Part shown: one piece after another, positions 1 through 64,000 of the stretch | Layout of the letters: each line of letters starts with the position of its first letter | Position numbering within the stretch: position 1 is the first letter of the stretch | Source of the DNA: Methylococcaceae bacterium | Lineage (GTDB): Bacteria > Pseudomonadota > Gammaproteobacteria > Methylococcales > Methylomonadaceae | Assembly: GCA_014191975.1 (NCBI GenBank) | Contig: BJHG01000001.1 | Span: 1,224-65,223, forward strand | Reading direction: 5' to 3' | Length of the DNA: 64,000 nucleotides | The notes under the pieces: model-generated | Seen by the model: the letters and a program-made list of their open reading frames with translations, nothing else | Told to the model about the DNA's origin: nothing | Databases searched by the model: none | Program-made: the position numbers and the translations under genes

Positions 1-631
1 TTGTAAAGCCCTTGTCCGTTTTAAATTTCCATTTATCTTGCGGTGAACTAGCCCAATTCACCAAACAACTGTGATTCAGCAAATCTTCTGGTGTTTGGGG
101 AATGCCATATTTTTCCAAATAATCGGGTGAACCACACACAATCATTGACGAGCTCGCTAATTTTCGCGCCACCATGCTTGTGTCATCTAAATCACCTAAA
201 CAAATCGCAATATCAATTCCATCCTCAATCAAATCGGTATGATTACTTTGCAAAACCATTTCAACATTTAGGTCGGAATAAAGTTTTAAGAATTCCGCCA
301 CAGCTCGGGTGATATGAGTTGCACCAATTACAGGTGGTGCGCTTATTTTCAATGTTCCTCGCAGCTCGGATTGTAAATAAGTGATCGCTGATTCCATCTC
401 ATCAATATCCAACAACACTTGTGAGCAGCGTTCCAAATACGCAACTCCCATGTCCGTTAAACTCAAACTGCGTGTAGTACGATTGAATAAGCGAGTGCGT
501 AAATCACCTTCAAGGAACATGATGTGTTTAGTCGCCATCGCTCGAGAAATACCCAGCTCGCGTGCGCCACGGACAAAACTGCCTACTTTCGCCACACGCT
601 CAAATACTTTCATGCTAGTTAGTTTATCCAT
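1..631 (-). CDS. LysR-family transcriptional regulator (N-terminal part; runs off the window start)
   Basis: Reverse-strand translation from the ATG at 631 reads MDKLTSMKVFERVAKVGSFVRGARELGISRAMATKHIMFLEGDLRTRLFNRTTR, a typical LysR winged HTH. I checked that the frame is open over positions 61-2. It is absent from the ORF track because it is truncated by the window edge. Confidence 0.8.
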   Translation of the reverse strand, partial: MDKLTSMKVFERVAKVGSFVRGARELGISRAMATKHIMFLEGDLRTRLFNRTTRSLSLTDMGVAYLERCSQVLLDIDEMESAITYLQSELRGTLKISAPPVIGATHITRAVAEFLKLYSDLNVEMVLQSNHTDLIEDGIDIAICLGDLDDTSMVARKLASSSMIVCGSPDYLEKYGIPQTPEDLLNHSCLVNWASSPQDKWKFKTDKGFT

Positions 632-777
632 TATTGCACTGTCCTTTTTATTCTATTTTATGAGTTGCACATAAACCAAATCATATACTGGAACGTCAAC
701 AAACGTTAAACTTACCACACAATTTGGAATTAAAAATCCTAAAACGCAGCGATTTTCCAACGGAATAAAATTCAATT

Positions 778-2445
778 ATGTTGCTCAACCTTTCTATTTT
801 AGATTTAGCGATTGTCAAAACATTACAACTCGATTTGTCACAAGGCATGACCGTTTTAACCGGTGAAACAGGGGCAGGAAAATCAATTTTACTGACCGCA
901 CTTGGTTTAGCATTGGGGGAGCGAGCCACCGCAGATTACGTTCGTCCAAACTGCAAGCGTGCAGAAATTAATTTAGAATTTGATTTAACGGCTACGCCAC
1001 TCGCTTTAAAATGGTTACAAGACAATGATTTTGACGAAAATCAACAATGTTTAATTCGTCGAATCGTCAACAGCGATGGACGTTCAAAAGCGTTTATCAA
1101 TAATCGCCCCGTAACCTTACAAACGTTACAAACTTTCACGCGCCAATTAGTCGAAATTCACGGGCAACACGCGCATTTAACATTACTTGAAAGTGATGAA
1201 CAACGTCGTTTGCTTGATAATTATGGTAAAAACTCAGAATTACTTGCACGTTTAAACAGCTGTTTTCTGGCATGGCAACAAGCCCAACAAGAGCTTCAGC
1301 AATTACAAAAAAAGCAATCTGAAGCACAACAACGCGAAGCTCTTTTACGTTATCAACTCGAAGAATTGGAAGCATTGAATTTGGCGCAATTCGATTATGG
1401 TGCGTTATCCGATTCACATCGAAAACTAGCAAATTTAGAACAAATTTTAACGACCGGGCAAACCGAAATCGATACGCTTTACGATGAAGATAAATCCGTG
1501 CATAGGCAACTAAAAAATTCGCTCAAAGCATTAACACAAATTGAGCAATTTGCACCAGAATTGAAGCCTGTCAACACACTGCTCAATGAAGCACAAATCC
1601 AAATCGAAGAAGCAATTTATGAATTACGTTATTTTTTAGAAAGCCAAGAAGCGGATCCGTCGCAATTACAAGAAATCGAGCAACAACTTAGCGTATTACA
1701 AACATTAAGCCGTAAGCATCACGTCAAACCTGAAGCACTTTTTGAATTTCAACAACGTTTAGAAAATGAACTCGCGCAACTCAGTCACAGTGGTGAACGA
1801 ATTGCCGAATTAGAACGTGCAACAGCAGAATATCAACAAGCCTATTTTCCATTGGCGGCAGAATTATCGGTACAACGTCAAAAAAGTGCAAAAAAATTGC
1901 AGCAACACATTTCACGAATGATGAAAGAATTAGGCATGCCCAACGGTGAATTTTTGATAGATGTAAATGCGTTAGCGACTGAAATACCTAAATTAAATGG
2001 TAACGATAGCGTGACATTTTTAATCAGTGCAAATATTGGCTTGCCGCCAAAACCGTTATCGAAAGTCGCATCTGGCGGAGAATTATCAAGGATTAGTTTG
2101 GCGATTCAAGTCACAACAGCAAACGATAAAACGATTCCTACGATGATTTTTGATGAGGTCGATTCAGGAATTGGCGGTGGAATTGCGGAAATTGTGGGGC
2201 AAAAATTACGTCAATTAAGCGGTAATCGCCAAGTTTTATGCGTGACCCATTTGCCACAAGTTGCCGCACAAGCACAACAACATTTATACGTTGAAAAACA
2301 ACATGATACTAAAATGACTGCGTCGCAAGTTCGATTATTAACAAAAGAAGAAAGAGTTATCGAAACAGCACGAATGCTAGGTGGTATTGAATTAACCCCG
2401 AATACTCTAGCACACGCGAGAGAAATGTTACTTAAAACGAAGTGA
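778..2445 (+). CDS. recN: DNA repair protein RecN
   Basis: 555 aa. N-terminal Walker A LTGETGAGKSILLTALGLALGERA, long coiled-coil middle, C-terminal SGGELSRISLAIQ signature and Walker B MIFDEVDSGIGG. Confidence 0.93.
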   Translation: MLLNLSILDLAIVKTLQLDLSQGMTVLTGETGAGKSILLTALGLALGERATADYVRPNCKRAEINLEFDLTATPLALKWLQDNDFDENQQCLIRRIVNSDGRSKAFINNRPVTLQTLQTFTRQLVEIHGQHAHLTLLESDEQRRLLDNYGKNSELLARLNSCFLAWQQAQQELQQLQKKQSEAQQREALLRYQLEELEALNLAQFDYGALSDSHRKLANLEQILTTGQTEIDTLYDEDKSVHRQLKNSLKALTQIEQFAPELKPVNTLLNEAQIQIEEAIYELRYFLESQEADPSQLQEIEQQLSVLQTLSRKHHVKPEALFEFQQRLENELAQLSHSGERIAELERATAEYQQAYFPLAAELSVQRQKSAKKLQQHISRMMKELGMPNGEFLIDVNALATEIPKLNGNDSVTFLISANIGLPPKPLSKVASGGELSRISLAIQVTTANDKTIPTMIFDEVDSGIGGGIAEIVGQKLRQLSGNRQVLCVTHLPQVAAQAQQHLYVEKQHDTKMTASQVRLLTKEERVIETARMLGGIELTPNTLAHAREMLLKTK

Positions 2446-2593
2446 ATTTGAATCTTCGCTTCTATTGGATTCTGCCATTTTATTTTTTCTATACTCATCA
2501 AAATTTAACGTATCTACATCACTACGGCACAATTATCCGCATTTTGACATATAATTATGCAATTCCTTTTCTAAAACTAACGAGGTTTAATAA

Positions 2594-3154
2594 ATGGTCA
2601 CTTTAGAAACGCCAATTTGTGATTTTGGCAAACCCGCTATTGATTTTAAGTTACTAGGTGTCGATGGTAAAACGTGGACACTTACAGATTGCATGGGCGA
2701 AAAAGGCTTATTGGTGATGTTCATTTGCAATCATTGCCCGTACGTCAAAGCAGTCAAAGAGCGTATTGTACGCGATACCAATGAACTCAAATCCCTTGGT
2801 ATTAACAGCGTCGCTATTATGTCGAACGACTTTGTAAATTATCCTGATGATTCGTTTGAAAATATGAAACTGTGGTCTGACGAATTAAATTTTAGCTTTC
2901 CATATTTGCTCGACGAAACGCAAGAAGTGGCGAAAAATTACGGTGCAATTTGTACGCCCGACTTTTTTGGTTACAACGCGAATTTTGAATTGCAATATCG
3001 CGGACGCTTGGATTCAAGTCGCCGTGAAATTACGCCAGATAATACGCCCCGTGATTTGTTTGAGGCGATGAAACTGGTTGCTGAAACGGGACAAGCTCCT
3101 AGAGAACAATTAAGCAGTATTGGTTGTTCCATTAAATGGAAAGAGGAAGCATAA
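2594..3154 (+). CDS. Thioredoxin-fold thiol-disulfide oxidoreductase (AhpC/TSA-like family)
   Basis: 186 aa. Has a redoxin-like FICNHCPYV CxxC motif and the size typical of the thioredoxin-family proteins. Confidence 0.7.
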
Positions 3155-3156
3155 AA

Positions 3157-4323
3157 ATGACAATTTTGCGTATGGTAGATTTAGATTTAGCGGGCAAACG
3201 AGTTTTGATTCGTGAAGATTTAAATGTGCCCGTTAAAAATGGCAAAGTCACGAGCGATGCACGAATTAAAGCAAGTTTACCAACTATTGAATTCGCATTA
3301 AAGGCTGGCGCGGCAGTGATGTTAATGTCACATATCGGTCGCCCGACTGAAGGTGAATACAATCCAGAATACTCATTGCAACCTGTCGCGGAACATTTAG
3401 CAGCATTGTTAAACAAACCTGTTCGCTTAGAAAAAGACTGGCTCGATGGCATCGAAATCAAAGCGGGCGAAATCGTTTTATGCGAAAACGTACGTTTTAA
3501 CGTTGGCGAAGGCAAAAACAATGACGAACTGGGCAAAAAAATGGCGGCATTGTGCGACATTTTTGTGATGGACGCATTCGGAACAGCGCATCGCGCTCAA
3601 GCCTCAACACACGCCATCGCAAAATTTGCGCCCATTTCATGTGCAGGCCCTTTGCTTGCAAGTGAATTAGATGCGTTAAGTCGCGCACTTGAAACACCTG
3701 AAAAACCTGTGATTGCGATTGTTGGTGGCTCAAAGGTTTCGACCAAGTTAACCGTTTTAGAATCACTTTCCAAAAAAGTTGATCAGTTGATTGTTGGCGG
3801 TGGTATTGCGAATACATTTATCGCTGCGGCAGGTTTCCCAGTAGGTAAATCCCTAGTTGAAATGGATTTACTCGACGAAGCAAAACGCTTAATTGCTGCT
3901 GCAAAAGCCGCAGGTTCAGAAATTCCGATTCCCACTGATGTTGTGTGTGCGAAAGAATTTTCTGAAACAGCAGAAGCCACGATTAAAAATGTTGCTGATA
4001 TCGAAGCTGATGATTTAATTTTAGATATTGGCCCGGTTACAGCAGCGCATTACGCTGAGATTTTAAAATCCGCTAAAACGATTGTGTGGAATGGACCCGT
4101 TGGTGTATTTGAAATCGAACAATTTTCCCACGGCACACAAACATTGGCTTATGCAATTGCAGGCAGCGACGCATTTTCGATTGCTGGTGGCGGCGACACA
4201 CTCGCGGCAATTGATAAATATGGTATTAACGACCAAATCTCTTACACCTCAACAGGCGGTGGTGCGTTTTTAGAATTCCTTGAAGGTAAAGAACTTCACG
4301 CCGTTACCATTTTACAAAAATAA
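3157..4323 (+). CDS. pgk: Phosphoglycerate kinase
   Basis: [27 protein letters not shown]... and GGGDT...[14 protein letters not shown] motifs. The internal ATG at 3157 is preferred because it follows the aagaggaag RBS and matches the canonical Pgk N-terminus. Confidence 0.95.
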
Positions 4324-4354
4324 TTTTTTCACTTTTACATTTTAGGAGCAACAA

Positions 4355-4606
4355 ATGGCACGAGTCACAATTGAAGATTGTTTAGGAAACCTTGAAAACC
4401 GTTTTAAATTGGTTTTATTAGCGAGCACACGCGCACGCCAATTAAGTCATGGTGCAACAGAATTTGTTGCTCGCGGCAGAGATAAAGATACCGTTGTTGC
4501 GTTGCGTGAAATTGCGGCGGGTCATGTGACAGAAGAAAATGTCGCAGCATTGCACCGCGTTGGAGAGATTCACGATCATCACCGTCCTGAAAATCCGTTA
4601 TTTTAA
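4355..4606 (+). CDS. rpoZ: DNA-directed RNA polymerase subunit omega
   Basis: [30 protein letters not shown] is the canonical RpoZ N-terminus. It lies upstream of spoT, as in the rpoZ-spoT operon. Confidence 0.95.
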
Positions 4607-4630
4607 TTTTCGTAATACATCTAAAAATCC

Positions 4631-6799
4631 ATGTCAAAAATAACCGACTTAACAGCAAAAAATCCATTAGAAGCACAACTTGTTGAACGCTTACGAAATA
4701 CGTTGGTCGGGTATTTAGACACGGAACAGGTTACGCAATGTATGCGAGCCTATGAATTTGGAGCCTCAGCACATCTTGGGCAATTTCGTAAGAGTGGTGA
4801 ACCCTATATTTGCCACCCTGTTGCTGTTGCCATTAGCTTGGCAGAAATCCGAATGGATGCAGATGGTATTACAGCCGCAATTTTGCATGATGTCGTTGAA
4901 GATACCAAAGTTAGCAAACAAGAAATCGCCACTCAATTTAATAATGAAGTTGCTGAATTGGTGGATGGCGTAACCAAATTATCCAAAATAGAAAATCAAT
5001 CACATGCTGAAGCACAAGCTGAAAATGTGCGTAAAATGCTTTTAGCAATGGCAAAAGATTTGCGTGTGATTATCGTAAAACTCGCCGATCGTTTACATAA
5101 TATGGAAACGCTCGGTATGATGTTGCCGCCAAAAAAACGACGTATCGCACGTGAAACACTGGATATTTATGCGCCAATCGCCAATCGCTTAGGCATGAAT
5201 TCGATTCGCCACAAATTGGAAACCTTGAGTTTTGAGGCTATGTATCCATGGCGTTTTGCAGTGTTAAATCATGCGATTAAAAAGGCACGGGGAAATCGTC
5301 GAAAAATAATTGATACTATTGAAAGTACCATCAAAGCAAGGTTGAAAGCGGCGGATTTTCCATGTGACGTCGCGGGGCGAGAGAAAAATATATACAGTAT
5401 TTATAAAAAAATGGAGAAGAAAAAAATTCCACTCGCAGACGTTTTTGATGTGTATGCGTTTCGGATTTATTGTAACGATGTCGATGCGTGTTATCGGATT
5501 TTGGGTATGATGCACAATTTGTACAAGCCAATTCCAGGACGCTTCAAAGATTACATTGCGTTACCAAAAGAGAATGGCTACCAGTCATTGCATTCGGTTT
5601 TACTTGGTCCTTATGGCGTACCAATTGAAGTGCAGATTCGTACACATGAAATGCACAGAATGTCAGAATCTGGGATTGCAGCACATTGGCTGTATAAAAC
5701 CGATACTGATAAAAATCGTAACTTCCAAGCCTTGGCAAATGAATGGCTTAAAGACTTATTGGAGATTCAAAAAAGTGCGGGCGATTCACTCGAATTTATC
5801 GATAATTTGAAAGTCGATTTATTCCCACAAGAAGTATTTGTATTCACGCCAAAAGGTTCAATTGTTAAATTACCACGTGGTTCGACGATTGTCGATTTTG
5901 CTTATGCGGTGCATACAGACTTAGGTAATGCGTGTGTTTCAGCTCGAATTGATAAACAACTCATTCCATTACAAACTCCGTTGGAAAGTGGCGTTACCGT
6001 TGAAATTATTACTGCCGAACACGCACGCCCTAATCCATTATGGCTTAATTATGTGATTACCACACGAGCGCGTTTAGCAATTCGTAATCGCTTAAAACAT
6101 ATTGAAGGACAGGAAGCAAAAAATTTAGGACAACGATTACTAGAAAATGAATTAGTTGTAATGAATATTCAGCTTTCTCAAATTAGTGACGAAAAAATTA
6201 CCACTTTATTAAAAGTGATGGGCGTTAAAACGCTAGATAAGCTACTTGAAGATATTGGCTTGGGAAATAAAATGCCATTTTTAGTAGCAAAACAACTAAC
6301 GCAAAATGATGTTCACACGAATATTAAACTAGATGACGACACAAAAAGTCAAAATCGTCCTTTGATGATTAAAGGCACGGAAGGCATGGTTGTCACTCTA
6401 GCGAAATGTTGTCGCCCGATTCCAGGGGATGCCATTATTGGTTTTTTCAATCCTGGTAAAGGAATTGTTGTTCATCAACACGATTGCCATAATCACGCAA
6501 TAATTAAGAAAAAGCAGAATAATTGGCTTGATGTCGAATGGGGAACAGATACAAAAGTAGATTTTTCGACTGAAATTCGAATTGAAATTTTAAATGAGCG
6601 TGGTTCGTTAGCTACCGTTGCCGCGACTATTTCAAATTTAGATTCCAATATTGAAAACGTAACAGTTGTCGATCAAGATGCGCGAGTTTGTGTCGATTCT
6701 ATTATTTTAACGGTACAAAATAGAGTTCATTTAGCCAAAATCATGCGGCGATTAAAAGAATTATCGATTGTAATGAAGATTACGAGAGTAAAAGGCTGA
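4631..6799 (+). CDS. spoT: Bifunctional (p)ppGpp synthetase/hydrolase SpoT/RelA homologue
   Basis: 722 aa. Contains an HD hydrolase motif (ILHDVVEDT), a RelA/SpoT synthetase region (YRSLH-like GYQSLHSVL), and TGS and ACT-like C-terminal regions. Synteny with rpoZ supports the call. Confidence 0.92.
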   Translation: MSKITDLTAKNPLEAQLVERLRNTLVGYLDTEQVTQCMRAYEFGASAHLGQFRKSGEPYICHPVAVAISLAEIRMDADGITAAILHDVVEDTKVSKQEIATQFNNEVAELVDGVTKLSKIENQSHAEAQAENVRKMLLAMAKDLRVIIVKLADRLHNMETLGMMLPPKKRRIARETLDIYAPIANRLGMNSIRHKLETLSFEAMYPWRFAVLNHAIKKARGNRRKIIDTIESTIKARLKAADFPCDVAGREKNIYSIYKKMEKKKIPLADVFDVYAFRIYCNDVDACYRILGMMHNLYKPIPGRFKDYIALPKENGYQSLHSVLLGPYGVPIEVQIRTHEMHRMSESGIAAHWLYKTDTDKNRNFQALANEWLKDLLEIQKSAGDSLEFIDNLKVDLFPQEVFVFTPKGSIVKLPRGSTIVDFAYAVHTDLGNACVSARIDKQLIPLQTPLESGVTVEIITAEHARPNPLWLNYVITTRARLAIRNRLKHIEGQEAKNLGQRLLENELVVMNIQLSQISDEKITTLLKVMGVKTLDKLLEDIGLGNKMPFLVAKQLTQNDVHTNIKLDDDTKSQNRPLMIKGTEGMVVTLAKCCRPIPGDAIIGFFNPGKGIVVHQHDCHNHAIIKKKQNNWLDVEWGTDTKVDFSTEIRIEILNERGSLATVAATISNLDSNIENVTVVDQDARVCVDSIILTVQNRVHLAKIMRRLKELSIVMKITRVKG

Positions 6800-6901
6800 T
6801 AAGTCAAAAAAGATGGTTAATAAATTTCCTCGCTGCAACCAGCGGGGTATTTAGAAAAGCGAAAACTGTGAATTAGCATACAACTTTGAGTATTCTTCCC
6901 C

Positions 6902-7153
6902 CTAAGCTTTCACATAATTTTGTGTAACAAATTCATAATCATGCTTACCAACGGTACTCGCAAAGTAACCCGGACTCCAGCAATTTCTAAAAACTGAATT
7001 TAGTATTTATCTTCGATTTCCAAGCAAATTGATTTCAATATGTTGTCAATTTTTTCATCGAAAATAGCTCGTCTATATTTTGCAGGGTAAACCAAAGGAT
7101 ATATCAAAACGCTAAGGCTATGACTTGTATGAATATACTGGGTGATTACCCAT
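6902..7153 (-). pseudogene. IS200/IS605-family Y1 transposase (tnpA) relic, frameshifted and internally deleted
   Basis: Reverse-strand frames read MGNHPVYSYK / HSLSVLIYPLVYPAKYRRAIFDEKIDNILKSICLEIEDKY* IQFLEI, then in another frame WSPGYFASTVGKHDYEFVTQNYVKA*. These match the TnpA N-terminus (..YHLVF.TKYRR..) and C-terminus (FWS.GYF.STVG..). The HUH-containing middle is missing. A flanking hairpin cgctg-caac-cagcg lies at 6828-6841. Confidence 0.75.
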
Positions 7154-7302
7154 TGTACCGGGCAAGCGGCGTGAAATTAACTCTTAGAAATTAAAAAAAC
7201 ATACACCAAAAATAATTATTTTTACTGTTTTAGCTTGCTAACCACTAAATATTCTGCTAAAAATGCGCGGTTTTAAATCCAGCTATCTTTTAGGAGTAAT
7301 TG

Positions 7303-7737
7303 ATGACAGATAATGCTAAAGCTCACACATCCCCATTTAGTTTTGCACCGTATGTAGAAACGGTTAATGAAGAATATATGGACGAAGTCCAATTAGCACA
7401 TTTTTCAACAATTCTAGCAAATTGGAAAAACGAATTGATGCGTGAAGTAGATCGCACTGTAATTCACATGCAGGATGATGCGGCAAATTTTCCTGATCCA
7501 AACGATCGGGCCACACAAGAATCTGAATTTAGTTTGGAATTACGCACCCGTGACCGCGAACGAAGATTAATTAAAAAAATCGACGACGCACTTAAGGACA
7601 TTGAATCAGGCGATTATGGTTATTGTGAAACATGCAGTATTGAAATTGGTATTCGTCGTTTAGAAGCCCGCCCGACTGCAACGCTGTGCATAGATTGTAA
7701 AACACTAGATGAAATTCGCGAAAGACAAATGAGCTAA
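7303..7737 (+). CDS. dksA: RNA polymerase-binding transcription factor DksA
   Basis: Has a C4 zinc finger [26 protein letters not shown] and an acidic coiled-coil. The ATG at 7303 follows the aggag RBS. The gene is followed by gluQ, as in E. coli. Confidence 0.93.
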
Positions 7738-8606
7738 TGTTCCCCGAACGTTATACCAGTCGGTTTGCACCTTCACCGACTGGACATTTACATTTAGGTT
7801 CAGTTTTTACAGCTCTGGCTGGTTTTTTAGATGCCCGAGCCAATCAAGGTTTATGGCAACTTCGTTTTGATGATTTAGACACACCACGCAATGTCTCAGG
7901 ATCCATTAACAGTATTTTAAAAACACTTGAAATACTAGGTCTGCATTGGGACAACGCCATTGATTATCAAAGCCAACATATTGATGAATATCACGCCATT
8001 CTCCTCGATTTAATGACACAAGAAAAAATTTATCGTTGCAACTGTTCCCGTAAAGATTTATCTCCAATTTACACGCAAACGTGTCGACATAAAAAAATCC
8101 CCGCTGCCCTACCCCATTCCTTACGACTTAAAACAGATTCACGAGACATTATTTTTGAAGATGATTTACAAGGGCGACAAACACAAAACTTAGCTGAATA
8201 CGGTGATTTTATTTTAAAGCGAAAAGATAATATTATTGCGTATCAATTTGCGGTGATTTTAGATGACATGCGGCAAAATGTGACACACATTGTACGCGGC
8301 ATTGACTTGTTAAACGAAACGCCGAAACAAATTTATTTACAACAACTCTTGAATTTACCAACACCACATTATTTACACATTCCGATTTTAATAAATTCTG
8401 ATGGCAAAAAACTCAGTAAAACGACTTTGGCTGCCGAAGTTGTTTTATCCAAACCAAATCAAGTTCTGTTTCAATTATTAGATTTATTGGAACAAAAACC
8501 ACCTTGTGAATTAAAAAATATGACGGTATCTGAGATTTTGGAATGGGCGATTCAAAATTGGACAATATCAAATTTAAAAATGATGAAGAATATCGATTGT
8601 GGCTAA
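7737..8606 (+). CDS. gluQ: Glutamyl-Q tRNA(Asp) synthetase
   Basis: 289 aa truncated GluRS paralogue. It has the RFAPSPTGHLHLGS (HIGH) and KLSKT (KMSKS-like) motifs. The start overlaps the dksA stop. Confidence 0.9.
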   Translation: MFPERYTSRFAPSPTGHLHLGSVFTALAGFLDARANQGLWQLRFDDLDTPRNVSGSINSILKTLEILGLHWDNAIDYQSQHIDEYHAILLDLMTQEKIYRCNCSRKDLSPIYTQTCRHKKIPAALPHSLRLKTDSRDIIFEDDLQGRQTQNLAEYGDFILKRKDNIIAYQFAVILDDMRQNVTHIVRGIDLLNETPKQIYLQQLLNLPTPHYLHIPILINSDGKKLSKTTLAAEVVLSKPNQVLFQLLDLLEQKPPCELKNMTVSEILEWAIQNWTISNLKMMKNIDCG

Positions 8607-9297
8607 TTTCAATGTACATTTCTCAGTCGCCGCGACCAGCAGCAGTATCGTTGCTATTTTAGGTGTGAATTTAAATGTGATGGATTTTTCACACGCGCCT
8701 TGGTTAATTTTTCTCGGAATTGTGGGTGGAATGTTGCCTGATATTGACGCTGTAAATTCTAAACCTGTTCGCTTGTTATTTAATATTTTGGCATTACTTT
8801 CATCAACAGCTGTTTTATCCACATTGAAAAACTACGTCGTCCCTTACCAATTATTTGCTCTCGCCGTAGTAATTTATTGGCTGACACGATTTTTAGTTTT
8901 AGCGTCAATTAAACGATTTACAGTGCATCGTGGTATTTTCCATTCCATTTTGGCATTAATTTTTTTTACATTATTGATGGTGTGTATCAGTGATTATTCG
9001 TTCAAACAAGATGCAAAATATGCGTGGTTAAATGGTTTTTTTCTAGGCTTTGGTTTTTTGGTACATTTATTATTGGATGAAATGTACAGCGTCGATTTAT
9101 CAAATCGACGCATGAAAAAATCATTTGGTACTGCGTTAAAATTATTCAATTATAAAAATCTGCCGTCATCAGCGTTAATGACATTACTAACGATTTTTTT
9201 ATATTGGGCCACGCCACCATTATCTGAATTGATTACAGTGACTGAACAAAGGGTAGGTTATTTTATCTTTTTAATTTCACAGTACAACGAAGTTTAA
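8599..9297 (+). CDS. Membrane-bound metal-dependent hydrolase (YdjM/DUF457-like)
   Basis: Polytopic membrane protein with the LPDIDA.. and HRGIFHS motifs characteristic of the YdjM family. GTG start; the exact start is uncertain. Confidence 0.6.
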   Translation: MANFNVHFSVAATSSSIVAILGVNLNVMDFSHAPWLIFLGIVGGMLPDIDAVNSKPVRLLFNILALLSSTAVLSTLKNYVVPYQLFALAVVIYWLTRFLVLASIKRFTVHRGIFHSILALIFFTLLMVCISDYSFKQDAKYAWLNGFFLGFGFLVHLLLDEMYSVDLSNRRMKKSFGTALKLFNYKNLPSSALMTLLTIFLYWATPPLSELITVTEQRVGYFIFLISQYNEV

Positions 9298-9376
9298 AGT
9301 TAAGACGAAAGCCTTTTTTGTTGTTAAAATACGTTAAGTTTTTTAATTATCTCTTTGTTTATTGAGTTGTTTTGTA

Positions 9377-10549
9377 ATGAAAATCCGTGTTTCTCTTATC
9401 TTTTCTGTTTTTGCCTTACTGTCTCCACCAAGTTTTGCAAGTATTTACAATTCGCCCGTAAAAGTGCGTGATAACGTAATTGCGGAATATCCCAATGAAA
9501 TTGCAGTCACACGCGCTGATCAAAATGAAACCTTGCTCGATGTGGCACGACGTTTTTCATTAGGACAAGTCGAAATTATTCGTTTGAATCAAGATTTAGA
9601 CCGTTGGCTTATTAAAAAAGGTCAGATTATTACGCTACCCAATAAACGTATTTTGCCCGATTCGCCACATAGTGGAATTACACTAAATATAGCGGAATAT
9701 CGAATGTTTTATTATTCACCGAATGGAAAAATTTATTCATTTGCACACGGTGTAGGACGACAAGATTGGAATACTCCGCTTGGAAAAACGACGATTCAAA
9801 AGAAAGTTAAAGATCCTGTTTGGCGACCACCCGAATCAATTCGTCGTGAACACGCGGCATTAGGGGATCCATTACCCGAAGTTGTGCCAGCCGGCATTCA
9901 TAATCCGCTTGGAGCTTACGCGCTGTATTTAAATTTGCCAGGCGATTATCGAATTCACGGCACCGATATTGATAAAATTTTTGGTATTGGAATGCAAATT
10001 ACGCACGGTTGCGTACGAATGTATCCCGAAGATATTGACCAACTTTTTCACTTAGTGAGCGAAGGCACGCCCGTTTATATTGTAAAACAACCGATAAAAG
10101 TCGGATGGCTCGATAACGTACTTTACGTCGAATCGCATCCCACTTTAGAAGGTGAAGAAACCAGCCTAGATCAACGTTTATCGAGTGCAATCGCGTTGAT
10201 TCAAAAAGCCAATAACAATGAATTACCCGAATTTGACCAAGCAGCTTTGAAAGAAGCGTTAGAAAAGCAAAACGGCAATCCAACGGCTATTTATGAGCGC
10301 GTTATTTCACCCGAAGAAGCCGCTGCCGAAGCCTTAGCCGCGCAGGAAAAACCTGAAATCCCCGTTATTGCACCGATTAAAGCGATTGCGCCAGTGGTCA
10401 AAAAGATGACAGCGAAAGTTCCAAAAATTGCGACAAAAATAAAAGGAAGTGCGACAAAAAAATCGGCTATTTCAGCCAAAGTTAAAGCGGTAAAATCCAT
10501 CGTAAAACCTGCGACAAAACCCGCATCAACCGGTTATTATCACGGTTAA
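9377..10549 (+). CDS. L,D-transpeptidase (YkuD domain) with N-terminal LysM-like segment and Lys/Ala-rich tail
   Basis: Has a signal peptide MKIRVSLIFSVFALLSPPSFA and the catalytic motif YRIHGT...ITHGCVRMYPEDI. The C-terminus is a low-complexity K/A/P tail. Confidence 0.85.
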   Translation: MKIRVSLIFSVFALLSPPSFASIYNSPVKVRDNVIAEYPNEIAVTRADQNETLLDVARRFSLGQVEIIRLNQDLDRWLIKKGQIITLPNKRILPDSPHSGITLNIAEYRMFYYSPNGKIYSFAHGVGRQDWNTPLGKTTIQKKVKDPVWRPPESIRREHAALGDPLPEVVPAGIHNPLGAYALYLNLPGDYRIHGTDIDKIFGIGMQITHGCVRMYPEDIDQLFHLVSEGTPVYIVKQPIKVGWLDNVLYVESHPTLEGEETSLDQRLSSAIALIQKANNNELPEFDQAALKEALEKQNGNPTAIYERVISPEEAAAEALAAQEKPEIPVIAPIKAIAPVVKKMTAKVPKIATKIKGSATKKSAISAKVKAVKSIVKPATKPASTGYYHG

Positions 10550-10583
10550 TAATTTTTTAAACTCACTCACTTAAAATTTTTCT

Positions 10584-12170
10584 ATGAATAAAATCCTGAT
10601 TTCAGACAAGCTCGCAACCGACGGCATTAACTACCTAAAAGAACAATCTGATATTCAAATTCACTTTGAAGTGGGATTAAGTGAAGATGCTTTATGTGAA
10701 ATTATTGGTGATTTCGACGCGTTGTTAATTCGTAGTGATACCGTCGTCACGCCAAAAGTGTTGCAAGCGGCAAAAAATTTGAAATTGATTGGACGTGCGG
10801 GAATTGGCGTGGATAACGTAGATATTCCAGCGGCAACCGAAATGGGGGTAATCGTTATGAATACGCCCGATGCAAACGCGACGACGACCGCAGAATTGGC
10901 GATTGCCCACATGATGTCGTTGAGTCGTCATTTGCCGATGGCGGATAAATCCGTTCGTGCTGGGAAATGGGAACGTTCAAAATTAACGGGTTCAGAAGTG
11001 GCGCGTAAAACGTTGGGAATTGTGGGTTTCGGTACGATTGGGCGATTGGTTTCACAACGTGCGGGGGGGTTGCAAATGCACGTTATCGCGTTTGATCCGT
11101 TTGTTGCTCCCGAAATTTATGCCGATTTAGGCGTGGAATCGGTGAGTTTGGGCGATTTAATTTCGCGTTCCGATTATGTGACGTTGCATTGCCCGTTAAT
11201 TGAAAAAACAAAAAACATCATTAACGCGGCACAACTCGAAAAAATGAAACCGACGGCGATGCTGATTAACTGCGCTCGTGGCGGCTTGATTGATGAAACG
11301 GCACTTTATGAAGCGTTAAAAAACAAACAAATTGCTGGCGCGGCATTAGATGTTTATGAAAATGAGCCACCAAAAGATTCGCCACTGTTTGAATTAGAAA
11401 ACATCGTTTTCACGCCACATTTAGGCGCATCTACAAATGAAGCGCAACTCGCAGTTAGCGTTGAAATTGCTCAACAAGCGGTGACATTTTTACGCACAGG
11501 CGAAGCCGTCAATGCGTTGAATTTGCCGCGTGTTTCAGCAGATGAATTGAAAAAATCCAGTGATTATGTGAATCTCGCGACGCAACTCGGCAAAGTGTTA
11601 GCGGGTTTAAGCTTGCAACCGTTGACGAAATTAGAAGTCGCTTTATTCGGCAAAGCCGCTGAAGTTTCGCCGCGTCCCGTTTCAGTCGCTGCGTTAATTG
11701 GTGTTTTGAGCGGGCAAGTTTCAACGCCTGTGAATCGTGTCAATGCTGAAAATATCGCCAAACGTCAAGGCTTGGTATTAGTTGAATCGGTTTCGCAAGA
11801 AATGCAGGACTATGTTTCACTGATCAAATTAACGGGTTACAGCGCAGACAATTCGATTACCACGTTATCGGGCGTTTTATTGGGTGGTCGTCAACCACGT
11901 TTGGTTTCAATTAACGACATGGACATCGAAGTTGTGCCAGAAGGTACATTGCTCATCACGCGGCACGACGATAAACCAGGTGTGATTGCGGCAACTAGTT
12001 CGGTGTTGAGCAATGCGGCGATTAACATTTCCAGAATGCAAGTCAGCACCGCCGATAATCAACAGCAAGCGATTGCGGTGATTAGTATTTCTGAACCGTT
12101 GAGTGCGGATTTATTGGCGCAAATTGGCGCAATTCCGGCAGTTAATCAAACGACGCAAATCACGTTATGA
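10584..12170 (+). CDS. serA: D-3-phosphoglycerate dehydrogenase (long form with ASB/ACT domains)
   Basis: 528 aa. Rossmann motif [10 protein letters not shown] and the 2-hydroxyacid dehydrogenase signature [10 protein letters not shown]...DVYENEP...TPHLGAST. The C-terminal extension is typical of type I SerA. Confidence 0.92.
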
Positions 12171-12802
12171 GTTTTGACATCGTCTGCTTTGATTGTGACA
12201 GCACGTTAAGCAAAATCGAAGGCATCGACGAATTAGCACGTCGGGTGGGTTTGGGTGAAGAACTCGCCAAACTCACCGACGCGGCAATGAATGGCGACGT
12301 GGCTTTAGAAGACATTTACGGCAAACGTTTAGATTTAATTAAACCAAATCGTGATGCGTTAAACTGGCTGGCAGAGCTTTATATCGCCGAATTGGTTGAT
12401 GGCGTTGCTGAGGTTTTTGCCGAACTCGCTAAACATAATAAAACCATTCACATTATCAGTGGCGGATTATTGCCAGCGATTTTACCTTTGGCGAAGTTAT
12501 TAACTGTTCCCGTTGAAAATATTCACGCGGTTGACATTTATTTTGCGGAAAATGGCGATTATTTAGGTTATGAAATTGATTCACCGTTGGCGAAAAATGG
12601 TGGCAAAGCGGCGATTATAAAATCCTTAAATTCAACAAATATAGTCATGATTGGCGACGGGAAAACCGATTTAGAAGCCCAACAAGCGGGCGCGAAAGTG
12701 ATTGGTTTTGGTGGCGTGGTGAATCGAAAATTAGTGCGTGAACAAGCCGATTTTTTCGTCACCGATAAAAATTTAACAGCGGTTTTACCGTATATTATTT
12801 AA
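12167..12802 (+). CDS. HAD-IB hydrolase, probable phosphoserine phosphatase
   Basis: DxDxT motif FDCDSTL and C-terminal GDGKTD motif. The start overlaps the serA stop (ATGA), which suggests a serine-biosynthesis couple. Confidence 0.65.
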   Translation: MSFDIVCFDCDSTLSKIEGIDELARRVGLGEELAKLTDAAMNGDVALEDIYGKRLDLIKPNRDALNWLAELYIAELVDGVAEVFAELAKHNKTIHIISGGLLPAILPLAKLLTVPVENIHAVDIYFAENGDYLGYEIDSPLAKNGGKAAIIKSLNSTNIVMIGDGKTDLEAQQAGAKVIGFGGVVNRKLVREQADFFVTDKNLTAVLPYII

Positions 12803-12823
12803 AAAATTTAGAGAGTAAGTAGC

Positions 12824-13570
12824 ATGGCTGGTCACAGTAAATGGGCAAACATTAAACATCGTAAAGCAGGACAAGATGCGTTACGCGGCAAAATCTTCAC
12901 CAAGATTTTGCGTGAAATTACCGTTGCAGTAAAAACAAGTGGCATCGATCCATCGAGTAACGCGGCGTTACGCTCGGCAGTGGACAAAGCGTTGGGAGCA
13001 AATATGCGCCGCGACACCATCGATACCGCAATTAAAAAAGCTTCGGGAACATTGGAAGGCGTGCATTATGAGGCTATTCGTTATGAAGGTTACGGCGCAG
13101 GCGGCGTGGCGGTTATTGTCGATTGTTTGACCGACAATAAACAACGCACCGTTGGTGAAGTTCGCCATGCGTTCAGTAAATCGGGCGGCAATTTAGGCAC
13201 AGACGGTTCGGTTGCTTATATGTTCAGTACTATCGGAATTATTAGTTACGGCGCAGAAACTGACGAAGATGCGTTGATGGAAGCCGCGATTGAAGCAGGC
13301 GCGGACGATGTGGTAACGAATGAAGACAATTCAAAAGACGTGATGACGACGCTTGAAAATTATTTAAACGTCAAAGAAGCCTTAGTTGCGGCAGGTTTTA
13401 CGCCAGAAAATTCTGAAATAACCATGCAAGCGGCGACAAATGCCGAATTAGACAAAGAAAATGCCGAAAAAATGATATTGCTCATTGAGCGTTTAGAAGA
13501 TTTGGACGACGTGCAAAATGTCTACTCGAACGGCGATATTAGCGACGAAATTATGGCGACGATGGGTTGA
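12824..13570 (+). CDS. YebC/PmpR-family transcriptional regulator
   Basis: MAGHSKWANIKHRKAGQDALRGKIFTKI is the invariant YebC N-terminus. It lies upstream of ruvC, as in many proteobacteria. Confidence 0.93.
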   Translation: MAGHSKWANIKHRKAGQDALRGKIFTKILREITVAVKTSGIDPSSNAALRSAVDKALGANMRRDTIDTAIKKASGTLEGVHYEAIRYEGYGAGGVAVIVDCLTDNKQRTVGEVRHAFSKSGGNLGTDGSVAYMFSTIGIISYGAETDEDALMEAAIEAGADDVVTNEDNSKDVMTTLENYLNVKEALVAAGFTPENSEITMQAATNAELDKENAEKMILLIERLEDLDDVQNVYSNGDISDEIMATMG

Positions 13571-14064
13571 AAATTCTCGGCATCGATCCAGGTTCGCGCT
13601 TGACGGGTTACGGCATTATTGAAACAGTGCCGAACGGTTATAGATACATTGCAAGTGGCGCGTTAAAAATTCAAGCTGATGATTTTCCGCGCAAACTCAA
13701 ACAAGTTTTCGACGGCATTTTACAACTGGTCGAAATGTATCAACCTGAACAAATGGCAATCGAACAAGTTTTTATGAGTAAAAATGCCGATTCTGCGTTG
13801 AAACTTGGACAAGCACGTGGCGCGGCGATTTGTGCCGTTCAAACGCACGATATTCCTGTTTTTGAATACGCCGCGCGGCAAGTCAAACAAGCTATTGTCG
13901 GCAAAGGCAGCGCGGATAAGTTACAAGTTCAGCAAATGGTTAAACTACTTTTAAACATTCAGGGTAATTTACAAATCGATGCGAGCGACGCGCTAGGGAT
14001 TGCGATTTGCCACGCGCATTTCGCCCAAACCGCGCAACGCCTACAAACGGGAATCAAAACATGA
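13567..14064 (+). CDS. ruvC: Crossover junction endodeoxyribonuclease RuvC
   Basis: MKILGIDPGSRLTGYGII... and C-terminal DASDALGIAICHA. TTG start overlapping the yebC stop. Confidence 0.92.
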   Translation: MKILGIDPGSRLTGYGIIETVPNGYRYIASGALKIQADDFPRKLKQVFDGILQLVEMYQPEQMAIEQVFMSKNADSALKLGQARGAAICAVQTHDIPVFEYAARQVKQAIVGKGSADKLQVQQMVKLLLNIQGNLQIDASDALGIAICHAHFAQTAQRLQTGIKT

Positions 14065-14648
14065 TTGGATTTTTACGCGGTAAAATCGCTTTCAAAGCTC
14101 CACCGATGATTGTTTTAGACGTAAATGGCGTGGGTTATGAAATTGAAGCTCCGATGACGGTATTTTATGATTTGCCTGAAGTCGGCGCGGAAATTATCTT
14201 GCAAACCCATTTGGCAATTCGTGAAGATGCACATAATTTGTTTGGTTTTGCGACCGAGACCGACAAAACGATGTTTAAAACATTGATTAAAATTAGCGGC
14301 GTTGGTGCAAAAATGGCATTGGTGATTTTATCGGGTCAAAGTGCGGAACAATTTCAAAGGTGTATTCAAAATAATGACACGGCGGCATTGGTCAAATTGC
14401 CGGGCGTGGGCAAAAAAACCGCAGAACGCTTAGTTCTGGAATTGCGCGACAAATTGCCCAAATCTGACGACGTGCCACAAATAGTCAGCGTCGGAAATAG
14501 TGGCAATGCAAGAGCCGAAGCGATTAGCGCGTTGTGCTCATTAGGTTATAAACCGCTCGATGCGAGCCGCATGGTTTCGGCGATTCAACCCGAAGGTAAA
14601 AGTTGTGAAACGATTATTCGTCTTGCATTGCAAAGTACCTCGAAATGA
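14061..14648 (+). CDS. ruvA: Holliday junction branch migration complex subunit RuvA
   Basis: MIGFLRGKI... N-terminus and HhH motifs [13 protein letters not shown] and [12 protein letters not shown]. The ATG at 14061 overlaps the ruvC stop. Confidence 0.93.
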
Positions 14649-15682
14649 TTGAAGACGACCGTTTAATTACTGCGAATACTGGTCAAGGCGAAGAAGGTCA
14701 TGACCGTGCGATACGCCCAAAAAGTTTAGAGGATTATGTCGGACAAGAAGAATGCCGCACACAAATGGCAATTTTCATTGAAGCGACGTTGGCACGAAAA
14801 GAAGCTCTCGACCACACGTTAATTTTTGGGCCGCCAGGTTTAGGAAAAACCACGTTAGCGTTGATTATTGCCAACGAAATGGGTGTGAATTTGCGTCAAA
14901 CAGCTGCGCCAATTTTAGAAAAGGCAGGTGATTTAGCCGCATTGCTGACGAATTTAGAAAAACACGACGTGTTATTTATTGATGAAATTCACCGTTTAAG
15001 TCCAGCGGTTGAAGAAATTTTATATCCAGCAATGGAAGATTATCAGCTCGATTTGATGATTGGCGAAGGTGCATCAGCCCGGTCGATTAAAATTGATTTA
15101 CCGCCGTTCACGTTAATTGGCGCAACGACTCGCGCAGGTCTATTGACTTCGCCATTGCGCGACAGATTCGGGATTGTGCAACGTTTGGTTTTTTACACGG
15201 TTGAAGAATTAACACACATTGTCACCCGTTCAGCGCAGGTTTTAAAAATGGGCATTGAACCAAAAGGCGCAATCGAAATCGCCAAACGTTCACGCGGCAC
15301 GCCTCGAATCGCAAACCGATTATTGCGGCGAGTGCGAGATTTTGCTCAAGTCAAAAGCAACGGCATCATCACCGAAGACGTTGCGGCAGAAGCGTTAACC
15401 ATGTTAAAAGTGGATGGAAACGGCTTTGATAGTTTGGACAGAAAATTTTTATTAACGTTGATTGAAAATTTCTCTGGTGGACCTGTTGGTTTAGATACAA
15501 TGGCAGCGGCAATTAGCGAAGAACGCGGCACGATTGAAGATGTTTTAGAACCGTATTTGTTGCAACAAGGTTTTATTATGCGAACGCCTCGCGGACGAGT
15601 TGCCACGTCGGCGGCGTATTTGCATTTTGGCTTAACCGCCCCAAAAGTGGCAGCGGCGAATGTTGATTTATTTACATCTTGA
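14645..15682 (+). CDS. ruvB: Holliday junction DNA helicase RuvB
   Basis: Walker [12 protein letters not shown], Walker [10 protein letters not shown], and the sensor [16 protein letters not shown]. Confidence 0.96.
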
Positions 15683-15702
15683 AGAATTTTTGAAAAATAT
15701 TT

Positions 15703-15954
15703 ATGAATTTATATAGAGTAATAGCTGTTCTTCATGAAGGCGGAAATAGAGACAATAACTACAAATGTGCGTTGTTATGCGGTGTGGATGAATCGTTCAA
15801 CATTATTGAAAGAGAATGGTTTGGCTATATTAAAAACATCGCAGAGATTCATCCGTTTGTTTTAAGAAATGAAAATTCATTTTTTTATGGTGGCGAAGAG
15901 CATACTTCCGAAAGGACAAACATTGGTGATAGATTGATTCAGCCTGGAATATAA
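15703..15954 (+). CDS. Hypothetical protein (no recognisable family)
   Basis: 83-aa ORF. The same frame reads on after its TAA stop as FTVYSETEVIYEIISCHPY*, so it may be a nonsense-interrupted gene. Confidence 0.35.
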   Translation: MNLYRVIAVLHEGGNRDNNYKCALLCGVDESFNIIEREWFGYIKNIAEIHPFVLRNENSFFYGGEEHTSERTNIGDRLIQPGI

Positions 15955-16088
15955 TTCACTGTCTATAGCGAAACTGAAGTGATATATGAAATTATTAGTT
16001 GCCACCCTTATTAAAAACTATGTAATTTCACATTTTTGTTTTGTTGATTGATTTGGCTTGGTGGGTTTGGATTTTTTGGAGGTAAAAA

Positions 16089-16343
16089 ATGCCAGAAATA
16101 AGTCAGTTTTACGGCATTATCATCAGAATGTACTTAATTGATAATGAACATCCGCCGCAACATATTCACATCAAATACGGCGAATACGAAGCTGTGATGG
16201 AATTGACGAATTTGAACATTATTGATGGTTCATTGCCTAAGAAGTGTCGGCAATTAGTACGCGAATGGGCAGAAATTCACCAAGATGAGTTGATTGAAAT
16301 GTGGAGCACTCAAAACTTTCATCACCTTGAACCATTGGTGTGA
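16089..16343 (+). CDS. DUF4160-family protein
   Basis: MPEISQFYGIIIRMYLIDNEHPPQHIHIKYGEYEA matches the DUF4160 consensus (FYGI.I.MY...H.PPH.H..Y). Confidence 0.75.
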   Translation: MPEISQFYGIIIRMYLIDNEHPPQHIHIKYGEYEAVMELTNLNIIDGSLPKKCRQLVREWAEIHQDELIEMWSTQNFHHLEPLV

Positions 16344-16564
16344 TTATGAAGCTGAGAAGTTTTGAACAACAAAATGGTTATCTTTTTAAATTCGTTTTTG
16401 AAAATGGTGAAATAAAAGAGGCTGATTTGAAAAATTTGATTGGCTCATACGTTGATTTGTCTGCTTTAAATACAGCGCGTATTGATTTTGAATGGGGCTG
16501 TTTAGAATTTAAAAATGGCGCGGTCGATATTGATTCAAAGACATTGTATCGTTACAACGGTTAA
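16340..16564 (+). CDS. DUF2442-family protein
   Basis: 74 aa, overlapping the upstream DUF4160 gene by 4 nt. The C-terminal ..IDFEWGCLEFKNGAVDIDSKTLY resembles the DUF2442 consensus (W.NG.DI.P..LY). DUF4160/DUF2442 pairs are a recurrent two-gene module. Confidence 0.65.
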   Translation: MIMKLRSFEQQNGYLFKFVFENGEIKEADLKNLIGSYVDLSALNTARIDFEWGCLEFKNGAVDIDSKTLYRYNG

Positions 16565-16573
16565 TTTACGCTA

Positions 16574-16990
16574 ATGAAAACACCTTTTATTTTACCCATT
16601 CGCGTTTATTACGAAGACACCGATGCAGGCGGCGTGGTGTATCATTCAAATTATTTAAACTTTTTTGAACGCGCCCGAACCGAAATGTTGCGTGATTTAG
16701 GTTTTGAACAAAATGAATTGCGCGAACAAAGTGGCGTTATTTTTGCTGTAAGAACGATGCAAATTGAATATTTACGCCCTGCGAAATTTAACGATTTAGT
16801 AAACGTTAGCGCGACAATTTCACAATTGAAAAAGACCAGTTTAACCTTTGAACAAACCGTAAAGTGCAGTGAAATTATTCTTTGCACTTGTAGCTGTCGG
16901 ATTGCTTGCCTCAACGCAGACAATTTGAAACCGACCGCCATTCCTGATTTTTTATTTAACGCATTTTTAACTAAAAACAATGAATACTGA
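16574..16990 (+). CDS. ybgC: Tol-Pal-associated acyl-CoA thioesterase YbgC
   Basis: 4HBT hot-dog motif RVYYEDTDAGGVVYHSNYLNFFERAR, in the position immediately upstream of tolQ. Confidence 0.88.
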   Translation: MKTPFILPIRVYYEDTDAGGVVYHSNYLNFFERARTEMLRDLGFEQNELREQSGVIFAVRTMQIEYLRPAKFNDLVNVSATISQLKKTSLTFEQTVKCSEIILCTCSCRIACLNADNLKPTAIPDFLFNAFLTKNNEY

Positions 16991-17657
16991 TTTATCGATT
17001 TTCCATTTAGTCACCGAAGCCAGCTTTGTCGTGCAGTTTGTGATGTTAATTTTATTCACCGCATCGCTGGTGTCGTGGACATTTATTTTTTCTAAACGCA
17101 AAGAACTCAATCGTTCTATCGAAATCACCGATGAATTTGAAGAACAATTTTGGTCAGGCGTTTCGTTATCCGAACTTTATCGCAAACTCGCCGCGAAAGA
17201 TTTTGAACCCGAAGGCATCGAAAAAATATTTTTAGCAGGTTACAAAGAATTTTCTCGAATGCGTTTGAGCGGTAATGTCGAACCTGGGGTGCAAGTCGAA
17301 AGTGCACAGCGTGTAATGCGAATTGAATTATTACGCGAACTTGATCGACTGGATGAACATTTAGCATTTCTCGCGACCGTTGGTTCAACCAGTCCTTACG
17401 TCGGTTTATTCGGAACGGTTTGGGGAATTATGAATTCCTTTATGGCATTGGGAAATGTAAAACAAGCCACGTTAGCGCAAGTCGCACCAGGTATTGCCGA
17501 AGCGTTAATCGCAACCGCGATTGGTTTGTTTGCCGCGATTCCTGCCGTTATTGCGTACAACCGTTTTTCAACGCGCTTGGACAGATTAACAGGACGCTAC
17601 GAATTATTCGTTGAAGAATTCATCGTGTTATTGCAAAGACAGGCACACAGCAAATGA
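16980..17657 (+). CDS. tolQ: Tol-Pal system protein TolQ
   Basis: MotA/TolQ/ExbB family: three TM segments and TVGSTSPYVGLFGTVWGIM...GIAEALIATAIGL. Operon context supports the call. Confidence 0.92.
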   Translation: MNTDLSIFHLVTEASFVVQFVMLILFTASLVSWTFIFSKRKELNRSIEITDEFEEQFWSGVSLSELYRKLAAKDFEPEGIEKIFLAGYKEFSRMRLSGNVEPGVQVESAQRVMRIELLRELDRLDEHLAFLATVGSTSPYVGLFGTVWGIMNSFMALGNVKQATLAQVAPGIAEALIATAIGLFAAIPAVIAYNRFSTRLDRLTGRYELFVEEFIVLLQRQAHSK

Positions 17658-18097
17658 ATGTAAGTAATAAAAAAGCGGGTCGTCGTCGTCCAATGGCCGA
17701 AATAAACGTCGTGCCGTATATCGATGTGACGTTGGTTTTGCTGATTATTTTCATGATTACTACGCCGATGTTGCAATCAGGTGTGGAAGTCGATTTGCCA
17801 AGAGCACAAGCGGCGATGATTGATCAAAAAGACGATACACCACCGTTTATTATTTCGATTCAAAATGCGGACGGTGCGGGCAAGTATTTTATTAATGTCG
17901 GAGATGGCGAAGATGAGCCTGTTGAATTAGAGCAGATTTATCCACGCATCGATGCGGTTTTAAAAAATAAACCGACTACACAAATATTAATTAACGCCGA
18001 CAAAAATATCGATTACGGTACGGTCGTTGTGACTATGGCTGCTTTAAAAAAAGCTGGCGTGCCGACGGTTGGATTAATGACTAAATCAGATGATTAA
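17654..18097 (+). CDS. tolR: Tol-Pal system protein TolR
   Basis: ExbD/TolR family motif MAEINVVPYIDVTLVLLIIFMITTP, following tolQ. Confidence 0.9.
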   Translation: MNVSNKKAGRRRPMAEINVVPYIDVTLVLLIIFMITTPMLQSGVEVDLPRAQAAMIDQKDDTPPFIISIQNADGAGKYFINVGDGEDEPVELEQIYPRIDAVLKNKPTTQILINADKNIDYGTVVVTMAALKKAGVPTVGLMTKSDD

Positions 18098-18105
18098 CAG
18101 ATTCA

Positions 18106-19311
18106 ATGGCTAATCAAAAATTTTCTAAACCTTTTTTCTGGGCATTAGCGTTTCATTTGACGCTTTTGGCGTTGTTTGCGTTGAGTGCAATTTATAAACC
18201 TGCACCTGCACCACCGCCAGCAGAACCTGAAATTATTCACGCCACAATGGTTGAACTCAATCCGCCTACTGTGAAACCAGAATTGCCCATTGAAAAACCT
18301 GTGCCAATTCCGGAACCGCTTCCACCTGTCAAAGAACCAAAGCCAATCGAGCAGCCTAAAAAAGTGGAACCGTTAAAACCTATTGAGTCTCCGAAACCGA
18401 TTGAACCACCTAAAAAAGTCGAGCCTCCGAAACATGTCGAGCCTCCAAAAGAAGATTTAATGAAAAAAGAGGCTGTGAAAGCTGAAAAAATTGCCACCGA
18501 AAAAGCAGAAGCGCAAAAAGTCGAAGAGGCGAAAAAAGCGATTGAGCACGTAAAATCAAAAGAAGCTGAAGATGCTAAAAAAGCGGAGTATGAAAAAGAA
18601 GCAACAGAAAAAGCTGATGCAAAGAAAATTGATGACGCTAAAAAAGCCACTGAAAAGGCAGAAAAATTAGCCACTGAAAAAGCAGACGCAAAAAAAGCAG
18701 AAACTGAAGCAAAAAAAGAAGCTGCTGAAAAAGAAAAATCTGACGCTAAAAAAGCCGAAGCAGAAGCAAAAAAAGTAGCCGATAAAGCAGCGAAAGTAGA
18801 AGCGGAAAAAGTAGAAAATGCCACAAAACAAGCAGCAAAAGATGCCGTTGCCAGAGCAGATGCCGAAAGAGCAAATGAAAAAGCCCATTCGGATGCGTTA
18901 GCAAGACAAGCTACCGAACGTGCTGCCGCTGATGCAGCAAGAATTCAAGCCGCAAGGCAAGAAGCGGCTGCGGCAAATGCCAAAGCGGCTGCATCTGCGG
19001 CAGACGCGCAAGCTGCAAGTGCCGATGCAGCAGCTATTAAAAAATCTAAAGATGCTATTCATGACTTAATCAAGCGTAATCATGGGCATTATCAATCAGC
19101 TGATCCATTAAAATGCACTGTTAAAATCAGGGCAACACCTAAAGGCATGGTTGTAAGTGTAAAAGTAGAAAAAAGTAGTGGTGATGCTGGGTTTGATGAT
19201 TCCGTTATCGCAGCTGTTGAAGCCTCCGATCCACTGCCAGTTCCTAGTGATATGGATTTATTTGTGAAAGGTGAATTTAGAGAATTTACAGTTGGAATAA
19301 CCAGAGAATAA
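18106..19311 (+). CDS. tolA: Tol-Pal system protein TolA
   Basis: N-terminal TM anchor, Pro-rich PKPIEPPKKVEP repeats, a long K/A/E-rich helical region and a C-terminal TolA domain III-like segment. It follows tolR. Confidence 0.85.
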   Translation: MANQKFSKPFFWALAFHLTLLALFALSAIYKPAPAPPPAEPEIIHATMVELNPPTVKPELPIEKPVPIPEPLPPVKEPKPIEQPKKVEPLKPIESPKPIEPPKKVEPPKHVEPPKEDLMKKEAVKAEKIATEKAEAQKVEEAKKAIEHVKSKEAEDAKKAEYEKEATEKADAKKIDDAKKATEKAEKLATEKADAKKAETEAKKEAAEKEKSDAKKAEAEAKKVADKAAKVEAEKVENATKQAAKDAVARADAERANEKAHSDALARQATERAAADAARIQAARQEAAAANAKAAASAADAQAASADAAAIKKSKDAIHDLIKRNHGHYQSADPLKCTVKIRATPKGMVVSVKVEKSSGDAGFDDSVIAAVEASDPLPVPSDMDLFVKGEFREFTVGITRE

Positions 19312-19429
19312 AGGTGAATTTAAGTCGTTCACGTTTGTATTTGATCCAAAATAAACTTCATCACGTTTGCATCTAAAACCATAGAATGCAATCATTCTCG
19401 TCACTTTAAATCAATATATAAAAACAGTT

Positions 19430-20785
19430 ATGAGTAGTAATAAATCTCCACGTATTTTAATTGTCGACGATGAAACAGATATTCGCCATTTGGTGGGTGA
19501 AATTTTGGAAGACGAAGGCTATCAAGTCAGCATGGCTGAAAATGCTGCCGTCGCCAAAACGCTAAAAATTGCTACAAACCCAGATTTGATTTTGCTTGAT
19601 ATTTGGATGCCGGATACAGATGGTATTACATTATTAAAAGAATGGCTCGCCGAAGAAAAACCGATGTGTCCTGTGATTATGATGTCAGGACATGGTTCAG
19701 TTGAAGCTGCTGTTGAAGCGACACGTTTAGGCGCATTCGACTTTTTAGAAAAACCGTTGTCGCTCGCAAAATTATTGTTAATTGTCGAAAAAGCCTTGGA
19801 AGCTGGGCAGCACGATAAAGGTTTTTCACAAAATATCCACGTTGATATTGAACTAATTGGAAAAAGTGCCGCGATAGCCAGAATAAAAGACCACCTAAAA
19901 CGCCTCGCGCAACATGACACTCGTGTTTTATTTATGGGCGAAGCTGGCGTTGGAAAAGAACTTTATGCCCGGTATTTACATAACAATAGTTCACACCGTA
20001 ACGGCGCATTTATTAATGTCGCAGTAGGTAGTATTTCGCCAGAAAATTCCGCAGTTGAATTTTTTGGAAAAGAAGATGGGCATCGCGTTTATCAAGGTCT
20101 ACTCGAACGTGCAAATAAAGGAACATTGTTTCTGGGGGAAATTGGTGATATGGACAAAGAAACCCAATTGCGGTTATTAAGCGCATTGGAATCACGTTCA
20201 TTTTTGCGTGTTGGTGGTAGTGAGGCCATAAATGTTGATGTTCATGTTGTTGCTTCAACGAGAATGGCACTGGATGAAGAAGTGCGTTTTGGACGTTTTC
20301 GACATGAGCTGTATTACTTATTAAACGAAGTCACCATTACAATTCCAGCATTACGTGAACACAGTGAAGATGTTCCCGCATTATTAAATTTTTACGTTGA
20401 TTATTTTGTGACGCATGAAAAATTAGCATTTCGACGATTTTCAATGGCAGCGCAAAACTATTTACGTAATTACAGTTGGCGAGGTAACGTACGAGAACTG
20501 AAAAACGTAGTACAACGCTTAATGATTTTAGGGGTTGGTGAAGAAGTTGAGTTAGACGAAGTTAAAAATACACTAGGAAAAGTCAGTAATGACACAATGA
20601 TTTTGTCGTCAATTCCTGAATTTTTCAATTTACCATTAAAAGAAGCACGAGATCATTTTGAAAAGGCCTATTTAGAATACCATTTTGAAAAAACAGGTGG
20701 CAGTGTTGCTAAATTGTCGGCAGCTGTTGGAATGGAGCGCACACATTTATATCGCAAGTTACATTCGCTAAATATCAAACTATAG
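19430..20785 (+). CDS. NtrC/NtrX-like response regulator (REC - AAA+ - Fis-type HTH) with degenerate sigma-54 interaction motifs
   Basis: REC domain ILIVDDE...LLDIWMPDTDG, Walker A GEAGVGKE, and C-terminal HTH AVGMERTHLYRKL. The GAFTGA position reads GKEDGHRVYQG and Walker B reads TLFLGEI rather than LFLDEI. Confidence 0.8.
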   Translation: MSSNKSPRILIVDDETDIRHLVGEILEDEGYQVSMAENAAVAKTLKIATNPDLILLDIWMPDTDGITLLKEWLAEEKPMCPVIMMSGHGSVEAAVEATRLGAFDFLEKPLSLAKLLLIVEKALEAGQHDKGFSQNIHVDIELIGKSAAIARIKDHLKRLAQHDTRVLFMGEAGVGKELYARYLHNNSSHRNGAFINVAVGSISPENSAVEFFGKEDGHRVYQGLLERANKGTLFLGEIGDMDKETQLRLLSALESRSFLRVGGSEAINVDVHVVASTRMALDEEVRFGRFRHELYYLLNEVTITIPALREHSEDVPALLNFYVDYFVTHEKLAFRRFSMAAQNYLRNYSWRGNVRELKNVVQRLMILGVGEEVELDEVKNTLGKVSNDTMILSSIPEFFNLPLKEARDHFEKAYLEYHFEKTGGSVAKLSAAVGMERTHLYRKLHSLNIKL

Positions 20786-20839
20786 TTATAAATAACGCAA
20801 CAATTACGATACCTTTTAACTATTTTCAATAAGAATTTC

Positions 20840-21379
20840 ATGGAAACTAACGCTTATTTTGACAACATCCATACACATATTATTCAGGAATTTAAAAAAG
20901 GAAATTCCAATATAACGATTGCTGTTACCTGGCTTACAGATAATGAAATTTTCCAAGCACTTTGTCATCAAGCTAAATCCGGTATTACAGTTAGACTGGC
21001 ATTATTGGATGATGATATTAATCGTAAAAAATCGGGAATTCAGTTTCACAATTTAACTGACGCGGGAGGTGAATTGTATTGGATTCGTGCTAGTGATTCC
21101 GATAACATTATGCGCTTCAAATTTTGTATCATTGACCATCATAATGTTATTACTGGCTCATATAGTTGGATGCAAGAGAGCCGTGATAAACATGAAAATA
21201 TCGTGGTTGTCAGTAATGATTCTGAATTTGCTATGCAATATCTGGAATCTTTCAATACGCTTCTTCGTGAGCAGAATTATCTTACTGAGCCATCAAAAAA
21301 AGGTAAGGACCATATTACAAAGCGAGTAGCATTACTCGAAGAGATGATTAAAAAGGGGATTCTGATAATAAGCGTCTGA
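20840..21379 (+). CDS. PLD-like (DUF1669/Nuc-like) domain protein with degenerate HKD motif
   Basis: Family-typical ITIAVTWLTDNEIFQAL...ITGSYSW layout. The HxK(x)4D position reads MRFKFCIID, i.e. Arg where the catalytic His is expected. It probably forms one gene with the next ORF (see findings). Confidence 0.6.
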   Translation: METNAYFDNIHTHIIQEFKKGNSNITIAVTWLTDNEIFQALCHQAKSGITVRLALLDDDINRKKSGIQFHNLTDAGGELYWIRASDSDNIMRFKFCIIDHHNVITGSYSWMQESRDKHENIVVVSNDSEFAMQYLESFNTLLREQNYLTEPSKKGKDHITKRVALLEEMIKKGILIISV

Positions 21380-21384
21380 TTGCT

Positions 21385-21981
21385 TTGTTTTTAACTTACC
21401 GTGATTTGACGACAAAGACCCTGAATCGTTTTTATCCATGGGATTCTGAATTATTAGGACAACTCCCTGAAACTTGGGATTGGTGGGAATTATCACGTAA
21501 CGCTGTCATAAAATGGGACGCTGAACTGATTGAACGATATAAAACTAAGTGGCATTGGCAAGCGTTATCCAGTAACGAAATTATACCTTGGAATGCCACA
21601 CTTATTGAGCGTTATAAAGATCGCTGGGATTGGGTATGGTTGTCAAGTAACAAAGCTCTACCATGGACAATAGGGCTTATTGAACGCTATAAAGATCGCT
21701 GGGATTGGGATAAATTGTCCAGTAACAAAAATCTTCAATCGGATGTAGAATTAATTGAACGCTATAAACATTATTGGAATTGGGAACGGCTATCATGCAA
21801 TGAAGGACTTCCTTGGAGCGTCAGTTTACTAGAGCTATATCAATCAGAATTTCTTAGAGCAAGCGAAGGATCGGTACTTTTTTGGACAACAAATATCTTC
21901 CCTTTTTTCCAGCCAATTTCACGGGAAACTGTTTTAGAAATTTGCAAAAAGATTTCAAGCAACCAACGAAACAAAACATGA
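21385..21981 (+). CDS. Trp-rich 28-residue tandem-repeat protein (LRR-like), probably the C-terminal part of the preceding gene
   Basis: Five to six units of W.W..LS.N..LPW...LIERYKD.W, e.g. LIERYKDRWDWVWLSSNKALPW / LIERYKDRWDWDKLSSNKNLQS. Only a TTG start is available, and the frame is open upstream back to 21352. Confidence 0.5.
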   Translation: MFLTYRDLTTKTLNRFYPWDSELLGQLPETWDWWELSRNAVIKWDAELIERYKTKWHWQALSSNEIIPWNATLIERYKDRWDWVWLSSNKALPWTIGLIERYKDRWDWDKLSSNKNLQSDVELIERYKHYWNWERLSCNEGLPWSVSLLELYQSEFLRASEGSVLFWTTNIFPFFQPISRETVLEICKKISSNQRNKT

Positions 21982-22032
21982 ATTTAAGACACCTCAATTT
22001 TTCAATTACACTATTTATCATTTGTTAATTTA

Positions 22033-23283
22033 ATGCAAATCCATTTAAAAACATTAGGTTGTCGTTTAAACGAAGCCGAATTAGAAACATGGGCACAAGC
22101 CTTTCAAGCGAAAGGTCACGCAATTACACGAGACATCACCAGAGCCCAACTAGTCGTTATTAATTCCTGTGCCGTGACACAAGATGCTGCCAGAAAATCC
22201 CGTCAATTGATTCGTCGAATTCACCGTGAAAATCCCCATGCAAAATTAGTGGTTAGCGGCTGTTACGCCACCTTAAATACCACTGAAGCACAAGCTCTTT
22301 TAGGTGTTGATTTAGTTGTGAGTAACAAAGATAAAGCCAATTTAGTTGAAAAATCTTTAAGCGAATTAACGTTTGAAAGTATGCCAGAAATGGCAACTGA
22401 ACCTGCCGAAATTGCATTATTTACACGCGGCCGCCAACGTGCTTTTGTGAAAGTACAAGATGGTTGTCGCTATCGTTGCACGTTTTGTATCGTCACAGTC
22501 GCAAGAGGCGACGAAGTCAGTCGCTCCATTACAGACGTAATTACTGAAATTAAAGCTTTGCACATGCAAGGTATTAAAGAAGTGATTTTAACGGGTGTAC
22601 ATTTAGGGGGGTACGGCAGTGATAATGGTGAAAATATCGTGTCATTGATTCAAGCTATTTTGTCAAAAACTGACATTCCACGCTTACGCTTAGGCTCACT
22701 TGAACCTTGGGAATTAAACGATGAATTTTTTACATTATTTGAAAATCCACGTTTGATGCCACATTTACACTTGCCGTTACAAAGTGGTTCAGATGCAGTT
22801 TTACGCAGAATGGCACGTCGTTGTAAAATCGAAGAATATGCAAAAATGTTAGAACGTTTGCGAAGACAAATACCGCTTTTCAATATTACGACTGACATCA
22901 TCGTAGGATTTCCGAATGAAACGGAAGATGAATGGCTCGAAAGTATTGAATTTATTAAAAAATGTGGTTTTGGACATATTCACATTTTTACTTATTCACC
23001 ACGAGAAGGCACAAAAGCTGCAACATTGCCAAATCCTGTTCCATATGAGATTAAAAAACAACGCAGTGAACAGCTACACCGGTTAGCGGAAGAAATGAAA
23101 TACAATTTTTATACGCAAAATCTTGGGCAAACCTTTTCAGTGCTTTGGGAAGGACAGCGTGATAAATTAGAAGATGGTCACGTGCGTGTATTTGGTTACA
23201 CACCACATTATTTACGTGTTTCATGTGACGTTGATGCCACCAAATCGTTAGAAAATAAAATCACCGATTTTTTAATAGCTTAA
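22033..23283 (+). CDS. mtaB: Radical-SAM methylthiotransferase, MtaB-like (MiaB/RimO family)
   Basis: N-terminal UPF0004 cysteines (LGCRLNEAE..NSCAV..SGC), a radical SAM CRYRCTFC motif and a C-terminal TRAM-like region. Its 416-aa size fits MtaB. Confidence 0.75.
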   Translation: MQIHLKTLGCRLNEAELETWAQAFQAKGHAITRDITRAQLVVINSCAVTQDAARKSRQLIRRIHRENPHAKLVVSGCYATLNTTEAQALLGVDLVVSNKDKANLVEKSLSELTFESMPEMATEPAEIALFTRGRQRAFVKVQDGCRYRCTFCIVTVARGDEVSRSITDVITEIKALHMQGIKEVILTGVHLGGYGSDNGENIVSLIQAILSKTDIPRLRLGSLEPWELNDEFFTLFENPRLMPHLHLPLQSGSDAVLRRMARRCKIEEYAKMLERLRRQIPLFNITTDIIVGFPNETEDEWLESIEFIKKCGFGHIHIFTYSPREGTKAATLPNPVPYEIKKQRSEQLHRLAEEMKYNFYTQNLGQTFSVLWEGQRDKLEDGHVRVFGYTPHYLRVSCDVDATKSLENKITDFLIA

Positions 23284-23322
23284 AATCGATCGATTAAAAA
23301 CGACCACGTTCCAGATAGTTGT

Positions 23323-23754
23323 TCAAAATAAATCCGTAATGGTTTCTTGCATCGTTTTTTCTAAATTACGTTTTGGTACATCAACCATTTTGTCGGTGCT
23401 CGGTTTGGTAACTGGAATAGCACTTGGCTTGAAATCACCTTGAATACTTTTAACTTGATCATTTTCAAAAAAAATAGAAATTGTTTTTTGTTCAAGATCG
23501 GTGCCACTTTTTTTCGACGAATAAATATAATCCCAACGATTTTGGTGGAAGTAATCCACTAACATCGGTGTCCCCATAATATATAAAATCTGGCGTTTAG
23601 TCATATTTGGTCGCAGTTGATCAATCATCGACTGATCAATCATATTACCTTGATTCACGTCTATTTTATAAACATAAGGCAAATGATCTAAAACCAAGGA
23701 GCAAGACATCAGCGGCATACTGAAGATACTTAAAAATAAAATTGTTTTTCGCAT
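23323..23754 (-). CDS. bamE: Outer membrane protein assembly factor BamE (SmpA/OmlA)
   Basis: Lipoprotein signal MRKTILFLSIFSMPLMSC followed by DVNQGNMIDQSMIDQLRPNMTKRQILYIMGTP. It is divergent from fur, as in many gammaproteobacteria. The internal ATG at 23754 is preferred. Confidence 0.85.
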   Translation of the reverse strand: MRKTILFLSIFSMPLMSCSLVLDHLPYVYKIDVNQGNMIDQSMIDQLRPNMTKRQILYIMGTPMLVDYFHQNRWDYIYSSKKSGTDLEQKTISIFFENDQVKSIQGDFKPSAIPVTKPSTDKMVDVPKRNLEKTMQETITDLF

Positions 23755-23878
23755 TAGAGATACTTCAAATGGGTAAAGAATAGCTTGAATTCTACGGGAT
23801 TTGATTGAAACAGTCATGCGCTTAAGCTAAAAAAAACGTTACAATATGGATAATGAAACTTATTAAGAGTATACGATC

Positions 23879-24310
23879 GTGCAAAATCAAGAAAACATCG
23901 AACTCAAAAATGCGGGATTAAAAGTCACGGTGCCGCGCATGAAAATTTTACATCTTTTAGAAAAACAGGTAACTAAGCGTCATTTTTCAGCCGAAGACAT
24001 TTATAAAATTTTATTGTTTGAAAACGAAGATATTGGACTAGCCACGGTTTATCGGGTTTTAACGCAATTTGAAGCAGCGGGGTTAGTAACACGTCACCAT
24101 TTTGAAAGTGGAAATTCCGTCTTTGAACTCGATAACGGTGGACATCACGACCATTTAGTGTGCGTAAAATGCGGGAAAGTCGATGAATTCCAAGATGAAT
24201 TTATCGAAAAACGCCAAAACGAAATCGCCGACAGATTGGGTTATGAGCTCACTGATCACAATTTTTATCTTTACGGTTTTTGTGGCGAATGTCGCAAACT
24301 GAAAGCCTAA
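23879..24310 (+). CDS. fur: Ferric uptake regulator Fur
   Basis: LKNAGLKVTVPRMKILHLLE..., HHDHLVC.KCGKV and CGEC metal-site motifs. Confidence 0.93.
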   Translation: MQNQENIELKNAGLKVTVPRMKILHLLEKQVTKRHFSAEDIYKILLFENEDIGLATVYRVLTQFEAAGLVTRHHFESGNSVFELDNGGHHDHLVCVKCGKVDEFQDEFIEKRQNEIADRLGYELTDHNFYLYGFCGECRKLKA

Positions 24311-24331
24311 CCACTCTCAAAAAAATTATTC

Positions 24332-25579
24332 ATGTTTAAACCCCTTATTTTTTACATAGGCTTGCGTTACACACGGGCAAAACGCCGTACTCAGTTCATT
24401 TCATTTATTACATTGACTTCAGTTTTAGGTATCGCACTCGGTGTCACTGCGTTAATTACAGTTTTATCCGTAATGAATGGTTTTGAATCGGAATTGCGTG
24501 AACGTATTTTGGGCATGACTTCGCACGCCACCGTCACAGGACAATCCGGTCAGCTCGATAATTGGCAGGAGCTTGATCAGCGTTTAGTTGGTTATCCACA
24601 CATTCAAGGCACCGCACCTTTTATCAACGGGCAAGTTATGATTAACGCCGATCGTCGTGTAAGCGGCACGATGTTAAGTGGTATTTTGCCTGAAAATGAA
24701 GCAAAAGTTTCTGAAGTTGCCGCCAAAATGAAAGAAGGTAAATTGACAGATTTAGTGCCTGGTGAATATGGCATTATTTTGGGTTTGGAATTGGCAAATT
24801 ATTTGGGCGTTGTCGTTGGTGACAAAATCACTGTCATCAGCCCGCAAGTGAATTCAACACCTGCGGGCGTTGTACCAAGAATGCGTCGATTTACAATTAT
24901 CGGAACATTCCAAGTGGGAATGTATGAATACGACCGAAATATGGCGTTAATTCACCTCGACGATGCAGCAAAATTATTTCGTTTAGATTCGGCTGTTTCA
25001 GGTTTGCGGATTAAATTAGATGATTTATTCAACGCACCTAAAATTACGCACGAATTATCACAAGCCCTCTACAATAATTATTACGTCAGTGATTGGACTC
25101 TTGCACACAGCAACTTCTTCCGTGCGATTCAAACTGAAAAAACAGTGATGTTTATTATTTTGTTACTGATTGTTGCCGTTGCGGCATTTAACATTGTTTC
25201 GACATTGGTGATGGTTGTAACAGATAAACGCGGTGATATTGCGATTTTAAAAACACAAGGTTTAACCGCGCCGGCAGTGATGGGTATTTTTATGGTTTTA
25301 GGTGCCGTTATTGGTGCAGTTGGGACGATTATCGGTACTGTTTTTGGTATTATTTTAGCGTTAAATGTTGAAACAATTGTGCCTGCGATTGAAAAATTAT
25401 TTCACGTTCAATTTATGGCGGCAGATGTGTATTACATTAGTGAATTGCCATCAAAATTAGTATGGACAGACGTGTATTCAATTGCTGGACTGGCATTTTT
25501 CTTGTCGCTTTTAGCGACAATTTACCCAGCGTGGCAAGCCGCGAAAGTTAATCCTGCCGAGGTATTGCGTTATGAGTAA
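24332..25579 (+). CDS. Lipoprotein-releasing ABC transporter permease (LolC/LolE family)
   Basis: 415 aa. MacB-like periplasmic domain between TM1 and TM2, and a C-terminal FtsX domain. It lies upstream of and overlaps lolD. Only one permease gene is present at this locus. Confidence 0.88.
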
Positions 25580-26240
25580 GCTAATTTTGGAATGCAAAAA
25601 CTTGGTGAAACGCTACGGCGATTTAGATGTTGACGTTTTAAAAGGCGTGGATTTAGAAATCACAGTGGGCGAGCGTGTGGCAATTATGGGCGCATCTGGT
25701 TCGGGTAAAAGTACGTTATTACATTTGCTCGGTGGTTTAGACAAAGCCACGAGTGGTGAAGTCATTTTGAATGACGTGAATTTAAATCAAGTGAATGGCA
25801 CAAAGTTAGCTCGATTACGCAATAAATCCTTAGGTTTTATCTATCAATCGCATCATTTATTGGGCGAATTTACCGTGTTAGAAAATGTCGCGATGCCATT
25901 ATTGATTGGCGGCGAATCAGTGAAAAATGCTCAAGTTCGGGCGACAAAATTATTAAAACGTGTCGGTTTGGGACATCGAATTGAACATAAACCAGGTGAA
26001 CTTTCAGGTGGTGAACGCCAACGTGCAGCAGTCGCACGAGCTTTAATCAACGAGCCTGCTCTTGTTTTAGCTGATGAACCGACAGGGAATTTGGACAGCA
26101 AAACGGCTGAATCCGTTTATCAGTTGATGCTGGAATTAAATCAAGAATTGCAGGTGAGTTTTTTGGTTGTGACGCATGATCACGATTTGGCGTCGAAATT
26201 GGGAAAAGTGCTGCACATGGAAGATGGGCTAATTATTTAA
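25572..26240 (+). CDS. lolD: Lipoprotein-releasing ABC transporter ATP-binding protein LolD
   Basis: Walker [10 protein letters not shown], signature LSGGERQR, Walker [13 protein letters not shown]. Confidence 0.92.
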
Positions 26241-26263
26241 TCCCACAATCGATAAAAGCGATT

Positions 26264-27235
26264 ATGAAAAAAATTTTAGTGGTTTTTACTGGTGGCACAA
26301 TTGGTTCGAGTATTTATAACGGTGTGATTAACACAGACGAAAACACGTCTTTTTTATTGTTAGCGCAATTTAAACAACGCTATCCAAATGCTGACGTGAC
26401 GTTTTCAACGTTGCAACCGTATCAAATTTTAAGTGAAAATCTTTCCCCAAAAGTGTGGACAACATTAATTTCCGCGATTGAAAACGCGACTCCAGAAAAC
26501 TACGACGGCATTATTGTCACACATGGAACAGACACCCTAGCATATACATCAGCGGCGTTAGGGTTTTATTTTAATGCGCTCAACGTGCCAATTTTTCTCG
26601 TTTCAAGCTATCTTCCTTTAAGCGATGAAAACACAAATGGCTTAGATAATTTTAGCTTTGCTATTGAAAAAATTACGACTGGAAATTTAACTGGCGTTTT
26701 TGCGCCTTATCGAAATCCGTCAGAAAAATTTGTGGCATTACATTCTGCAACACGATTAACGTGTTCGCCGCAATTAAGCAGTAATTTTTTTAGCATGGAA
26801 AATGTGGCTTTAGTTCCCAGAATAGTTTCAAGCGCAGCTCTCAAACCGCAATTTTCAGAGCGCATTTTACTAATTAAGCCCTACCCTGCTTTGAATTATG
26901 ATTATTTTGATTTAATGAATGTTGATGCGGTTTTACACGATTTGTATCATTCTGGTACAGCTTGTACGACATTAGAATGGGGCGAAAATCATTCATTGTT
27001 AGCGTTTATAAAACGCTGTCAAATGCAAAAAGTAGAAATTTATCTCGCGCCAATTTCCAACTCAAATGATACGTATCAATCGACGTTAGAATTAGTAAAT
27101 AGTGGTGTGACGATACTTTGGAATATAACAATTGAAGCGGCTTATGTGAAATTGTCATTGGCTTATAGCAACTTTACTGACAAAACAGCCATCATTTCAT
27201 TTATGCAGCAAAATTTGGCTAGTGAATATATTTAA
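26264..27235 (+). CDS. L-asparaginase-family protein (type I-like)
   Basis: ILVVFTGGTIGS and VTHGTDTLAYTS active-site motifs of the asparaginase/glutaminase family. Confidence 0.75.
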   Translation: MKKILVVFTGGTIGSSIYNGVINTDENTSFLLLAQFKQRYPNADVTFSTLQPYQILSENLSPKVWTTLISAIENATPENYDGIIVTHGTDTLAYTSAALGFYFNALNVPIFLVSSYLPLSDENTNGLDNFSFAIEKITTGNLTGVFAPYRNPSEKFVALHSATRLTCSPQLSSNFFSMENVALVPRIVSSAALKPQFSERILLIKPYPALNYDYFDLMNVDAVLHDLYHSGTACTTLEWGENHSLLAFIKRCQMQKVEIYLAPISNSNDTYQSTLELVNSGVTILWNITIEAAYVKLSLAYSNFTDKTAIISFMQQNLASEYI

Positions 27236-27269
27236 CAAATTGTAAAAGTTGAAAATTAAACTGACACAA

Positions 27270-27304
27270 TTACGCCGCTTAATTTTTCAATTGAAGCGGC
27301 GTAA
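27270..27304. terminator. Bidirectional hairpin between convergent genes
   Basis: ttacgccgctt-aatttttcaatt-aagcggcgtaa is a perfect 11-bp stem flanked by A/T-rich sequence. Confidence 0.7.
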
Positions 27305-27336
27305 TATTTTAAAGATTTTTTAGAGCGAGGCTTAAT

Positions 27337-27732
27337 TTAGTGTGCCGCGTCGTAAATGTCTCTCATTTCTTTTATCTGAACCAGAGCTGCTTTCATAGAA
27401 AGACCCGCTTCTGGCATATTGTCACCTGTTGCAAGTTCGCGCGCTGCACTCAATTTGTCGTTCAATTTTTGACGTAAACGTTCAGTTTGTTCATAACGGA
27501 ATTCTTTTTGTGCTTGACGTGCTTCAGAAACAGCTGCAAGAAATGTTGCTTTATCGCCGGCTTTGTCAGCAATCGCAATCGCTTCCTCAATTTTTGTTTT
27601 TGTTAAATCCGCTGCGGCTTTTACAACGATGTTTAAGTCTTTGTGTGCTTCAGCTGCAAATACAGGTGCAGAAACCGCTGAAAATGCCGCAATAATAGCG
27701 GTTGATAAAACGATTTTTTTAAAAATGTTCAT
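27337..27732 (-). CDS. Secreted all-helical hypothetical protein
   Basis: Has a signal peptide MNIFKKIVLSTAIIAAFSAVSAPVFA and an Ala/Lys/Glu-rich helical mature part. I recognise no family. Confidence 0.55.
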   Translation of the reverse strand: MNIFKKIVLSTAIIAAFSAVSAPVFAAEAHKDLNIVVKAAADLTKTKIEEAIAIADKAGDKATFLAAVSEARQAQKEFRYEQTERLRQKLNDKLSAARELATGDNMPEAGLSMKAALVQIKEMRDIYDAAH

Positions 27733-27933
27733 TGAGTTCCTTAAAATGTAAAAGATGTGGATTTTTCTTTAACCTACTTTTAATTATAAACTTAGGTAAA
27801 GTACATTATACGCAACCATCACAGAAAAAAAAGTGTTGATTCAAGGTTTATCAATGTTATCAACAATTGGACAAACATAAAAAGTTCCGTAGAATGACTC
27901 CAATTAAAACTTTAGCGAATTAACTCATTTTTC

Positions 27934-28935
27934 ATGCCACTAAAAACAATCCTTATAAAACGATTACTCTTGTCTGTAACTCTTTTGTTGCTGGCGGTAG
28001 CGTTATTTTATGGGTGTTTAGAAAATATAACAATTGTCGATATATCGAGTGGTTTTTCACATCCATTACAAGGCTGGGATCATCTTATTACGATGTTGGC
28101 GGTTGGTATTTGGGCAGCACAATTACGCGGCAAGGCGATTTGGCTGCTACCACTAACGTTTGTTAGCGTGATGAGCTTGGGTGGTATTTCAGGTGCCGCA
28201 CAGTATTTAGGGGTTCCCAGCGCAGAAATTCTGATTTTATTATCGTGTGTTGTTTTTAGCATTTTAATTATTCGTAAAGTGCGTTTTGATACCAAAATAA
28301 ACGTGTTAATTGTGGCATTTTTCGCATTTTTTCACGGTTACGCCCACGGGCAAGAAATTTCAACTTCCGCTAGCTTAATTTCTTACACGATTGGTTTTAT
28401 GTTTGCCACGTTGCTATTACACGGCGCAGGAATTTTAGTGGCGAAAGTTATTTTACTCTCCATTACATTTTTCATTGCACAAGCCTTAAGCATTGTCATT
28501 CCAACAGAATCAACACAAATCGTTACGGCAAGTTATTCACAAATCGCAAACAAAGACTTCGAACAACTCAAAACAGTATCGATTGAAAAACCGCCGCTAA
28601 TAAATTATTCGCAGCAATGGCTCACTTTATCACCACCGATTGAATCAATTTTGCAGTTTTTTACACGTGTAAAAAACTATTTCGTTTGGTGTGACGTTTT
28701 TTTGTTCGTTTTTTCAATTTCGCAATTTGTTTGTTACGTTTTTTATATAAAACAACGACGTGATTTTTTACCATTCCTCGCTCATTCGTTGTTTCAATTG
28801 TCACTTTATCCCTTAACGTTCCTCGCGTTTTCACATTCTAAATTTTTATCGCATCTCTCGATTTTTTATCGATATTTTTTCGTGCGCTCAAATTTTTTAG
28901 TTTTTCTGCCAACATTGACAACGAAATCTCTCTAA
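27934..28935 (+). CDS. HupE/UreJ-family (Ni/Co transporter-like) membrane protein with an anomalous ~145-codon Phe-rich C-terminal extension
   Basis: GFSHPLQGWDHLITMLAVGIWAA and FHGYAHGQE are HupE/UreJ hallmarks within the first ~185 aa. The rest of the ORF runs through T-rich sequence up to 4 nt before tonB. Confidence 0.7.
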   Translation: MPLKTILIKRLLLSVTLLLLAVALFYGCLENITIVDISSGFSHPLQGWDHLITMLAVGIWAAQLRGKAIWLLPLTFVSVMSLGGISGAAQYLGVPSAEILILLSCVVFSILIIRKVRFDTKINVLIVAFFAFFHGYAHGQEISTSASLISYTIGFMFATLLLHGAGILVAKVILLSITFFIAQALSIVIPTESTQIVTASYSQIANKDFEQLKTVSIEKPPLINYSQQWLTLSPPIESILQFFTRVKNYFVWCDVFLFVFSISQFVCYVFYIKQRRDFLPFLAHSLFQLSLYPLTFLAFSHSKFLSHLSIFYRYFFVRSNFLVFLPTLTTKSL

Positions 28936-28939
28936 TTTT

Positions 28940-29713
28940 ATGGACGCAACAAAAACAACTTTTACAGGTTATCCCATTTTTGAACCCTCAAAACAAGAGC
29001 TCGAAAAATCACGTTGGCGCGGCGCGTTAATGCTAGGAATCGTTGTTACTTTGCATACTGTATTAACGTTGTATCTTTTGAATTCATCAGAAAATGAACC
29101 CAAAAAATCACCTACAATTATGGCAGTGGAAATGTTGACATTGCCAAAACCTATCCTCAAAGAGCAGCCACTTTTGCTACCTGCTGTGAAACCTGTGGTG
29201 AAAAAAGAAATCGTGAAGCCTCAGCCAATTGTAAAACCAGTGCCTGTGAAACAAATCACACCACCAAAACCCGTTTTACAACCGAGAATTTTAACGACGG
29301 CTCCTGAAAATGCCCAAGTGAGTATTCCAAAATTTGAAACTGCGCCAAATTTCACACCTGCCGTACCTGCTCAAACGGTTACAAAAACTGTTGAAACTTC
29401 ATCAACAAGTAATGAAATTTCTGCAAGTTCAGGTGGAACCTGTGAAAACTGTGGCAGCATCGAAAAACGTTTGCAACGTCGTTATGCACGCCGAAATTTT
29501 ACGGGCTTGGTGTCGTTTATTTTCATAATTAACGAAAATGGAAAAGTACAAAATGCCAGTGTCAAAAGCTCTGAACCTTTAGATATGTTCGACGAGGATG
29601 TCATTTCTGAAATCAAAGAAAGTTTGATTGAAATGGAATTCGTTCCAAAAACCGTGAATGGAAAAGCCGTGAGTTTTAAAGGTGCAAAAACAATTAAATT
29701 TCAACCTTCATAA
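28940..29713 (+). CDS. tonB: Energy transducer TonB
   Basis: N-terminal TM anchor, a Pro/Lys/Val-rich spacer (KPVVKKEIVKPQPIVKPVPVKQITPPKPV) and a C-terminal TonB domain. It is followed by exbB and exbD. Confidence 0.85.
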   Translation: MDATKTTFTGYPIFEPSKQELEKSRWRGALMLGIVVTLHTVLTLYLLNSSENEPKKSPTIMAVEMLTLPKPILKEQPLLLPAVKPVVKKEIVKPQPIVKPVPVKQITPPKPVLQPRILTTAPENAQVSIPKFETAPNFTPAVPAQTVTKTVETSSTSNEISASSGGTCENCGSIEKRLQRRYARRNFTGLVSFIFIINENGKVQNASVKSSEPLDMFDEDVISEIKESLIEMEFVPKTVNGKAVSFKGAKTIKFQPS

Positions 29714-29729
29714 ATAATTAGGAAAAAAA

Positions 29730-30380
29730 ATGACCGACTCAATTACCCATCTCGTTATCAACCTTACGTTTTATACGTTGATGGTTTTCTCCGTGCTGAC
29801 GTGGACGATGATTTTTTACAAAATTTGGCAATTTATGGCGAATAATCGTCAAAACAACGTATTTAATGAAGCATTTTGGAATACACAAAATATCGAACAC
29901 GCGCGGCGTTTACCTGACGAAATTTACAAAGGTACACAATCCCATTTGGCGTATGAAGGTTTGTTTTGGTTGGACGAATATCAACGTTTGCGAGGAAAAA
30001 GTTTTAAATACGCGGGCAATCCAAACGAATTACTTGAGCACGCTTTGCGTGGACAATTGCAAAAAGAACAACACACGCTCGAAAGCGGTTTGACCTTACT
30101 AGCAAGTATTGGCAGCACCGCGCCATTTGTGGGTTTATTTGGTACGGTGATGGGAATTATGCACGCGATGCACGACGTTACTGAAAGCGGATCAACCAGT
30201 TTAGATGTTGTCGCTGGACCAATCGGTGATGCGCTTGTTGCGACGGCAATTGGTATCGCCGTCGCAGTGCCTGCGGTGTTAGCGTACAACTTCTTTTTAC
30301 GTCGCGTGAAATTACAACGGATGCAACTCGAAAGTTTTGTCGCACATTTCTTGCTCGTCGCTGATTTGCCGAAGGATTAG
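29730..30380 (+). CDS. exbB: MotA/TolQ/ExbB proton-channel protein ExbB
   Basis: LASIGSTAPFVGLFGTVMGIM...GDALVATAIGIAVAVPA, in tonB-exbB-exbD context. Confidence 0.88.
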   Translation: MTDSITHLVINLTFYTLMVFSVLTWTMIFYKIWQFMANNRQNNVFNEAFWNTQNIEHARRLPDEIYKGTQSHLAYEGLFWLDEYQRLRGKSFKYAGNPNELLEHALRGQLQKEQHTLESGLTLLASIGSTAPFVGLFGTVMGIMHAMHDVTESGSTSLDVVAGPIGDALVATAIGIAVAVPAVLAYNFFLRRVKLQRMQLESFVAHFLLVADLPKD

Positions 30381-30388
30381 GAGGTTTT

Positions 30389-30799
30389 ATGGCTTTTAAA
30401 TCACAATCCGAAGATCAAAGTGTGATGAGTGAAATCAACGTCACACCACTTGTGGACGTGATGTTGGTGTTAGTGATTATTCTGCTTGTGACCGCGCCAT
30501 TGTTGACGCAATCTGTGCAAGTAAAATTACCGAAAACCACCGAAACCATTGCCGATACGCAAGCTCAACCTTTACAACTCGGTATCGATGCACAAGGCAC
30601 AATTACGCTGAATAAAAATTTGATTTCAGATTTAGCGACGTTAGAAACCGCGTTGAAAGCAGAACAATACAAGAATCCAGAAGTTAATGTTAATTTATAT
30701 GCTGATCAGGCGGTTATTTATTCCAAAGTTGCTGAGGTCATAGCGACGATTAGTCATTCTGGAATTTCTAAAATTGGCTTTGAGAGTATTGAGCAATAA
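30389..30799 (+). CDS. exbD: Biopolymer transport protein ExbD
   Basis: MSEINVTPLVDVMLVLVIILLVTAPL is the ExbD/TolR family signature. Confidence 0.88.
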   Translation: MAFKSQSEDQSVMSEINVTPLVDVMLVLVIILLVTAPLLTQSVQVKLPKTTETIADTQAQPLQLGIDAQGTITLNKNLISDLATLETALKAEQYKNPEVNVNLYADQAVIYSKVAEVIATISHSGISKIGFESIEQ

Positions 30800-30802
30800 A
30801 AA

Positions 30803-33800
30803 ATGACAGCTAACCAATCAGGCATTCGCGATAATCATCGTTTTGGAAAAGTCGGTGATTTCTTAAAAGAAAAAATACAACCCAATGCACAGCTACGTTT
30901 TGTATCAGCCTATTTTAGTATTTTTGGATTTGAGGCACTAAAAGCAGAATTATTACCGATTGATAAGTTGCAATTTTTATTCGGCGAACCGACTTTTGTT
31001 AAGCAACTAGACGTAGCACAATCTCAGGCGAAAGCATTTCATATTGTGGAACAAGATTTATGGCTAAATAACCGCCTGAATCAAAAAGCGATTGCTAAAA
31101 CGTGTGCGAATTGGATAACAGAAAAAGTCGAAATTCGCTCGCTGATTCAAACAAATTTGCTACATGGCAAGCTCTACCATATCAACAATAATGGCGTTGA
31201 ATCCGCGTTATTGGGTAGCTCAAATTTCACCTTGCACGGTTTAGGCGAAGGCAATTCAAATATCGAATTGAATTTAATCGTGGATAGCGACCGTGACAGA
31301 CAGGATTTAAAAAGTTGGTTTGACGGAATTTGGAACGACAAAACGTTGGTTAAAGATGTTAAACAAGAAGTCTTAAATTATTTAACGCAGCTTTATCACA
31401 ACCATTCACCGCAGTTTATTTATTACAAAACGCTCTATCACGTTTTTTATGAAGATTGGCAACGTTACCAAGAACAACGTGAAGCCACTGAAAAAAGTTT
31501 AAATAAATCGGAGATTTGGAATACCTTGTTTGACTTTCAAAAAGAAGGTGTGGTTCACGCAATTACTAAAATTGAAACGCATAACGGCTGTATTTTGGCA
31601 GACAGCGTGGGGCTGGGTAAAACCTACGAAGCCCTAGCGGTCATTAAGTATTTCGAGGCGAAACATCACAATGTTTTGGTGTTATGTCCAAAAAAACTCA
31701 GTGAAAATTGGTTGCTGTATTCATCACGCTATCAACGCCAACTTAATCCATTAAAAGCAGACAAATTAAATTACACCGTATTAAGTCACACGGATTTAAG
31801 CCGTGAAAAAGGTCTGTCAAACAATGTCGATTTAAGTGATTTCGAGTGGAGTCAGTTTGATTTAATTGTGATTGATGAATCGCACAATTTTAGAAATGAT
31901 AACAAGAGCAAAAACGGTAAATCACGCTACCAACGCTTGCTTGAGGATGTGATTCAAGCAGGAGAAAAAACGAAAGTTTTATTATTGTCAGCAACGCCTG
32001 TAAATAACGATTTATCGGATTTGTATAATCAAATTCGTTTCATTAGTGCAGATGATACTCATGCGTTTGCTGACATTGGGATTGTCGATACAAAAAAAAC
32101 ACTGCGAGCCGCGCAAAATGCCTTCCATGATGCTGTTAAAAACAAACGTCAATCGCAACTAGCCCACCATTTAAACGCGGATTTTTTCAAATTACTCGAT
32201 GCGATTACGATTGCCCGTTCACGCAAACACATTGAACGTCACTATCCCAATGTTGCCAAAGAATTAGGCCGTTTTCCTAAACGCACCGCTCCACAATCGA
32301 TTTATTATGAGATGGACACGCTTGGCGTATTTCCTTCGTTTGTCGGCATAGAAAAAGAAATTTCAGCTTATCAATTATCGTTATTTAATCCGACGAAATA
32401 CCTACTCAACGAATACCGCGATTTACCTGAATATCAAAGCAAAGTAAAAAACTTCACTCAAGAAAACCGAGAGCATTATTTAATCGGTATGATGAAGGTG
32501 AATTTTTTAAAACGCCTTGAAAGTTCCGTTGTGTCATTTGCGGACACGATGGCTCGAACGGTTATTAAGATTGAGGATTTGATTAAAAAAATAAAACAAC
32601 TCGATGAAATTGAAAATTTGATTGATGATGATTCTGACGATGAAGAGTTAAATGATGCGCTGGCGGTCGGTAAAAAAATCAAATTCAAATTAAAACATTT
32701 AGATTGTGAGCGTTGGTTGCAGGATTTAGAAAATGACAAAGAACAACTAAAAAAACTGCGGGATACAGCTCAAAACATCACATCTCAACGTGACGGTAAA
32801 TTACACGAATTAAAACGCTTGATTACCCATAAAATCAGCAATCCAACCATCGATAAGCAAGGTAAATCGATTAAAAAAGTGCTGATTTTTACCGCGTTTT
32901 CTGACACCGCCCAGTATTTGTACAATGCCTTGAAATCCGATTTAACCGAATTAGGCGTTCATTCTGGTTTAGTGACAGGTTCAAAATGTGAAGCCACGTT
33001 AGGCATGACAAATTTTAATGACGTGTTAATCAATTTTTCGCCCACCGCTAAAAAACGCAGTGGTTTTAAAAATACGCTCACGGACGAAATTGACATTTTA
33101 ATTGCGACAGATTGTATTTCGGAAGGGCAAAATTTGCAGGATTGCGATTGGGTCATTAACTACGATATTCATTGGAATCCAGTGCGTTTGATTCAACGAT
33201 TTGGACGAATTGACCGAATTAACAGCCAAAACAAAGATGTTTCGATGATTAACTTTTGGGCAACGGCTGAACTCGACCAGTATTTGAATTTGAAAAATCG
33301 GGTTGGAGCACGAATGGCGTTAGTGGATATTTCTGCCACGGGTTCGGATAACTTATTGCTCACCGAAGACGATGCTAACGATGAATTAAATTATCGTGAT
33401 GAACAGTTAAAACGCATGAAAGATGAAGTGCTGGATTTAGAAGAACTCAATGATGGCGCGACGTTAACTGATTTTAATTTTGATGATTTTCGTGCGGATT
33501 TAGGTGGCTATTTGGATTTAGAGCGCGATAAATTAGCCAACACGCCACTCGGTCTTTATGCCGTTGTGCCTGAACAACCCGATTTAAATATTCACAAAGG
33601 CGTTATTTTTTGTCTGCAACAAAAGGTTTATCAGCAAGAAAAGGGGCAACAGGTGAATCCGCTCACGCCGTTTTTCTGATTTATATTCAAGACGATGGCA
33701 AAGTCAGACGCAACTTTGTTGAAGCCAAACACACGCTCGAAGTTTTCAAAATGTTGTGCATCGGTAAAGACCAACCTTATGAAGCGTTATGCCAATTATT

Positions 33801-34002
33801 TGATGACCAAACCCATGACGGCAGTGATATGGCGCATTATTATGACTTGGTGGCAAAATCGGTCGATGCGATTAGCGAAGCCTTTCAAGAAAAAGAAATT
33901 ATCAAGTTAGCAACAGGACGTGGCGCGTTATTGCCAGTCGTTTCAGAACAAATCACAAACCCAACTGATTTTACGTTGGTAACATGGTTCGTAATTAGTT
34001 AA
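30803..34002 (+). pseudogene. PLD-family nuclease domain fused to an SNF2/DEAD-like helicase, interrupted by a 1-nt frameshift in a T5 run (33671-33675)
   Basis: N-terminal single HKD-like motif LLHGKLYHINNNGVESALLGSSNF. SNF2 motifs ILADSVGLGKTYEA, LIVIDESHNFRN, LLLSATPVNN, TDCISEGQNLQD and HWNPVRLIQRFGRIDR. The 958-aa ORF ends ..NPLTPFF* and the next frame continues FLIYIQDDGKVRRNF.. to 34002. Confidence 0.8.
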
Positions 34003-34025
34003 TAAAAACACAAACGGATTTCGTA

Positions 34026-37000
34026 ATGACGGATAAAAATAAACTTCAAACGCTCATTAACCAATTTTCAGACGGTGATTTAAGAGCAAACGCCCTCGCA
34101 TTATTTAAAGAACTTGGCTATCAAAGTCCGCGTACTTTTAATAAACCCGTTAATGAGATTTTACGAACATTCGACCATGAAAAAGCGTTGTGTTCCGAAT
34201 GGATTAACGCGCCATTTCTGTTTCAATTAGCCGAAGATAATTTAAGCAATGTTCAATCATTGCTCACTGAGGTTGATGGCACGATTATCGAATCGTATAT
34301 GTTCGTGGCGATTGAATTAGAAAAATCCGAGTATTCCCGTTCCGATTTGGTCAGAATCACCCGCGAACTCAATAAAAGTCCACAACCTATTTTGATTTTA
34401 TTCAAACACGGCGACACATTAACGTTATCGGTTATTCACCGCCGATTGCATAAACGTGACGAAAGCAAAGACGTTTTAGAAAAAGTCACGTTGCTTAAAG
34501 ATATTCGTATCAGTGACCCGCATCGCGCCCATGTGGATATTTTGTTCGATTTGGCATTTGATAATTTGAATTTAAAAGCAGGTGCGAGTTTTGTTGATTT
34601 ACACAACGCTTGGCAAGCCGTTTTAGATACCAAAACGCTTAATAAACAGTTCTACAAAGAATTGTCACAGTGGTATTTCTGGGCAATAAAGGAAGTCTAT
34701 TTTCCTGATGCTGAAAATATCGAAGCCGTAAAAGGTGGCGTTTTTGAAGACGAAAACAAAGTCCGAGAACACAATGCAAAAAGTTTGATTCGATTATTAA
34801 CCCGATTACTTTTTGTTTGGTTTATCAAAGAAAAAAATCTCATTCCTGAACAGTTGTTCAACGAAGACTCGATTAAGGCACAATTAAACGGTTTCAAGCC
34901 GCAAATCAGCGACAAATCAAACGCCATTTTTCAAGCAAATGACAGCCATTTTTACCGCGCCATTTTGCAAAACTTATTCTTTGCAACACTCAATCAAACC
35001 TGTGAAAAACGTCAATTTCGCGGTGATGGACGACATCAAAATGTCACCAATTTGATGCGTTATAAATCCTATTTTTCAGAGCCAGACGCATTTTTAAAAT
35101 TGGTTTCTGATGTTGTGCCATTTATGAATGGTGGTTTGTTTGATTGTTTAGATAAACCCATTCCCGAATTAAAAGGCAAACAAGGCGGCGATGTGATTGC
35201 TTATGAAGATGGATTTTCAGACCGCCCCGATAATAAATTGCGCGTGCCTGATTACATTTTCTTTGGCTCACATAAAAACGTCGATTTAAGCGAAGAACTC
35301 GGCAACAAACAAAAATCCGTTGAGATTAAAGGCTTAGTTGATATTTTAAAAAGCTACAAATTCACCATCACTGAAAACACGCCGATTGAAGAAGATATTG
35401 CTCTCGACCCTGAATTATTAGGGCAAGTGTTTGAAAATTTACTCGCCAGTTACAACCCCGAAACCAAAACCACCGCACGCAAGCAAACAGGCTCTTTTTA
35501 TACCCCGCGTGAAATTGTTGATTACATGGTTGATGAATCACTCAAGGCTTATTTCAAATCCAAGTTAGAGCATTTAACGACTGAACAATTAGACAATTTG
35601 TTGAGTTACACAAAACCCACGCCCGAATTTTCAGAAGAAGATAAAACCGCTTTAATTGAAGCCATTGATACTTGCAAAATCCTTGACCCTGCTTGTGGTT
35701 CGGGCGCATTTCCAATGGGCGTTTTACACAAGTTGGTTTTCATTTTGGGCAAAATAGACCCAGACAATGAATTGTGGAAACAACGCCAAATCAAAGAAAA
35801 AGATTCTGCGTTGCAAAAACGTATTATCGAAGCCTTCACCGATAACGAAGTCGATTACGCACGAAAACTTTATCTCATCGAAAATTGTATTTATGGCGTG
35901 GATATTCAAGCGATTGCCATTCAAATCAGCAAACTTCGATTTTTCATTTCACTGATTGTTGACCAAAAAGTCGATAGAAATAAAACCAATTTTGGCGTGT
36001 TACCGTTGCCGAATTTAGAAACCAAATTTGTCGCGGCAAATACGTTAATCGGCATTGAGAAACCGAAAAAACAAACCAGTTTATTTGATAGCAAAGAAAT
36101 TGAAGCTCTCGAAGAAAAATTAAAAAAAGTCCGTCACAGTTTGTTTAGCGTCAGAAGTCCAAGCAGAAAAAGAGAATTACGCGACGAAGATAAATTGTTG
36201 CGTGAACAAATCGGCGAATTGTTAGAACAACACGGCTGGGGAAATGAAACCGCACAGCAATTAGCACATTGGAATCCTTACGACCAAAACGCCAACGCCG
36301 ATTTTTTTAATCTCGAATGGATGTTTGGTGAAACAGGTTTTGATATTGTGATTGGCAATCCGCCTTACATTCAAATTCAAAAATTGAAAAATTCTGCAAT
36401 TTTAGCAAAACAGGATTTTCAAGTTTTTGATAAAGGTTCTGATTTATATATTTTATTTTTTGAAAAAGGATGGCTTTTATTAAAAAATAACGGTGTTTTA
36501 TCTTTCATTACGCCGAATACTTGGCTTCAATCAATTTCTTTTACAAAAATCAGAAAATTTTTATCAAATCAATTTCTTTGGTCAAACATTTTGATTCCAG
36601 ATAAAAACCTTCGATGCAGTCGTAGATACATTAGTAGTTGTTTTTGAAAAAAATAAAATAGCTGAATCACACACGCTAAATATCTTTCAAAAAAATAATG
36701 AAAGCATATATTTTCTTCAAACTCTTTCATGCAACCAAATTCCAAAAAATGGCGATGTTATCAATATAACGGTGAATCAAAAACAGAGTGTTATTTATGA
36801 AAAAATCATTAACAGCTCAATCAAAATTAAAGATGTTTGTAATGTTTTTAACGGTGTAAAACCTTTTGAAAAGGGAAAAGGCAATCCTCCTCAAAGTGCC
36901 GAAGTTATGAAAACAAAGCCTTTCGTTGCTGAAGGTAAAAAACCTAGTGAAGAATGGTCGCCTTTGCTTAGAGGTCGTTTGATTCAACGATATATAAATC

Positions 37001-37488
37001 TTTAGAATAATAATTATTGGATTTTGTACGGTAATTGGCTTGCTGCTCCAAGAAATGCTGATATTTTTAATGCAACAGAAAAAATATTAATCCGACAAAC
37101 AGGTGATAGCATTATTGCGGTTATTGTTGAAAATGGTTTTATTGCTAGAGATAACTTGCACATAATTTTACCTCAAAATCCTTTGTTCAATTTGAAATAT
37201 GTGCTGGCTATTGTGAATTCAAAATTAACTGATTTTATTTATACCACCATGAATCCAGAAAAAGGCGAAGCTCTTGCTCAAGTAAAAAAACAACACGTTG
37301 AAAATTTAATTCTTCGGGATATTTCCATTTCCGAGCAACAACCATTCATCACCTTAGTAGACAAAATCCTTGCCGAGAAAAAAGCAGGCAACGACACCCG
37401 CGCGTTGGAACGTGAGATTGATGTGTTGGTTTATGGACTTTATGGGTTGACGGAAGATGAAATCAGAATAATTGAGGGTGGGAAATAA
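34026..37488 (+). pseudogene. Large gamma-class N6-adenine DNA methyltransferase with C-terminal target-recognition region (Eco57I/TaqI-like, type IIG/ISP/PglX-like architecture), carrying one frameshift and one in-frame stop
   Basis: Motifs FYTPREIVDYMV, ILDPACGSGAF (motif I) and VIGNPPYIQIQ (motif IV). The frame shifts at the A5 run 36603-36607 (..ILIPDK / TFDAVVDTLVVVFEK..), and there is an in-frame TAG at 37003-37005 (..RYINL*NNNYWILYGNWLAAPR..). The canonical tail is LVYGLYGLTEDEIRIIEGGK*. Confidence 0.8.
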
Positions 37489-37508
37489 GGTTTATCTGGA
37501 ACATTAGA

Positions 37509-37652
37509 GCAAATCCCCCAGCCTTGCAGGCTGCCCCCTTCAAAAAGGGGGGTAAGAGATTAAAAAGCGTGTGCGTGTGTTTATGCTTTTGCTTTACCGT
37601 CTTTTACCCCCTTTTTGAAGGGGGGAGCGGCGATAGCCGCAGGGGGATTTGC
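37509..37652. repeat. Composite 144-bp palindromic element (two inverted ~50-nt arms, each with nested G/C-run hairpins); MITE/REP-like
   Basis: The left arm is gcaaatcccccagccttgcaggctgcccccttcaaaaaggggggtaagag. The reverse complement of the right arm is gcaaatccccctgcggctatcgccgctccccccttcaaaaagggggtaaaag. Confidence 0.8.
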
Positions 37653-37668
37653 TTTTAAGTTTTCGATA

Positions 37669-37700
37669 GAAGAGATTTTAATTGTGAAGGGTTGAAAATG
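37669..37700 (+). repeat. Degenerate copy of the methyltransferase 3' tail (copy 2 of 5)
   Basis: gaagagattttaattgtgaagggttgaaaATG compared with the consensus gaggagattttgattgtggagggtgggaaATG. It ends at the start codon of the MazF-associated antitoxin. Confidence 0.65.
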
Positions 37701-37937
37701 ATTGCGTTAAGACAGCTAAAACGTGTGCCAAAAAATCATAAAATTGTGATTGAAGTGCCTGCGAGTATTCATGAAAATCAAATGATGGAAGTGATTTTGT
37801 TATTCAAAGAAACGCCGAAGAATTCGAGAGCTGACAAACTCGCGCAATTAAAAGCGAGCCAACACGATGGGCTTTTCTTGAGTGATCTACAGATGATTAG
37901 TGATGATTTTGCTGATGTTGATGGTGAGAAATGGTGA
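37698..37937 (+). CDS. Putative antitoxin of the MazF/PemK module
   Basis: Small acidic-tailed ORF overlapping the mazF-like start (ATGGTGATG). No clear family match by eye; the call rests on position. Confidence 0.55.
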   Translation: MIALRQLKRVPKNHKIVIEVPASIHENQMMEVILLFKETPKNSRADKLAQLKASQHDGLFLSDLQMISDDFADVDGEKW

Positions 37938-38275
37938 TGCGTTGGAGTATTTATTTGGTGAATCTTGACCCAACGATTGGCTCGGAACAAGGCAAAACGC
38001 GCCCTGTTTTGGTAATTAGCGACGATGACGTTAACGCGATTTTGCCAGTGATAAACATTTTGCCGCTAACCTCGCTGAAACAAGGTCGCCGAATTTACCC
38101 GAATGAAGTGTTGTTGAAAAAAGAACAATCTGGGCTTGATAAAGATTCGCTGGTGCTGTGTTACCAAATCCGAACCGTTGATAAAAAACGGCTGATTAAA
38201 AAGTTGGGTGAAGTGAAAAACGATGACACGCAAACTGAAATCATTGATGCGCTGAGTTTTCAGTTGGGATTGTGA
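37931..38275 (+). CDS. Type II toxin, PemK/MazF-family endoribonuclease
   Basis: IYLVNLDPTIGSEQGKTRPVLVIS and LCYQIRTVDKKRL are the MazF/PemK signatures. Confidence 0.88.
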   Translation: MVMRWSIYLVNLDPTIGSEQGKTRPVLVISDDDVNAILPVINILPLTSLKQGRRIYPNEVLLKKEQSGLDKDSLVLCYQIRTVDKKRLIKKLGEVKNDDTQTEIIDALSFQLGL

Positions 38276-38283
38276 TTGATATG

Positions 38284-38346
38284 TTGTTCTATTGGCTTTA
38301 TGGGTTGAGTGACGAGGAGATTTTGATTGTGGAGGGTGGGAAATGA
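38284..38346 (+). repeat. Copy of the methyltransferase 3' tail (copy 3 of 5)
   Basis: ..gctttatgggttgagtgacgaggagattttgattgtggagggtgggaaatga translates to LYGLSDEEILIVEGGK*. Its stop overlaps the relE-like ATG (ATGA). Confidence 0.85.
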
Positions 38347-38609
38347 ATTACAACGTGACTTTTACGGATACCGCGTTGAAAAATTTGGCGCGTTATCCAG
38401 CAAAAGACCAGCAAACGATTTTGAAAAATATCAAACAGCTTTCAGAAAACCCACTCACAAAAAGTAACGTGAAAAAGTTGGTGGATTTTGGCGTTTCATA
38501 TCGGCTTCGGGTTGGGAATTATCGGGTGTTATTTGACCGCGAAGACAGTTTAAAAATTATCGACGTGGTGGATGTTTTGCCGCGTAACAAAGTATATCAA
38601 CGGAGATAA
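38343..38609 (+). CDS. Type II toxin, RelE/ParE family
   Basis: 88 aa; ..YRLRVGNYRVLFDREDSLKIIDVVDVLPR is typical of RelE/StbE. Confidence 0.85.
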   Translation: MNYNVTFTDTALKNLARYPAKDQQTILKNIKQLSENPLTKSNVKKLVDFGVSYRLRVGNYRVLFDREDSLKIIDVVDVLPRNKVYQRR

Positions 38610-38611
38610 TC

Positions 38612-38827
38612 ATGTTAGAAAACGTGCAAGTGATTCAAGAAAAAGGACAAAACAAATTTGCGGTGATTGATTTTGAGGAGTTTGTTTTGGTGAAAGAATT
38701 ATTGTCGAATGCTGAAAAATTGGAAGATTATTTAGATTATTTACACATTCAAACGGTCAAAAAACAGGATAAATCGCCGCGTCATTCTTTTGATGATGTC
38801 GTGGCGGCATTGAATTTGAATGTTTGA
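38612..38827 (+). CDS. Putative antitoxin encoded downstream of the RelE-like toxin (reverse, HigBA-like order)
   Basis: 71-aa ORF starting 3 nt after the toxin stop. N-terminal ..NKFAVIDFEEFVLVKELL resembles Phd/YefM-type antitoxin starts. Confidence 0.55.
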   Translation: MLENVQVIQEKGQNKFAVIDFEEFVLVKELLSNAEKLEDYLDYLHIQTVKKQDKSPRHSFDDVVAALNLNV

Positions 38828-38861
38828 TGGGTTGATTTTAATTGTGGAGGGTGGGAAATGA
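38826..38861 (+). repeat. Shortened copy of the methyltransferase 3' tail (copy 4 of 5)
   Basis: gatgggttg|attttaattgtggagggtgggaaatga equals copy 5 with an internal deletion. It begins in the stop codon of the preceding antitoxin and ends in the ATG of the next cassette. Confidence 0.75.
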
Positions 38862-39070
38862 ACACATTACAACAAGTAATTCACCAAGAAATTAACACGT
38901 TACCGATAATGTCACAAAAAGAGGTTTTAGATTTTGTGTTGTTTTTGAAAAACCGAATTAACGTTGAATCTGACCATGATTATTTGTCGAAAAACCCTGA
39001 AATTAAACAAGCAATTATTGATGGTTTGAATATGCCGCTTGATGAATGTTCAACGGAATTGGATTGGTAA
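38858..39070 (+). CDS. Putative antitoxin (DUF2281-like) of the YoeB-like module
   Basis: 70 aa; ..LPIMSQKEVLDFVLFLKNR resembles DUF2281 antitoxins. Its stop overlaps the toxin ATG. Confidence 0.55.
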   Translation: MNTLQQVIHQEINTLPIMSQKEVLDFVLFLKNRINVESDHDYLSKNPEIKQAIIDGLNMPLDECSTELDW

Positions 39071-39329
39071 TGTATCAACTTTATTACACCAATCGCGCTA
39101 AAAAAGATGCTCAGTTGATAAAAGCCTCGAATTTGAAAGATAAAGTTACAGAATTATTAGCGTTAATTTCTGCTGACCCGCTGGCGTATCCGCCCGAATT
39201 TGAGTTTTTAAAAGGGGATTTGAAAGGCGCGATTTCACGGCGAATTAACAAACAGCATCGTTTGGTTTATCAGGTTTTGGAAGATGAAAAAGCGCACAGG
39301 TTTTGATGATGTGGACGCATTATGAGTAA
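39070..39329 (+). pseudogene. Type II toxin, Txe/YoeB family, frameshifted in an A5 run (39287-39291)
   Basis: ..GAISRRINKQHRLVYQVLEDEK then, after a -1 shift, ..SAQVLMMWTHYE*, which is the canonical YoeB C-terminus. As it stands the ORF ends EDEKAHRF* at 39306. Confidence 0.8.
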
Positions 39330-39420
39330 CACCCGCGCGTTGGAACGTGAGATTGATGGGTTGGTTTATAAGCTTTATGGGTTGAGTGATGAGGAGATTT
39401 TGATTGTGGAGAGGAAATAA
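39329..39420 (+). repeat. Copy of the methyltransferase 3' tail (copy 5 of 5)
   Basis: acacccgcgcgttggaacgtgagattgatgggttggtttat... translates to TRALEREIDGLVYKLYGLSDEEILIVERK*. Its first 41 nt differ from 37394-37434 at one position. Confidence 0.9.
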
Positions 39421-39467
39421 TGAAATGTGCAATTTGCCGAAATGGCGAAACAGAAACAGGTGTGACA
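39420..39467 (+). pseudogene. 16-codon fragment resembling the N-terminus of a YgiT/MqsA-type zinc-ribbon antitoxin, fused in frame to the next gene
   Basis: MKCAICRNGETETGVT resembles the MKC.IC..GE start of MqsA/YgiT-type proteins. It is followed directly by the signal peptide MKLLSLLFLIFF of the HupE-like protein. Confidence 0.35.
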
Positions 39468-40526
39468 ATGAAACTACTTAGTCTTTTATTTTTAATTTTT
39501 TTTACTCAAATCAGTTTTGCTCACGATGCAGGTTTGAGTTCTGCTGATGTAATTTTGAATGAAAAAGGCGTTGATGTTTCAATGACGTTTGCTTTGCAAG
39601 ACACCGAAGCTTTTGCGCCAATGGATAACGACGGCGACGCAGACGTGAGTAATGAAGAACGCGAAGCATCAAAACCTGAAGTTGCCGCGTTGATTGCAAA
39701 AGAATTGGAAGTCACGCTAAACAATCAAAACGTGAAACCGTTTGAAATCGCTAACGTCACATTTGACGCACAAAATAACGCGCATCTTTTGTTTCATTAC
39801 CAACCCGCGGCAACCAGTTTAAAAATGCAGTTGTTGTTTTTAAATAAATTGCCTGACGGTCACAAACAAGTCGTGACGATTAAAGACACAACAGGCAAAA
39901 ATCTCAGCGAAAAAATGCTCACGCAACACGATAACGTTATCGAATTAAATTTAGCAGCTGGCGAAAGCACGTCGATGTTTAAAGATTTTTTTGTGCTTGG
40001 CGTTGAACACATTTTGACGGGTTACGACCATTTGCTGTTTTTGTTTGCGTTATTGATTGTGACGCATCGTTTTTGGTCGGCGTTTGGAATTATTACGTTT
40101 TTCACGATTGCTCACTCGATTACGCTTGCGCTCGCTGGCATGAATTGGGTCACGATTCCCAGCACGATTGTTGAACCGTTAATTGCCGCGTCGATTGTGT
40201 ATGTTGGCGTAGAAAATTTGATTCGCAAAGAACCCAAAGGCAGAAAATATCTAACGTTCGCGTTTGGGTTGATTCACGGTTTTGGTTTTGCGGCGGTGTT
40301 ACAAGAAATGAACATTACTAGCATCGAATCGGGAATTTTGGTGCCGCTGTTTTCGTTCAATTTAGGCGTTGAAACAGGGCAGTTAATCGTTACGTCGATT
40401 TCATTACCAATCATTTGGTGGTTGCATACAAAACCACTCATCGAAAAATACTTCGTTCCCGTTTGTTCAACGATTGTCTGCATTGCAGGCGGATATTGGT
40501 TGATTGAACGCACACTTTTACAATAA
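39468..40526 (+). CDS. HupE/UreJ-family membrane protein with N-terminal periplasmic domain
   Basis: Signal peptide, an acidic DNDGDADVSNEE segment, then GVEHILTGYDHLLFLFALLIV and IHGFGFA, which are HupE/UreJ_2-like motifs. Confidence 0.75.
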   Translation: MKLLSLLFLIFFTQISFAHDAGLSSADVILNEKGVDVSMTFALQDTEAFAPMDNDGDADVSNEEREASKPEVAALIAKELEVTLNNQNVKPFEIANVTFDAQNNAHLLFHYQPAATSLKMQLLFLNKLPDGHKQVVTIKDTTGKNLSEKMLTQHDNVIELNLAAGESTSMFKDFFVLGVEHILTGYDHLLFLFALLIVTHRFWSAFGIITFFTIAHSITLALAGMNWVTIPSTIVEPLIAASIVYVGVENLIRKEPKGRKYLTFAFGLIHGFGFAAVLQEMNITSIESGILVPLFSFNLGVETGQLIVTSISLPIIWWLHTKPLIEKYFVPVCSTIVCIAGGYWLIERTLLQ

Positions 40527-40540
40527 TTTTTATAATAACA

Positions 40541-42703
40541 ATGAGGAAAATTATGAAAAAAAATCATCCTTTTAAACTGACGCTGTTATCGCTGGCGATT
40601 GCGGCAAGTTTTTCAGCTTACGCACACGCCGAATATATCGAAACTGAAACACCCGTTGCGGAAAGCGATAAAAAAGTTAAAAAAACCAAAAAAGCAAAAA
40701 CAGACAAAACGGTTGAATTTGAAGATATGGTTGTCACAACCGAACGCGCAGATTCATTAGTTGGTATTGCGGGCAGCGCGTCACAAGGAAACGTCGGACA
40801 AGAACAATTAAAATATCGTCCCGTGACACGTCCGAGCGAAGTGTTAGAAACCGTTCCAGGTTTGATTTCAAGCCAACACAGCGGCGAAGGGAAAGCCAGC
40901 CAGTATTATTTGCGTGGTTTTAATTTAGATCACGGAACAGATTTTTTAACGCAAGTTGACGGCGTGCCTGTGAATTTGGGTTCGCATTCACACGGTCAAG
41001 GCTGGATGGACACCAATTTTTTAATTCCTGAAATGATTAAAACGATTGGTTATCAAAAAGGAAATTATTACGCAGAAAATGGCGATTTTTCGAGTGCAGG
41101 TGCGGCAAACATTCAGTATTTTAGTGATTTGCCAGAGCATACCTTTAAATTTACAGGCGGCAGTTTCGATTATTACCGTGGTTTAGTGATGGGTTCACAA
41201 AAAGTGGGCGATGGGCATTTAGCGTATGCAGGCGAAACAGTTCACAACGGAGGACCTTGGCAAGTCAGTAACGAGTATTTGAAATTTAACGGCGTTTTAA
41301 AATACAGCGAAGAACACGGAAATCAAGGTTGGAGCGTCACGGGAATGGCAATGGCGGCAGATTGGAATTCGACTGACCAGATTCCGAAACGAGCTGTAGC
41401 GAATGGCACAATCGACCGTTTTGGCGCAGTTGACCCAACGGATGGTGGACGTTCCGACCGTTACAGTGTGACAGGTGAATGGCATCGTCAAGACAAAAAC
41501 AGTAAAACGCAAATTATGGCTTACGGTTTGTACACGTCGCTCGATTTATATTCTAACTTCACTTATTTCATGGATGACCCCGTTAATGGCGACCAATTCG
41601 GACAACCCGATGAACGTTTTGTCACAGGTTCAAAAGCTAGTCACACGATTTTTCATAAATTAGGACAATTTGATTCTGAAAGTACGTTTGGTTTGCAATT
41701 CCGTAACGACAATATCAATAACGCTTTAACCAAAACTAAAGCCCAACAAACGCTCGATATAACTCGAAAAGATAACGTTTGGGTAAGCAGTTTAAGTCCG
41801 TATTTCGATAACAAAACGACATTTACAAATTGGTTGCGAACAGATGTGGGCGTGCGTTTTGACGGTTATCGTTTTGAAACAAGTAAGAGCAATCGAGCCG
41901 AAAATAATGGCACGGTCTACGATGGTTTAGTCAGTCCTAAAGCGGGCATTATTTTTGGTCCTTGGGCTGAAACCGAATTTTATTTAAACGGTGGTTTGGG
42001 TTTTCATAGCAACGACGGGCGTGGAGTAAACATGAAAGTTGATCCCAAATCAGGTGAAAAAGTAAATCCCGCTGTGCCATTATCGCGTACTTACGGCGCA
42101 GAAGTTGGAATGCGGAGCAACTGGATTAAAGGTCTGAATAGTACGCTGGCGATTTGGTGGCTCGATATTGATTCGGAATTATTATTTGTCGGAGACGCCG
42201 GGACAACCGAAGCAAGTCATCCAAGCCGTCGTTACGGGATTGAATCGGCAAACTACTATTCACCCAACGATTGGCTCATGTTTGATGTAGATTTAAGTTT
42301 CTCAAAAGCCCGTTTTCAAGGTAATCCAGCCGAAGGGAGTTATATTCCAGGTTCCGTTGAAACGGTGATTGCTTCAGGTGCAACATTTCACGATGTATTG
42401 GGTGGATTTTATGGTGGTCCAAGATTGCGTTATTTTGGACCAAGAGCGTTGATTGAAGATAACAGCATCCGTTCAAAAGAAACCGTTATGCTTTCGACAA
42501 TGGTCGGTTATGAATTTAACAAACATTGGAAGTTGCAAGCCGAAGTATTCAATTTATTGGGCAGAAAAGACAGCGGAATTGATTATTACTATGGCTCTTG
42601 TTTAAAAACAGATACAAGTTGCCCGGACGGTGGAAATCAAGATGTTCATTTTCATCCCGTTGAACCGTTGAGTTTTAGAATGACGTTATCGACCAGTTTT
42701 TAA
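40541..42703 (+). CDS. TonB-dependent outer-membrane receptor
   Basis: Signal peptide, plug region (DMVVTTER...VLETVPGL...YYLRGFNLDHGTDF), a long beta-barrel and a terminal aromatic residue (..LSTSF). Confidence 0.88.
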   Translation: MRKIMKKNHPFKLTLLSLAIAASFSAYAHAEYIETETPVAESDKKVKKTKKAKTDKTVEFEDMVVTTERADSLVGIAGSASQGNVGQEQLKYRPVTRPSEVLETVPGLISSQHSGEGKASQYYLRGFNLDHGTDFLTQVDGVPVNLGSHSHGQGWMDTNFLIPEMIKTIGYQKGNYYAENGDFSSAGAANIQYFSDLPEHTFKFTGGSFDYYRGLVMGSQKVGDGHLAYAGETVHNGGPWQVSNEYLKFNGVLKYSEEHGNQGWSVTGMAMAADWNSTDQIPKRAVANGTIDRFGAVDPTDGGRSDRYSVTGEWHRQDKNSKTQIMAYGLYTSLDLYSNFTYFMDDPVNGDQFGQPDERFVTGSKASHTIFHKLGQFDSESTFGLQFRNDNINNALTKTKAQQTLDITRKDNVWVSSLSPYFDNKTTFTNWLRTDVGVRFDGYRFETSKSNRAENNGTVYDGLVSPKAGIIFGPWAETEFYLNGGLGFHSNDGRGVNMKVDPKSGEKVNPAVPLSRTYGAEVGMRSNWIKGLNSTLAIWWLDIDSELLFVGDAGTTEASHPSRRYGIESANYYSPNDWLMFDVDLSFSKARFQGNPAEGSYIPGSVETVIASGATFHDVLGGFYGGPRLRYFGPRALIEDNSIRSKETVMLSTMVGYEFNKHWKLQAEVFNLLGRKDSGIDYYYGSCLKTDTSCPDGGNQDVHFHPVEPLSFRMTLSTSF
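42673..42703 (+). repeat. Left copy of a 31-nt direct repeat (the 3' end of the TonB-receptor gene)
   Basis: ttttagaatgacgttatcgaccagtttttaa. Its partner at 44019-44049 differs at 2 positions. Confidence 0.85.
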
Positions 42704-42705
42704 GC

Positions 42706-42737
42706 AAAAAAAGGCGTGAACATTTCACGCCTTTTTT
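42706..42737. terminator. Rho-independent, bidirectional terminator
   Basis: aaaaaaaggcgtgaa-cat-ttcacgccttttttg is a 10-bp stem with flanking A and T runs. Confidence 0.85.
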
Positions 42738-42759
42738 GTAACGCTAAATTATGAAAGGC

Positions 42760-43887
42760 TTAATTTCCTTTCACTATCATAGGCTCAAAAGTAAATACAT
42801 TAGGATTTTTCGGTGTGACCGTCACTTTAATCCAATGATTACTTGGACTACCAAAATTTTCAACACGAGTGAAATTTTTCACCATAACTTCTTTTTTCAT
42901 GGTTTGTTGCATGAGTGGTTTATCAACTCTAAAGAAATGATTGTCACCGTGTACTAACACAACTTGCCCAGTAAAGTCTTTGGTTTCAGAAATTAATGCT
43001 GCAAGGAATGCATCGTAGCCATCATGGGTAGCCAAATTTGACACAATGGTTGCTCTTTCGTCAACCTTTTCTGTTTCAGGTAAGTCGAATACGGGATCAG
43101 CTTGGATAACAATCATCACGCCAGCTGCTGAACCCTCTTTAGCAATTTGAAAGGATTCTTTCATGAAAGCGATATTCGCTGCATCACGTTTGACATATTC
43201 TGCGGTGTCTGCATCACAATCTGCTTGTGTACGACCGCTTGTTGCGTTGATACATTCTCCGGCATTGACTTTATTATTGTTACTGCCCGGAACATTTAGA
43301 GTAACAAATACAACATTACCTTTAGTCCAACGACTGTTTTCTGAATATTCTGCACCTGGCGTACCTTGACGAATCAGAGTCAATTGAGTTTTAGGATTAC
43401 TGCCAAAACTTTTAGTTGTGCTGAACATATTTTCACGAAGAAATTTAAGGCGCCCTAAATTGTTGTAACTTCCGTTAGTTGTGCGATGACAATCTGTCCA
43501 TTCATTATCCCCTGGCACATAAACGGTAGGACTAATCAAACTGTTGAACATAGCAGTAGACGAATCTTTAAGTGTTGCGTCGTTACACAATGAGCTACCG
43601 TCTTTTGTATCGCCTCCGAAAATAGTAAAGCTTACTTTTGCATTATTAATGCTTTTCGTTAAGCGTGTAATCGCTGTTGTGCCGTCTGTTGTAGCGTCTA
43701 GTGCAGGAGCAGCAACAGTTGAAGGCGTGGTATCACCATTTTTGACATAAGGCATATCACTCCAAAGTGCAAAGGTAAATGCAGCCTCTTTGAGCTTCGC
43801 TGGCGCCGCATGTGAAATAACGGGAGTGATTGCATTTGCCACTACGACCAATGTGATAAAGCTAAGCAGGGTTAAATTCTTGTTCAT
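42760..43887 (-). CDS. Secreted calcineurin-like metallophosphoesterase
   Basis: Signal peptide MNKNLTLLSFITLVVVANAITPVISHA; motifs WSDMPY, VPGDNEWTDCHR and VLVHGDNHFFRV. The internal ATG at 43887 is preferred. Confidence 0.7.
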   Translation of the reverse strand: MNKNLTLLSFITLVVVANAITPVISHAAPAKLKEAAFTFALWSDMPYVKNGDTTPSTVAAPALDATTDGTTAITRLTKSINNAKVSFTIFGGDTKDGSSLCNDATLKDSSTAMFNSLISPTVYVPGDNEWTDCHRTTNGSYNNLGRLKFLRENMFSTTKSFGSNPKTQLTLIRQGTPGAEYSENSRWTKGNVVFVTLNVPGSNNNKVNAGECINATSGRTQADCDADTAEYVKRDAANIAFMKESFQIAKEGSAAGVMIVIQADPVFDLPETEKVDERATIVSNLATHDGYDAFLAALISETKDFTGQVVLVHGDNHFFRVDKPLMQQTMKKEVMVKNFTRVENFGSPSNHWIKVTVTPKNPNVFTFEPMIVKGN

Positions 43888-44018
43888 TTTGTCGCTCGTA
43901 ATGATTCGTTGAAAAGTTAAAATAGGGCAGATAAATTTATAATCTGCCCAAACGCCCGCATTGTAGATTTTAAATTGTGACAAAATCATGACTTAAAATA
44001 AATTTTAGTAACATTAAT

Positions 44019-44049
44019 TTTTAGAGTGACGTTATCGACTAGTTTTTAA
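44019..44049 (+). repeat. Right copy of the 31-nt direct repeat
   Basis: ttttagagtgacgttatcgactagtttttaa lies in the intergenic region upstream of the peroxiredoxin gene. Confidence 0.85.
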
Positions 44050-44155
44050 ATCCTGTGTCAAAATGTTCCATTTTAAAATTCCGACTGTTTTAGTGTAGAA
44101 TTATAGAGTCGTAAAAAGATAACCGTTTTAATCATTTTCATTTTAGGAGTTATGT

Positions 44156-44761
44156 ATGAGCGTTTTAGTTGGTAAACAAGCACCAGATTTCAAAGTTCCA
44201 GCGGTTTTAGGGAATGGCAAAATTGTTGATTCATTCAGCTTTTCAGAAGCGACAAAAGGCAAATATGCGATTGTTTTTTTCTATCCGTTAGATTTTACGT
44301 TTGTTTGCCCAAGCGAATTGATTGCCTTAGATCATAGAATGGACGAATTCACAAAACGTAATGTTGAAGTGGTTGCGGTTTCTATCGATTCACATTTTAC
44401 GCATAACGCATGGCGCAATACGCCTGTTAATCAAGGTGGTATTGGTCATGTAAAATACACGATGGCGGCAGATTTAAGTCATTCAATTGTGAATGCTTAT
44501 GATGTCGCTGTTGAAGGTGTAGGCATCGCATACCGTGGTGCATTTTTAATCGACACAACGGGCAAAGTTCGCGCTCAAATCGTGAACGATTTGCCATTAG
44601 GTCGTAACATCGACGAATTAGTACGAATGGTTGATGCGTTGCAATTCCACGAAGAACACGGCGAAGTTTGCCCAGCAGGTTGGAAAAAAGGCGATGCAGG
44701 TATGAATGCAAATCCAGCGGGTGTTGCAGAATACTTAGCAAACAACGCAGATAAATTATAA
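44156..44761 (+). CDS. Typical 2-Cys peroxiredoxin (AhpC/Tsa family)
   Basis: FFYPLDFTFVCPSE peroxidatic Cys motif and a resolving EVCPAGW motif. Confidence 0.92.
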   Translation: MSVLVGKQAPDFKVPAVLGNGKIVDSFSFSEATKGKYAIVFFYPLDFTFVCPSELIALDHRMDEFTKRNVEVVAVSIDSHFTHNAWRNTPVNQGGIGHVKYTMAADLSHSIVNAYDVAVEGVGIAYRGAFLIDTTGKVRAQIVNDLPLGRNIDELVRMVDALQFHEEHGEVCPAGWKKGDAGMNANPAGVAEYLANNADKL

Positions 44762-44777
44762 GCGTTTGCTGAAATGT

Positions 44778-44817
44778 AAAAAGGCGTGAATTACTTATGT
44801 AATTCACGCCTTTTTTT
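44778..44817. terminator. Rho-independent, bidirectional terminator
   Basis: aaaaaggcgtgaattac-ttat-gtaattcacgccttttttt is a 14-bp stem that shares its first 10 bp with the terminator at 42706. Confidence 0.85.
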
Positions 44818-44829
44818 ACATTTGGAGAT

Positions 44830-46509
44830 TTAATTTTCTGACGTGACACGCATCACTTCTTCTAAAGTTGTCAAGCCTTGCAACACTTTCTGCAAACCGT
44901 TTTCATACAACGTTATCATCCCCTCTTCTCGCGCCATCGTTTCAATTGTACCTGCTGAAGAATGCGCCATAATCAATTTGCGAATTGCATCCGTCATGGG
45001 TAAAAATTCAATAATCGCTAACCGTCCACGATAACCCAAACCACCACACGACTTACAACCAATCGGTTTAAAAAGTATAATGTCACCTTGAGCTTGAAAA
45101 CGGCGTAAACGTATTTCATTAACGACTTCCTCTGGTGCAATATAAGATTTTTTGCAGGATTTACAAAGTTGTCGAACCAACCGTTGTGCCAAAATACCAT
45201 TCACCGTCGACGTCAGTAAATACTGCTCCAACCCCATATCGAGCAACCGAGTTACGCCGCCGGCTGCATCATTCGTGTGTAAGGTCGAAAGCACCAAATG
45301 TCCTGTTAACGCCGATTGCACCGCAATTCGTGCCGTTTCTAAATCGCGCATTTCCCCAATCATAATCACATCGGGGTCTTGACGAACAATGGATCTCAAC
45401 GCCACCGCAAACGTCAGTCCGATTTGCGGTTTCGCTTGAATTTGATTAATACCATCCATTTGATACTCAACAGGATCTTCAACGGTGATAATTTTTCGTG
45501 CGGTCGTATTTAATTGTTTCAACGCGGCATACATCGTGGTTGATTTACCTGAACCAGTTGGACCCGTGATAAGAATAATGCCGTGTGGTTGTGCTAGAAC
45601 ATCGAGAAACTGTTCTAATTGCCGCCCTGAAAAACCCAACGCTTCAAAATCCAACACCGTATTTTCTTTATCGAGTAGCCGAATCACCACGCTTTCGCCG
45701 TACATCGTGGGAATCGTGGAAACCCGCAAATCTAATTCTTTACCCAGCATTTGTACTTTAATTCGTCCGTCTTGCGGTAAACGCCGTTCGGCAATATTGA
45801 GTTTCGCCATAATTTTAATACGTGAAATCACAGCGGCAGTTGATTTCACAGGTGGTGCTTCAATGTCTTGCAACATCCCATCGACGCGTAAACGGACTTT
45901 TAAACTTTGCTCAAAGGGTTCAATATGAATATCCGAGGCTTTCACTTCAATGGCACGTTGCATAATTGCATTCACCATTTTAATCACAGGGGCTTCACTA
46001 GCTAAATCTTTTAAATGCGCCAAATCCTCCTCGCCCAATTCGTCAAAATTAAAATCGTCTGTGGATTCGATTTTGGTTTGATCTTGTTCGTATTGCACGG
46101 CAATTGCTGCATCGATTTCAGATAAAACCCCAACCTGCGGCACAATCGTTTTTCCCATCGCCAAACGTAAGGCGTCTAAAACAAAATCATCTTCAGGATC
46201 AAGCATTGAAACCGTTACGCTTAGTTCGTCTGCACTCAAACCAATCAAATGGTAATGTTTCAAAAAACGCAGTGAAATGTCGTCAGGTAATATTTTTTCT
46301 AACGGATATTGCTCAGATGTAATTTTAGAAAAACTACCACTTTCAACAAATGCTAAAGCAACGTCCAGTTCGGAACATAATCCTAATTTAATGAGCATTG
46401 TCGGCAAGCTGTCTGCGACGGCCGTTTTTTGCATTCGTTCCACCTTTTTTAAATCAGATAGTGAAAGTTTGCCTTTGTTTTGAAGAATAGATAGGAAATT
46501 GTGTGACAC
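44830..46509 (-). CDS. GspE/PulE/PilB-family secretion ATPase (orphan at this locus)
   Basis: T2SSE N-terminal domain, Walker A ITGPTGSGKST, the Asp box, Walker B DPDVIMIGEMRD, and tetracysteine CKSC...CKSCGGLGYRGR. Confidence 0.88.
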   Translation of the reverse strand: MSHNFLSILQNKGKLSLSDLKKVERMQKTAVADSLPTMLIKLGLCSELDVALAFVESGSFSKITSEQYPLEKILPDDISLRFLKHYHLIGLSADELSVTVSMLDPEDDFVLDALRLAMGKTIVPQVGVLSEIDAAIAVQYEQDQTKIESTDDFNFDELGEEDLAHLKDLASEAPVIKMVNAIMQRAIEVKASDIHIEPFEQSLKVRLRVDGMLQDIEAPPVKSTAAVISRIKIMAKLNIAERRLPQDGRIKVQMLGKELDLRVSTIPTMYGESVVIRLLDKENTVLDFEALGFSGRQLEQFLDVLAQPHGIILITGPTGSGKSTTMYAALKQLNTTARKIITVEDPVEYQMDGINQIQAKPQIGLTFAVALRSIVRQDPDVIMIGEMRDLETARIAVQSALTGHLVLSTLHTNDAAGGVTRLLDMGLEQYLLTSTVNGILAQRLVRQLCKSCKKSYIAPEEVVNEIRLRRFQAQGDIILFKPIGCKSCGGLGYRGRLAIIEFLPMTDAIRKLIMAHSSAGTIETMAREEGMITLYENGLQKVLQGLTTLEEVMRVTSEN

Positions 46510-46560
46510 GAGCTAGTACTCTAGTGTGATTAAATGATTAACAAATTCGTGTATTTTTGT

Positions 46561-46599
46561 GAAAAAAAAGCCTTGTGTTGACCACAAGGCTTATTTTTA
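46561..46599 (-). terminator. Rho-independent terminator after the tRNA pair
   Basis: On the minus strand this reads aaaaataagccttgtgg-tcaa-cacaaggctttttttttc. Confidence 0.8.
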
Positions 46600-46600
46600 T

Positions 46601-46676
46601 TGGCTCCCCCGGACGGATTCGAACCGCCGACCCAATGATTAACAGTCATTTGCTCTACCGGCTGAGCTACAGGGGA
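46601..46676 (-). tRNA. tRNA-Asn (anticodon GTT)
   Basis: The reverse complement is TCCCCTGTAGCTCAGCCGGTAGAGCAAATGACTGTTAATCATTGGGTCGGCGGTTCGAATCCGTCCGGGGGAGCCA. It folds as a cloverleaf with anticodon loop CTGTTAA and an encoded CCA end. Confidence 0.95.
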
Positions 46677-46690
46677 ATAAACTGTCTAAC

Positions 46691-46767
46691 TGGTGCGCTT
46701 GGAGAGATTCGAACTCCCGACCGATCGGTTCGTAGCCGATTACTCTATCCAGCTGAGCTACAAGCGC
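46691..46767 (-). tRNA. tRNA-Arg (anticodon ACG)
   Basis: The reverse complement is GCGCTTGTAGCTCAGCTGGATAGAGTAATCGGCTACGAACCGATCGGTCGGGAGTTCGAATCTCTCCAAGCGCACCA. The acceptor stem is GCGCTTG/CAAGCGC and the anticodon loop is CTACGAA. Confidence 0.95.
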
Positions 46768-46888
46768 TTTGTTAAGGCATCATTATTATTTCTAATCGAA
46801 TTATTGTCAAACGTTAATTTAACAAATTGAACTTTTTGTTATCGTTATCAAATACAAATAAAAACAAAATCAAATAATTATGAAACAA

Positions 46889-47173
46889 TTATTCAATTAC
46901 TTTTGGCACTAAATACAAGCCGTCTTCGGTTTGTGGTGCGATAGTTTGAAAATAGTCACGCTGATTATTTTCGGTGACATTATCTAAACGTAATCGCTGC
47001 ACTTGATCCATCGGATGCGCCATTGCCTTAACACCATCGGTGTTTAATTCGCTCATTTGTGCCATTAACATTAAAATCCCATTCAAATCGTCCGCATACG
47101 CAGAAACATTTTCATCTTCAATTCCTAGCCGTGCTAAGTGGGCAATTTCTTTAACTTCTATTACTGATAACAT
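46889..47173 (-). CDS. gatC: Asp-tRNA(Asn)/Glu-tRNA(Gln) amidotransferase subunit C
   Basis: MLSVIEVKEIAHLARLGIEDENV... and the C-terminal ..YLVPKVIE are typical GatC. It is divergent from mreB, as in Pseudomonas-type synteny. Confidence 0.88.
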   Translation of the reverse strand: MLSVIEVKEIAHLARLGIEDENVSAYADDLNGILMLMAQMSELNTDGVKAMAHPMDQVQRLRLDNVTENNQRDYFQTIAPQTEDGLYLVPKVIE

Positions 47174-47267
47174 CTCATGTAACTCCACTGAATTTTTTTT
47201 GATTTTTGTATTATCATATTAGCAGACTTTAAGGCTTGCTCAATAATACGCTTGATTGCTAAAGTAA

Positions 47268-48344
<1,077 letters not shown>

Positions 48345-48414
48345 TTTTACTTTCCTCTAATCTTCACAGGTTTTTGTTATCAAACTCTTATTTGCAACTG
48401 GTTCTTCGATTAAC

Positions 48415-49251
48415 ATGCGCTTGATGCTTGCAATTATTGCATCAATCGTGTTGTTAATTACTGAATATCGAAGTGAACGCTTGATGCCAGTTCGTGCGAC
48501 ATTATCAATAGCGACAGATTCATTAAAATATCTTGTTGATTTGCCAATCAGCGTGTTTGAAAACGCTTCCGAAGCCTTAAACAGTTATTCCACGCTCAAA
48601 ACTGAAAATACCGATTTACGTCAAAAACAGTTAATCCACAAAACGCAATTACTTAAATTCGAAGCTCTCGAAAAAGAAAATATTCGACTTCGTGCCTTGC
48701 TTGAAAATTCGTTTAAACTCGGTGAACAGGTTTTAATTGCCGAATTACTGTCAATCAATCTAGTGCCTTACGAACACATTGTAGTCGTGAATAAAGGTAC
48801 TCGTTTTGGTGTTCATCCACGACAACCCGTTTTGGATGAAAATGGCGTGGTCGGGCAAGTTTTTCGAGCGTTACCTTTCACATCTGAAATTATGTTAATT
48901 ACCGATCCGAATCATGCCATTCCGGTGCAAGTGAATCGAAATGGTTTACTGACGATTGCTGTTGGTAGTGGCATTTTAAATCAACTTAACCTGCCCTATT
49001 TGCCAAATAATTCCGACATTCAAGCAGGAGATTTATTGGTTACGTCAGGTTTAGGTGGTACATTTCCAGCAGGTTATCCTGTTGCTGTGGTTGATAATTT
49101 TCCACAAACATCGAATAAATCGATTACCCACATTACCGCTACGCCAAAAGCGATGCTTGACCGTAATCGTGAATTATTAATTGTGTGGACAAATAACACA
49201 CCGATTCCACTCATTATACCCGTTATTAAAACACCTACCTCGCATGAATAA
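48415..49251 (+). CDS. mreC: Rod shape-determining protein MreC
   Basis: TM anchor, coiled coil (ENTDLRQKQL...EKENIRLRALL) and beta-barrel domains (GVVGQV..., LVTSGLGGTFPAGYPVA). The frame is open upstream (..IKLLFATGSSIN), so the true start may be earlier and non-canonical. Confidence 0.88.
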   Translation: MRLMLAIIASIVLLITEYRSERLMPVRATLSIATDSLKYLVDLPISVFENASEALNSYSTLKTENTDLRQKQLIHKTQLLKFEALEKENIRLRALLENSFKLGEQVLIAELLSINLVPYEHIVVVNKGTRFGVHPRQPVLDENGVVGQVFRALPFTSEIMLITDPNHAIPVQVNRNGLLTIAVGSGILNQLNLPYLPNNSDIQAGDLLVTSGLGGTFPAGYPVAVVDNFPQTSNKSITHITATPKAMLDRNRELLIVWTNNTPIPLIIPVIKTPTSHE

Positions 49252-49714
49252 CGATAACAACTGCGCCCGAATTTTCGTAACGCTCATCATCGCCATGTGT
49301 TTACGCATTGCGCCTTTGCCCGAGAGTTTGGCGTTATTAAATCCTGATTGGGTTTTATTGGTGTTGATTTATTGGAGCCTGGCAATTCCTGAACGTGTTG
49401 GAATTGGTCATGCTTGGATACTTGGAATTTTGGTCGATGTTTTAATGGGGCGATTGTTCGGACAATATGCGCTGTCGTATTCGCTCATTATTTACATGGT
49501 GCTGATTTGGCATCGGCAATTGCGTCAATTTCCCCTTATACAACAAAGTGCATTTGTATTTGGCTGTTTATTAATTTCACAATTGCTTTTGTTTTGGTTT
49601 GAAAATATCAAAGCCCCAGCTCAATTACATGTCACCTTTTGGTTGCCTGTTCTTAGCGGTACAGTAAGTTGGTTTATTGTCTATTACGTTATGCGGTTTA
49701 TTCGTCGTTTTTAA
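49244..49714 (+). CDS. mreD: Rod shape-determining protein MreD
   Basis: Small polytopic membrane protein directly after mreC. The internal ATG overlaps the mreC stop. Confidence 0.82.
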   Translation: MNNDNNCARIFVTLIIAMCLRIAPLPESLALLNPDWVLLVLIYWSLAIPERVGIGHAWILGILVDVLMGRLFGQYALSYSLIIYMVLIWHRQLRQFPLIQQSAFVFGCLLISQLLLFWFENIKAPAQLHVTFWLPVLSGTVSWFIVYYVMRFIRRF

Positions 49715-49717
49715 TCC

Positions 49718-51562
49718 ATGCCACGCATCTATACACTCAAAAACAATTCCGTCGAAAATCAGGTTTTTGTTAATCGTATAATTGCTGCTTTTTGCATTGT
49801 TGTATTTTTAACAATTGGTTTAGTCGTGCGCCTAGTTTATTTGCAAATCGTCGGTCATGAACATTACGCCACACTAGCGAAAGAAAATAGCGTCAAAATT
49901 CAACCGCTCGTACCAACACGCGGAATGATTTACGACCGCAACGGAAAAATTCTCGCCGAAAACACCCAATCTTTCAGTCTCGAATTGATTCCTGAACAAA
50001 TCAGTGATTTAGACACCACCTTGACGCAATTACAGCAACTGTTAAACATTCCTAACGAAAAAATTGACCAGTTCCAAAAACAGCGTAAACGCCAAAAACG
50101 ATTTATTAGTACACCGTTATTGCTTAGTATGACGGACGAAGAAATTGCGAAATTCGCGGTTGTGCGCCCCTATTTTACCGGTGTTGATATTCAATCCCGA
50201 CTTGTGCGCCATTATCCGTACACGGATTTAGCCGCGCATGTTGTCGGTTATGTCAGTCGAATTAACGAAGCCGAAATGAAAACGCTGCCGATGTCCGAAT
50301 ATCGCGGTTCGAGCCACGTTGGAAAATTGGGCATTGAAAGTTTTTATGAAACCCAATTACACGGTAAAACCGGTTACGCTGAAATCGAAACCAATGTGCA
50401 ATCTCGGGCCATCAATACGTTTAATACTGTTCCGCCTGCTGTGGGGGCGAATTTGTATTTAACGATTGATATTGATTTACAAAAAACGGCGTATGACGCA
50501 CTTGAAGGTTACAACGGCGCAGTGGTCGCGCTTGATGTCCAAACGGGCGGCGTGTTAGTTTTTTCAAGTCGCCCAGGTTTTGATCCGAATCCATTTGTGA
50601 TCGGCATTGATTACGATGCGTATCAAGCATTGCAATCGTCTGAAAACCAGCCACTTTATAATCGGGCATTGCGTGGTTTATATCCTCCAGGCTCAACCAT
50701 GAAACCTTTTGTTGCGTTGGCGGGTTTGGAATATAACGCAATTAGTTTTGAACAAACGCATTATTGCCCTGGTTATTATCAATTACCAAATGTGCCACAT
50801 AAATACCGTGATTGGAAACACGGTGGTCACGGTGCAGTCAGTATGAGTGAAGCGATTACTGAATCCTGTGATGTGTATTTTTATAGTCTTGCGTCGGTAT
50901 TGGGCATCGACAATATGCACCAGTTTCTACAACAATTTGGATTTGGTGAAAAATCGGGCATTGATTTAGTTGGTGAAAAAATGGGCTTATTACCGTCACG
51001 CGAGTGGAAGCAGCAACAAAAAAATCAAACGTGGTATCCCGGTGAAACCCTGATTACAGGAATTGGACAAGGTTATTTGCAAGTTACCCCCGTCCAATTG
51101 GCACGGGCGACTGCAACATTGGCGAATGGCGGAAAAATTGTTACACCGTTTTTGGTTGATAAAATAGTGACGGCGACGGAAACGCAATCTGGTTCTGAAA
51201 CCCACGGCAAAATTATTCCGTTGAAATCTATCAATGTTCAGCATATTACTGACGCAATGGTGAATGTGGTGCATGACGCACACGGCACCGCGAAAAATAT
51301 CGGTAAAAATATTACTTATCACATCGCCGGTAAAACGGGGACAGCACAGGTTTTCAACATCAAACAAGAAGCGAAATATAACGAAAATACCATTGATTTT
51401 AAATTACGCGACCACGCGCTTTTTATCGCGTTCGCGCCGGCTGAAAATCCGAAAATTGCCATCGCCGTCGTCGTTGAAAATGGCGGACACGGTGGTTCAG
51501 TTGCCGCGCCGATTGCGGGAAAAGTGATTGAACAATATTTGGAGAGTCTCAATGCAAAGTGA
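49718..51562 (+). CDS. mrdA: Penicillin-binding protein 2 (peptidoglycan D,D-transpeptidase MrdA)
   Basis: SxxK (PGSTMKP), SxD (SCD in ESCDVYF) and KTG (GKTGTAQ) motifs, in mreBCD-mrdA-rodA context. Confidence 0.93.
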   Translation: MPRIYTLKNNSVENQVFVNRIIAAFCIVVFLTIGLVVRLVYLQIVGHEHYATLAKENSVKIQPLVPTRGMIYDRNGKILAENTQSFSLELIPEQISDLDTTLTQLQQLLNIPNEKIDQFQKQRKRQKRFISTPLLLSMTDEEIAKFAVVRPYFTGVDIQSRLVRHYPYTDLAAHVVGYVSRINEAEMKTLPMSEYRGSSHVGKLGIESFYETQLHGKTGYAEIETNVQSRAINTFNTVPPAVGANLYLTIDIDLQKTAYDALEGYNGAVVALDVQTGGVLVFSSRPGFDPNPFVIGIDYDAYQALQSSENQPLYNRALRGLYPPGSTMKPFVALAGLEYNAISFEQTHYCPGYYQLPNVPHKYRDWKHGGHGAVSMSEAITESCDVYFYSLASVLGIDNMHQFLQQFGFGEKSGIDLVGEKMGLLPSREWKQQQKNQTWYPGETLITGIGQGYLQVTPVQLARATATLANGGKIVTPFLVDKIVTATETQSGSETHGKIIPLKSINVQHITDAMVNVVHDAHGTAKNIGKNITYHIAGKTGTAQVFNIKQEAKYNENTIDFKLRDHALFIAFAPAENPKIAIAVVVENGGHGGSVAAPIAGKVIEQYLESLNAK

Positions 51563-52682
51563 AACGCGCCACGAACAATTTGAACGGCATTCTTTTTTTG
51601 GCAATTTCTTACGCAAACTGCACGTTGATATTCCGTTATTTGTGACGTTGGTGCTGATTTCCATTTTGAGTTTTGTCATTCTTTACAGCGCAGGCGGGCA
51701 AGATTTGGACGTGTTGATTCGGCAAGCGACGCGGGTCGCCTTGGCGTTTGGATTGATGATTTTATTGGCACACGTCGAACCGTATCAATTCAAACGCTGG
51801 TCGGTAATTTTATTCAGTTTGGGGATTGTGTTGTTGTTAGCGGTGTTGATTTTGGGCGAAATTGGCAAAGGCGCACAACGCTGGTTGGAATTGGGCGCGT
51901 TTCGTTTTCAACCGTCTGAAATGATTAAAATTACCACGCCGATGATGATTGCATGGTATTTAGCCGAATACGCCTTGCCGCCGAAACCGAAACAGCTTTT
52001 AATTGCCAGCGCGTTGATTGCGTTGCCGACGTTGCTGATTGCGAAACAACCGGATTTAGGCACTGCGTTATTGGTCGCGAGTTCGGGTGCGGCAGTTTTA
52101 TTTTTTTCGGGTTTATCGTGGTGGTTTATTGTTGGCATTGGTTCGTTATTAACCGCACTCACGCCGATTCTGTGGCATTTCATGCACGATTACCAACGCG
52201 CTCGCGTGCTGACGTTTCTGAATCCTGAAGCTGATCCGTTGGGGCGGGGTTATCACATTATTCAATCGAAAATCGCGATTGGTTCCGGCGGTGTTTATGG
52301 CAAAGGCTGGCTCGGAAGTACCCAATCGGAACTGGATTTTTTGCCCGAAAGTTCGACCGATTTTATTTTTGCGGTCTTCGCGGAAGAGTTTGGTTTATTC
52401 GGCTGCGTCAGTTTATTGGTGTTGTATTTGCTGATTATCAGCCGCTGTTTATTTATCGCATCGCAAGCCAACGACACTTACAGCCGTTTATTGGCAGGCA
52501 GTTTGGCGTTCACCTTTTTTGTGTATGTGTTTGTGAATATCGGCATGGTGATTGGCGTGTTGCCCGTCGTCGGCGTACCATTGCCGCTAGTAAGTTACGG
52601 CGGCACGTCGATTGTGACATTGTGTGCGGGTTTCGGAATTTTGATGTCGATTCACACCCACAAAAAGTTAAAACCTTATTAA
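51552..52682 (+). CDS. rodA: Peptidoglycan glycosyltransferase RodA (SEDS family)
   Basis: Polytopic SEDS protein with QPSEMIKI, KQPDLGTAL and TDFIFAVFAEEFGL motifs. The ATG at 51552 follows the ggagag RBS. Confidence 0.93.
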   Translation: MQSETRHEQFERHSFFGNFLRKLHVDIPLFVTLVLISILSFVILYSAGGQDLDVLIRQATRVALAFGLMILLAHVEPYQFKRWSVILFSLGIVLLLAVLILGEIGKGAQRWLELGAFRFQPSEMIKITTPMMIAWYLAEYALPPKPKQLLIASALIALPTLLIAKQPDLGTALLVASSGAAVLFFSGLSWWFIVGIGSLLTALTPILWHFMHDYQRARVLTFLNPEADPLGRGYHIIQSKIAIGSGGVYGKGWLGSTQSELDFLPESSTDFIFAVFAEEFGLFGCVSLLVLYLLIISRCLFIASQANDTYSRLLAGSLAFTFFVYVFVNIGMVIGVLPVVGVPLPLVSYGGTSIVTLCAGFGILMSIHTHKKLKPY

Positions 52683-53612
52683 AACTTCTCCACCGCAATT
52701 TCTTGCACTGACTACGCTAAAGATCAATGAAGTTTTAGAAAAACTCGCCTGCGCGGATTGGATTAAATTTTCAGCGATTTCTGCATTTTCAACCAAGCAA
52801 AACCCTGTTGGTCCCCAAGATGTTTGTCCGACCGCAACTGCGCCACGATTTGCCAACCAATTCATCGATTCTGCAACATCGCCGCTACTAAAAATGCCGC
52901 CTTGTGCCGGTGAAAAATGCTCCCCAACAGCACGTTGCAATTCTGTAATCACATCGCCAAAACGCGCTAAATCCTTTTCCGCAATTGCAGGTAAAGCCTG
53001 CATTAGCAATAAATAACTTAACCGCTCAACTTCTGAACGTGAAAAAGGTGGCAAGGTTTTAAAGGCTTGAATTTCTTGTTGTCCGTGCAATCCCTGACCA
53101 CGTTTATCGAAAACTAAAATAAATCGCCAATTTTCTGGAACATCAAAATGCGCCAACATGGGTGGTGTAATCGTATTTTCACCACGCCCGCCATCAACGA
53201 CTAATCCACCTTGCTCAAAAACCCCAATGCCAATTCCTGAACGCAAACCTCTATCCATCACAGCGGCAATGTCACGCACGCTTAATTTCAAATCGTAAAA
53301 CGCATTCAAACCTGCCCCAACGGCTAATGCCATTTGTGTTCCTGAACCTAAACCAATGTGTTCTGGAATGGTTTCGACGATTGCAATATTTAACGCATCC
53401 GAAACGTCAAACGCTTTGCAAAATATCGTTAAGTATTTAGAAACTGATTTGTTTTCGATATACTTTTTGTCGCTTGCAGAAATAACCAATTGCGTGACGG
53501 GTTCATTCAATGCCACGCCGATACTGCCAAATTGCCGTCCTAATGAGCCACTTAAATCTAAAAAACCCATGTGTAAGCGTGCGGGCGCAATTACTGAAAC
53601 AGAAGAAATCAT
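52668..53612 (-). CDS. Beta-ribofuranosylaminobenzene 5'-phosphate (beta-RFAP) synthase-like GHMP-fold protein (methanopterin biosynthesis)
   Basis: The N-terminus VIAPARLHMGFLDLSGSLGRQFGSIGVAL and the GLGSGTQ motif are characteristic of this family. Its 3' end overlaps the rodA 3' end by 15 nt (convergent genes). Confidence 0.7.
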   Translation of the reverse strand: MISSVSVIAPARLHMGFLDLSGSLGRQFGSIGVALNEPVTQLVISASDKKYIENKSVSKYLTIFCKAFDVSDALNIAIVETIPEHIGLGSGTQMALAVGAGLNAFYDLKLSVRDIAAVMDRGLRSGIGIGVFEQGGLVVDGGRGENTITPPMLAHFDVPENWRFILVFDKRGQGLHGQQEIQAFKTLPPFSRSEVERLSYLLLMQALPAIAEKDLARFGDVITELQRAVGEHFSPAQGGIFSSGDVAESMNWLANRGAVAVGQTSWGPTGFCLVENAEIAENLIQSAQASFSKTSLIFSVVSARNCGGEVLIRF

Positions 53613-53632
53613 AAATAATCTTTGAAATGAAA

Positions 53633-54787
53633 TTAACGAGAGAAATTCAAATTTCCATCTTGAATCGTGAGTCGAACTTCGCCGCGTAATAATTGCTGTA
53701 ATTCATTACCGACCATTGAAAAACGCCAACCCGTTAACAACAAAAAATTTTCATGATTACCATTAAGCAACGATTCTAAGTCGTCACGATTTGCCAAAAT
53801 CGTCGGATTTAACAAATTTTCTTCGGCTCGAATTCGTACCAAAGCGAACAAAATATCAATAATTGCTTCTTGTTTTTGATCTTTATTGAAAACACTTTTC
53901 GTATATTCAGGCATAGGAATCGGTGGTGACTTTTTCGCTACTTTAATTAATTCACACAACTCTTTGCCGTGATAATTTAAAACTCGATCCGTAATGCCAC
54001 GAATTTTCGACAGGGCTTCAATCGTTTCGGGTTGAATTTTGGCAAAATCAAACAGCAAATCGTCACGAACCAACCAATTTTTTGGGCGATTTTCTTTTTG
54101 TGCGATTCTTTCGCGCCATTCTGAAATAACTTGAATAATTGATAATTGCTTGCCTGTTAATTTACTTTTTCCCTTAACACGCAACCACGCATTCTCAGGT
54201 GTTACTTCATATTGCTCAATATTTTCCAATGCGATGAAATCGTTTTTTAACCAATCAAGTCGTCCTAATCCAGTTAATTGTGTAATCATTTTTTGATAAA
54301 TGTCACACAAATAAATCACGTCATCGGCAGCGTATTGAATTTCATCTGCACTCAAAGGGCGCGAACTCCAATCCGCTCGCGTATGCGCTTTTTTCAGATT
54401 GATATTTAAGAAAGACGAAACCAACATTCCATAACCCGTATTTTCTGTAAATCCCAACAACGGCGCGGCAATTTGCGTATCGAAAATTGGCGAAGGTAAT
54501 TCGCCTGTCAACTGGTAAAAAATTTCTAAATCTTGGCGACAGGAATGAAAAACTTTCGTGACGTTTGGGTTATAAATCGCTTTAAAAAGTTTACTCAAAT
54601 CAGGTAAAGCAATCGGATCAACGCACCCTACCCATTCAGGGGTCGCCAATTGCAACAAACAGAATTTTGGATAATACGTTTTTTCACGCAAAAATTCGGT
54701 ATCAACCGCAATCCACGACGCGTTTTCGATGCGCTGGCACAAATCGTCTAGCTGCTCTGGTTTATTTATGTATTCGATGGTTTTCAT
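53633..54787 (-). CDS. rnd: Ribonuclease D
   Basis: DEDD 3'-5' exonuclease motifs (IAVDTEF.., HSCRQDLE.., YAADDVIYL) plus HRDC-like C-terminal domains. Confidence 0.9.
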   Translation of the reverse strand: MKTIEYINKPEQLDDLCQRIENASWIAVDTEFLREKTYYPKFCLLQLATPEWVGCVDPIALPDLSKLFKAIYNPNVTKVFHSCRQDLEIFYQLTGELPSPIFDTQIAAPLLGFTENTGYGMLVSSFLNINLKKAHTRADWSSRPLSADEIQYAADDVIYLCDIYQKMITQLTGLGRLDWLKNDFIALENIEQYEVTPENAWLRVKGKSKLTGKQLSIIQVISEWRERIAQKENRPKNWLVRDDLLFDFAKIQPETIEALSKIRGITDRVLNYHGKELCELIKVAKKSPPIPMPEYTKSVFNKDQKQEAIIDILFALVRIRAEENLLNPTILANRDDLESLLNGNHENFLLLTGWRFSMVGNELQQLLRGEVRLTIQDGNLNFSR

Positions 54788-54794
54788 TATTTTT

Positions 54795-55223
54795 CTAATT
54801 GGAATTATTTTTTAAACAGGAAAAAACGTCTTTCACATCGATATAAATGAAATAGAAAACAGGCGTGTCGAATAATAGAATTTCGTCATAACGAGTTTGT
54901 GTTTGTTCGCAAGTTTTAGCGCAATTGGTTTCGTCTAACGTGATGCAATAGGTCACGGGAATTTCAACGTTATCGCCGTTTTTATGAATGCCATCGACAA
55001 TGAATTCATAAAAATGCGCGAAAAAATCAGCAAAGTTTTTTCGGTCAAAATCTAAATCTGAAATGGCGGCGGATTCGTCGATGGGTTTGAAAGTTTGAAT
55101 GTTTCGAGCGGCAAAGAATTTTTGTACGGTTGGCAAAATCAAATCACGTTCAATTGTTTCGACATTTTTAACACCAAAATAGCCAACAAACTGACTTTTT
55201 GTTTTTGAGTTTGTTTCAATCAT
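54795..55223 (-). CDS. Hypothetical protein, third gene of the McrBC-like operon
   Basis: 142-aa ORF whose start overlaps the stop of the upstream nuclease-like gene by 8 nt. No recognisable motif. Confidence 0.5.
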   Translation of the reverse strand: MIETNSKTKSQFVGYFGVKNVETIERDLILPTVQKFFAARNIQTFKPIDESAAISDLDFDRKNFADFFAHFYEFIVDGIHKNGDNVEIPVTYCITLDETNCAKTCEQTQTRYDEILLFDTPVFYFIYIDVKDVFSCLKNNSN

Positions 55224-56804
55224 GGGTTAGGTAGATTTGCTGAATATCGGAAAAATTAAGAAATTTTGGAAGGATTCCAGACTTTAGGATGCTCGCTAGA
55301 ATCGTGAGGTGATTTTCTATGTCAAGTTCCTTATCGCCAAAGTAAGGCATTACAAATATGCTCTGACTACTAGATTTTTCTTTTCGCAGGGCAAATCCAT
55401 AACAAAGTTGTTTTATGACATCAAGTTGGACTTTTTTGTTATTGCTAATGAAAAAGTTAAAATCCATATATTTCCAGTCAAATAGGAAAGTGCTTGTAGC
55501 TTGAGTATTAGTTTGTTTTAAAAGTAAGTCTTGTTGTTTTTCAAGTTCTAATTTTGAATAATTTCTGAATTCATTTTCTCCTATTGCTCTCATTGTTCCT
55601 TTAACCCGCTTTAGATTCAAACAAAACAATTTATGGATTTTAGAAATTGTTTTATCTACTAATACGATTCTAAAATCAACCATAAAGCCATGATCTTTTT
55701 TAATTATGATTTTTATTTGGTTGTCAAAAATAGAGCATTGATTTTTTTTCTGCATAACTAAATCAGGTCGCATCCAGCGTTTTTTACCTCGAAACTCTAT
55801 AAAAAACGGGTCTTTAAAATCAGCCCTTTTGTAGATTGGAAAATAACCAGCAGATTTTGCATTCGCAACACGTTTGCCATTAAAAATGATGTTTGTATCA
55901 GCGTAAAGAATATAACTGTTATCGTGATCTGCGAACGCCCAAGTCGCGCACATATCCTCCCAAACCGACGAAAAATTACTAATTCCCCAAAACATGCCGT
56001 CTTCGTGCGGGTTGTCCATGTCCAACTCGCCATAAAGAAACGTTTCAATCGCTTCGTAAAGTCGCCAATAATCTTCGTCTTTGTACGCGGTGCGTTTGTC
56101 GATGTCGTCTAAAACACCTTTGAGCGTGCGAATCGTGGTTTCAAACGTTTCTTCGTTAAACAACGATTCTTCATGACTTAAATGTTGTTCGCTGAAACGA
56201 TGCGCCAATTCTTGCGCACGCGGTTCGATGTCGTGCGCCAATTCGTTTTGCAATTCCGACACAATGAAACAAAACAAATCAATTAGCGTCGTCGATTCAT
56301 AGCGCAAAGTTTGACGCGGCAAATCCATTTCGTCGATATAAATCACGTCTTTCGGCAAATAAATCGCTCTGTCCAAATAGCGGTCAATTTTGGAATAATC
56401 GACTTTTTCATCTGTACCAATGCGCGGTTCCATAAGGTCTAACGCCAAGTCACGATAAACGTCTAACAAATTTTCGATTAACGCGATTTTGCTATAAAGC
56501 ACCACGTCGTTGTCTTCTTTGTTTTTGAAACGATAACCGTCTTTTCTTTTTGAATTTGGTCTTTGCCGGTGGCGCGTGTGTCTAAAATATCGCGCGTGCT
56601 GTCGCGTTCAAACTTTTGAAACGTGCGATACATTTTGAAAAATAGCTCTTTCGTGGCATCAAAATCATTTTCGGGAAAATCATCAAAACCGTGCGGCAAA
56701 CGGAATTCCATCTCGTCATCTGCATTACGACGAATGCCAACAAAGGAATTGGTACTTTCAGAATCACAACGTTTGGTGAGTTTTAAGGTTTTGAAATTAA
56801 ACAT
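55216..56804 (-). pseudogene. McrC/LlaJI-R2-like nuclease subunit, split by a 1-nt frameshift in an A/T run (56542-56551)
   Basis: The N-terminal ORF MFNFKTLKLTKRCDSE..FVGIRRNADDEMEFRLPHGF..FERDSTRDILDTRATGKDQIQK continues in the -1 frame as RKDGYRFKNKEDNDVVLYSKIALIENLL... A candidate PD-(D/E)xK is WMRPDLVM ... FLFDWKYM. The ATG at 56804 overlaps the stop of the upstream GTPase gene. Confidence 0.6.
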
Positions 56805-58173
56805 GACCGTTAATTTTTTCGATAAACAAATCCACCTGCGTGGCAAAATCGCCGAACGTAATCAGCGGTGATTCATCAGGCTTAACATCTTTGCCAAATA
56901 ACAATTTCACCAGCGGCTTTTTATCACGGTTAAACACGCTGTCCCACAAGAAAAACATCAATTTGTTTTGAATGCTCGATTTTTGAATTTCGTCGTCGGT
57001 GATGAAAAAATGCCCGATTTGGTTATCTTCGATGCCGCGAATGGATTTGTGATTGCTTTTGATAAACGCATTTAATTTACTGACAAATGCTTGCCATTCG
57101 TCACGATTTGCAAACGCCACGCCTTCGGCTGAAATCGTGTTTGAATCGACATCAATAAATTCCCATTCCCAACGGCGTTTGAACGCGCTGTCCATGTAAT
57201 AAATTGAACTGTCCGACGTGTTCATGCTGGCAAGAATTGATAAATTGGGCGGAATTTTGATCGTTCGATTTTCAAAATGGCAATTTAATGTTTTCTGCAA
57301 CGTCGTCGCTTCAATTTCTTCGTCGCCGAATTTGTAGGTTTTGATTTTTTTCTGAACAATCGAATGCTCTTTTAAATCACACAATTCAAACAACCGATTA
57401 AAAATAATTTCATTCACGCTCACTTCGTAACTCGACCAGCCGTCAGGTTCGCGGTCAAGCAACTGAAAAATTGTGCCGAAAATTGCCGCAGAATTTCCAC
57501 GATTGATTTCGTCAATCACGAGCGCAACTTTTTCAACTTCGCTGTCGTTCTCTTGCGCGGCAATGATGTTTTTGTAGGCTTGCGAAAGAGCTTTTAAAAA
57601 ATGCCCTTCGTAGAATTTATATTGCACATTATTACCAACCGTTATCGGCATCAATTTTCCGACAAAATCGCCGTAAGTATATTCAGGATGAAACACGGTT
57701 TTGATGACGTTGGCAGGCATTTTTTCAACATCAATCAATAATTCATACGGAATAATATGCTTGTCGATTTGGTAACTTTTGCCCGTTCCAGGGCTGCCGA
57801 AGAGGATTTTTTGTTGGTAGGTTTTCATGTTTATTTTCGATTCGTTTGAATGTTCTTGAACTGATTTGAATAATTTTTGGACATCAAGATTTTCGATTTC
57901 AGCTTGTAATCCTTTTTCTGTGAGTTTCCAAACGCCACGTTGAGAATTATCAATGTATCCAGCATTGTGTAAATGGAATCTTGCCCACCGCATTTGATTT
58001 CTGATTTTAGATTCGCCACTGGAAGTGGTTTCTGCTAAATCATTTTCAACAATGTCCAAATCTTTTATGACTTGATCAATAACTTCAGACGCTTTGACTA
58101 CTCCGCCATTTCTTTGAAGAACTTTTAAAATAGGGATTATGTACTGTAAAAACTGTGAGCCTTTTTGTGCCAT
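56797..58173 (-). CDS. McrB-family AAA+ GTPase with N-terminal Mrr_N-type winged-helix domain
   Basis: The N-terminus ..YIIPILKVLQRNGGVVKASEVIDQV...RWARFHLHNAGYID..RGVWKLTEKG is Mrr_N-like. It has Walker A LFGSPGTGKSY, Walker B LVIDEINRGN, and the McrB signatures ASMNTSDSS and AFKRRWEWEF. Confidence 0.82.
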   Translation of the reverse strand: MAQKGSQFLQYIIPILKVLQRNGGVVKASEVIDQVIKDLDIVENDLAETTSSGESKIRNQMRWARFHLHNAGYIDNSQRGVWKLTEKGLQAEIENLDVQKLFKSVQEHSNESKINMKTYQQKILFGSPGTGKSYQIDKHIIPYELLIDVEKMPANVIKTVFHPEYTYGDFVGKLMPITVGNNVQYKFYEGHFLKALSQAYKNIIAAQENDSEVEKVALVIDEINRGNSAAIFGTIFQLLDREPDGWSSYEVSVNEIIFNRLFELCDLKEHSIVQKKIKTYKFGDEEIEATTLQKTLNCHFENRTIKIPPNLSILASMNTSDSSIYYMDSAFKRRWEWEFIDVDSNTISAEGVAFANRDEWQAFVSKLNAFIKSNHKSIRGIEDNQIGHFFITDDEIQKSSIQNKLMFFLWDSVFNRDKKPLVKLLFGKDVKPDESPLITFGDFATQVDLFIEKINGHV

Positions 58174-58231
58174 GTTTTATCCTTGTGTTGTGGCAGTTTT
58201 TATACTGGGGAAAGACTCACCACCGATTATT

Positions 58232-58750
58232 TTAACGGCGACGGCGAAAGATATTTCGATTGGTAGAAGGCGTTTCTTTTCGGGTTTTTAAACGCTTAAT
58301 GTTGAGTTTATGACCGTTAATTTCGATACTTTTCAAATGCAGAAAAATATCCGTTGGCATTTCATCGGGTAATTCCAACAGTGTGTAATCACTCCGAATG
58401 CTGACGTTTTGGATATTATTTCTATCTACACCTGACTCTTCAATCAATAATTGATGCAAAGAATCAAAATCGACACGCTGTTTTTTACCAATATCTAAAC
58501 GATAACGCTGCATGACAATCGGTGGCAACTCTATCGATTCGATAGAAATTGAAGGGATTTCTGGCGGCGGAGGTGAAACAATTTCACCTTCAAATTGCAA
58601 GGACAATAATGCCGCCGCACAATCAAGCGGAGTGACTTCTAACTCATTTGCTAAAATCAAAACAGCATTACGTTTCCCATCTAAATGGCGGTGTTTGATA
58701 ATCGTGCGTAAGCGACTAACGATGATTTCAAATGTATTAATTTCAACCAT
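58232..58750 (-). CDS. Stand-alone DbpA/DeaD C-terminal RNA-binding-domain protein
   Basis: ..LDCAAALLSLQ.. and QRYRLDIGKKQRVDFDSLHQLLIEESGVDRNNIQNVSIRSDYTLLELPDEMP align by eye with the E. coli DeaD C-terminal region ([38 protein letters not shown]). There is no helicase core. It starts 4 nt after surA. Confidence 0.65.
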   Translation of the reverse strand: MVEINTFEIIVSRLRTIIKHRHLDGKRNAVLILANELEVTPLDCAAALLSLQFEGEIVSPPPPEIPSISIESIELPPIVMQRYRLDIGKKQRVDFDSLHQLLIEESGVDRNNIQNVSIRSDYTLLELPDEMPTDIFLHLKSIEINGHKLNIKRLKTRKETPSTNRNIFRRRR

Positions 58751-58753
58751 AAA

Positions 58754-60049
58754 CTAAATACGATTCTCTTTGATTTCGACGAATGCTTCATCGCGTAATT
58801 TCCGTAGCCACAATTCAGTTTCTTCTCCAATTTTTCGCTTACGGATTACATCCCGAACTTGGTTCTTTTTGAATTCAGCACTATTGTCACGATTTTCAAG
58901 GTCTAACACTTGAATGATGTGCCAGCCAAATTGGGTTTGAACGGGATCGCTGATTTCGTTGATTTTCAATTTCGTCATCGCTTCTTCAAACAGTTTGACC
59001 AATGCGCCCGATTCAACCCAATCTAACGAACCACCTTTAATTGCTGAACCTTTGTCATCCGAATTCGCCCGCGCCAATGCCGCAAAATCATCGCCGCTTG
59101 AAATACGCTCTTTCAATGCCCAAGCGCGTTTGCTCGCTTCGGTATCGTCTACGAGTTCGTTGGTTTTAATTAAAATATGACGCACTTTTGTTTTAACAAT
59201 CGTGTGAGCATCTGCCAATCCTTTGAGCTCCAACATTTTAATGATGTGGAAACCACTTGGACTGCGTAACGGTTCAGAAATATCACCTTGGCGTAGTTTC
59301 CCCACTTCGCCCACAAATAAAGTTGGCATATCTTTCAACGTTCGCCACCCTAAATCACCACCTTTAAGCGCGTTGCTGTCACTGGATTCACTCATTGCGA
59401 TTTGTGTGAAATCTTGTCCCGCGCGTAATTTCTTCACTAACTCATTGGCTTTTTCTTGGGCTTTTTGAATCGCCATTGACGAGGCACCTTCAGGTAACGC
59501 AATCAAAATATGCCCTAAATGGTATTGCACCAACTCTTCACCGACTTTGCCTTGTGTTTCTAAATAATGCTCAATTTCTCGGTCTGTGACTTTAATTCGC
59601 CCACCAATTTCACGTCCGCGCAATTCATTCACGACGATTTCATTTTTCAAATTTTCTAAAAACGCAGTGTAATCCATGCCTTGTTTTTCGAGTTCGTGAC
59701 GGAATTCTTCAGGCGACATATTATTTCGTTTCGCAATATCTCCCACCGATGAACTCAACATTTCATCGTTGATATTGATACCTGCTTTTTCGGCGAGTTG
59801 ACGCTGTAATCGATCAACAATCATCCGCTCCAAAACTTGATGGCGTAAAACCGAGAAAGGAGGCATTGGCGATTTGCTCGCGGCGATTCGCTGTTCAATA
59901 ATTGAAACTTCTTTTTGTAATTCGTTTTCTAAAATTACATCGTCTTCGACAATCGTGACAATATTATCAAGTACTTCGGCGGGTGCGAAAACCGGGAAAA
60001 GTAACGCGCCACAAAGTAACGCGATTTGCTGATTTTTCTTTTTGTTCAT
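58754..60049 (-). CDS. surA: Periplasmic chaperone / peptidyl-prolyl isomerase SurA
   Basis: Signal peptide, the SurA N-domain (IVTIVEDDVILENEL) and two parvulin domains (..GGDLGW.., ..GGSLDW..). It is downstream of lptD. Confidence 0.92.
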   Translation of the reverse strand: MNKKKNQQIALLCGALLFPVFAPAEVLDNIVTIVEDDVILENELQKEVSIIEQRIAASKSPMPPFSVLRHQVLERMIVDRLQRQLAEKAGININDEMLSSSVGDIAKRNNMSPEEFRHELEKQGMDYTAFLENLKNEIVVNELRGREIGGRIKVTDREIEHYLETQGKVGEELVQYHLGHILIALPEGASSMAIQKAQEKANELVKKLRAGQDFTQIAMSESSDSNALKGGDLGWRTLKDMPTLFVGEVGKLRQGDISEPLRSPSGFHIIKMLELKGLADAHTIVKTKVRHILIKTNELVDDTEASKRAWALKERISSGDDFAALARANSDDKGSAIKGGSLDWVESGALVKLFEEAMTKLKINEISDPVQTQFGWHIIQVLDLENRDNSAEFKKNQVRDVIRKRKIGEETELWLRKLRDEAFVEIKENRI

Positions 60050-62796
60050 TATTGCGCTGACCGATAACCGTAAATGTTTTGTTCTAAGAATGTATCTAAT
60101 TTTTCGCCCATGCCGGTTAAACCTTTGAGTTCAACTTGGAAAAATATGCCTGTTTGACTAATGCCTTGTGTGCCTGAATTTTCACCGTTGTAATACACAT
60201 TTAGATTGTTAATGTAACGTCGTCCAACAACACGGAATCGCCAGCAACAATTTTCTTTTTCAACACCTAAAAAACTTTCCTGTGTTGAATTATAAAGTAA
60301 CGAATATTGCCAACGCCCAATCGCCGACCAATTGTCGTAAATCCGATAATGAAACGACACGTCACTTTGTGAAATACCTGTTGAAATACTACTCGGTTGA
60401 TTGGAAATCGTATTTTTACGATAACGATAACCCACATTCAAAATTTCATCTGGCTGATTCGTCAAGTGTAAAATAGCTTTTCCTCGTGCAATATCAGATG
60501 TTTCTGGATTCCATTGCAAACCCGAATCAACCGCAACATGATCGTTAAAATGTGTGCTTAACTCCCCAATGATATTTGAAAAACGACTGGTTTCGATGGG
60601 GAAATCACCAATTTTATTACCCGTCGTAGGATCAATAATAGGCATTGTGACGGTTCTATCTTGAAAATATACAATATTTCCCAAACTGAATTTCGCCCAT
60701 TCTTTACCTGTTTGTTCATCAATTAAACGTGACGTAACAGCGGCTGTAATTTGATTTGCGTCTTGCATTCGATCAATACCGCTGAAACGATTTTCACGGA
60801 ATAAAGTGTTAAACCACATATCATAAACAGCGGTGTCAAATACCTGAATGTCATTTTGATTCGTACGTGGAATGTACAAATAATACAAACGTGGTTCTAA
60901 CGTATTTAAGAAATTTTTACCACCTAAATTCAAATTCCGCTCAAGCGTCATGCCGCTGTCAGTTGAAAAAATCGGTAACGTGCGACCAATTTGTCTTGAA
61001 TAGCTTGGCTCTAAGGGCTTACTTAAAAAATAATTCGTATATTGCAACGACAATTTAGGCGTGACGTAAGCACTTGCCGATTGCATCGGTAAACTAATCG
61101 ATGGTTTGATATTGCTACGTTGTCCATTTAATAAACTGGTATGTTGAAAATAAACAAATTCGTTGTCCATTGCGACATTCGCTGGCGCAGGTAATTGGTC
61201 GAATTCATGTGTTAAATTCACATTGATTTGCGGTAGTTTCCGATACGGCAATTTATCACCCGTTAAAAATTTATCAATCGATTGATAGTTTTCAACTCGC
61301 CCAACAGCACTAATTGCATCACCGTAATAACCAACACCTGCCTGACTTTTTAAATAACTGAAATTCGGCATGCTTAACGCGCTGCCCAATTCCGCAAAAT
61401 AATTTTTATCCGAAACGAAATTCAAATCGACGTTTGCTTGAATTTTATCCGTGAATTTCGTGGTGTCTTTGAACGAACCAAAATAACGTGATTTATCTTG
61501 TCGTAAATAATCATTTGGCAGCAATTCCAAATTCACTTGACCGTAAGAATTGTCCGTTAAATACCGTGATTCCCCCGCAAGCAAAATACCACGTTTCGTT
61601 AAATAACGCGGTCTAAAGGTCGCGTCGTAATTCGGTGCTATATTGAAATAATACGGCGTGCTGATGTTAAAACCTGCCCGTTGTGTACTACCAAACGACG
61701 GTGCAAGAAAACCAGAACTTCGGCGACTATCGGTTGGGAATGCCAAATAAGGTGAATAAAAAACGGGTGCGCCTTTGAATTCTAACCATGCATTTTGGGC
61801 GGAACCACGCCCGTCTTCTCTGTTTATTTCTAATTCAGACGCATGAATTACCCAATCTTGATTTCCCGTTGGGCAACTGGTGTAAGCCACATCTTGATAG
61901 CGTGAAATGGTTTTACTTTCGCGTTGAACCGCACCCGCATGACCACGCAATGGCGCACTTGGGGCAATGAAAAGCACGTCATGTAATTTGGCTTGGTCGT
62001 TTGCCAAATCAAACGAGGCGGTATCGGTATGTACTGACATATCGTCGTCGCTGTAATACACATCGCCTTGCGCTTCTAATTTTCCCGTAACACTGTCGTA
62101 ATTCGCGGCGTTGGAAGACATTTGTTGATCTGCACGATCAATACGAACATTACCAAAATAACTGCTGATTTCATTATCAAAAATTTCCGAATAATTCGAT
62201 TTCACGTTGATGGGTGAATGAACACGGTCATTTTTAGTTGAATTGGTTTGAACTTGTTTCGGCGCGTTCGGATTGGTGCAATGTTCCCACGGATCGACTT
62301 TCAACTGAGATTTTAAAACATCAAAAGTCTGTTCTTGCGCCCCATCAAACGCGGGCGACAAAATACGCAAACCACGCGAAGTAGAATTTTTTGTTAAAAC
62401 CATTTGAACGTCAGAACGGTTTTCGTTGTTTTCGGGTGAATTTATTTTTTGGGTTTGCTGACAATTCCATTCGCTACTTTTTACATCCGTGTCACATTGC
62501 CATTTCCCAGGAGTTGGGGCAGTTGAATTTTCTGTTTGAATAGAAACGGGACGCGGTTTTGTAACTTCTTTGACAAGGGATTTTTCAACTTCTTTGACAA
62601 GCGGTTTTTCAATTTCAACAACTGCTGGCTCTGAAAGTGGCATAGAAGAAGCCGTTTCGGCAGATTTTGTATCACCACTGCAAACCCATTCTTTACCGTC
62701 TTTACTTTGTTCACAATTCCACGCCGCAGAATTTGCGACAGACTCGCTAGCATAGGAGAAGGTCGATAATAAAAGTAAGAATAAACGTCGTTGCAT
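60049..62796 (-). CDS. lptD: LPS-assembly protein LptD
   Basis: 915 aa. It has the OstA N-domain, a large beta-barrel, the conserved ..CCWRFRVV.. and a C-terminal IFFQVELKGL. There is an N-terminal extension with W.C...W.C motifs. Confidence 0.92.
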   Translation of the reverse strand: MQRRLFLLLLSTFSYASESVANSAAWNCEQSKDGKEWVCSGDTKSAETASSMPLSEPAVVEIEKPLVKEVEKSLVKEVTKPRPVSIQTENSTAPTPGKWQCDTDVKSSEWNCQQTQKINSPENNENRSDVQMVLTKNSTSRGLRILSPAFDGAQEQTFDVLKSQLKVDPWEHCTNPNAPKQVQTNSTKNDRVHSPINVKSNYSEIFDNEISSYFGNVRIDRADQQMSSNAANYDSVTGKLEAQGDVYYSDDDMSVHTDTASFDLANDQAKLHDVLFIAPSAPLRGHAGAVQRESKTISRYQDVAYTSCPTGNQDWVIHASELEINREDGRGSAQNAWLEFKGAPVFYSPYLAFPTDSRRSSGFLAPSFGSTQRAGFNISTPYYFNIAPNYDATFRPRYLTKRGILLAGESRYLTDNSYGQVNLELLPNDYLRQDKSRYFGSFKDTTKFTDKIQANVDLNFVSDKNYFAELGSALSMPNFSYLKSQAGVGYYGDAISAVGRVENYQSIDKFLTGDKLPYRKLPQINVNLTHEFDQLPAPANVAMDNEFVYFQHTSLLNGQRSNIKPSISLPMQSASAYVTPKLSLQYTNYFLSKPLEPSYSRQIGRTLPIFSTDSGMTLERNLNLGGKNFLNTLEPRLYYLYIPRTNQNDIQVFDTAVYDMWFNTLFRENRFSGIDRMQDANQITAAVTSRLIDEQTGKEWAKFSLGNIVYFQDRTVTMPIIDPTTGNKIGDFPIETSRFSNIIGELSTHFNDHVAVDSGLQWNPETSDIARGKAILHLTNQPDEILNVGYRYRKNTISNQPSSISTGISQSDVSFHYRIYDNWSAIGRWQYSLLYNSTQESFLGVEKENCCWRFRVVGRRYINNLNVYYNGENSGTQGISQTGIFFQVELKGLTGMGEKLDTFLEQNIYGYRSAQ

Positions 62797-62923
62797 AAGG
62801 GTGATTTCAGTCTAAAAGTTCGAGTGATGATAGAATGCGGAAGTGCTTTTACCTTGTATTTTAACCTACTTTTACCACTGCATTCTAACTAAACCACATC
62901 ACCACATTTTTGGAGTTTAAAAC

Positions 62924-63895
62924 ATGACCAAACAAAAAGTTTTTATCACTCGACGCTGGACAGAATCCGTCGAAAGCATTGCGCGTGATTTATATGACGT
63001 AACATTGAATGAAACAGACCGACCTTTAACTGCGGATGAATTTAAATCTGTCTTACAAAATTACGATGCCGTTTGTCCAACTGTTTGTGATTCTTTTCCA
63101 GCGGCAGTTTTAAATGTTGAAAATAAACGCTGCAAAATTCTGGCAAATTTCGGGGTAGGTTATAACCACATCGACATCGACGCAGCAAAAGTGAATAAGT
63201 TAATCGTTACCAACACACCCGGTGTTTTAACGCAAAGCACCGCCGATATTGCCATGACGTTGTTACTTATGACCGCAAGACGTGGTGCGGAAGGTGATAG
63301 ATTGGTTCGCGCAAAAAAATGGGAAGGTTGGTGTCCGACCAGTATGCTCGGTTCAAATGTGACGGGCGCGACATTGGGGTTAATTGGATTTGGACGAATT
63401 GGACAAGCGATGGCGCGTAAAGCCCATCATGGTTTTGATATGAACATTATGTATTTCAATCCCAGTGACGTGGATGAATATGTGATTCAAGATTTAAACG
63501 CCAAACGCTGCAACTCGCTTGAAGAATTATTATCGCAAGCCGATTTTGTGTCACTGCATTGTCCAGCGGGTGCGAAAACGAAACATTTAATCAATGCCGA
63601 AACCGTGAAACTCATGAAATCCACCGCGCATTTAATCAACACCGCTCGCGGTGATGTGGTTGATAGCGAGGCGTTAATCGATGCACTGAAAAACAAACAA
63701 ATCGCCGGTGCGGGTTTAGATGTTTATGAAAATGAACCCGCCATTCACGACGGTTTTTTGGCTTTAGAAAATGTGACCTTATTACCCCATTTAGGCAGTG
63801 CAACGCTTGAAACGCGCACTGCAATGGGTGAAAAAGTGTTGGCAAATTTGGCAGCGTATTTTGCAGGCGAAACGTTACCAGATCAGATTTGTTGA
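62924..63895 (+). CDS. D-isomer-specific 2-hydroxyacid dehydrogenase (glyoxylate/hydroxypyruvate reductase-like)
   Basis: GLIGFGRIGQAMARK Rossmann motif and NTARGDVVDSEAL...DVYENEP...LPHLGSAT catalytic motifs. Confidence 0.85.
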   Translation: MTKQKVFITRRWTESVESIARDLYDVTLNETDRPLTADEFKSVLQNYDAVCPTVCDSFPAAVLNVENKRCKILANFGVGYNHIDIDAAKVNKLIVTNTPGVLTQSTADIAMTLLLMTARRGAEGDRLVRAKKWEGWCPTSMLGSNVTGATLGLIGFGRIGQAMARKAHHGFDMNIMYFNPSDVDEYVIQDLNAKRCNSLEELLSQADFVSLHCPAGAKTKHLINAETVKLMKSTAHLINTARGDVVDSEALIDALKNKQIAGAGLDVYENEPAIHDGFLALENVTLLPHLGSATLETRTAMGEKVLANLAAYFAGETLPDQIC

Positions 63896-63903
63896 GATAA
63901 AAA

Positions 63904-63936
63904 AGCCCCGACTGCATCATGCAATCGGGGCTTTTT
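63904..63936. terminator. Rho-independent terminator
   Basis: agccccgactgca-tca-tgcaatcggggct followed by ttttt, preceded by an A run. Confidence 0.8.
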
Positions 63937-64000
63937 AGATTATTCGTTAACATTACATAGCGGGATCATTACTGTTGACGGATCAGTTTTTATTGATTGA

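Follow-up and report, generated by a model that had tools for sequence, protein, structure and literature searches.

A pseudogenised PLD-SNF2 and DUF4391-methyltransferase gene pair: a probable two-gene, ATP-dependent restriction-modification-like system

Overview

The locus described here is probably a pseudogenised copy of a two-gene, ATP-dependent restriction-modification (R-M)-like system. It lies in the window (the whole 64-kb stretch of DNA that was analysed), and its features are collected in Table 1. Gene 1 encodes a PLD nuclease-like domain joined to an SNF2 helicase, and gene 2 encodes a DUF4391-type domain, a helical region, a gamma-class N6-adenine methyltransferase and a target-recognition domain (TRD). 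Both genes are pseudogenes and the system is inactive in the source genome. The original prediction of a minimal helicase-coupled restriction or exclusion module holds for the conserved two-gene module and its R-M-like traits, but in this genome the module is dead.

Table 1. Coordinates of the gene pair, its domains and its lesions within the window
Feature	Position	Strand	Evidence or remark
Gene 1, PLD(HKD)-SNF2 helicase pseudogene	30803..34002	+	1066 aa once repaired
PLD-like nuclease domain, single HKD motif	30992..31333	+	Pfam PLDc_2 4.5e-9, RE_NgoFVII 3e-7
SNF2 motor	31535..33223	+	Pfam SNF2-rel_dom 2.3e-16, Helicase_C 6.1e-15
T5 run, site of gene 1 -1 frameshift	33671..33675	+	last ~110 residues cut off
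Gene 2, DUF4391 / helical / gamma-class N6A methyltransferase / TaqI_C TRD pseudogene	34026..37488	+	1153 aa repaired
N-terminal DUF4391-type domain, aa 1-235	34026..34730	+	Pfam DUF4391 3.2e-5, under gathering score
Helical region, aa 255-480	34788..35465	+	AF2 secondary structure, invariant alignment columns
Methyltransferase catalytic region	35496..36584	+	Pfam Eco57I 7.8e-34, N6_Mtase 7.4e-10
A5 run, likeliest site of gene 2 +1 frameshift	36603..36607	+	exact position approximate
TaqI_C-type target-recognition domain	36961..37308	+	Pfam TaqI_C 4.8e-18
In-frame TAG in gene 2, inside TaqI_C domain	37003..37005	+	read from sequence
Conserved 3' tail of methyltransferase gene	37413..37489	+	repeat family D1

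Domain content of the two genes

Gene 1 is read in two ORF pieces (30803-33679 and 33610-34002). Its nuclease domain carries one HKD motif (HGKLYH at 31163-31180 and GSSNF at 31214-31228), and no second HxK/HKD motif is present. Residues H121, K123, G138, S139, S140 and N141 are invariant among 24 diverse homologues. The SNF2 motor consists of an N-lobe at 31535-32056 (DSVGLGKT, DESH, SATP), a long insertion after it, and a C-lobe at 32858-33223 (TDCISEGQNLQ, QRFGRIDR). These motifs and the Pfam matches bear out the prediction of a single-HKD PLD nuclease combined with a complete SNF2 core. The PADLOC model 'C3a139, HKD+Snf2' matches the protein over nearly its whole length (4.2e-121; residues 22-1033 against profile positions 18-926 of 948). 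The structure model of a gene 1 homologue is poor (pLDDT 63), and for that reason its top PDB fold match, SauUSI (7clg, 6.6e-8), has a low TM-score; the PLD domain has fold matches to BfiI and to the NgoAVII R protein (4rct).

Gene 2, separated from the gene 1 stop by 23 nt, is broken into three ORF pieces (34026-36647, 36772-37005 and 37024-37488); this spacing, and a length of about 1150 codons after repair, had been predicted correctly. The order of the motifs FYTP (35496-35507), DPACGSGAF (35685-35711) and NPPY (36357-36368) is that of the gamma class and, together with the Pfam Eco57I and TaqI_C matches, confirms the predicted gamma-class methyltransferase with a TaqI/Eco57I-like C-terminus. 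The helical region contains a conserved FMNGGLF motif (35121-35141). Copies of the 3' tail of the gene recur beyond the TA cassettes that lie downstream of the pair.

The N-terminal region of gene 2 had been called uncharacterised, which does not stand: it is of the DUF4391 type. The Pfam match falls under the gathering score, and hhalign aligns the gene 2 family profile with free-standing DUF4391 at 95.3% probability (E 2.3e-8). PF14335 (DUF4391) is present in the precomputed annotation of many close gene 2 homologues, and the domain is N-terminal in all 150 of the best matches listed (1017 representative clusters). AF2 pLDDT values are mostly 83-95 over most of this region; no significant PDB neighbour of the N-terminal AF2 model was found.

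Lesions in the window copy

Gene 1 is interrupted by a frameshift in a run of five T residues. The addition of one T at this run restores the sequence NPLTPFFLIYIQDDGKVR, identical to that of P0002, an intact homologue with 92% identity (the intact homologues P0001 and P0002 are 92-97% identical to gene 1). Both lesions of gene 2 fall in the TRD or shortly before it. All three lesions are also present in L084, a separate Logan assembly made independently, with 99.9% identity across 10.2 kb, and so they are real mutations rather than assembly errors; L084 carries further indels besides. An intact syntenic version of the module exists in L001, a locus with 95% DNA identity whose gene 1 product is 92% identical to that of the window.

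Conservation of the gene pair and R-M-like behaviour

The pair is a genuine conserved module, co-oriented and usually adjacent. In a sample of 80 loci from a one-genome-per-species collection covering more than 20 phyla, a same-strand homologue of gene 2 accompanies gene 1 at 65 loci and lies directly downstream at 63 (61 scored as downstream, plus L016 and L017, in which gene 2 overlaps the end of gene 1 and was mis-scored as upstream). The genes therefore do remain neighbours in other genomes, which was the check proposed with the original prediction. A strong gene 2 match is missing at the other 15 loci, eight of which end within 2.5 kb of gene 1. Unbiased ORF clustering over 10 kb on either side recovered gene 1 (80 of 80) and gene 2 (68 of 80) as the only recurrent real genes, and no recurrent third gene was found across the 80 loci.

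Three traits give the module an R-M-like behaviour: its specificity region is hypervariable, its alleles are replaced in situ, and it collects hitchhiker genes. Between the window and the syntenic L001 allele, the gene 2 products share only 6-28% identity over residues 726-1031, just before and within the TRD. At 33 loci an insert of more than 250 nt separates genes 1 and 2, and the inserted genes include AlbA_2/HATPase_c_4, DUF1016/YhcG, Fic, Uma2, Bro-N and PDDEXK_2 genes; at eight loci the gene after gene 2 encodes an SMC/AAA_15-type ATPase. Hitchhiker genes of such kinds are familiar from type I operons. The gene 1 family is also found on mobile DNA, with homologues on 138 plasmid records versus 2 records that match the fused methyltransferase, and it adjoins Tn7-like transposition genes as well. 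In the window itself, TA cassettes (PemK, ParE and YoeB, at 37692-39306) lie downstream, as predicted, but the predicted flanking on the upstream side was not found, the neighbour there being a TonB/ExbB/ExbD/HupE cluster.

A type III-coupled sister variant

Some loci have the PLD-SNF2 gene but no fused gene 2. Wherever enough downstream sequence is available, these loci encode PLD-SNF2, a free-standing DUF4391, a type III Mod and a type III Res; at two of them (L082 and L074) the contig ends before the set is complete. Mod and Res together occur only in this sister variant (L076, L081, L085 and L086). The same layout is present on Acinetobacter and Enterococcus plasmids, and it is the layout of both plasmid records examined.

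The PLD-SNF2 protein of the sister variant is orthologous to that of the window (42% identity over the full length, with a match to the same C3a139 model), and the DUF4391 domains are homologous. In contrast, its methyltransferase is a beta-class type III Mod, its Res subunit supplies an endonuclease domain of its own, and its HKD residues are lost. At the loci with a fused partner, the HKD residues H, K, S and N are intact save for one K-to-R change, whereas at all seven loci with a free DUF4391 other residues stand in their place (H to Q, K to R, N to D and similar), and a type III partner was seen at these loci wherever the contig allowed. The SNF2 motifs are retained in both variants. The HKD-lost loci belong to one divergent clade, and the correlation between HKD loss and partner may reflect a single evolutionary event. 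Since the type III-coupled variant keeps the motor without the nuclease, the primary role of the motor may be something other than nuclease delivery.

The PLD-SNF2/DUF4391 module was recognized by a full-length C3a139 match with DUF4391 immediately downstream, and the window has both. Because DUF4391 is present in both layouts, free or fused, it is always found with PLD-SNF2, whichever methyltransferase chassis is used. The domain seems to be the hallmark partner of this protein.

Comparison with named systems

The locus fits none of the named multi-gene systems in PADLOC or NCBIfam, which upholds one part of the original prediction. The novelty claimed along with it was overstated: the PLD-SNF2 family has thousands of members and is covered by the full-length C3a139 model, Aravind and colleagues had described R-M systems that contain HKD-SWI2/SNF2 fusions (PMC3417536), and Milman et al. 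2023 (PMC9881135) had listed, in a table, the adjacency to a Cj0031-like type II R-M gene.

Class 1 DISARM likewise brings an SNF2 helicase, an Eco57I-type adenine methyltransferase and a PLD nuclease into one locus. However, PLD and SNF2 are fused in the window module (they are DrmD and the PLD protein DrmC in DISARM), the defining DrmA/DrmB pair is missing, and the DrmD and DrmMI profile scores are far under threshold. The NCBIfam models DISARM_DrmD and DrmD_b score 163.4 bits (cut-off 610) and 115.8 (cut-off 950), and the PADLOC DrmD match to gene 1 is partial, at residues 537-823 (2.4e-41), falling well short of that of C3a139. For BREX, the NCBIfam model BREX_1_MTaseX (PglX) reaches 85 bits against a cut-off of 500, and other BREX types score lower. 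The window's large ORFs, the annotated flanks of L001, L003 and L084, and the 80-locus clustering yielded neither DrmA and DrmB (DUF1998) nor PglZ and BrxC. Membership in DISARM or BREX was rejected on these grounds, in agreement with the original prediction, which had also noted the lack of DUF1998, PglZ and BrxC in the window.

The single-chain type ISP enzymes (LlaGI, LlaBIII) have the same inventory of nuclease, SF2 double-stranded DNA translocase, gamma-class N6-adenine methyltransferase and single TRD. Type ISP enzymes translocate from an unmethylated asymmetric site, driven by ATP, and cleave when two enzymes meet; a similar logic of translocation and collision is predicted, by analogy, for the window family. 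The inventory is here carried by two polypeptides, with a stop codon and 23 nt between the ORFs, and this split is repeated at the 63 loci with gene 2 directly downstream. The nuclease is a single-HKD PLD domain (PLDc_2/RE_NgoFVII-like) rather than Mrr/PD-(D/E)XK, the motor is of the SNF2 family, and a DUF4391 domain occupies the place in which a coupler would be required. The sequence and fold matches include no type ISP protein. The split and the PLD nuclease, both already pointed out in the original prediction, exclude the locus from type ISP.

Other relatives share parts of the architecture. SauUSI, an ATP-dependent type IV enzyme, has an N-terminal single-HKD PLD domain, an SF2 motor and a C-terminal domain, as does gene 1, and family knowledge suggests that dimerisation of the PLD domain to build the active site is likely a common principle. 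However, SauUSI is a single, modification-dependent protein with no methyltransferase partner, and its motor is not of the SNF2 family. CglI and NgoAVII also combine a PLD-family nuclease with an NTP-hydrolysing helicase-like protein within an R-M system, and the PLD domain of gene 1 resembles the NgoAVII R protein both in its RE_NgoFVII match and in fold. In CglI and NgoAVII, the nuclease and the ATPase are separate, a B3-like recognition domain resides on the R protein, and the C5 methyltransferase is independent. Type III R-M was rejected because the window methyltransferase is gamma-class (Eco57I/TaqI_C) and a Res gene is missing. The Type-2 BR/Hma system consists of an HKD-Swi2/Snf2 helicase, a DUF499 ATPase, an N6-MTase and DUF3780 (PMC12839542). 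It too has an N-terminal HKD endonuclease-Swi2/Snf2 fusion, the predicted effector, beside an N6-adenine methyltransferase. Unlike in that system, the HmaA profile matches only the helicase C-lobe of gene 1 (6.7e-27, versus 4.2e-121 for C3a139), and the window methyltransferase has DUF4391 and a TaqI_C TRD. The DUF499 ATPase (HmaC) and DUF3780 are missing from the window and from the annotated flanks of L001, L003 and L084, with no recurrent third gene, and membership was rejected for lack of these two components.

Alternative interpretations

One might instead suppose that two independent systems travel together, gene 2 being a self-contained type IIG/IIL enzyme with a hidden N-terminal nuclease and gene 1 a SauUSI-like type IV, modification-dependent PLD-helicase endonuclease. 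The best PADLOC matches of gene 2 are to REase_MTase_IIG models (3.6e-68), such genes were named Cj0031-like type II R-M enzymes by Milman et al. (PMC9881135), the alpha-beta-beta-beta-alpha-beta order of the N-terminal AF2 model could be that of a restriction-endonuclease-like fold, and SauUSI is the top fold match for gene 1. However, the IIG match is confined to residues 436-877 and begins at profile position 333 (333-782), leaving the nuclease part of the profile unmatched; the N-terminal 430 residues gave no PADLOC match and no PDB sequence or fold match; and the columns of a 48-sequence gene 2 alignment that are invariant, or close to it, contain no D...ExK set. These results are evidence against gene 2 being a type IIG enzyme, although its N-terminal region might yet hold a cryptic, divergent nuclease. 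Furthermore, its N-terminus is homologous to a free DUF4391 that always lies beside PLD-SNF2 in an operon already provided with a Res nuclease, HKD decay is found exactly where another nuclease exists, and genes 1 and 2 stay side by side in the same orientation in more than 20 phyla. A pair of independent systems is therefore unlikely. A reduced exclusion system of the DISARM or BREX type, in which the pair would be DrmD/DrmMI or BrxH/PglX, working without cleavage or with partners elsewhere in the genome, is slightly less likely still. Gene 1 does have partial matches to DrmD and to BrxHI/II, gene 2 has partial matches to PglX (7.2e-22) and DrmMI (5.5e-21), and DrmD and BREX-1 PglX are the top-ranked named NCBIfam families. 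These matches are limited to generic helicase or methyltransferase cores and score far under the curated cut-offs, the expected partners (DUF1998/DrmA, PglZ, BrxC, DUF499) were missing from the window's large ORFs and from the annotated regions around L001, L003 and L084, no third gene recurs, and the HKD motif is conserved in the fused-methyltransferase variant with one K-to-R exception.

Some SNF2 proteins work in transcription, for example RapA, which is among the sequence matches; this, and the retention of the motor without the nuclease in the type III-coupled variant, would fit a non-defence module of an epigenetic or chromatin type, with a methyltransferase and an SNF2 remodeller serving host expression or repair. 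The hypervariable specificity region, with an allele replaced between near-identical genomes, argues in the other direction, as do the presence of the family on plasmids and beside Tn7-like transposition genes, the accompanying defence-type hitchhiker genes and TA cassettes, the ready loss by mutation in the window lineage and the conserved nuclease motif, making such a module very improbable. The window copy might also be phase-variable rather than dead, with slippage at the T5 and A5 runs turning it on or off, since both frameshifts do fall in homopolymer runs. Five-base runs are nevertheless short for slippage-driven switching, the TAG codon at 37003 could not be reversed by slippage, and L084 is in the same state at all three sites and has accumulated further indels, so that phase variation can hardly be entertained.

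Proposed working of intact relatives

Our preferred reading remains that of a two-subunit R-M-like system. In intact relatives, the gene 2 protein would be the specificity and modification subunit, recognizing a short, probably asymmetric site and methylating host DNA, and the gene 1 protein would be the motor-nuclease subunit, with one HKD half-site, an SNF2 double-stranded DNA translocase and a conserved C-terminal domain. DUF4391 is proposed to be the adaptor that docks the motor-nuclease onto the methyltransferase, a physical contact suggested by co-occurrence. At an unmethylated site, the SNF2 motor would be released and translocate. Because each gene 1 protein has half of a PLD active site, cutting should need two of them to meet, for example from converging complexes; this would resemble both the collision mechanism of type I and ISP enzymes and the PLD dimers of BfiI and SauUSI. 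The intact catalytic motifs found family-wide, the strict co-occurrence of the two genes, the homology of the gene 2 N-terminus to DUF4391, the HKD loss in the type III-coupled variant, the hypervariable TRD and the window lesions are observations; contact through DUF4391, translocation, dimer-dependent cleavage and a defence phenotype are what we infer. The sources searched report neither a restriction phenotype nor a methylation motif for any family member, nor any contact between the proteins.

A broader proposal, offered tentatively and with somewhat less than even confidence, is that PLD-SNF2 and DUF4391 form a portable 'motor plus adaptor' unit for two R-M chassis. Joined to the type III Mod/Res, the unit would have given up its nuclease and become a pure translocase accessory. 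Joined to the fused gamma-class methyltransferase/TRD, it would make up a self-sufficient two-subunit ATP-dependent R-M type that cuts by means of a PLD nuclease assembled from two motors. If this is true, the fused form would be a class outside the type I / ISP / IIG / III scheme, with many members in most bacterial phyla.

Architecture of the two genes

Gene 1 joins a PLD-type nuclease domain to a complete SNF2 motor (motifs DSVGLGKT, DESH, SATP, TDCISEGQNLQ and QRFGRIDR; Pfam SNF2-rel_dom at 2.3e-16 and Helicase_C at 6.1e-15), and its last 240 or so residues are conserved but have no family assignment. In gene 2, an N-terminal domain of about 235 aa is followed by a helical region in which NGGLF is invariant, then by a methyltransferase whose motif order (FYTP, DPACGSGAF, NPPY) is that of the gamma class (Pfam Eco57I, 7.8e-34), and finally by a C-terminal specificity domain (Pfam TaqI_C, 4.8e-18). 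The original prediction had described the genes as PLD/SNF2 and methyltransferase/TRD, respectively, and the motif positions and Pfam matches show this description to be correct.

Coordinates of the features discussed (in the window unless L001, the syntenic intact locus, or L003, a Methylococcales-like locus, is named)
Feature	Coordinates	Strand	Remark
Gene 1	30803-34002	+	1066 aa once repaired
HKD motif of gene 1	HGKLYH 31163-31180; GSSNF 31214-31228	+	single motif in one PLD-type domain
Gene 1 frameshift	33671-33675		T5 run
Gene 2	start 34026	+	1153 aa once repaired
Gene 2 frameshift	at or near 36603-36607		A5 run
Gene 2 in-frame TAG	37003-37005
Repeated gene 2 3' tail (~77 nt)	37413-37489, 38271-38347, 39348-39424; partial 37674-37719, 38834-38879
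Compound palindrome (~150 nt)	37508-37655		G5/C5-rich arms; between gene 2 stop and first TA cassette
ORF of 429 aa	55216-56505	-	no Pfam match; adjoins Mrr_N/AAA_5 ORF
Mrr_N + AAA_5 ORF	56797-58173	-	McrB-like GTPase/AAA
PDDEXK_2 gene (Rpn/transposase-like nuclease)	L001 11227-11997; L003 11255-12046		between both system genes

The local copy is a relic

Neither gene is open in the window. Gene 1 can be read through only with one base added in its T5 run, and the repaired junction, NPLTPFFLIYIQDDGKVR, is the same as that of the intact homologue P0002 (92% identity). Gene 2 requires the removal of one base at or near its A5 run, and it also contains the in-frame TAG. Assembly error was considered as the source of the frameshifts and is ruled out: the same ones are present in a near-identical second assembly from a separate sequencing run (L084, Logan ERR14822389; 99.9% identity across 10.2 kb), and the TAG is a substitution. 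Because this independent assembly matches the window at all three lesion sites, the lesions are real. The window locus is a relic, and there is no working system in this genome. The original prediction had left out the death of the local copy, in which gene 1 is broken as well as gene 2. The second assembly has two extra single-base indels in the two genes, at positions matching window 31690 and 36121, which could be assembly noise or a sign that the genes have decayed further in that population.

Conservation of the pair

The family of gene 1 is very large, with at least 8000 clusters at E <= 1e-20 in a word-indexed search, and its conservation is unusually high. Most of the 120 matches listed are full-length proteins with at least 53% identity, from many phyla, and in an alignment of 24 sequences the mean column identity is 71% and the HKD residues are invariant. 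With each species represented by one genome, a scan gave at least 590 confirmed stretches and 80 loci, which come from more than 20 phyla. A gene 2 homologue is found on the same strand as gene 1 at 65 of the 80 loci and directly downstream of it at 63, including two (L016 and L017) where gene 2 overlaps. The remaining 15 loci have no strong gene 2 match, and in 8 of these the sequence stops less than 2.5 kb from gene 1. Unbiased clustering of the ORFs within 10 kb on either side yielded gene 1 (80/80) and gene 2 (68/80) as the only recurrent real genes; the next two clusters, on the opposite strand inside gene 1/gene 2, are read as antisense shadow ORFs. The original prediction had made its claim of a system depend on the two genes being conserved as neighbours, and by these counts they clearly are.

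The PDDEXK_2 gene was considered as a conserved third component, since it lies between both genes in L001 and L003. This was rejected, because none is present in the window or at other loci and unrelated genes fill the slot elsewhere. In the window, gene 2 starts just 23 nt past the gene 1 stop.

DUF4391 and a type III-coupled variant

Several loci with ample downstream sequence (L076, from Clostridium carboxidivorans, L078, L081 and L082) have no fused gene 2 and carry another operon instead. In this sister operon, the PLD-SNF2 gene is accompanied by three others: one for DUF4391 as a free-standing protein of 252 aa (Pfam, 2.8e-62), and one each for the Mod (PADLOC MTase_III, 2.7e-216) and Res (REase_III, E = 0) subunits of a type III system. 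At L082, only DUF4391 and Mod among these partners precede the contig end, and at L074 the contig breaks off after the start of the free-standing DUF4391 gene. The four-gene set is also carried by an Enterococcus faecium conjugative plasmid and by the Acinetobacter gerneri plasmid pC-SY-46 (L085; NZ_OR492670.1, 368080-384620). On the latter, it comes directly after genes for TnsA, Mu-transposase-C (TnsB-like), TniB and TniQ, and looks like the cargo of a Tn7-like transposon. Gene 1 homologues occur in 138 plasmid records, including those of Enterococcus, Listeria, Bacillus cereus, Vibrio, Escherichia and Acinetobacter, and the fused DUF4391-methyltransferase matches just 2. Both plasmid records that were looked at in detail are of the type III-coupled variant, and the two-gene variant looks mainly chromosomal in the sampled data.

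Profile comparison shows that the N-terminal domain of gene 2 and free-standing DUF4391 are homologous. The N-terminus of the window copy alone matches Pfam DUF4391 at 3.2e-5, below threshold, and an hhalign comparison of the N-terminal alignment with one DUF4391 sequence is weak (7.8% probability); the match is convincing only profile against profile, where 67 fused N-termini align with 6 free DUF4391 proteins at 95.3% probability (E 2.3e-8, 123 columns). The original prediction had called this region, of about 250 aa, uncharacterised, but it is identifiable. Searches of the PDB gave no match to the domain, either with the alignment profile against sequences (nothing at E <= 1) or with a model of aa 1-480 (pLDDT 77) against folds (nothing at E <= 0.001, the top hits being unrelated dehydrogenases).

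The fused domain is found in 1017 representative clusters at E <= 0.001 (312 at <= 1e-30), and it is N-terminal in all of the 150 best matches, which are mostly proteins of 1150-1370 aa. Five proteins homologous to the N-terminal half of gene 2 (P0162, P0184, P0194, P0204 and P0226) have only about 500-550 aa, on contigs of 46 kb to 5 Mb; they may be truncated pseudogenes, genes that are genuinely split, or alleles that a programmed inversion of their specificity half has interrupted. Such inversion has been reported for this class of genes, which Milman et al. (PMC9881135) call Cj0031-like type II R-M enzymes.

Because DUF4391 is either free, alongside Mod and Res, or fused, the constant unit is PLD-SNF2 plus DUF4391, set on a variable methyltransferase chassis. 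The nuclease motif varies with the partner. Its residues (H, K, S and N) are intact at every fused-partner locus, save for one K-to-R, and they are replaced in 7/7 loci with free DUF4391 (H to Q, K to R, N to D and similar). Type III Mod/Res were seen at these seven loci wherever the contig reached, and the SNF2 motifs are retained in both variants alike. This pattern in the sequences is as expected if the PLD domain is the nuclease of the system where the Res nuclease is missing. The seven loci are, however, one divergent clade, and the loss could be a single event.

Relation to known systems

The original prediction that the pair is not DISARM, BREX or a type ISP enzyme holds. The DISARM DrmD profile scores 163 bits, where the cut-off is 610, and the BREX PglX profile scores 85 bits, where it is 500. 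DrmA, DrmB, PglZ and BrxC are missing from the large window ORFs and from the flanks annotated in L001, L003 and L084. Type ISP differs in that here the functions are split over two proteins, with PLD in place of Mrr. The BREX-related type 2/Hma system (PMC12839542) needs a DUF499 ATPase and DUF3780, neither of which was found in these ORFs and flanks, and the HmaA profile covers the helicase C-lobe only (6.7e-27). The type IIG profile of PADLOC matches gene 2 in its methyltransferase part alone (profile positions 333-782); the N-terminal 430 aa have no match in PADLOC or the PDB, and the conserved columns of the gene 2 alignment contain no D...ExK set. On balance the evidence leans against a type IIG enzyme. 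Neither protein has a closely related solved structure.

Allele replacement, passenger genes and flanks

The window and L001, on scaffold_876 of ENA ERZ19567310, share 95% DNA identity from 22793 to the gene 1 end, and gene 1 itself is 92% identical. In L001 both genes are intact (1067 and 1187 aa) with the PDDEXK_2 gene between them. Gene 2 identity is 65-73% across DUF4391 and about 70% near motif I, falls to only 6-28% in aa 726-1031, just before and within the specificity domain, and returns to 75% in the last 30 residues. Because the specificity region has diverged between conserved flanks, the gene 2 allele has been swapped in place, as the specificity genes of R-M systems are.

An insert of more than 250 nt separates gene 1 from gene 2 at 33/80 loci. 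The inserts include AlbA_2/Schlafen-HATPase_c_4 genes (11 ORFs at 10 loci) and DUF1016/YhcG genes (5 ORFs), as well as Fic, Uma2, Bro-N, PDDEXK_2 and ParA-type genes, and at 8 loci an SMC/AAA_15-type ATPase gene follows gene 2. Passenger genes of these kinds are known from type I R-M operons.

The locus had been described as flanked by TA cassettes within a defence island. This is true downstream of gene 2, where there are three cassettes (PemK, ParE and YoeB), but not upstream of gene 1, where the genes are the housekeeping TonB/ExbB/ExbD/HupE. Copies of the gene 2 3' tail, encoding ...EIDxLVYxLYGLxxEEIxIIEGGK*, lie just upstream of the PemK, ParE and YoeB cassette units and before the HupE gene, and L001 has the same repeated tails. 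In L003, an intact methyltransferase gene and a ParE cassette (82.6% identity to window 38295-38799) overlap at the stop codon of the former. Each tail with its TA cassette looks like a remnant of a former methyltransferase allele after serial replacement. The palindrome downstream of gene 2 has a DNA folding energy of -51.8 kcal/mol (z = -10 relative to shuffled sequences). Its core is single-copy within the window, and L001 has a related copy at 16204-16508. A terminator, a REP/MITE-like element and a recombination site are all possible readings of the palindrome. Farther away, the Mrr_N/AAA_5 ORF probably makes up a type IV restriction system of the McrBC type together with its 429-aa neighbour.

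Proposed mechanism

The gene 2 protein would be the specificity and modification subunit and the gene 1 protein the motor-nuclease subunit, with DUF4391 docking the two together. Unmethylated sites would license ATP-driven translocation by the SNF2 motor. Each gene 1 protein has just one half of a PLD active site, so two of them would have to meet to break both strands, for example through collision of converging complexes. A fold search with an AlphaFold2 model of a full gene 1 homologue (24-sequence alignment, pLDDT 63; a poor model, good for architecture-level matches only) gave as its top match SauUSI, an ATP-dependent PLD restriction enzyme (7clg, 6.6e-8), and the PLD domain has matches in BfiI and the NgoAVII R-protein. 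These modelled structural neighbours fit a PLD-motor mechanism.

Place among restriction systems

The PADLOC profile 'C3a139, HKD+Snf2' matches gene 1 end to end. It originated in a survey of the gene neighbourhoods of type III CRISPR loci and received no further interpretation there, and in the literature 'C3a139' and 'cd09178' were found only in a table entry of Shah 2018 and a table of Milman 2023. Milman et al. also list a Cj0031-like type II R-M gene as its neighbour. Aravind and colleagues (PMC3417536) noted that bacterial R-M systems contain HKD domains fused to SWI2/SNF2 ATPases, and that such systems were the main setting in which SNF2 ATPases diversified. The pair is therefore best placed within ATP-dependent R-M and not in a category of its own. 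The interpretation of the original prediction largely survives, but its claim of novelty was overstated, given the C3a139 model and the known HKD-SNF2 fusions. Searches of the open-access literature yielded no name, experiment or structure for the pair and no reference to DUF4391 in such a role. In the output of annotation pipelines gene 2 appears as 'type IIG' and gene 1 as 'helicase-related protein', and because of these separate labels the link between the two is invisible in genome annotation.

If the model holds, the pair is one of the commoner R-M-like architectures for which there is as yet no name, no tested member and no solved structure. The ATP-dependent restriction enzymes would then gain a member that cuts with PLD and is driven by SNF2, and DUF4391 would gain a function. 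Because the nuclease would work beside one partner but not beside the other, the two variants would also provide a natural experiment on the share of the SNF2 motor in restriction. The family-level picture, a PLD-SNF2/DUF4391 unit on two R-M chassis with its nuclease kept or lost accordingly, merits experiment.

What the first reader, a model, noticed from the sequence alone, without database searches (positions are those of the whole stretch)
37394..39467. Toxin-antitoxin cassettes stacked behind the methyltransferase, each preceded by a reiterated relic of the methyltransferase 3' tail
Seen directly: the last ~95 nt of the methyltransferase ORF (37394-37488, ..TRALEREIDVLVYGLYGLTEDEIRIIEGGK*) recur four more times downstream, in direct orientation.

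- 37669-37700: degenerate copy.
- 38284-38346: ..LYGLSDEEILIVEGGK*.
- 38826-38861: the same with an internal deletion.
- 39329-39420: TRALEREIDGLVYKLYGLSDEEILIVERK*. Its first 41 nt differ from 37394-37434 at one position.

The copies at 38826 and 39329 begin at or inside the stop codon of the preceding cassette gene, and the copy at 38284 begins within about 10 nt of the mazF-like stop. Each copy ends in GGAG(G/A)G..ATG, so the relic supplies the Shine-Dalgarno sequence. In three copies (38284, 38826, 39329) its own stop overlaps the first start codon of the next module (ATGA or TAATG). Between the copies sit four different type II TA modules: MazF-type; RelE-type with a downstream antitoxin; YoeB-type; and a truncated MqsA-like start.

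There is no integrase, transposase or attC-like palindrome between cassettes.

Inference: cassettes were stacked by recombination through the conserved methyltransferase tail. One route would be Campbell-type single crossovers of circular or donor segments that each carry a tail plus a translationally coupled TA pair. That would be an integron-like cassette array without integron machinery. It would also tie addiction modules physically and translationally to the 3' end of an R-M-like gene.
Basis: partly seen in the sequence, partly recalled or inferred. Interest (0 to 1): 0.75.

Follow-up and report, generated by a model that had tools for sequence, protein, structure and literature searches.

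The report
Toxin-antitoxin cassette array behind methylase tail
In lake methane-oxidising bacteria, toxin-antitoxin gene pairs are stacked and swapped like integron cassettes behind a DNA-methylase gene, but the repeated joint is a copy of the methylase's last ~130 bases and no recombinase gene is linked.

Summary
The last 134 nt of a type IIG-like methyltransferase pseudogene (tail, 37354-37488) recur at 37669-37700, 38271-38346, 38826-38861 and 39329-39420. Each relic starts at the stop codon of the preceding toxin-antitoxin (TA) pair. Each ends in a Shine-Dalgarno sequence plus a stop that overlaps the next start.

The window comes from a Methylococcaceae MAG. About 18 related loci from Methylobacter and other Methylococcales genomes and metagenomes show the same architecture. 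Together they hold at least 12 TA families, in different orders, at four or more chromosomal sites, behind methyltransferases that share little DNA identity outside the tail.

Each upstream-gene/tail junction is specific to the upstream cassette. Each tail/start junction is specific to the downstream cassette. So the exchange points lie inside the relics.

Three alleles of this same locus exist in lake metagenomes:
- MazEF|RelE-AT|AT-YoeB, as in the window;
- MazEF|AT-YoeB, a precise 515-bp cassette difference with the crossover in a 21-nt identity;
- MazEF|DUF4160-DUF2442|VapBC.

No integrase, attC-like fold or dif-like dyad is present.

Best reading: homology-driven cassette exchange through the reiterated tail. 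Structurally it resembles Rhs/CDI orphan arrays. Functionally it resembles an integron. I found no prior description.

The parts
30803..34002 (+). HKD(PLD)-SNF2 helicase/nuclease gene of the R-M-like system; pseudogene, frameshifted near 33664-33679
   Evidence: Pfam PLDc_2 + SNF2 + Helicase_C. PADLOC 'HKD+Snf2' E 2e-111. tblastn with the intact 1082-aa L049 homologue changes frame at residues 971-974.
34026..37488 (+). Type IIG-like N6-adenine methyltransferase (DUF4391-Eco57I-TaqI_C); pseudogene, with a frameshift near 36560-36650 and an in-frame stop at 37003-37005
   Evidence: Pfam. PADLOC REase_MTase_IIG. tblastn with intact homologues switches frame and contains stops. The same breaks occur in 4 independent Logan assemblies.
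37354..37488 (+). Tail A: the conserved 134-nt 3' block of the methyltransferase (LVDKILAEKKAGNDTRALEREIDVLVYGLYGLTEDEIRIIEGGK*)
   Evidence: nhmmer E 1e-37. The block is 86.7% identical among 12 methyltransferases, while the 130 nt just upstream are 54.8% identical.
37489..37670 (.). Long hairpin element; a non-coding cassette or terminator
   Evidence: RNA fold -104 kcal/mol, z -10.3. The same element follows a tail in L039 and L066/L067 and sits last before rsmB in L025. All Logan contigs break inside it.
37669..37700 (+). Relic B: the last ~30 nt of a tail, with a weak SD, ending at the mazE ATG
   Evidence: It starts the 87%-identical block window 37669-38814 = L049 783-1925, which in L049 begins inside an intact methyltransferase tail. 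Also (D3).
37698..38275 (+). MazE-like antitoxin (37698-37937) and MazF/PemK toxin (37931/37937-38275)
   Evidence: Pfam PemK_toxin E 1e-28. The same pair directly overlaps an intact methyltransferase stop (ATGA) in L015 and L049.
38271..38346 (+). Relic C: tail positions 61-134. A GTG overlaps the mazF stop (GTGA) and the relic's stop overlaps the relE ATG (ATGA). It encodes the mini-ORF VIDMLFYWLYGLSDEEILIVEGGK*.
   Evidence: The MazF|tail(61) junction is also present in L049, L032, L066 and L069.
38343..38827 (+). RelE/ParE-type toxin (38343-38609) and its downstream 71-aa antitoxin (38612-38827). With relic D this forms a 515-bp unit that is present or absent in the population.
   Evidence: Pfam ParE_toxin. 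Homologues of 94% identity overlap intact methyltransferase stops. Contigs L062 and L064 lack exactly this unit.
38825..38861 (+). Relic D: a short tail relic with a 12-nt internal deletion, running from the antitoxin stop to the next ATG (ATGA)
   Evidence: It shares the 21-nt ATTGTGGAGGGTGGGAAATGA with relic C. That identity is the crossover interval of the deletion allele.
38858..39329 (+). DUF2281-like antitoxin (38858-39070) and YoeB-type toxin (39070-39329). The toxin is frameshifted after residue 83; the true end ...VLMMWTHYE* is in the +1 frame.
   Evidence: Pfam. tblastn with L035 YoeB stops at 39294. The frameshift is present in all Logan contigs, which call a 78-aa product.
39329..39420 (+). 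Relic E: tail positions 42-134. The 32-aa mini-ORF 39322-39420 starts at an ATG inside the yoeB end, and its TAA overlaps the next ATG.
   Evidence: It is 95.6% identical to L049 2043-2132. The YoeB|tail(41-45) junction is conserved in L034, L035 and L041.
39420..39467 (+). Truncated start (16 codons) of an MqsA-type antitoxin from a DUF4258/MqsA cassette, fused to hupE. The real hupE start is 39468.
   Evidence: Window 39411-39456 is 97.8% identical to L049 2421-2466, the DUF4258 end plus mqsA start. Intact cassette in L012, L043 and L049. The same truncation joint is in L066.

Best explanation
This is a cassette array of type II toxin-antitoxin operons. Its joints are reiterated copies of the conserved 134-nt 3' tail of a type IIG-like methyltransferase gene.

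Each cassette is ORF-exact. Its first start codon overlaps the stop of a tail copy, which also supplies the Shine-Dalgarno sequence. Its last stop codon abuts or overlaps the 5' end of the next tail copy, which is truncated at a position specific to that cassette.

The tail copies are direct repeats with 20-55 nt of exact identity. Recombination between them inserts, deletes and swaps whole cassettes within and between arrays. Most likely this is host RecA-type homologous recombination. It could act on imported DNA or between the two arrays that several genomes carry. Topologically it could be a Campbell insertion of a circularised tail-plus-cassette, a double crossover, or unequal exchange.

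Cassettes have no room for their own promoter. They are presumably expressed from upstream, by read-through and translational coupling, possibly relayed through mini-ORFs in the relics. TA addiction would penalise repeat-mediated loss, so arrays would accrete and persist after the R-M genes decay.

Shown: the architecture, its recurrence, cassette-specific junctions, mosaic relics, and allelic cassette gain, loss and replacement with breakpoints inside relics.

Inferred: RecA dependence, the intermediate, the expression mode, and the stabilising role of TA addiction.
For: 1. Repeats are significant.

2. Recurrence. About 18 loci from Methylobacter/Methylococcales MAGs and metagenomes carry 2-8 tail-linked cassettes.

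3. Cassette families (Pfam): MazEF, RelE-AT, AT-YoeB, AT-ParE, RelB-ParE, HigB, DUF4258-MqsA, BrnTA, DUF4160-DUF2442 and at least 4 VapBC types.

4. Orders conflict.
- Window: MazEF>RelE>YoeB.
- L015: MazEF>YoeB>ParE>RelE.
- L020: YoeB>AT>HigB>MazEF.
- L031: BrnTA>MazEF.

5. Flanking sites differ: exbD/hupE, fmt/rsmB, ppx, MoCF.

6. The tail is 86.7% identical among methyltransferases whose adjacent 130 nt are 54.8% identical, against a shuffle baseline of 46%. The proteins are only 41-87% identical.

7. Junction specificity.
- YoeB|tail(41-45) is followed by MqsA', AT-ParE, VapB or DUF4160 in four arrays.
- MazF|61, 55/73aa|59, AT71|27, BrnA|63 and ParE-b|101 are each conserved across arrays.
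- Tail|start motifs track the downstream cassette. The 3' 40 nt are 70.5% versus 65.1% identical, permutation p about 0.002.

8. Cassette genes are 92-98% identical between arrays, but their relics are only 62-82% identical.

9. Alleles of this same locus.
- L062 and L064 are 99.4-99.8% identical to the window. They lack exactly 515 bp (RelE-AT71 plus relic D), with the joint in the 21-nt identity shared by relics C and D. The full allele occurs in the same sample.
- L066 and L068 share tail A, the hairpin, MazEF and relic C up to 38336 (96.8%). They also share the MqsA'::hupE joint (91.4%). In between they carry DUF4160-DUF2442|VapBC.

10. No recombinase gene among the neighbours. No attC-like fold in the relics.

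11. Exact matches between relics are 20-55 nt. From my own knowledge, this is near or above the ~25-nt minimum for RecA-dependent exchange in E. coli.
Against: - No experiment or read-level data are available. All loci are assemblies, mostly metagenomic. The window array and its variants were recovered by different assemblers and from different samples.
- Homologous recombination does not explain the ORF-exact outer boundaries. More than 12 unrelated TA families start at the tail stop, and the next relic begins at their stop. That needs either strong selection for coupling or an unknown capture step.
- Breakpoints cluster in the last ~25 nt of the relic. This is what a site-specific core would give. 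It is also what homologous recombination would give, because that segment is the most conserved and the only one present in every relic.
- Whole genomes were not searched for an unlinked recombinase.
- Promoter scans found nothing in the relics. The scan is crude, and the long hairpin after tail A could terminate read-through.
- Natural competence of these bacteria is unknown.
Confidence: 0.72

Rival explanations
1. Site-specific recombination. An unlinked recombinase (tyrosine, serine or Xer-like) recognises a core at the 3' end of the tail (about GTGGAGGGTGGGAAATGA) and moves cassettes as circles. This would be a true integron analogue with a new att site.
For: - Breakpoints that could be localised fall in the last 10-25 nt of the relic. 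These are the L062 joint in the 21-nt identity and the L066/window divergence at 38336.
- RelE genes are 97.6% identical while the 60 nt upstream are 62% identical.
- The left boundary is exact in more than 12 cassette families.
Against: - No recombinase gene lies next to any of about 18 arrays.
- The relics have no dyad symmetry or hairpin (one search finds no inverted repeat within a relic).
- The right-hand boundaries fall at many different tail positions (27, 42, 59, 61, 63, 77, 101).
- The conserved core coincides with an SD plus start region, which selection alone would conserve.
Confidence: 0.13
2. Vertical inheritance with differential loss. A large ancestral array behind one methyltransferase was inherited and differently pruned. 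The relics are retained because they act as translational-coupling leaders, not because they recombine.
For: - Deletions clearly happen: the RelE-AT loss allele, DUF4258 deleted in the window, and R-M genes deleted in L012, L022 and L033.
- Relic mini-ORFs stay open, with starts overlapping the upstream stop, in 5 of 9 junction types.
Against: - Cassette orders conflict between arrays, and loss alone cannot produce that.
- Arrays lie at four or more chromosomal sites, behind methyltransferases 41-87% identical.
- At one and the same locus, RelE-AT|AT-YoeB is replaced by DUF4160-DUF2442|VapBC between identical flanks.
- Cassette genes are far more similar than their relics.
Confidence: 0.07
3. 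Remnants of successive integrative elements. Each TA pair is the surviving end of a genomic island that integrated into the 3' end of the methyltransferase gene and brought a replacement tail (attL/attR). The rest of each island, including its integrase, was later deleted.
For: - Direct repeats of a gene's 3' end flanking inserted DNA are the signature of such elements.
- In L053 a related RelE/AT pair with its own 5' region sits after prfC, between perfect 240-nt repeats of the prfC 3' end.
- In L015 the native tail remainder plus terminator follows the cassettes.
Against: - It needs more than 12 independent islands, each trimmed exactly to start and stop codons.
- No integrase fragment lies between cassettes in any array.
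- The same cassettes recur in other arrays with the same junctions.
- Single cassettes of about 0.5 kb are gained, lost or replaced cleanly.
Confidence: 0.05
4. Chance similarity or assembly artefact.
For: The sequence is AT-rich and relics B and D are short. Metagenome assemblers can mis-join at repeats.
Against: - E-values of 1e-14 to 1e-37 and 0 matches in shuffles.
- The window array was recovered identically from an NCBI MAG, Logan contigs of 7 or more runs and ENA scaffolds.
- Exact repeats of 21-30 nt or less in the window are shorter than the final k of the usual assemblers.
Confidence: 0.02

Closest known systems
Orphan toxin/immunity cassette arrays of polymorphic toxin loci (rhs-CT/rhsI, cdiA-CT/cdiI)
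   Same: - The array lies directly downstream of a 'main' gene.
- Each module is preceded by a displaced fragment of the main gene's conserved coding region.
- That fragment is the substrate for homologous recombination that swaps modules. [quoted passage not shown]
- The cargo is a toxin plus its protective partner.
   Different: - The reiterated fragment here is the extreme 3' tail of a DNA methyltransferase. It ends in a stop codon.
- Cassettes are autonomous intracellular type II TA operons with their own start codons. They are not toxin domains that must be fused in frame to the main gene to be expressed and exported.
- The homology is much shorter, at most 134 nt.
- The main gene gains no new function from an exchange.
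Integrons, especially sedentary chromosomal integrons rich in TA cassettes
   Same: - Unidirectional arrays of compact, apparently promoterless, ORF-exact cassettes.
- Cassettes are separated by a reiterated element that begins at the stop codon.
- Order and content vary between strains.
- Enrichment in TA modules, which protect arrays against loss (bioRxiv 10.1101/2022.08.03.502626, abstract read).
   Different: - No intI, no attI and no attC hairpin.
- The repeat is protein-coding sequence of a neighbouring gene.
- Every cassette here is a TA pair or a hairpin element.
- Integron TA cassettes carry their own promoters. Here there is no space for one.
pdif (Xer-dependent) modules of Acinetobacter plasmids
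   Same: Small modules, including TA pairs, are bounded by a reiterated short site. They move without an element-encoded recombinase. (From my own knowledge, not checked in a paper here.)
   Different: - pdif sites are 28-bp XerC/XerD dyads, in alternating orientation, on plasmids.
- Here the repeats are direct, 30-134 nt, without dyad symmetry, chromosomal, and derived from a gene's coding tail.
Genomic islands integrated into the 3' end of a gene with duplication of that end (attL/attR), and their tandem accretion
   Same: - Direct repeats of a gene's 3' end flank the inserted DNA, and the upstream copy keeps the gene intact.
- L015 keeps the native tail remainder and terminator after the cassettes.
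- L053 shows a 240-nt version at prfC.
   Different: - No integrase.
- Inserts are only 0.5-0.6 kb.
- Boundaries coincide with start and stop codons.
- Many cassettes are shuffled among loci.

Membership tests
Integron | intI tyrosine recombinase gene adjacent to the array | tested here: not met
   Neighbours are the HKD-SNF2 helicase, the methyltransferase, hupE, a TonB-dependent receptor and exbBD/tonB (Pfam). None is present in L012, L014 or L015 either. Only an IS200-type Y1 transposase occurs upstream in L015. Whole genomes were not searched.
Integron | attC sites: imperfect palindromes that fold as single-stranded hairpins | tested here: not met
   DNA folds of tail A and relics C and E on both strands give z-scores from -0.36 to +1.21 against shuffles. 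No inverted repeat lies within a relic.
Integron | Co-oriented promoterless cassettes expressed from an upstream promoter | tested here: inconclusive
   All cassettes are co-oriented, and the spacers (28-105 nt) consist wholly of tail sequence. No sigma-70-like site lies in the relics. Transcription was not measured.
Integron | Cassette content and order vary between strains by whole-cassette events | tested here: met
   Three alleles of this locus. Different orders in about 18 loci.
Polymorphic-toxin orphan cassette array (Rhs/CDI type) | Modules downstream of a main gene, each preceded by a fragment of the main gene's conserved coding sequence | tested here: met
   Relics align to tail profile positions 27-134, 42-134, 61-134 and so on.
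Polymorphic-toxin orphan cassette array (Rhs/CDI type) | The orphan encodes a C-terminal toxin domain in frame with the conserved fragment, expressed only after fusion to the main gene | tested here: not met
   Every relic ends in a stop codon. Cassette genes start at their own ATG or GTG overlapping that stop.
Polymorphic-toxin orphan cassette array (Rhs/CDI type) | Main gene is a secreted or delivered toxin (Rhs, CdiA, Maf) | tested here: not met
   The main gene is an Eco57I/TaqI_C N6-adenine methyltransferase.
pdif / Xer modules | Boundaries are 28-bp XerC-spacer-XerD dyad sites | tested here: not met
   The repeats are direct and lack dyad symmetry. The comparison with the dif consensus rests on my own knowledge.
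Type II toxin-antitoxin modules (each cassette) | A recognised toxin fold with an adjacent small partner gene | tested here: met
   Toxin families found: PemK, ParE/RelE, YoeB, HigB, DUF4258, BrnT, PIN and DUF4160. Partners found: MqsA, RelB-like, DUF2442, or 55-100 aa proteins with no Pfam hit.
Type II toxin-antitoxin modules (each cassette) | Own autoregulated promoter and operator upstream of the pair | tested here: inconclusive
   No free intergenic DNA exists, and the upstream sequence is only tail relic. Distant RelE homologues outside the arrays do have 50-320 nt of upstream spacer. Promoter function was not measured.
Type II toxin-antitoxin modules (each cassette) | Toxicity and neutralisation | not testable with these tools
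   Needs expression assays. In the window yoeB is frameshifted and the DUF4258 toxin is deleted.
Active R-M-like system (HKD-SNF2 helicase + type IIG-like methyltransferase) | Intact reading frames for both genes | tested here: not met
   Both genes are frameshifted, and the methyltransferase also has an in-frame stop. The same lesions occur in 4 independent assemblies. Intact versions exist in L025, L031, L040, L043 and L049.
Integrase-borne island at a gene's 3' end | Integrase gene inside the inserted DNA | tested here: not met
   All ORFs of 45 aa or more between the relics are TA genes.

The most novel reading that the evidence does not exclude
The tail arrays are a dedicated gene-capture platform and not just a by-product of homology. 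In this reading the methyltransferase tail acts as both attachment site and expression signal. Promoterless TA (and perhaps other) ORFs are captured with codon-exact boundaries by a still unknown step. They are moved either by an unlinked recombinase acting at the GTGGAGGGTGGGAAATGA core or by a specialised homology-dependent route. They are translated by a relay of relic mini-ORFs whose starts overlap the upstream stop and whose stops overlap the next start. That would be a second, independently evolved integron-like system.
Probability: 0.15. Interest if true: 0.92.

Novelty: new variant of a known kind. Interest (0 to 1): 0.78.

Why it matters
- Modular gene-cassette arrays that vary at the population level can be built and maintained with no dedicated recombinase. 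The only handle is about 130 nt of conserved coding sequence at the end of a defence gene.
- It offers a natural system for studying two open questions: how ORF-exact cassettes arise, which is unsolved for integrons, and why TA modules cluster next to restriction-modification and defence genes.
- The arrays outlive the R-M genes they ride on. That fits TA pairs acting as selfish stabilisers that use the methyltransferase only as a landing pad and expression source.
- For annotation, the short 'hypothetical' ORFs between TA pairs, and the translation-initiation regions of core genes such as rsmB in some genomes, are fossil methyltransferase tails.

Tried and rejected
- Multi-copy MITE. I first suspected the hairpin was multi-copy because all Logan contigs break about 160 nt after the methyltransferase stop. 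Only one copy exists in the window. The breaks are better explained by the long palindrome.
- attC or dif-like structure in the relics. Rejected by folding and repeat search.
- Promoter inside the tail (TTGATG-17-TATGGG seen by eye). It does not pass the consensus scan, so it is left open.
- Plasmid or phage carriers. There is no match apart from one yoeB hit on a cyanobacterial plasmid.
- Tails in unrelated phyla. Tails sharing the 20-mer in Bacteroidales, Sulfurimonas, Neomarinimicrobiota and Thermodesulfobacteriota have no TA pair or relic downstream. The phenomenon is lineage-restricted.
- Ordinary TA 5' leader. Distant RelE homologues (60-72% identical) sit in ordinary contexts without tail sequence. 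The relic is therefore not the family's normal leader.
- Literature. Six searches found no description of methyltransferase-tail TA arrays.
- An NCBIfam call failed on a coordinate error and was not repeated.
- Structure prediction, the 1.84-billion-protein profile search and the third homologue search were not used, because they were not needed for the question.

Full report
**1. What is in the window**

The source is a Methylococcaceae MAG. The 154-aa C-terminal methyltransferase ORF is 100% identical to 'LBMAG43_00430'.

Genes 30803-37488 form an R-M-like pair.
- An HKD(PLD)-SNF2 helicase/nuclease. PADLOC calls it 'HKD+Snf2' at E 2e-111.
- A DUF4391-Eco57I-TaqI_C methyltransferase, called type IIG-like by PADLOC.

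Both are pseudogenes.
- The helicase changes frame at residues 971-974 of an intact homologue.
- The methyltransferase changes frame near 36560-36650 and has an in-frame stop at 37003.
- The same lesions occur in four independent Logan assemblies, so they are not assembly errors.

Downstream of the methyltransferase, in order, lie:
- tail A (37354-37488);
- a 182-nt hairpin element (37489-37670; -104 kcal/mol, z -10.3);
- relic B;
- mazE-mazF;
- relic C;
- relE plus its antitoxin;
- relic D;
- an antitoxin plus yoeB, which is frameshifted after residue 83;
- relic E;
- 16 codons of an mqsA-type antitoxin fused to hupE.

**2.

blastn, repeat finding, shuffled-pattern controls and a tail profile all recover the copies. 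Profile E-values are 1e-14 for relic C and 4e-24 for relic E. The short relics B and D are validated by context.
- Relic B is the start of the block window 37669-38814. That block is 87% identical and collinear with L049 783-1925, which begins inside an intact methyltransferase tail.
- Relic D shares an exact 21-mer with relic C.

The start and stop overlaps (ATGA at 38343 and 38858, TAATG at 39418) and the GGAG(G/A)G motif are read directly.

**3. The same architecture elsewhere**

Close homologues of the RelE toxin (85-94% identical) were located on contigs.
- They overlap by 4 nt the stop of full-length Eco57I/TaqI_C methyltransferases. Examples are a 1167-aa gene next to fmt, and locus L013.
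- In L015 (Methylobacter sp., GCA_038922455.1) they sit in a second, longer array: methyltransferase|MazEF|AT-YoeB|AT-ParE|RelE-AT.

Reading L015 shows that the native end of that methyltransferase is ...IVEGQAKPAAANS* plus a terminator hairpin. The cassettes lie inside the tail, flanked by direct repeats of it.

One scan of 185,579 species genomes with a 20-mer from the tail gave 29 loci. A tail profile finds multi-tail arrays only in Methylobacter/Methylococcales lake MAGs. Tails from unrelated phyla that share the 20-mer have no TA pair downstream.

With the metagenome scan and exact-protein look-ups, about 18 non-redundant loci are in hand.

| Locus | Array |
|---|---|
| window | MT*\|hairpin\|MazEF\|RelE-AT\|AT-YoeB*\|MqsA'::hupE |
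| L049 | MT\|MazEF\|RelE-AT100\|DUF4258-MqsA\|next helicase |
| L012 | helicase'::tail\|RelE-AT100\|DUF4258-MqsA-55aa\|rsmB |
| L043 | fmt\|MT\|DUF4258-MqsA-55aa\|rsmB |
| L020 | MT\|AT-YoeB'\|AT\|HigB-73aa\|MazEF |
| L025 | MT\|RelB-ParE\|AT-PIN\|hairpin\|rsmB |
| L031 | MT\|BrnTA\|MazEF |
| L034 | MT\|VapBC\|VapBC\|AT-YoeB\|AT-ParE |
| L035 | MT\|HigB-73aa\|AT-YoeB\|VapBC\|ppx |
| L040+L041 = L045 | MT\|AT-ParE\|AT'\|RelB-ParE\|VapBC\|VapBC\|AT-YoeB'\|DUF4160-DUF2442\|BrnA\|ppx (8 cassettes) |
| L022, L026, L027, L032, L033, L042, L014 | shorter arrays |

MT = methyltransferase; * = pseudogene; ' = truncated.

Pfam names at least 12 TA families. Several MAGs carry two arrays, for example L025 and L035, or L039 and L043.

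**4. Evidence that the tail is the exchange site**

(a) Among 12 methyltransferases the 126-nt tail is 86.7% identical. The 130 nt immediately upstream are 54.8% identical, against a shuffle baseline of 46.4%. The proteins are 41-87% identical, with the specificity domain the most divergent part. The tail is thus a sharply bounded block shared by otherwise unrelated DNA.

(b) In the junction table, the joint between an upstream gene's stop and the tail falls at a tail position characteristic of that cassette, whatever follows.

| Upstream cassette | Tail position | Loci |
|---|---|---|
| YoeB | 41-45 | window, L034, L035, L041 (followed by MqsA', AT-ParE, VapB, DUF4160) |
| MazF | 61 | window, L032, L049, L066 |
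| 55/73-aa gene | 59 | L012, L043, L035 |
| AT71 | 27 | L020, L040/45 |
| BrnA | 63 | L031, L041 |
| ParE-b | 101 | L025, L033, L041 |

Conversely, the last bases before a start codon are characteristic of the downstream cassette.
- HigB: ...GGGGAAATAAATG.
- VapB-a: ...AAATAGGAGAACGCnATG.
- DUF4258: ...GGGGAAGTGA.

The 3' 40 nt are more alike when the downstream cassette is the same but the upstream one differs. The figures are 70.5% versus 65.1%, with permutation p about 0.002.

(c) Cassette genes are 92-98% identical between arrays, while the adjoining relics are 62-82% identical. The relics are mosaics.

(d) Three alleles of this very locus exist.
- L062 and L064 come from two samples of one lake series. 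They match window 37736-38354 at 99.4% and window 38834-40268 at 99.8%. They lack exactly the 515 bp that hold RelE, its antitoxin and relic D. The joint lies in the 21-nt ATTGTGGAGGGTGGGAAATGA shared by relics C and D (alignment A1). The full allele is present in the same sample (L008).
- L066 and L068 match window 37453-38336 at 96.8%, covering tail A, the hairpin, MazEF (with a 100% identical MazF protein) and relic C. They also match window 39411-40060 at 91.4%, including the same MqsA'::hupE truncation joint. In between they carry DUF4160-DUF2442|VapBC instead of RelE-AT|AT-YoeB.

**5. How the window array arose**

Relative to an L049-like array (MT|MazEF|RelE-AT100|DUF4258-MqsA), the window shows four changes.
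- An extra tail plus hairpin upstream of relic B. The same tail|hairpin|relic B|MazE arrangement occurs in L039, L066 and L067.
- An AT-YoeB cassette, with relic D, inserted after a shortened RelE antitoxin.
- Loss of the DUF4258 toxin. The ends resemble each other: GGAGAGGAAATAATG in relic E and GGAGAAAATAATG at the DUF4258 3' end.
- Truncation of mqsA against hupE.

Together with the pseudogenised R-M genes and yoeB, the window holds a decaying array.

Independent deletions of the R-M genes that leave the tail and the array occur in L012, L022 and L033. In each of these an N-terminal helicase fragment lies just upstream of the tail: fused to it in L012 and L022, and followed by a short methyltransferase remnant in L033. 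In L012 the joint lies in a 10-nt microhomology. Arrays therefore outlive the methyltransferase.

**6. Mechanism**

No recombinase gene is adjacent to any array. The relics have no hairpin or dyad. Exact identities between relics are 20-55 nt.

I therefore favour host homologous recombination between tail copies. It could act on imported DNA or between arrays in one genome. The topology is not resolved by these data. The replacement allele fits a double crossover. The 515-bp indel fits either excision or integration.

A site-specific mechanism at a core in the last ~20 nt cannot be excluded, because the mappable breakpoints cluster there. That segment is also the most conserved, and the only one present in every relic.

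Homology alone does not explain why more than 12 unrelated TA families have codon-exact boundaries. One clue is that in 5 of 9 junction types the tail reading frame stays open into the upstream gene. In those cases it has a start codon overlapping or just before the upstream stop.
- GTGA after mazF.
- ATGA after the 71-aa antitoxin.
- An ATG 7 nt before the yoeB stop.

The mini-ORF stop then overlaps the next start. This suggests, as inference only, that relic mini-ORFs relay translation along the array and that selection for coupling trims the boundaries.

The spacers leave no room for cassette promoters, and no sigma-70-like site was found in the relics. Expression from upstream is therefore inferred, not shown. 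Repeat-mediated loss of a cassette would remove an antitoxin gene. Addiction is a plausible, untested reason why TA pairs in particular accumulate.

**7. Comparison with known systems**

- Structurally the nearest known thing is the orphan toxin/immunity array of Rhs and CDI loci. There, displaced fragments of the main gene's conserved region precede each module and mediate homologous recombination (PMC3967940). The defining in-frame toxin-domain fusion is absent here.
- Functionally it resembles a sedentary chromosomal integron rich in TA cassettes. It lacks intI and attC.
- Six literature searches found no description of methyltransferase-tail TA arrays.

I class it as a new variant of a known kind: cassette arrays built on a reiterated recombination handle.

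**8. Caveats**

- Everything rests on assemblies, mostly metagenomic. The key alleles were recovered by different pipelines and from different samples, but no reads were inspected.
- Taxon sampling is limited to one representative per species plus what exact-word searches could reach.
- Junction counts are not phylogenetically independent.
- No function was measured.

Noticed in passing
window 37489-37670: A 182-nt near-perfect long hairpin (RNA -104 kcal/mol, z -10.3) sits between the methyltransferase stop and relic B. It behaves like a non-coding cassette. The same element follows a tail in L039 and L066/L067 and sits last before rsmB in L025. All Logan assemblies break inside it. Whether it is a terminator, an insulator or a MITE is unknown.
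   Followed up: partly
L053 3442-3681 and 4605-4844: In an unrelated metagenome contig, a RelE/antitoxin pair (70% identical to the window RelE) with its own ~320-nt upstream region is inserted after prfC. It lies between perfect 240-nt direct repeats of the prfC 3' end plus terminator. This is the same style of 3'-end duplication at a different gene, and possibly a recent primary insertion.
   Followed up: partly
window 30803-34002 and 34026-37488: Both genes of the HKD-SNF2 helicase + type IIG-like methyltransferase system are pseudogenes, with identical lesions in independent assemblies. The island sits between exbD and a second hupE inside a TonB/ExbBD/HupE/TonB-dependent-receptor cluster.
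   Followed up: yes
window 39290-39329: yoeB carries a 1-nt frameshift that removes the C-terminal ...VLMMWTHYE. The upstream antitoxin is intact, as expected for a decaying TA pair. The frameshift is present in all population contigs.
   Followed up: yes
L012 1547-1627, L043, L025 4500-4593, L033 4080-4130: In genomes where the array lies between fmt and rsmB, the ribosome-binding region of the core gene rsmB is itself a tail relic. In L033 the rsmB ATG overlaps the stop of the last antitoxin. A housekeeping gene has thus become dependent on the array's 3' joint.
   Followed up: no
L012 463-765 versus window 38612-38827 and L025 3156-3371: The RelE-linked antitoxin exists as a 71-aa and a 100-aa form. 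The extra C-terminal ~30 residues of the long form (GLANAIIEGRENDFISEDEIFA...) match the C-terminus of the RelB-like antitoxin of another cassette. This suggests domain exchange between neighbouring cassettes.
   Followed up: no
L015 1320-1856: An IS200/IS605-type Y1 transposase gene lies between the helicase and methyltransferase genes of that locus. It is not seen at other arrays, so it is probably incidental.
   Followed up: no
L049 2660-5908: Directly after the last cassette (the mqsA stop), a second HKD-SNF2 helicase gene begins. R-M-like systems of this type can therefore be tandem, with a TA array between them.
   Followed up: no
L035 2641-2730 and L066 2110-2135: The VapBC-a cassette is followed by short remnants of the DUF4258-MqsA cassette: the mqsA 3' end in L035 and the DUF4258 3' end in L066. 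There is no tail relic. So not all joints are tail-mediated, and some are illegitimate deletions within cassettes.
   Followed up: partly

Follow-up and report, generated by a model that had tools for sequence, protein, structure and literature searches.

The interval 54,795–58,173 of the analyzed window (the whole 64,000-nt stretch of Methylococcaceae DNA) is a self-contained restriction cassette that belongs to the McrBC/LlaJI lineage and has three genes: a motor gene, a putative nuclease gene, and, after them, a small gene from an undescribed family. The initial annotation had described three overlapping minus-strand genes here, and ORF calls located all three together with the 8-nt stop/start overlaps that join neighboring pairs (Table 1). 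It had also set a test beforehand, under which the claim would fall if gene 3 homologs elsewhere were not linked to McrB/McrC-like pairs. We found gene 3 homologs directly after a McrB-like/gene-2-like pair in 26 of 26 fully informative genome loci, that is, those with complete upstream DNA; five further loci end at a contig edge within gene 2. Because the trio recurs in all informative loci, its association is far beyond chance. The linked loci span Methylococcales, Thioploca, and Ca. Electronema. Moraxellaceae share the same layout and the same 8-nt overlap, a Nostoc plasmid has the layout with a 4-nt overlap, and on a Hymenobacter plasmid the third gene begins 2 nt past the end of the nuclease gene. 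The Nostoc and Hymenobacter third genes align with the gene 3 profile at an hhalign probability of 94%, and across the family gene 3 usually overlaps gene 2 through ATGATTGA. Since the trio recurs in several bacterial phyla, gene 3 represents a genuine, uncharacterized third component.

Table 1. Features of the cassette and its junctions, in window coordinates.
Feature	Position (nt)	Strand	Basis or remark
Direct repeat, 8 nt, AAAATAAT, left copy	58226–58233	−	Insertion junction; overlaps stop of DbpA-domain gene
Cassette leader, 52 nt	58174–58225	−	Only the last ~22 nt (GCCACAACACAAGGATAAAAC) common to other Mrr_N-type loci
Gene 1, McrB/LlaJI.R1-type AAA+ NTPase motor, 458 aa	56797–58173	−	ORF, Pfam, NCBIfam, PADLOC, BLASTP
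Mrr_N winged-helix domain, gene 1 residues 10–91	57901–58146	−	Pfam PF14338, E = 6.3e-22
Walker A GSPGTGKS, residues 126–133	57775–57798	−	Aligns with GPPGVGKT of E. coli McrB
Walker B D221-E222 (VIDEINRGN)	57508–57513	−	Aligns with IIDEINRAN of E. coli McrB
McrB signature N318-T-S-D321 (MNTSDSS), NxxD type	57211–57222	−	Aligns with MNTADRS (E. coli McrB) and MNTSDQN (LlaJI.R1)
Gene 1/gene 2 overlap, 8 nt, ATGTTTAA	56797–56804	−	Gene 2 start over gene 1 stop
Gene 2, LlaJI.R2/McrC-like putative nuclease, start ATG 56804	55216–56804	−	Frameshifted in window; 529 aa with one A restored
A4 run, site of 1-nt deletion in gene 2	56542–56545	−	A5 in nine relatives and five near-identical assemblies
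R346-P347-D348, putative "PD" of PD-(D/E)xK, gene 2	55762–55770	−	Invariant in 39/39 aligned homologs
Low-GC variable insert, ~85 aa, between PD and DxK of gene 2	55498–55752	−	Homolog length classes; GC profile
D443-W444-K445, putative "DxK" motif, gene 2	55471–55479	−	Invariant in 39/39
KQLCYG, QxxxY-type motif, gene 2	55396–55413	−	KQLxY conserved in family alignment
Gene 2/gene 3 overlap, 8 nt, ATGATTGA	55216–55223	−	Gene 3 start over gene 2 stop; conserved family-wide
Gene 3, 142-aa acidic alpha/beta protein, undescribed family	54795–55223	−	ORF, profile searches, AF2
Direct repeat, 8 nt, AAAATAAT, right copy	54786–54793	−	Overlaps rnd start codon

The cassette has inserted where a DbpA-domain gene and rnd would otherwise be only a few nucleotides apart. 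The former (172 aa, 58232–58750) is its immediate upstream neighbor, and in the closest syntenic relatives these two genes are spaced by 2–7 nt. Placement between rnd and the surA–lptD operon, as first proposed, was thus correct in part: synteny confirms an insertion among housekeeping genes, but the DbpA-domain gene, not surA itself, lies immediately upstream. The reported lack of a methyltransferase was borne out within ~5 kb of the cassette in the window, and DNA methyltransferases are absent near the module in loci L001, L043, L046, and L047 as well; the only methyltransferase-like neighbor in L045 is a TPMT-family (thiopurine S-methyltransferase) gene ~4 kb downstream. The PADLOC search that had been suggested was also run, and PADLOC-DB v2 matched gene 1 alone (REase_II, mREase_IV), leaving genes 2 and 3 with no match at E ≤ 1.

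By sequence comparison, gene 1 is related to E. coli McrB without being its equivalog. BLASTP returned E = 2e-15 against E. coli McrB and E = 6e-40 against LlaJI.R1, and the NCBIfam McrB model (PRK11331) gave 49 bits (2.7e-13), below its cut-off of 637. Pfam AAA_5 scored 26.3 bits against a cut-off of 22, and the PADLOC hits were 9e-33 for REase_II and 1e-5 for mREase_IV (residues 8–90). Walker A, Walker B, and the MNT[A/S]D[R/K]S loop of the McrB family all align, with Ser at the [R/K] position; the signature motif is as defined in PMC11090510 and bioRxiv 10.64898/2026.08.31.748284. The N-terminal Mrr_N domain scored 78 bits (cut-off 29.5), and with these alignments the original description of a McrB-type protein with a Mrr_N reader holds. 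Among relatives, Mrr_N was found on gene 1 only in L007, L009, L015, L018, and L026. Most gene 1 homologs are AAA-only, and many family members combine such a gene 1 (342–397 aa) with no recognizable reader on gene 1 or gene 3. GTP use by gene 1 should not be assumed, since LlaI and BsuMI motors lacking the N-linker are nucleotide-promiscuous (bioRxiv 10.64898/2026.08.31.748284).

Gene 2 had been called a McrC/LlaJI.R2-like protein with a candidate PD..DxK site. The motifs proved invariant among the aligned homologs, but the window contains no single open frame for the gene. Because an A5 run is one A short, gene 2 is split into frame A, which meets a stop at 56478 after 108 codons, and frame B, which extends from ~56550 to 55216. 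The cassette of this genome might be read as a dead remnant, with a real frameshift and a non-functional system: the run has one A fewer than in all relatives, frame A is cut short, and the KQLCYG motif has G, shared by the intact copies, at a position where at least 90% of gene 2 homologs have E. We consider this reading rather improbable. Five independent assemblies (L132–L136), 99.92% identical to the window over 8.2 kb, carry A5 and an intact 529-aa gene 2 whose product is identical to the repaired window protein, and the A indel is the sole gap in the alignment. A lone indel of this kind is what a homopolymer error in sequencing or assembly, or a very recent mutation in one strain, typically leaves behind. 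Genes 1 and 3 are intact.

The gene 2 family comprises at least 397 homologs in our alignment. Conservation is high in the N-terminal half and breaks down in a hypervariable C-terminal domain, where the motif series RPD...DWK...KQLxY points to a PD-(D/E)xK nuclease. The insert between PD and DxK is present in a ~540-aa class and absent from a ~455-aa class, and the GC dip over it is family-wide. Gene 2 lies immediately downstream of the motor gene; in most related loci the two are adjacent or overlapping, and some have an intervening extra gene. Pfam RE_LlaJI (PF09563) did not match the window protein, either repaired or as pieces. Seven insert-less or related homologs scored 25–37 bits (gathering cut-off 23.6; a bona fide LlaJI.R2 scores 109), covering only profile positions ~160–342, the nuclease core, and NCBI labels the Nostoc homolog a "LlaJI family restriction endonuclease." Pfam DUF2357, the N-terminal "finger" domain with which nuclease partners of this type plug the McrB ring, matched 0 of 39 family members, and one homolog (P0120) carries DUF2357 in its UniRef name. 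Against E. coli McrC, hhalign gave gene 2 a probability of 0.3%, and the gene 2 profile produced no signal above shuffled controls with either E. coli McrC or LlaJI.R2. Foldseek returned no significant match (XisH, probability 0.72), and the AF2 model of the N-terminal half is poor, with pLDDT below 50.

Gene 3 had been assigned to no known family, and it indeed lacks a Pfam, NCBIfam, or PADLOC match. Its own family amounts to 94 clusters of close homologs and, by profile search, 142 representative clusters. The AF2 model (pLDDT 79.7) matched no solved structure; the best, non-significant hit was McrC 6hz4_M (E = 0.5). Neither sequence nor fold thus reveals a detectable relative of known function. 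The protein is acidic (pI 4.66 in the window, family median 5.2), and the core domain has a net charge of −5 to −10. Within the first 15 residues, F12, V13, and Y15 are invariant, yet pLDDT falls below 50 there. About one-quarter of the 142 representatives have extra domains, including S1CSD-TOTE-1/2, Lcl_C, and IF2_N; the Moraxellaceae homologs carry OB-fold S1/CSD domains, and the copy in the window lacks a CSD. With dN/dS of 0.15–0.29, gene 3 evolves under purifying selection.

Comparison of 300 module pairs indicates which part of the cassette gene 3 follows. On average, the AAA domain is 72% identical and the N-terminal half of gene 2 73%, against 48% for its C-terminal half and 58% for gene 3. 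Correlation coefficients (rho) for gene 3 identity are 0.82 with the AAA domain, 0.81 with the N-terminal half of gene 2, and lower, at 0.66, with its C-terminal half. Between the window and L007, gene 3 is 92% identical and the C-terminal half of gene 2 is 63% identical; more broadly, gene 3 retains 80–92% identity where that half has 53–63%. The divergence of gene 3 follows the motor and the conserved nuclease half, not the hypervariable nuclease domain. In a toxin–immunity pair, the downstream protein is expected to co-vary with the variable toxin domain; gene 3 shows no such covariation with the nuclease domain of gene 2, and the immunity partner offered as an option in the initial annotation is accordingly disfavored.

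Among characterized systems, the closest comparison is LlaJI of Lactococcus lactis pNP40, which consists of the R1 AAA+ motor, the R2 nuclease, and two m5C methyltransferases. The AAA+ domain of gene 1 and LlaJI.R1 share 32% identity over 313 aa, and in both systems the nuclease gene directly follows the motor gene. Insert-less gene 2 homologs exceed the RE_LlaJI threshold over the nuclease core. By eye only, gene 2 shares with LlaJI.R2 an FVGI motif near the N-terminus, F.G..F..VWE, PD (RPD corresponding to EPD), DxK, and KQxxY. Unlike pNP40 with its two DNA methyltransferases, the cassette has none beside it, and pNP40 has no gene 3-like ORF after R2. Gene 2 is also 115 aa longer than LlaJI.R2, which its profile did not detect above shuffled controls, and the reader domain of the cassette is Mrr_N. 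Like E. coli McrBC, the cassette lacks a methyltransferase, its nuclease gene overlaps the motor gene, and its AAA+ motor combines Walker A/B motifs and an NxxD signature loop with a fused, variable N-terminal reader. In contrast, identity to McrB over the AAA core is only 27%, no similarity between McrC and gene 2 was detected, the reader of E. coli McrB is DUF3578/SRA-like rather than Mrr_N, and canonical type IV McrBC has two genes where the cassette has a third.

Three-gene McrBC relatives with methyltransferases have been described in LlaI and BsuMI, where a gene upstream of the motor encodes the extra protein R1, an ERCC4-like DNA binder of 329 aa and two domains (bioRxiv 10.64898/2026.08.31.748284). 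Like the cassette, these systems build a three-gene restriction machinery around a McrC-like PD-(D/E)xK nuclease and a McrB-like motor that need not carry a fused reader. The cassette differs in its lack of a methyltransferase, and by description gene 3 is set apart from R1: it is a 142-aa acidic protein encoded downstream of the nuclease, with another predicted topology. Because three-gene LlaI and BsuMI are already known, the novelty lies in the kind of third component and not in the gene count, and the suggestion that the third component is new to McrBC stands in the former sense only (bioRxiv 10.64898/2026.08.31.748284). A further parallel is with CoCoNuT and TOTE, McrBC-derived machines bearing cold-shock/OB-fold domains; the S1CSD-TOTE domains on Moraxellaceae gene 3 homologs are the OB modules of TOTE (TPR, OB, TBP, Effector; PMC12458937). 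CoCoNuT motors have an NxD signature and long coiled coils (PMC11090510), whereas gene 1 has NxxD (N-T-S-D) and no coiled coil, and the cold-shock domains of its relatives sit on the third protein rather than on McrC. Mrr itself, a type IV restriction enzyme, shares the Mrr_N winged-helix N-terminal domain with gene 1, but combines it in one polypeptide with a PD-(D/E)xK domain of its own and lacks an AAA+ motor.

Two features characteristic of type IV (modification-dependent) systems are present, as judged from sequence: no cognate methyltransferase, and Mrr_N as a putative reader of the kind used for modified DNA. Because no methyltransferase lies nearby, the most likely targets are nucleic acids that carry modifications or are foreign in some other way, which would make the system type IV-like. 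We propose, with confidence that is evenly balanced, that the gene 3 protein joins a methyltransferase-less system of the McrBC/LlaJI type as its third subunit, present in stoichiometric amounts and acting as adaptor or regulator. As gene 3 has no relative of known function by sequence or by fold, this role is argued by exclusion and from context. The gene 1 motor would form a ring whose Mrr_N domains read DNA; gene 2 would dock on that ring with its N-terminal half and cut with its nuclease domain. Translational coupling could yield the gene 3 protein at ~1:1 with the nuclease. Gene 3 would then bind the conserved core of the motor–nuclease complex as a structural subunit, adaptor, or regulator, probably through the conserved N-terminal strand that is disordered in the monomer model. 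In this role it would couple target sensing to nuclease activation, being neither a DNA reader, an enzyme, nor a McrC fragment.

A small acidic protein made together with the nuclease could equally be its inhibitor, an antitoxin-like safety catch that would hold the nuclease inactive on host DNA until infection. The cassette has no methyltransferase to protect self DNA, gene 3 would be translationally coupled right behind the nuclease gene, and in the degraded loci L004 and L005, where gene 1 and most of gene 2 are lost, the gene 3 copies remain intact. We nevertheless regard this role as unlikely, given that gene 3 diverges in step with the motor and the conserved N-terminal half of gene 2, not with the hypervariable nuclease domain, and that fusions to S1/CSD, Lcl_C, and other ligand-binding domains suit a sensor platform better than a plain inhibitor.

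A broader and speculative proposal, to which we attach a low probability, extends the third-subunit reading to the whole family. Here, gene 3 would have a new fold and serve as the third subunit throughout a distinct branch of McrBC/LlaJI machines without methyltransferases, with swappable sensors on the motor (Mrr_N or leucine-rich repeats) and on the third subunit (S1/cold-shock OB-folds, a beta-sandwich, or Lcl_C). The trigger would be phage proteins or RNA/ssDNA, not DNA modification. If this is true, the cassette would be a sensor-gated nuclease whose logic resembles that of NLR-like or abortive-infection systems more than that of classical restriction.

It is improbable to a greater degree that gene 3 is a separately encoded nucleic-acid recognition module for readerless motors, analogous to LlaI.R1 or BsuMI.R1. 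The predominance of AAA-only gene 1 homologs, the OB-fold domains in Moraxellaceae, and the placement of DNA binding in a separate protein by non-canonical McrBC systems (bioRxiv 10.64898/2026.08.31.748284) all favor such a role. The acidic core argues against it, as do a conservation rather high for a specificity determinant, the described differences from LlaI.R1, and the Mrr_N reader already present on the window's motor.

Finally, a split canonical McrC formed by genes 2 and 3, or gene 3 as a duplicated piece of gene 2, can be set aside with near certainty despite the non-significant fold hit to McrC and a chimeric ORF (P0090) that joins gene 3 residues 1–72 to the gene 2 nuclease C-terminus, because hhalign aligns the two profiles at a probability of only 0.5%, gene 2 by itself contains both the conserved N-terminal half and every motif of the putative PD...DxK...QxxxY set, and a separate gene 3 always comes after intact gene 2 homologs (529–580 aa). 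The profile comparison thereby answers the objection that the initial annotation had raised against itself. The junction in P0090 lies at a similar F(Y/I)EF motif.

Three tightly packed genes make up the module, and the initial annotation described it accurately as a minus-strand trio, since coordinates, Pfam and BLAST identities and both 8-nt overlaps agree. The Walker A (GSPGTGKS), Walker B (VIDEINRGN) and signature loop (MNTSDSS, NxxD type) of gene 1 lie in register with those of McrB and LlaJI.R1. The latter, the motor of LlaJI on Lactococcus lactis plasmid pNP40, is nearer to gene 1 (32% over 313 aa, E=6e-40) than is E. coli McrB (27% over 223 aa, E=2e-15). These matches show gene 1 to be a predicted McrB/LlaJI.R1-type motor with an Mrr_N reader. 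PADLOC, which the initial annotation had proposed running, recognized only part of the trio: gene 1 was matched as REase_II and weakly as mREase_IV, and genes 2 and 3 were not.

Coordinates of the module, its insertion site and related features (L handles denote relatives' genome or metagenome loci; other positions are those of the window)
Feature	Position	Strand	Detail
Three tightly packed genes	58173 to 54795	minus	ORF reading
Gene 1, 458 aa	56797-58173	minus	Pfam Mrr_N (residues 10-91, E=6e-22) and AAA_5
Gene 2 start	ATG 56804	minus	8-nt overlap with gene 1 stop, ATGTTTAA
Gene 3, 142 aa	54795-55223	minus	8-nt overlap with gene 2 stop, ATGATTGA
FVG[IY] motif	56735-56746; 55179-55190		gene 2 residues 21-24; gene 3 residues 12-15
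8-nt direct repeat AAAATAAT	58226-58233; 54786-54793		both ends of the 3.43-kb insert
rnd start	54785-54797
DbpA-domain protein, 172 aa	58232-58750	minus
Motors with leucine-rich repeats	L010 5789-8017; L020 5602-7905; L036 6272-8362		~350 aa of N-terminal repeats replacing the DNA-reader
Chimeric ORF (P0090)	L004 506-1051; also L005, L006		loci lacking gene 1 and most of gene 2
RelE-like toxin insertions	L004 1044-1686; L007 9359-10001; also L010, L011, L014, L015
Extra ~220-aa gene	L007 7354-8019; similar in L009, L014, L018
C-terminally extended gene 3 (283/306 aa)	L007 9998-10849; L009 10001-10921
Isolated gene 3 fragment	L041 236-385		gene 3 residues 87-139 only
Closest rnd relative	L052 1-8000		82% identity

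In the window, gene 2 is not one open frame: the frame from 56804 ends at 56478, and the long frame, of 429 aa, begins upstream of 56505. At the point where the window has CAAAAAGAAAAGACGG, nine relatives have CAAAAAGAAAAAGACGG, so one A has been lost from an A5 run at 56542-56545, and putting it back yields a 529-aa protein. An exact-match look-up of gene 3 retrieved six assemblies, independent of one another and all from essentially one organism; gene 2 is covered in five. Over 8.2 kb these five share 99.92% identity with the window, and all carry A5 and an intact 529-aa gene 2 identical to the repaired version; the missing A is the sole gap in the whole alignment. The frameshift therefore reflects a homopolymer error in the source or else a mutation that arose very recently in a single strain, and the system itself is intact in nature.

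Gene 2 combines a strongly conserved N-terminal half of ~290 aa with a hypervariable C-terminal half; in some members ~85-90 aa are inserted there between the PD and DxK motifs, and in others this insert is missing. The catalytic set W..RPD (344-348), DWKY (443-446) and KQLxY (465-469) is invariant in 39/39 gene 2 sequences, which shows gene 2 to be a putative PD-(D/E)xK partner nuclease. Its relation to the named families is only a remote one. Neither the separate pieces of gene 2 nor the repaired protein matched anything in Pfam, NCBIfam or PADLOC; the gene 2 family profile scored no better against E. coli McrC and LlaJI.R2 than shuffled sequences did (hhalign, hmmsearch) and matched no PDB sequence, and Pfam gave no DUF2357 signal. 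Among its homologues, seven, most of them from the short class that lacks the insert, exceed the RE_LlaJI gathering score of 23.6, with 25-37 bits over the nuclease core, and a Nostoc homologue bears the NCBI name 'LlaJI family restriction endonuclease'. The AlphaFold 2 model of gene 2 (pLDDT 63.7) is confident for residues 280-529 only and found no significant match in a fold search, so the nuclease fold rests on the motifs and on the Pfam matches in relatives. The GC content of the C-terminal half is low in every family member, on which ground we rejected window-specific recombination as the source of the dip.

A near-invariant FVG[IY] motif recurs at the gene 2 N-terminus (NSFVGIRR), in the gene 3 tail (SQFVGYFG) and in LlaJI.R2 (ERFVGIKA); it is too short for statistics and could be a common docking strand. 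Some relatives carry additional genes between motor and nuclease, namely the ~220-aa gene of L007 and its counterparts, which has no Pfam match, and at the same place in L011 and L017 a pair of 75 and 81-84 aa.

The claim for a third component depended on linkage of gene 3 homologues to McrB/McrC-like genes in other genomes, and this linkage was found throughout. With one genome per species, we obtained 36 loci, 26 with enough upstream DNA, five cut within gene 2 and five uninformative; in 26/26 of the first group, which come from a set that includes Methylococcales, a Bathymodiolus symbiont, Thioploca and Ca. Electronema, gene 3 comes after a McrB-like AAA+ gene and an intact homologue of gene 2. 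The same holds in Moraxellaceae, Nostoc and Hymenobacter. Close homologues form 94 clusters at 50-100% identity, the alignment has 27 invariant positions, and dN/dS is 0.15-0.29. Gene 3 is shown by these comparisons to be a strictly linked, conserved third protein, with predicted translational coupling.

An exhaustive profile search of 1.84 billion representatives gave 142 family members at E<=1e-3, about a quarter of which are enlarged to 260-395 aa by added domains. By Pfam, the additions are S1CSD-TOTE-1/2 (S1/cold-shock OB-folds), Lcl_C or, at the N-terminus, IF2_N; the remaining enlarged members have a C-terminal domain without Pfam assignment. The S1/CSD fusions come from Moraxellaceae, where an AAA-only motor (349-392 aa) and a gene 2 homologue (559-580 aa) are followed by the gene 3 fusion, the overlap being 8 nt here too. 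On the Nostoc and Hymenobacter plasmids, the third genes (189 and 361 aa) match the gene 3 profile with an hhalign probability of 94%. The extension in L007 is DUF1566-like by eye, and a related fusion protein, P0236, matches Pfam Lcl_C (DUF1566). The isolated fragment in L041 may be a decayed second copy, the same MAG having a complete module (L029). In six loci, a RelE-like toxin (PF06296, 125-131 aa) and an 84-87-aa partner are inserted exactly at the gene 2/gene 3 overlap. A direct repeat of ~15 nt, ATGATTGAAACAAAC, degenerate in some, flanks the insertion in most of them, so that the toxin takes over gene 3's first codons; this looks like site-specific insertion of a cassette into a defence operon.

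AlphaFold 2 models gene 3 with good confidence (pLDDT 79.7, pTM 0.74); the predicted fold comprises one long and two short helices, a sheet of five to six strands and a further helix at the C-terminus. Gene 3 matched no family in Pfam, NCBIfam or PADLOC, a fold search against PDB and BFVD gave nothing at E<=0.001, and the profile search of PDB sequences gave only cystatin C (E=0.16, not significant). Within the first 15 residues, F12, V13 and Y15 are invariant yet disordered in the model, a pattern typical of a strand that may fold onto a partner. The protein is acidic (pI 4.66 and net charge -8 in the window; family median pI 5.2), which argues against direct DNA binding by its core domain.

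Covariation across 25 modules (300 pairs) indicates which part of the machine gene 3 follows. Gene 3 identity (mean 58%) correlates with that of the AAA domain (mean 72%, rho 0.82) and the N-terminal half of gene 2 (73%, rho 0.81), and at rho 0.66 with the C-terminal half (48%). Most likely, gene 3 is a stoichiometric adaptor or regulatory subunit on the conserved core, a reading we infer from context, covariation and fusions rather than from a homologue of known function. The motor ring would use Mrr_N to bind DNA, the conserved half of gene 2 would dock on the ring while the variable nuclease domain cuts, and gene 3 would sit on the conserved core, in some lineages also bearing a sensor (S1/CSD). 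Motor N-termini are interchangeable among relatives, being absent in ~17 loci, Mrr_N in five loci and the window, and leucine-rich repeats in three, so the whole family looks like a motor-nuclease-adaptor core with plug-in sensors; the leucine-rich repeats suggest that a McrBC-type machine senses proteins.

An inhibitor or safety catch is a plausible alternative role for gene 3, as the protein is acidic and the module, as noted initially, has no methyltransferase, but the covariation result weakens it. A trans-acting reader like LlaI.R1 is weakened by the charge and size of gene 3 and by the Mrr_N domain that the motor already has. The immunity partner considered in the initial annotation is disfavoured over the 300 pairs: gene 3 does not follow the variable nuclease domain, and in close relatives it is still 80-92% identical where that domain has fallen to 53-63%, a pattern opposite to that expected if gene 3 were the cognate immunity protein of a variable toxin domain. 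Genes 2 and 3 are not a split McrC, given a profile-profile (hhalign) probability of 0.5% and a gene 2 that alone has the N-terminal half and the full catalytic set. In the chimeric ORF P0090, gene 3 residues 1-72 are joined to the gene 2 nuclease C-terminus at a common F(Y/I)EF motif; an intact second gene 3 is still present in L004 and L005, and L006 stops at a contig edge before that point. The chimera prompted the idea that gene 3 is a duplicated piece of gene 2, which hhalign rejected.

McrBC-type enzymes are among the commonest restriction systems and are understood as two-protein machines. The module here fully matches no named system (McrBC, LlaJI, LlaI/BsuMI or CoCoNuT). Canonical McrBC has two genes rather than three. 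LlaJI includes two methyltransferases, and no ORF follows R2 (pNP40 record NC_010901.1), whereas here gene 3 follows the nuclease and methyltransferases are absent. LlaI and BsuMI are likewise three-protein machines with three restriction genes, in which the extra protein binds DNA (bioRxiv 10.64898/2026.08.31.748284); it is, however, a 329-aa ERCC4-like protein encoded upstream and accompanied by methyltransferases, unlike the 142-aa gene 3. CoCoNuTs combine NxD motors with coiled coils (PMC11090510), in contrast to the NxxD type of gene 1. The passages of a published McrBC census considered here do not describe the trio. We class the module as resting on a new protein family, gene 3. It represents a branch over at least four phyla, free of methyltransferases, whose different obligate third protein belongs to no described family and matches no solved structure, and in which two of the three subunits bear variable sensor domains. 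If gene 3 gates or targets the nuclease, this would explain how a LlaJI-like nuclease can be safe without methylation. If true, the trio is also a new module for defence-system annotation, as the models of PADLOC v2 detect gene 1 but not genes 2 and 3.

Insertion into a housekeeping neighbourhood, as initially proposed, is borne out by a conserved gene order, a spacer of few nucleotides and the absence of genes 1-3 from all 80 metagenome loci with an rnd homologue. More than 50 of these 80 have lptD, surA, a DbpA-domain gene and rnd in that order on one strand. The rnd side of the proposed placement between rnd and surA-lptD is correct; on the surA side the DbpA-domain gene intervenes. Its stop lies ~6-40 nt from the rnd ATG by tblastn hit coordinates in the 13 closest syntenic relatives, and 2-7 nt in six junctions at sequence level. 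A segment of ~3.43 kb occupies exactly this spacer in the window and holds no integrase or transposase; the repeat at its ends may reflect target duplication or microhomology. Scanning the insert for promoters and terminators gave no signal above shuffled expectation, and the cassette is probably transcribed by read-through from upstream genes. The rnd gene now lies behind it, starting 7 nt past the end of gene 3 without a recognisable promoter of its own, and probably depends on read-through of the defence cassette.

Elsewhere, the same cassette is found downstream of purD (Crenothrix), shortly after valS (two Moraxella loci, one of them with polA next) and between prfC and ileS (Faucicola); the Nostoc and Hymenobacter copies are carried by conjugative or large plasmids. 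The window copy offers a clean example of a defence module without a mobility gene placed in a housekeeping spacer of a few nucleotides. The DbpA-gene/rnd junction was rejected as a defence hotspot; the larger gaps found in distant relatives contain genes for a TonB-dependent receptor and an MBL hydrolase as well as an HDOD gene. In the closest rnd relative, cytochrome c maturation genes and an IMPACT/YigZ-like gene lie upstream in place of surA and the DbpA-domain gene, so the synteny is not universal even in close relatives. The stand-alone DbpA-domain protein, whose place between surA and rnd is conserved across more than 50 related metagenome loci, consists of a DeaD-dimerisation-like region and a DbpA RNA-binding domain only, with no helicase core.
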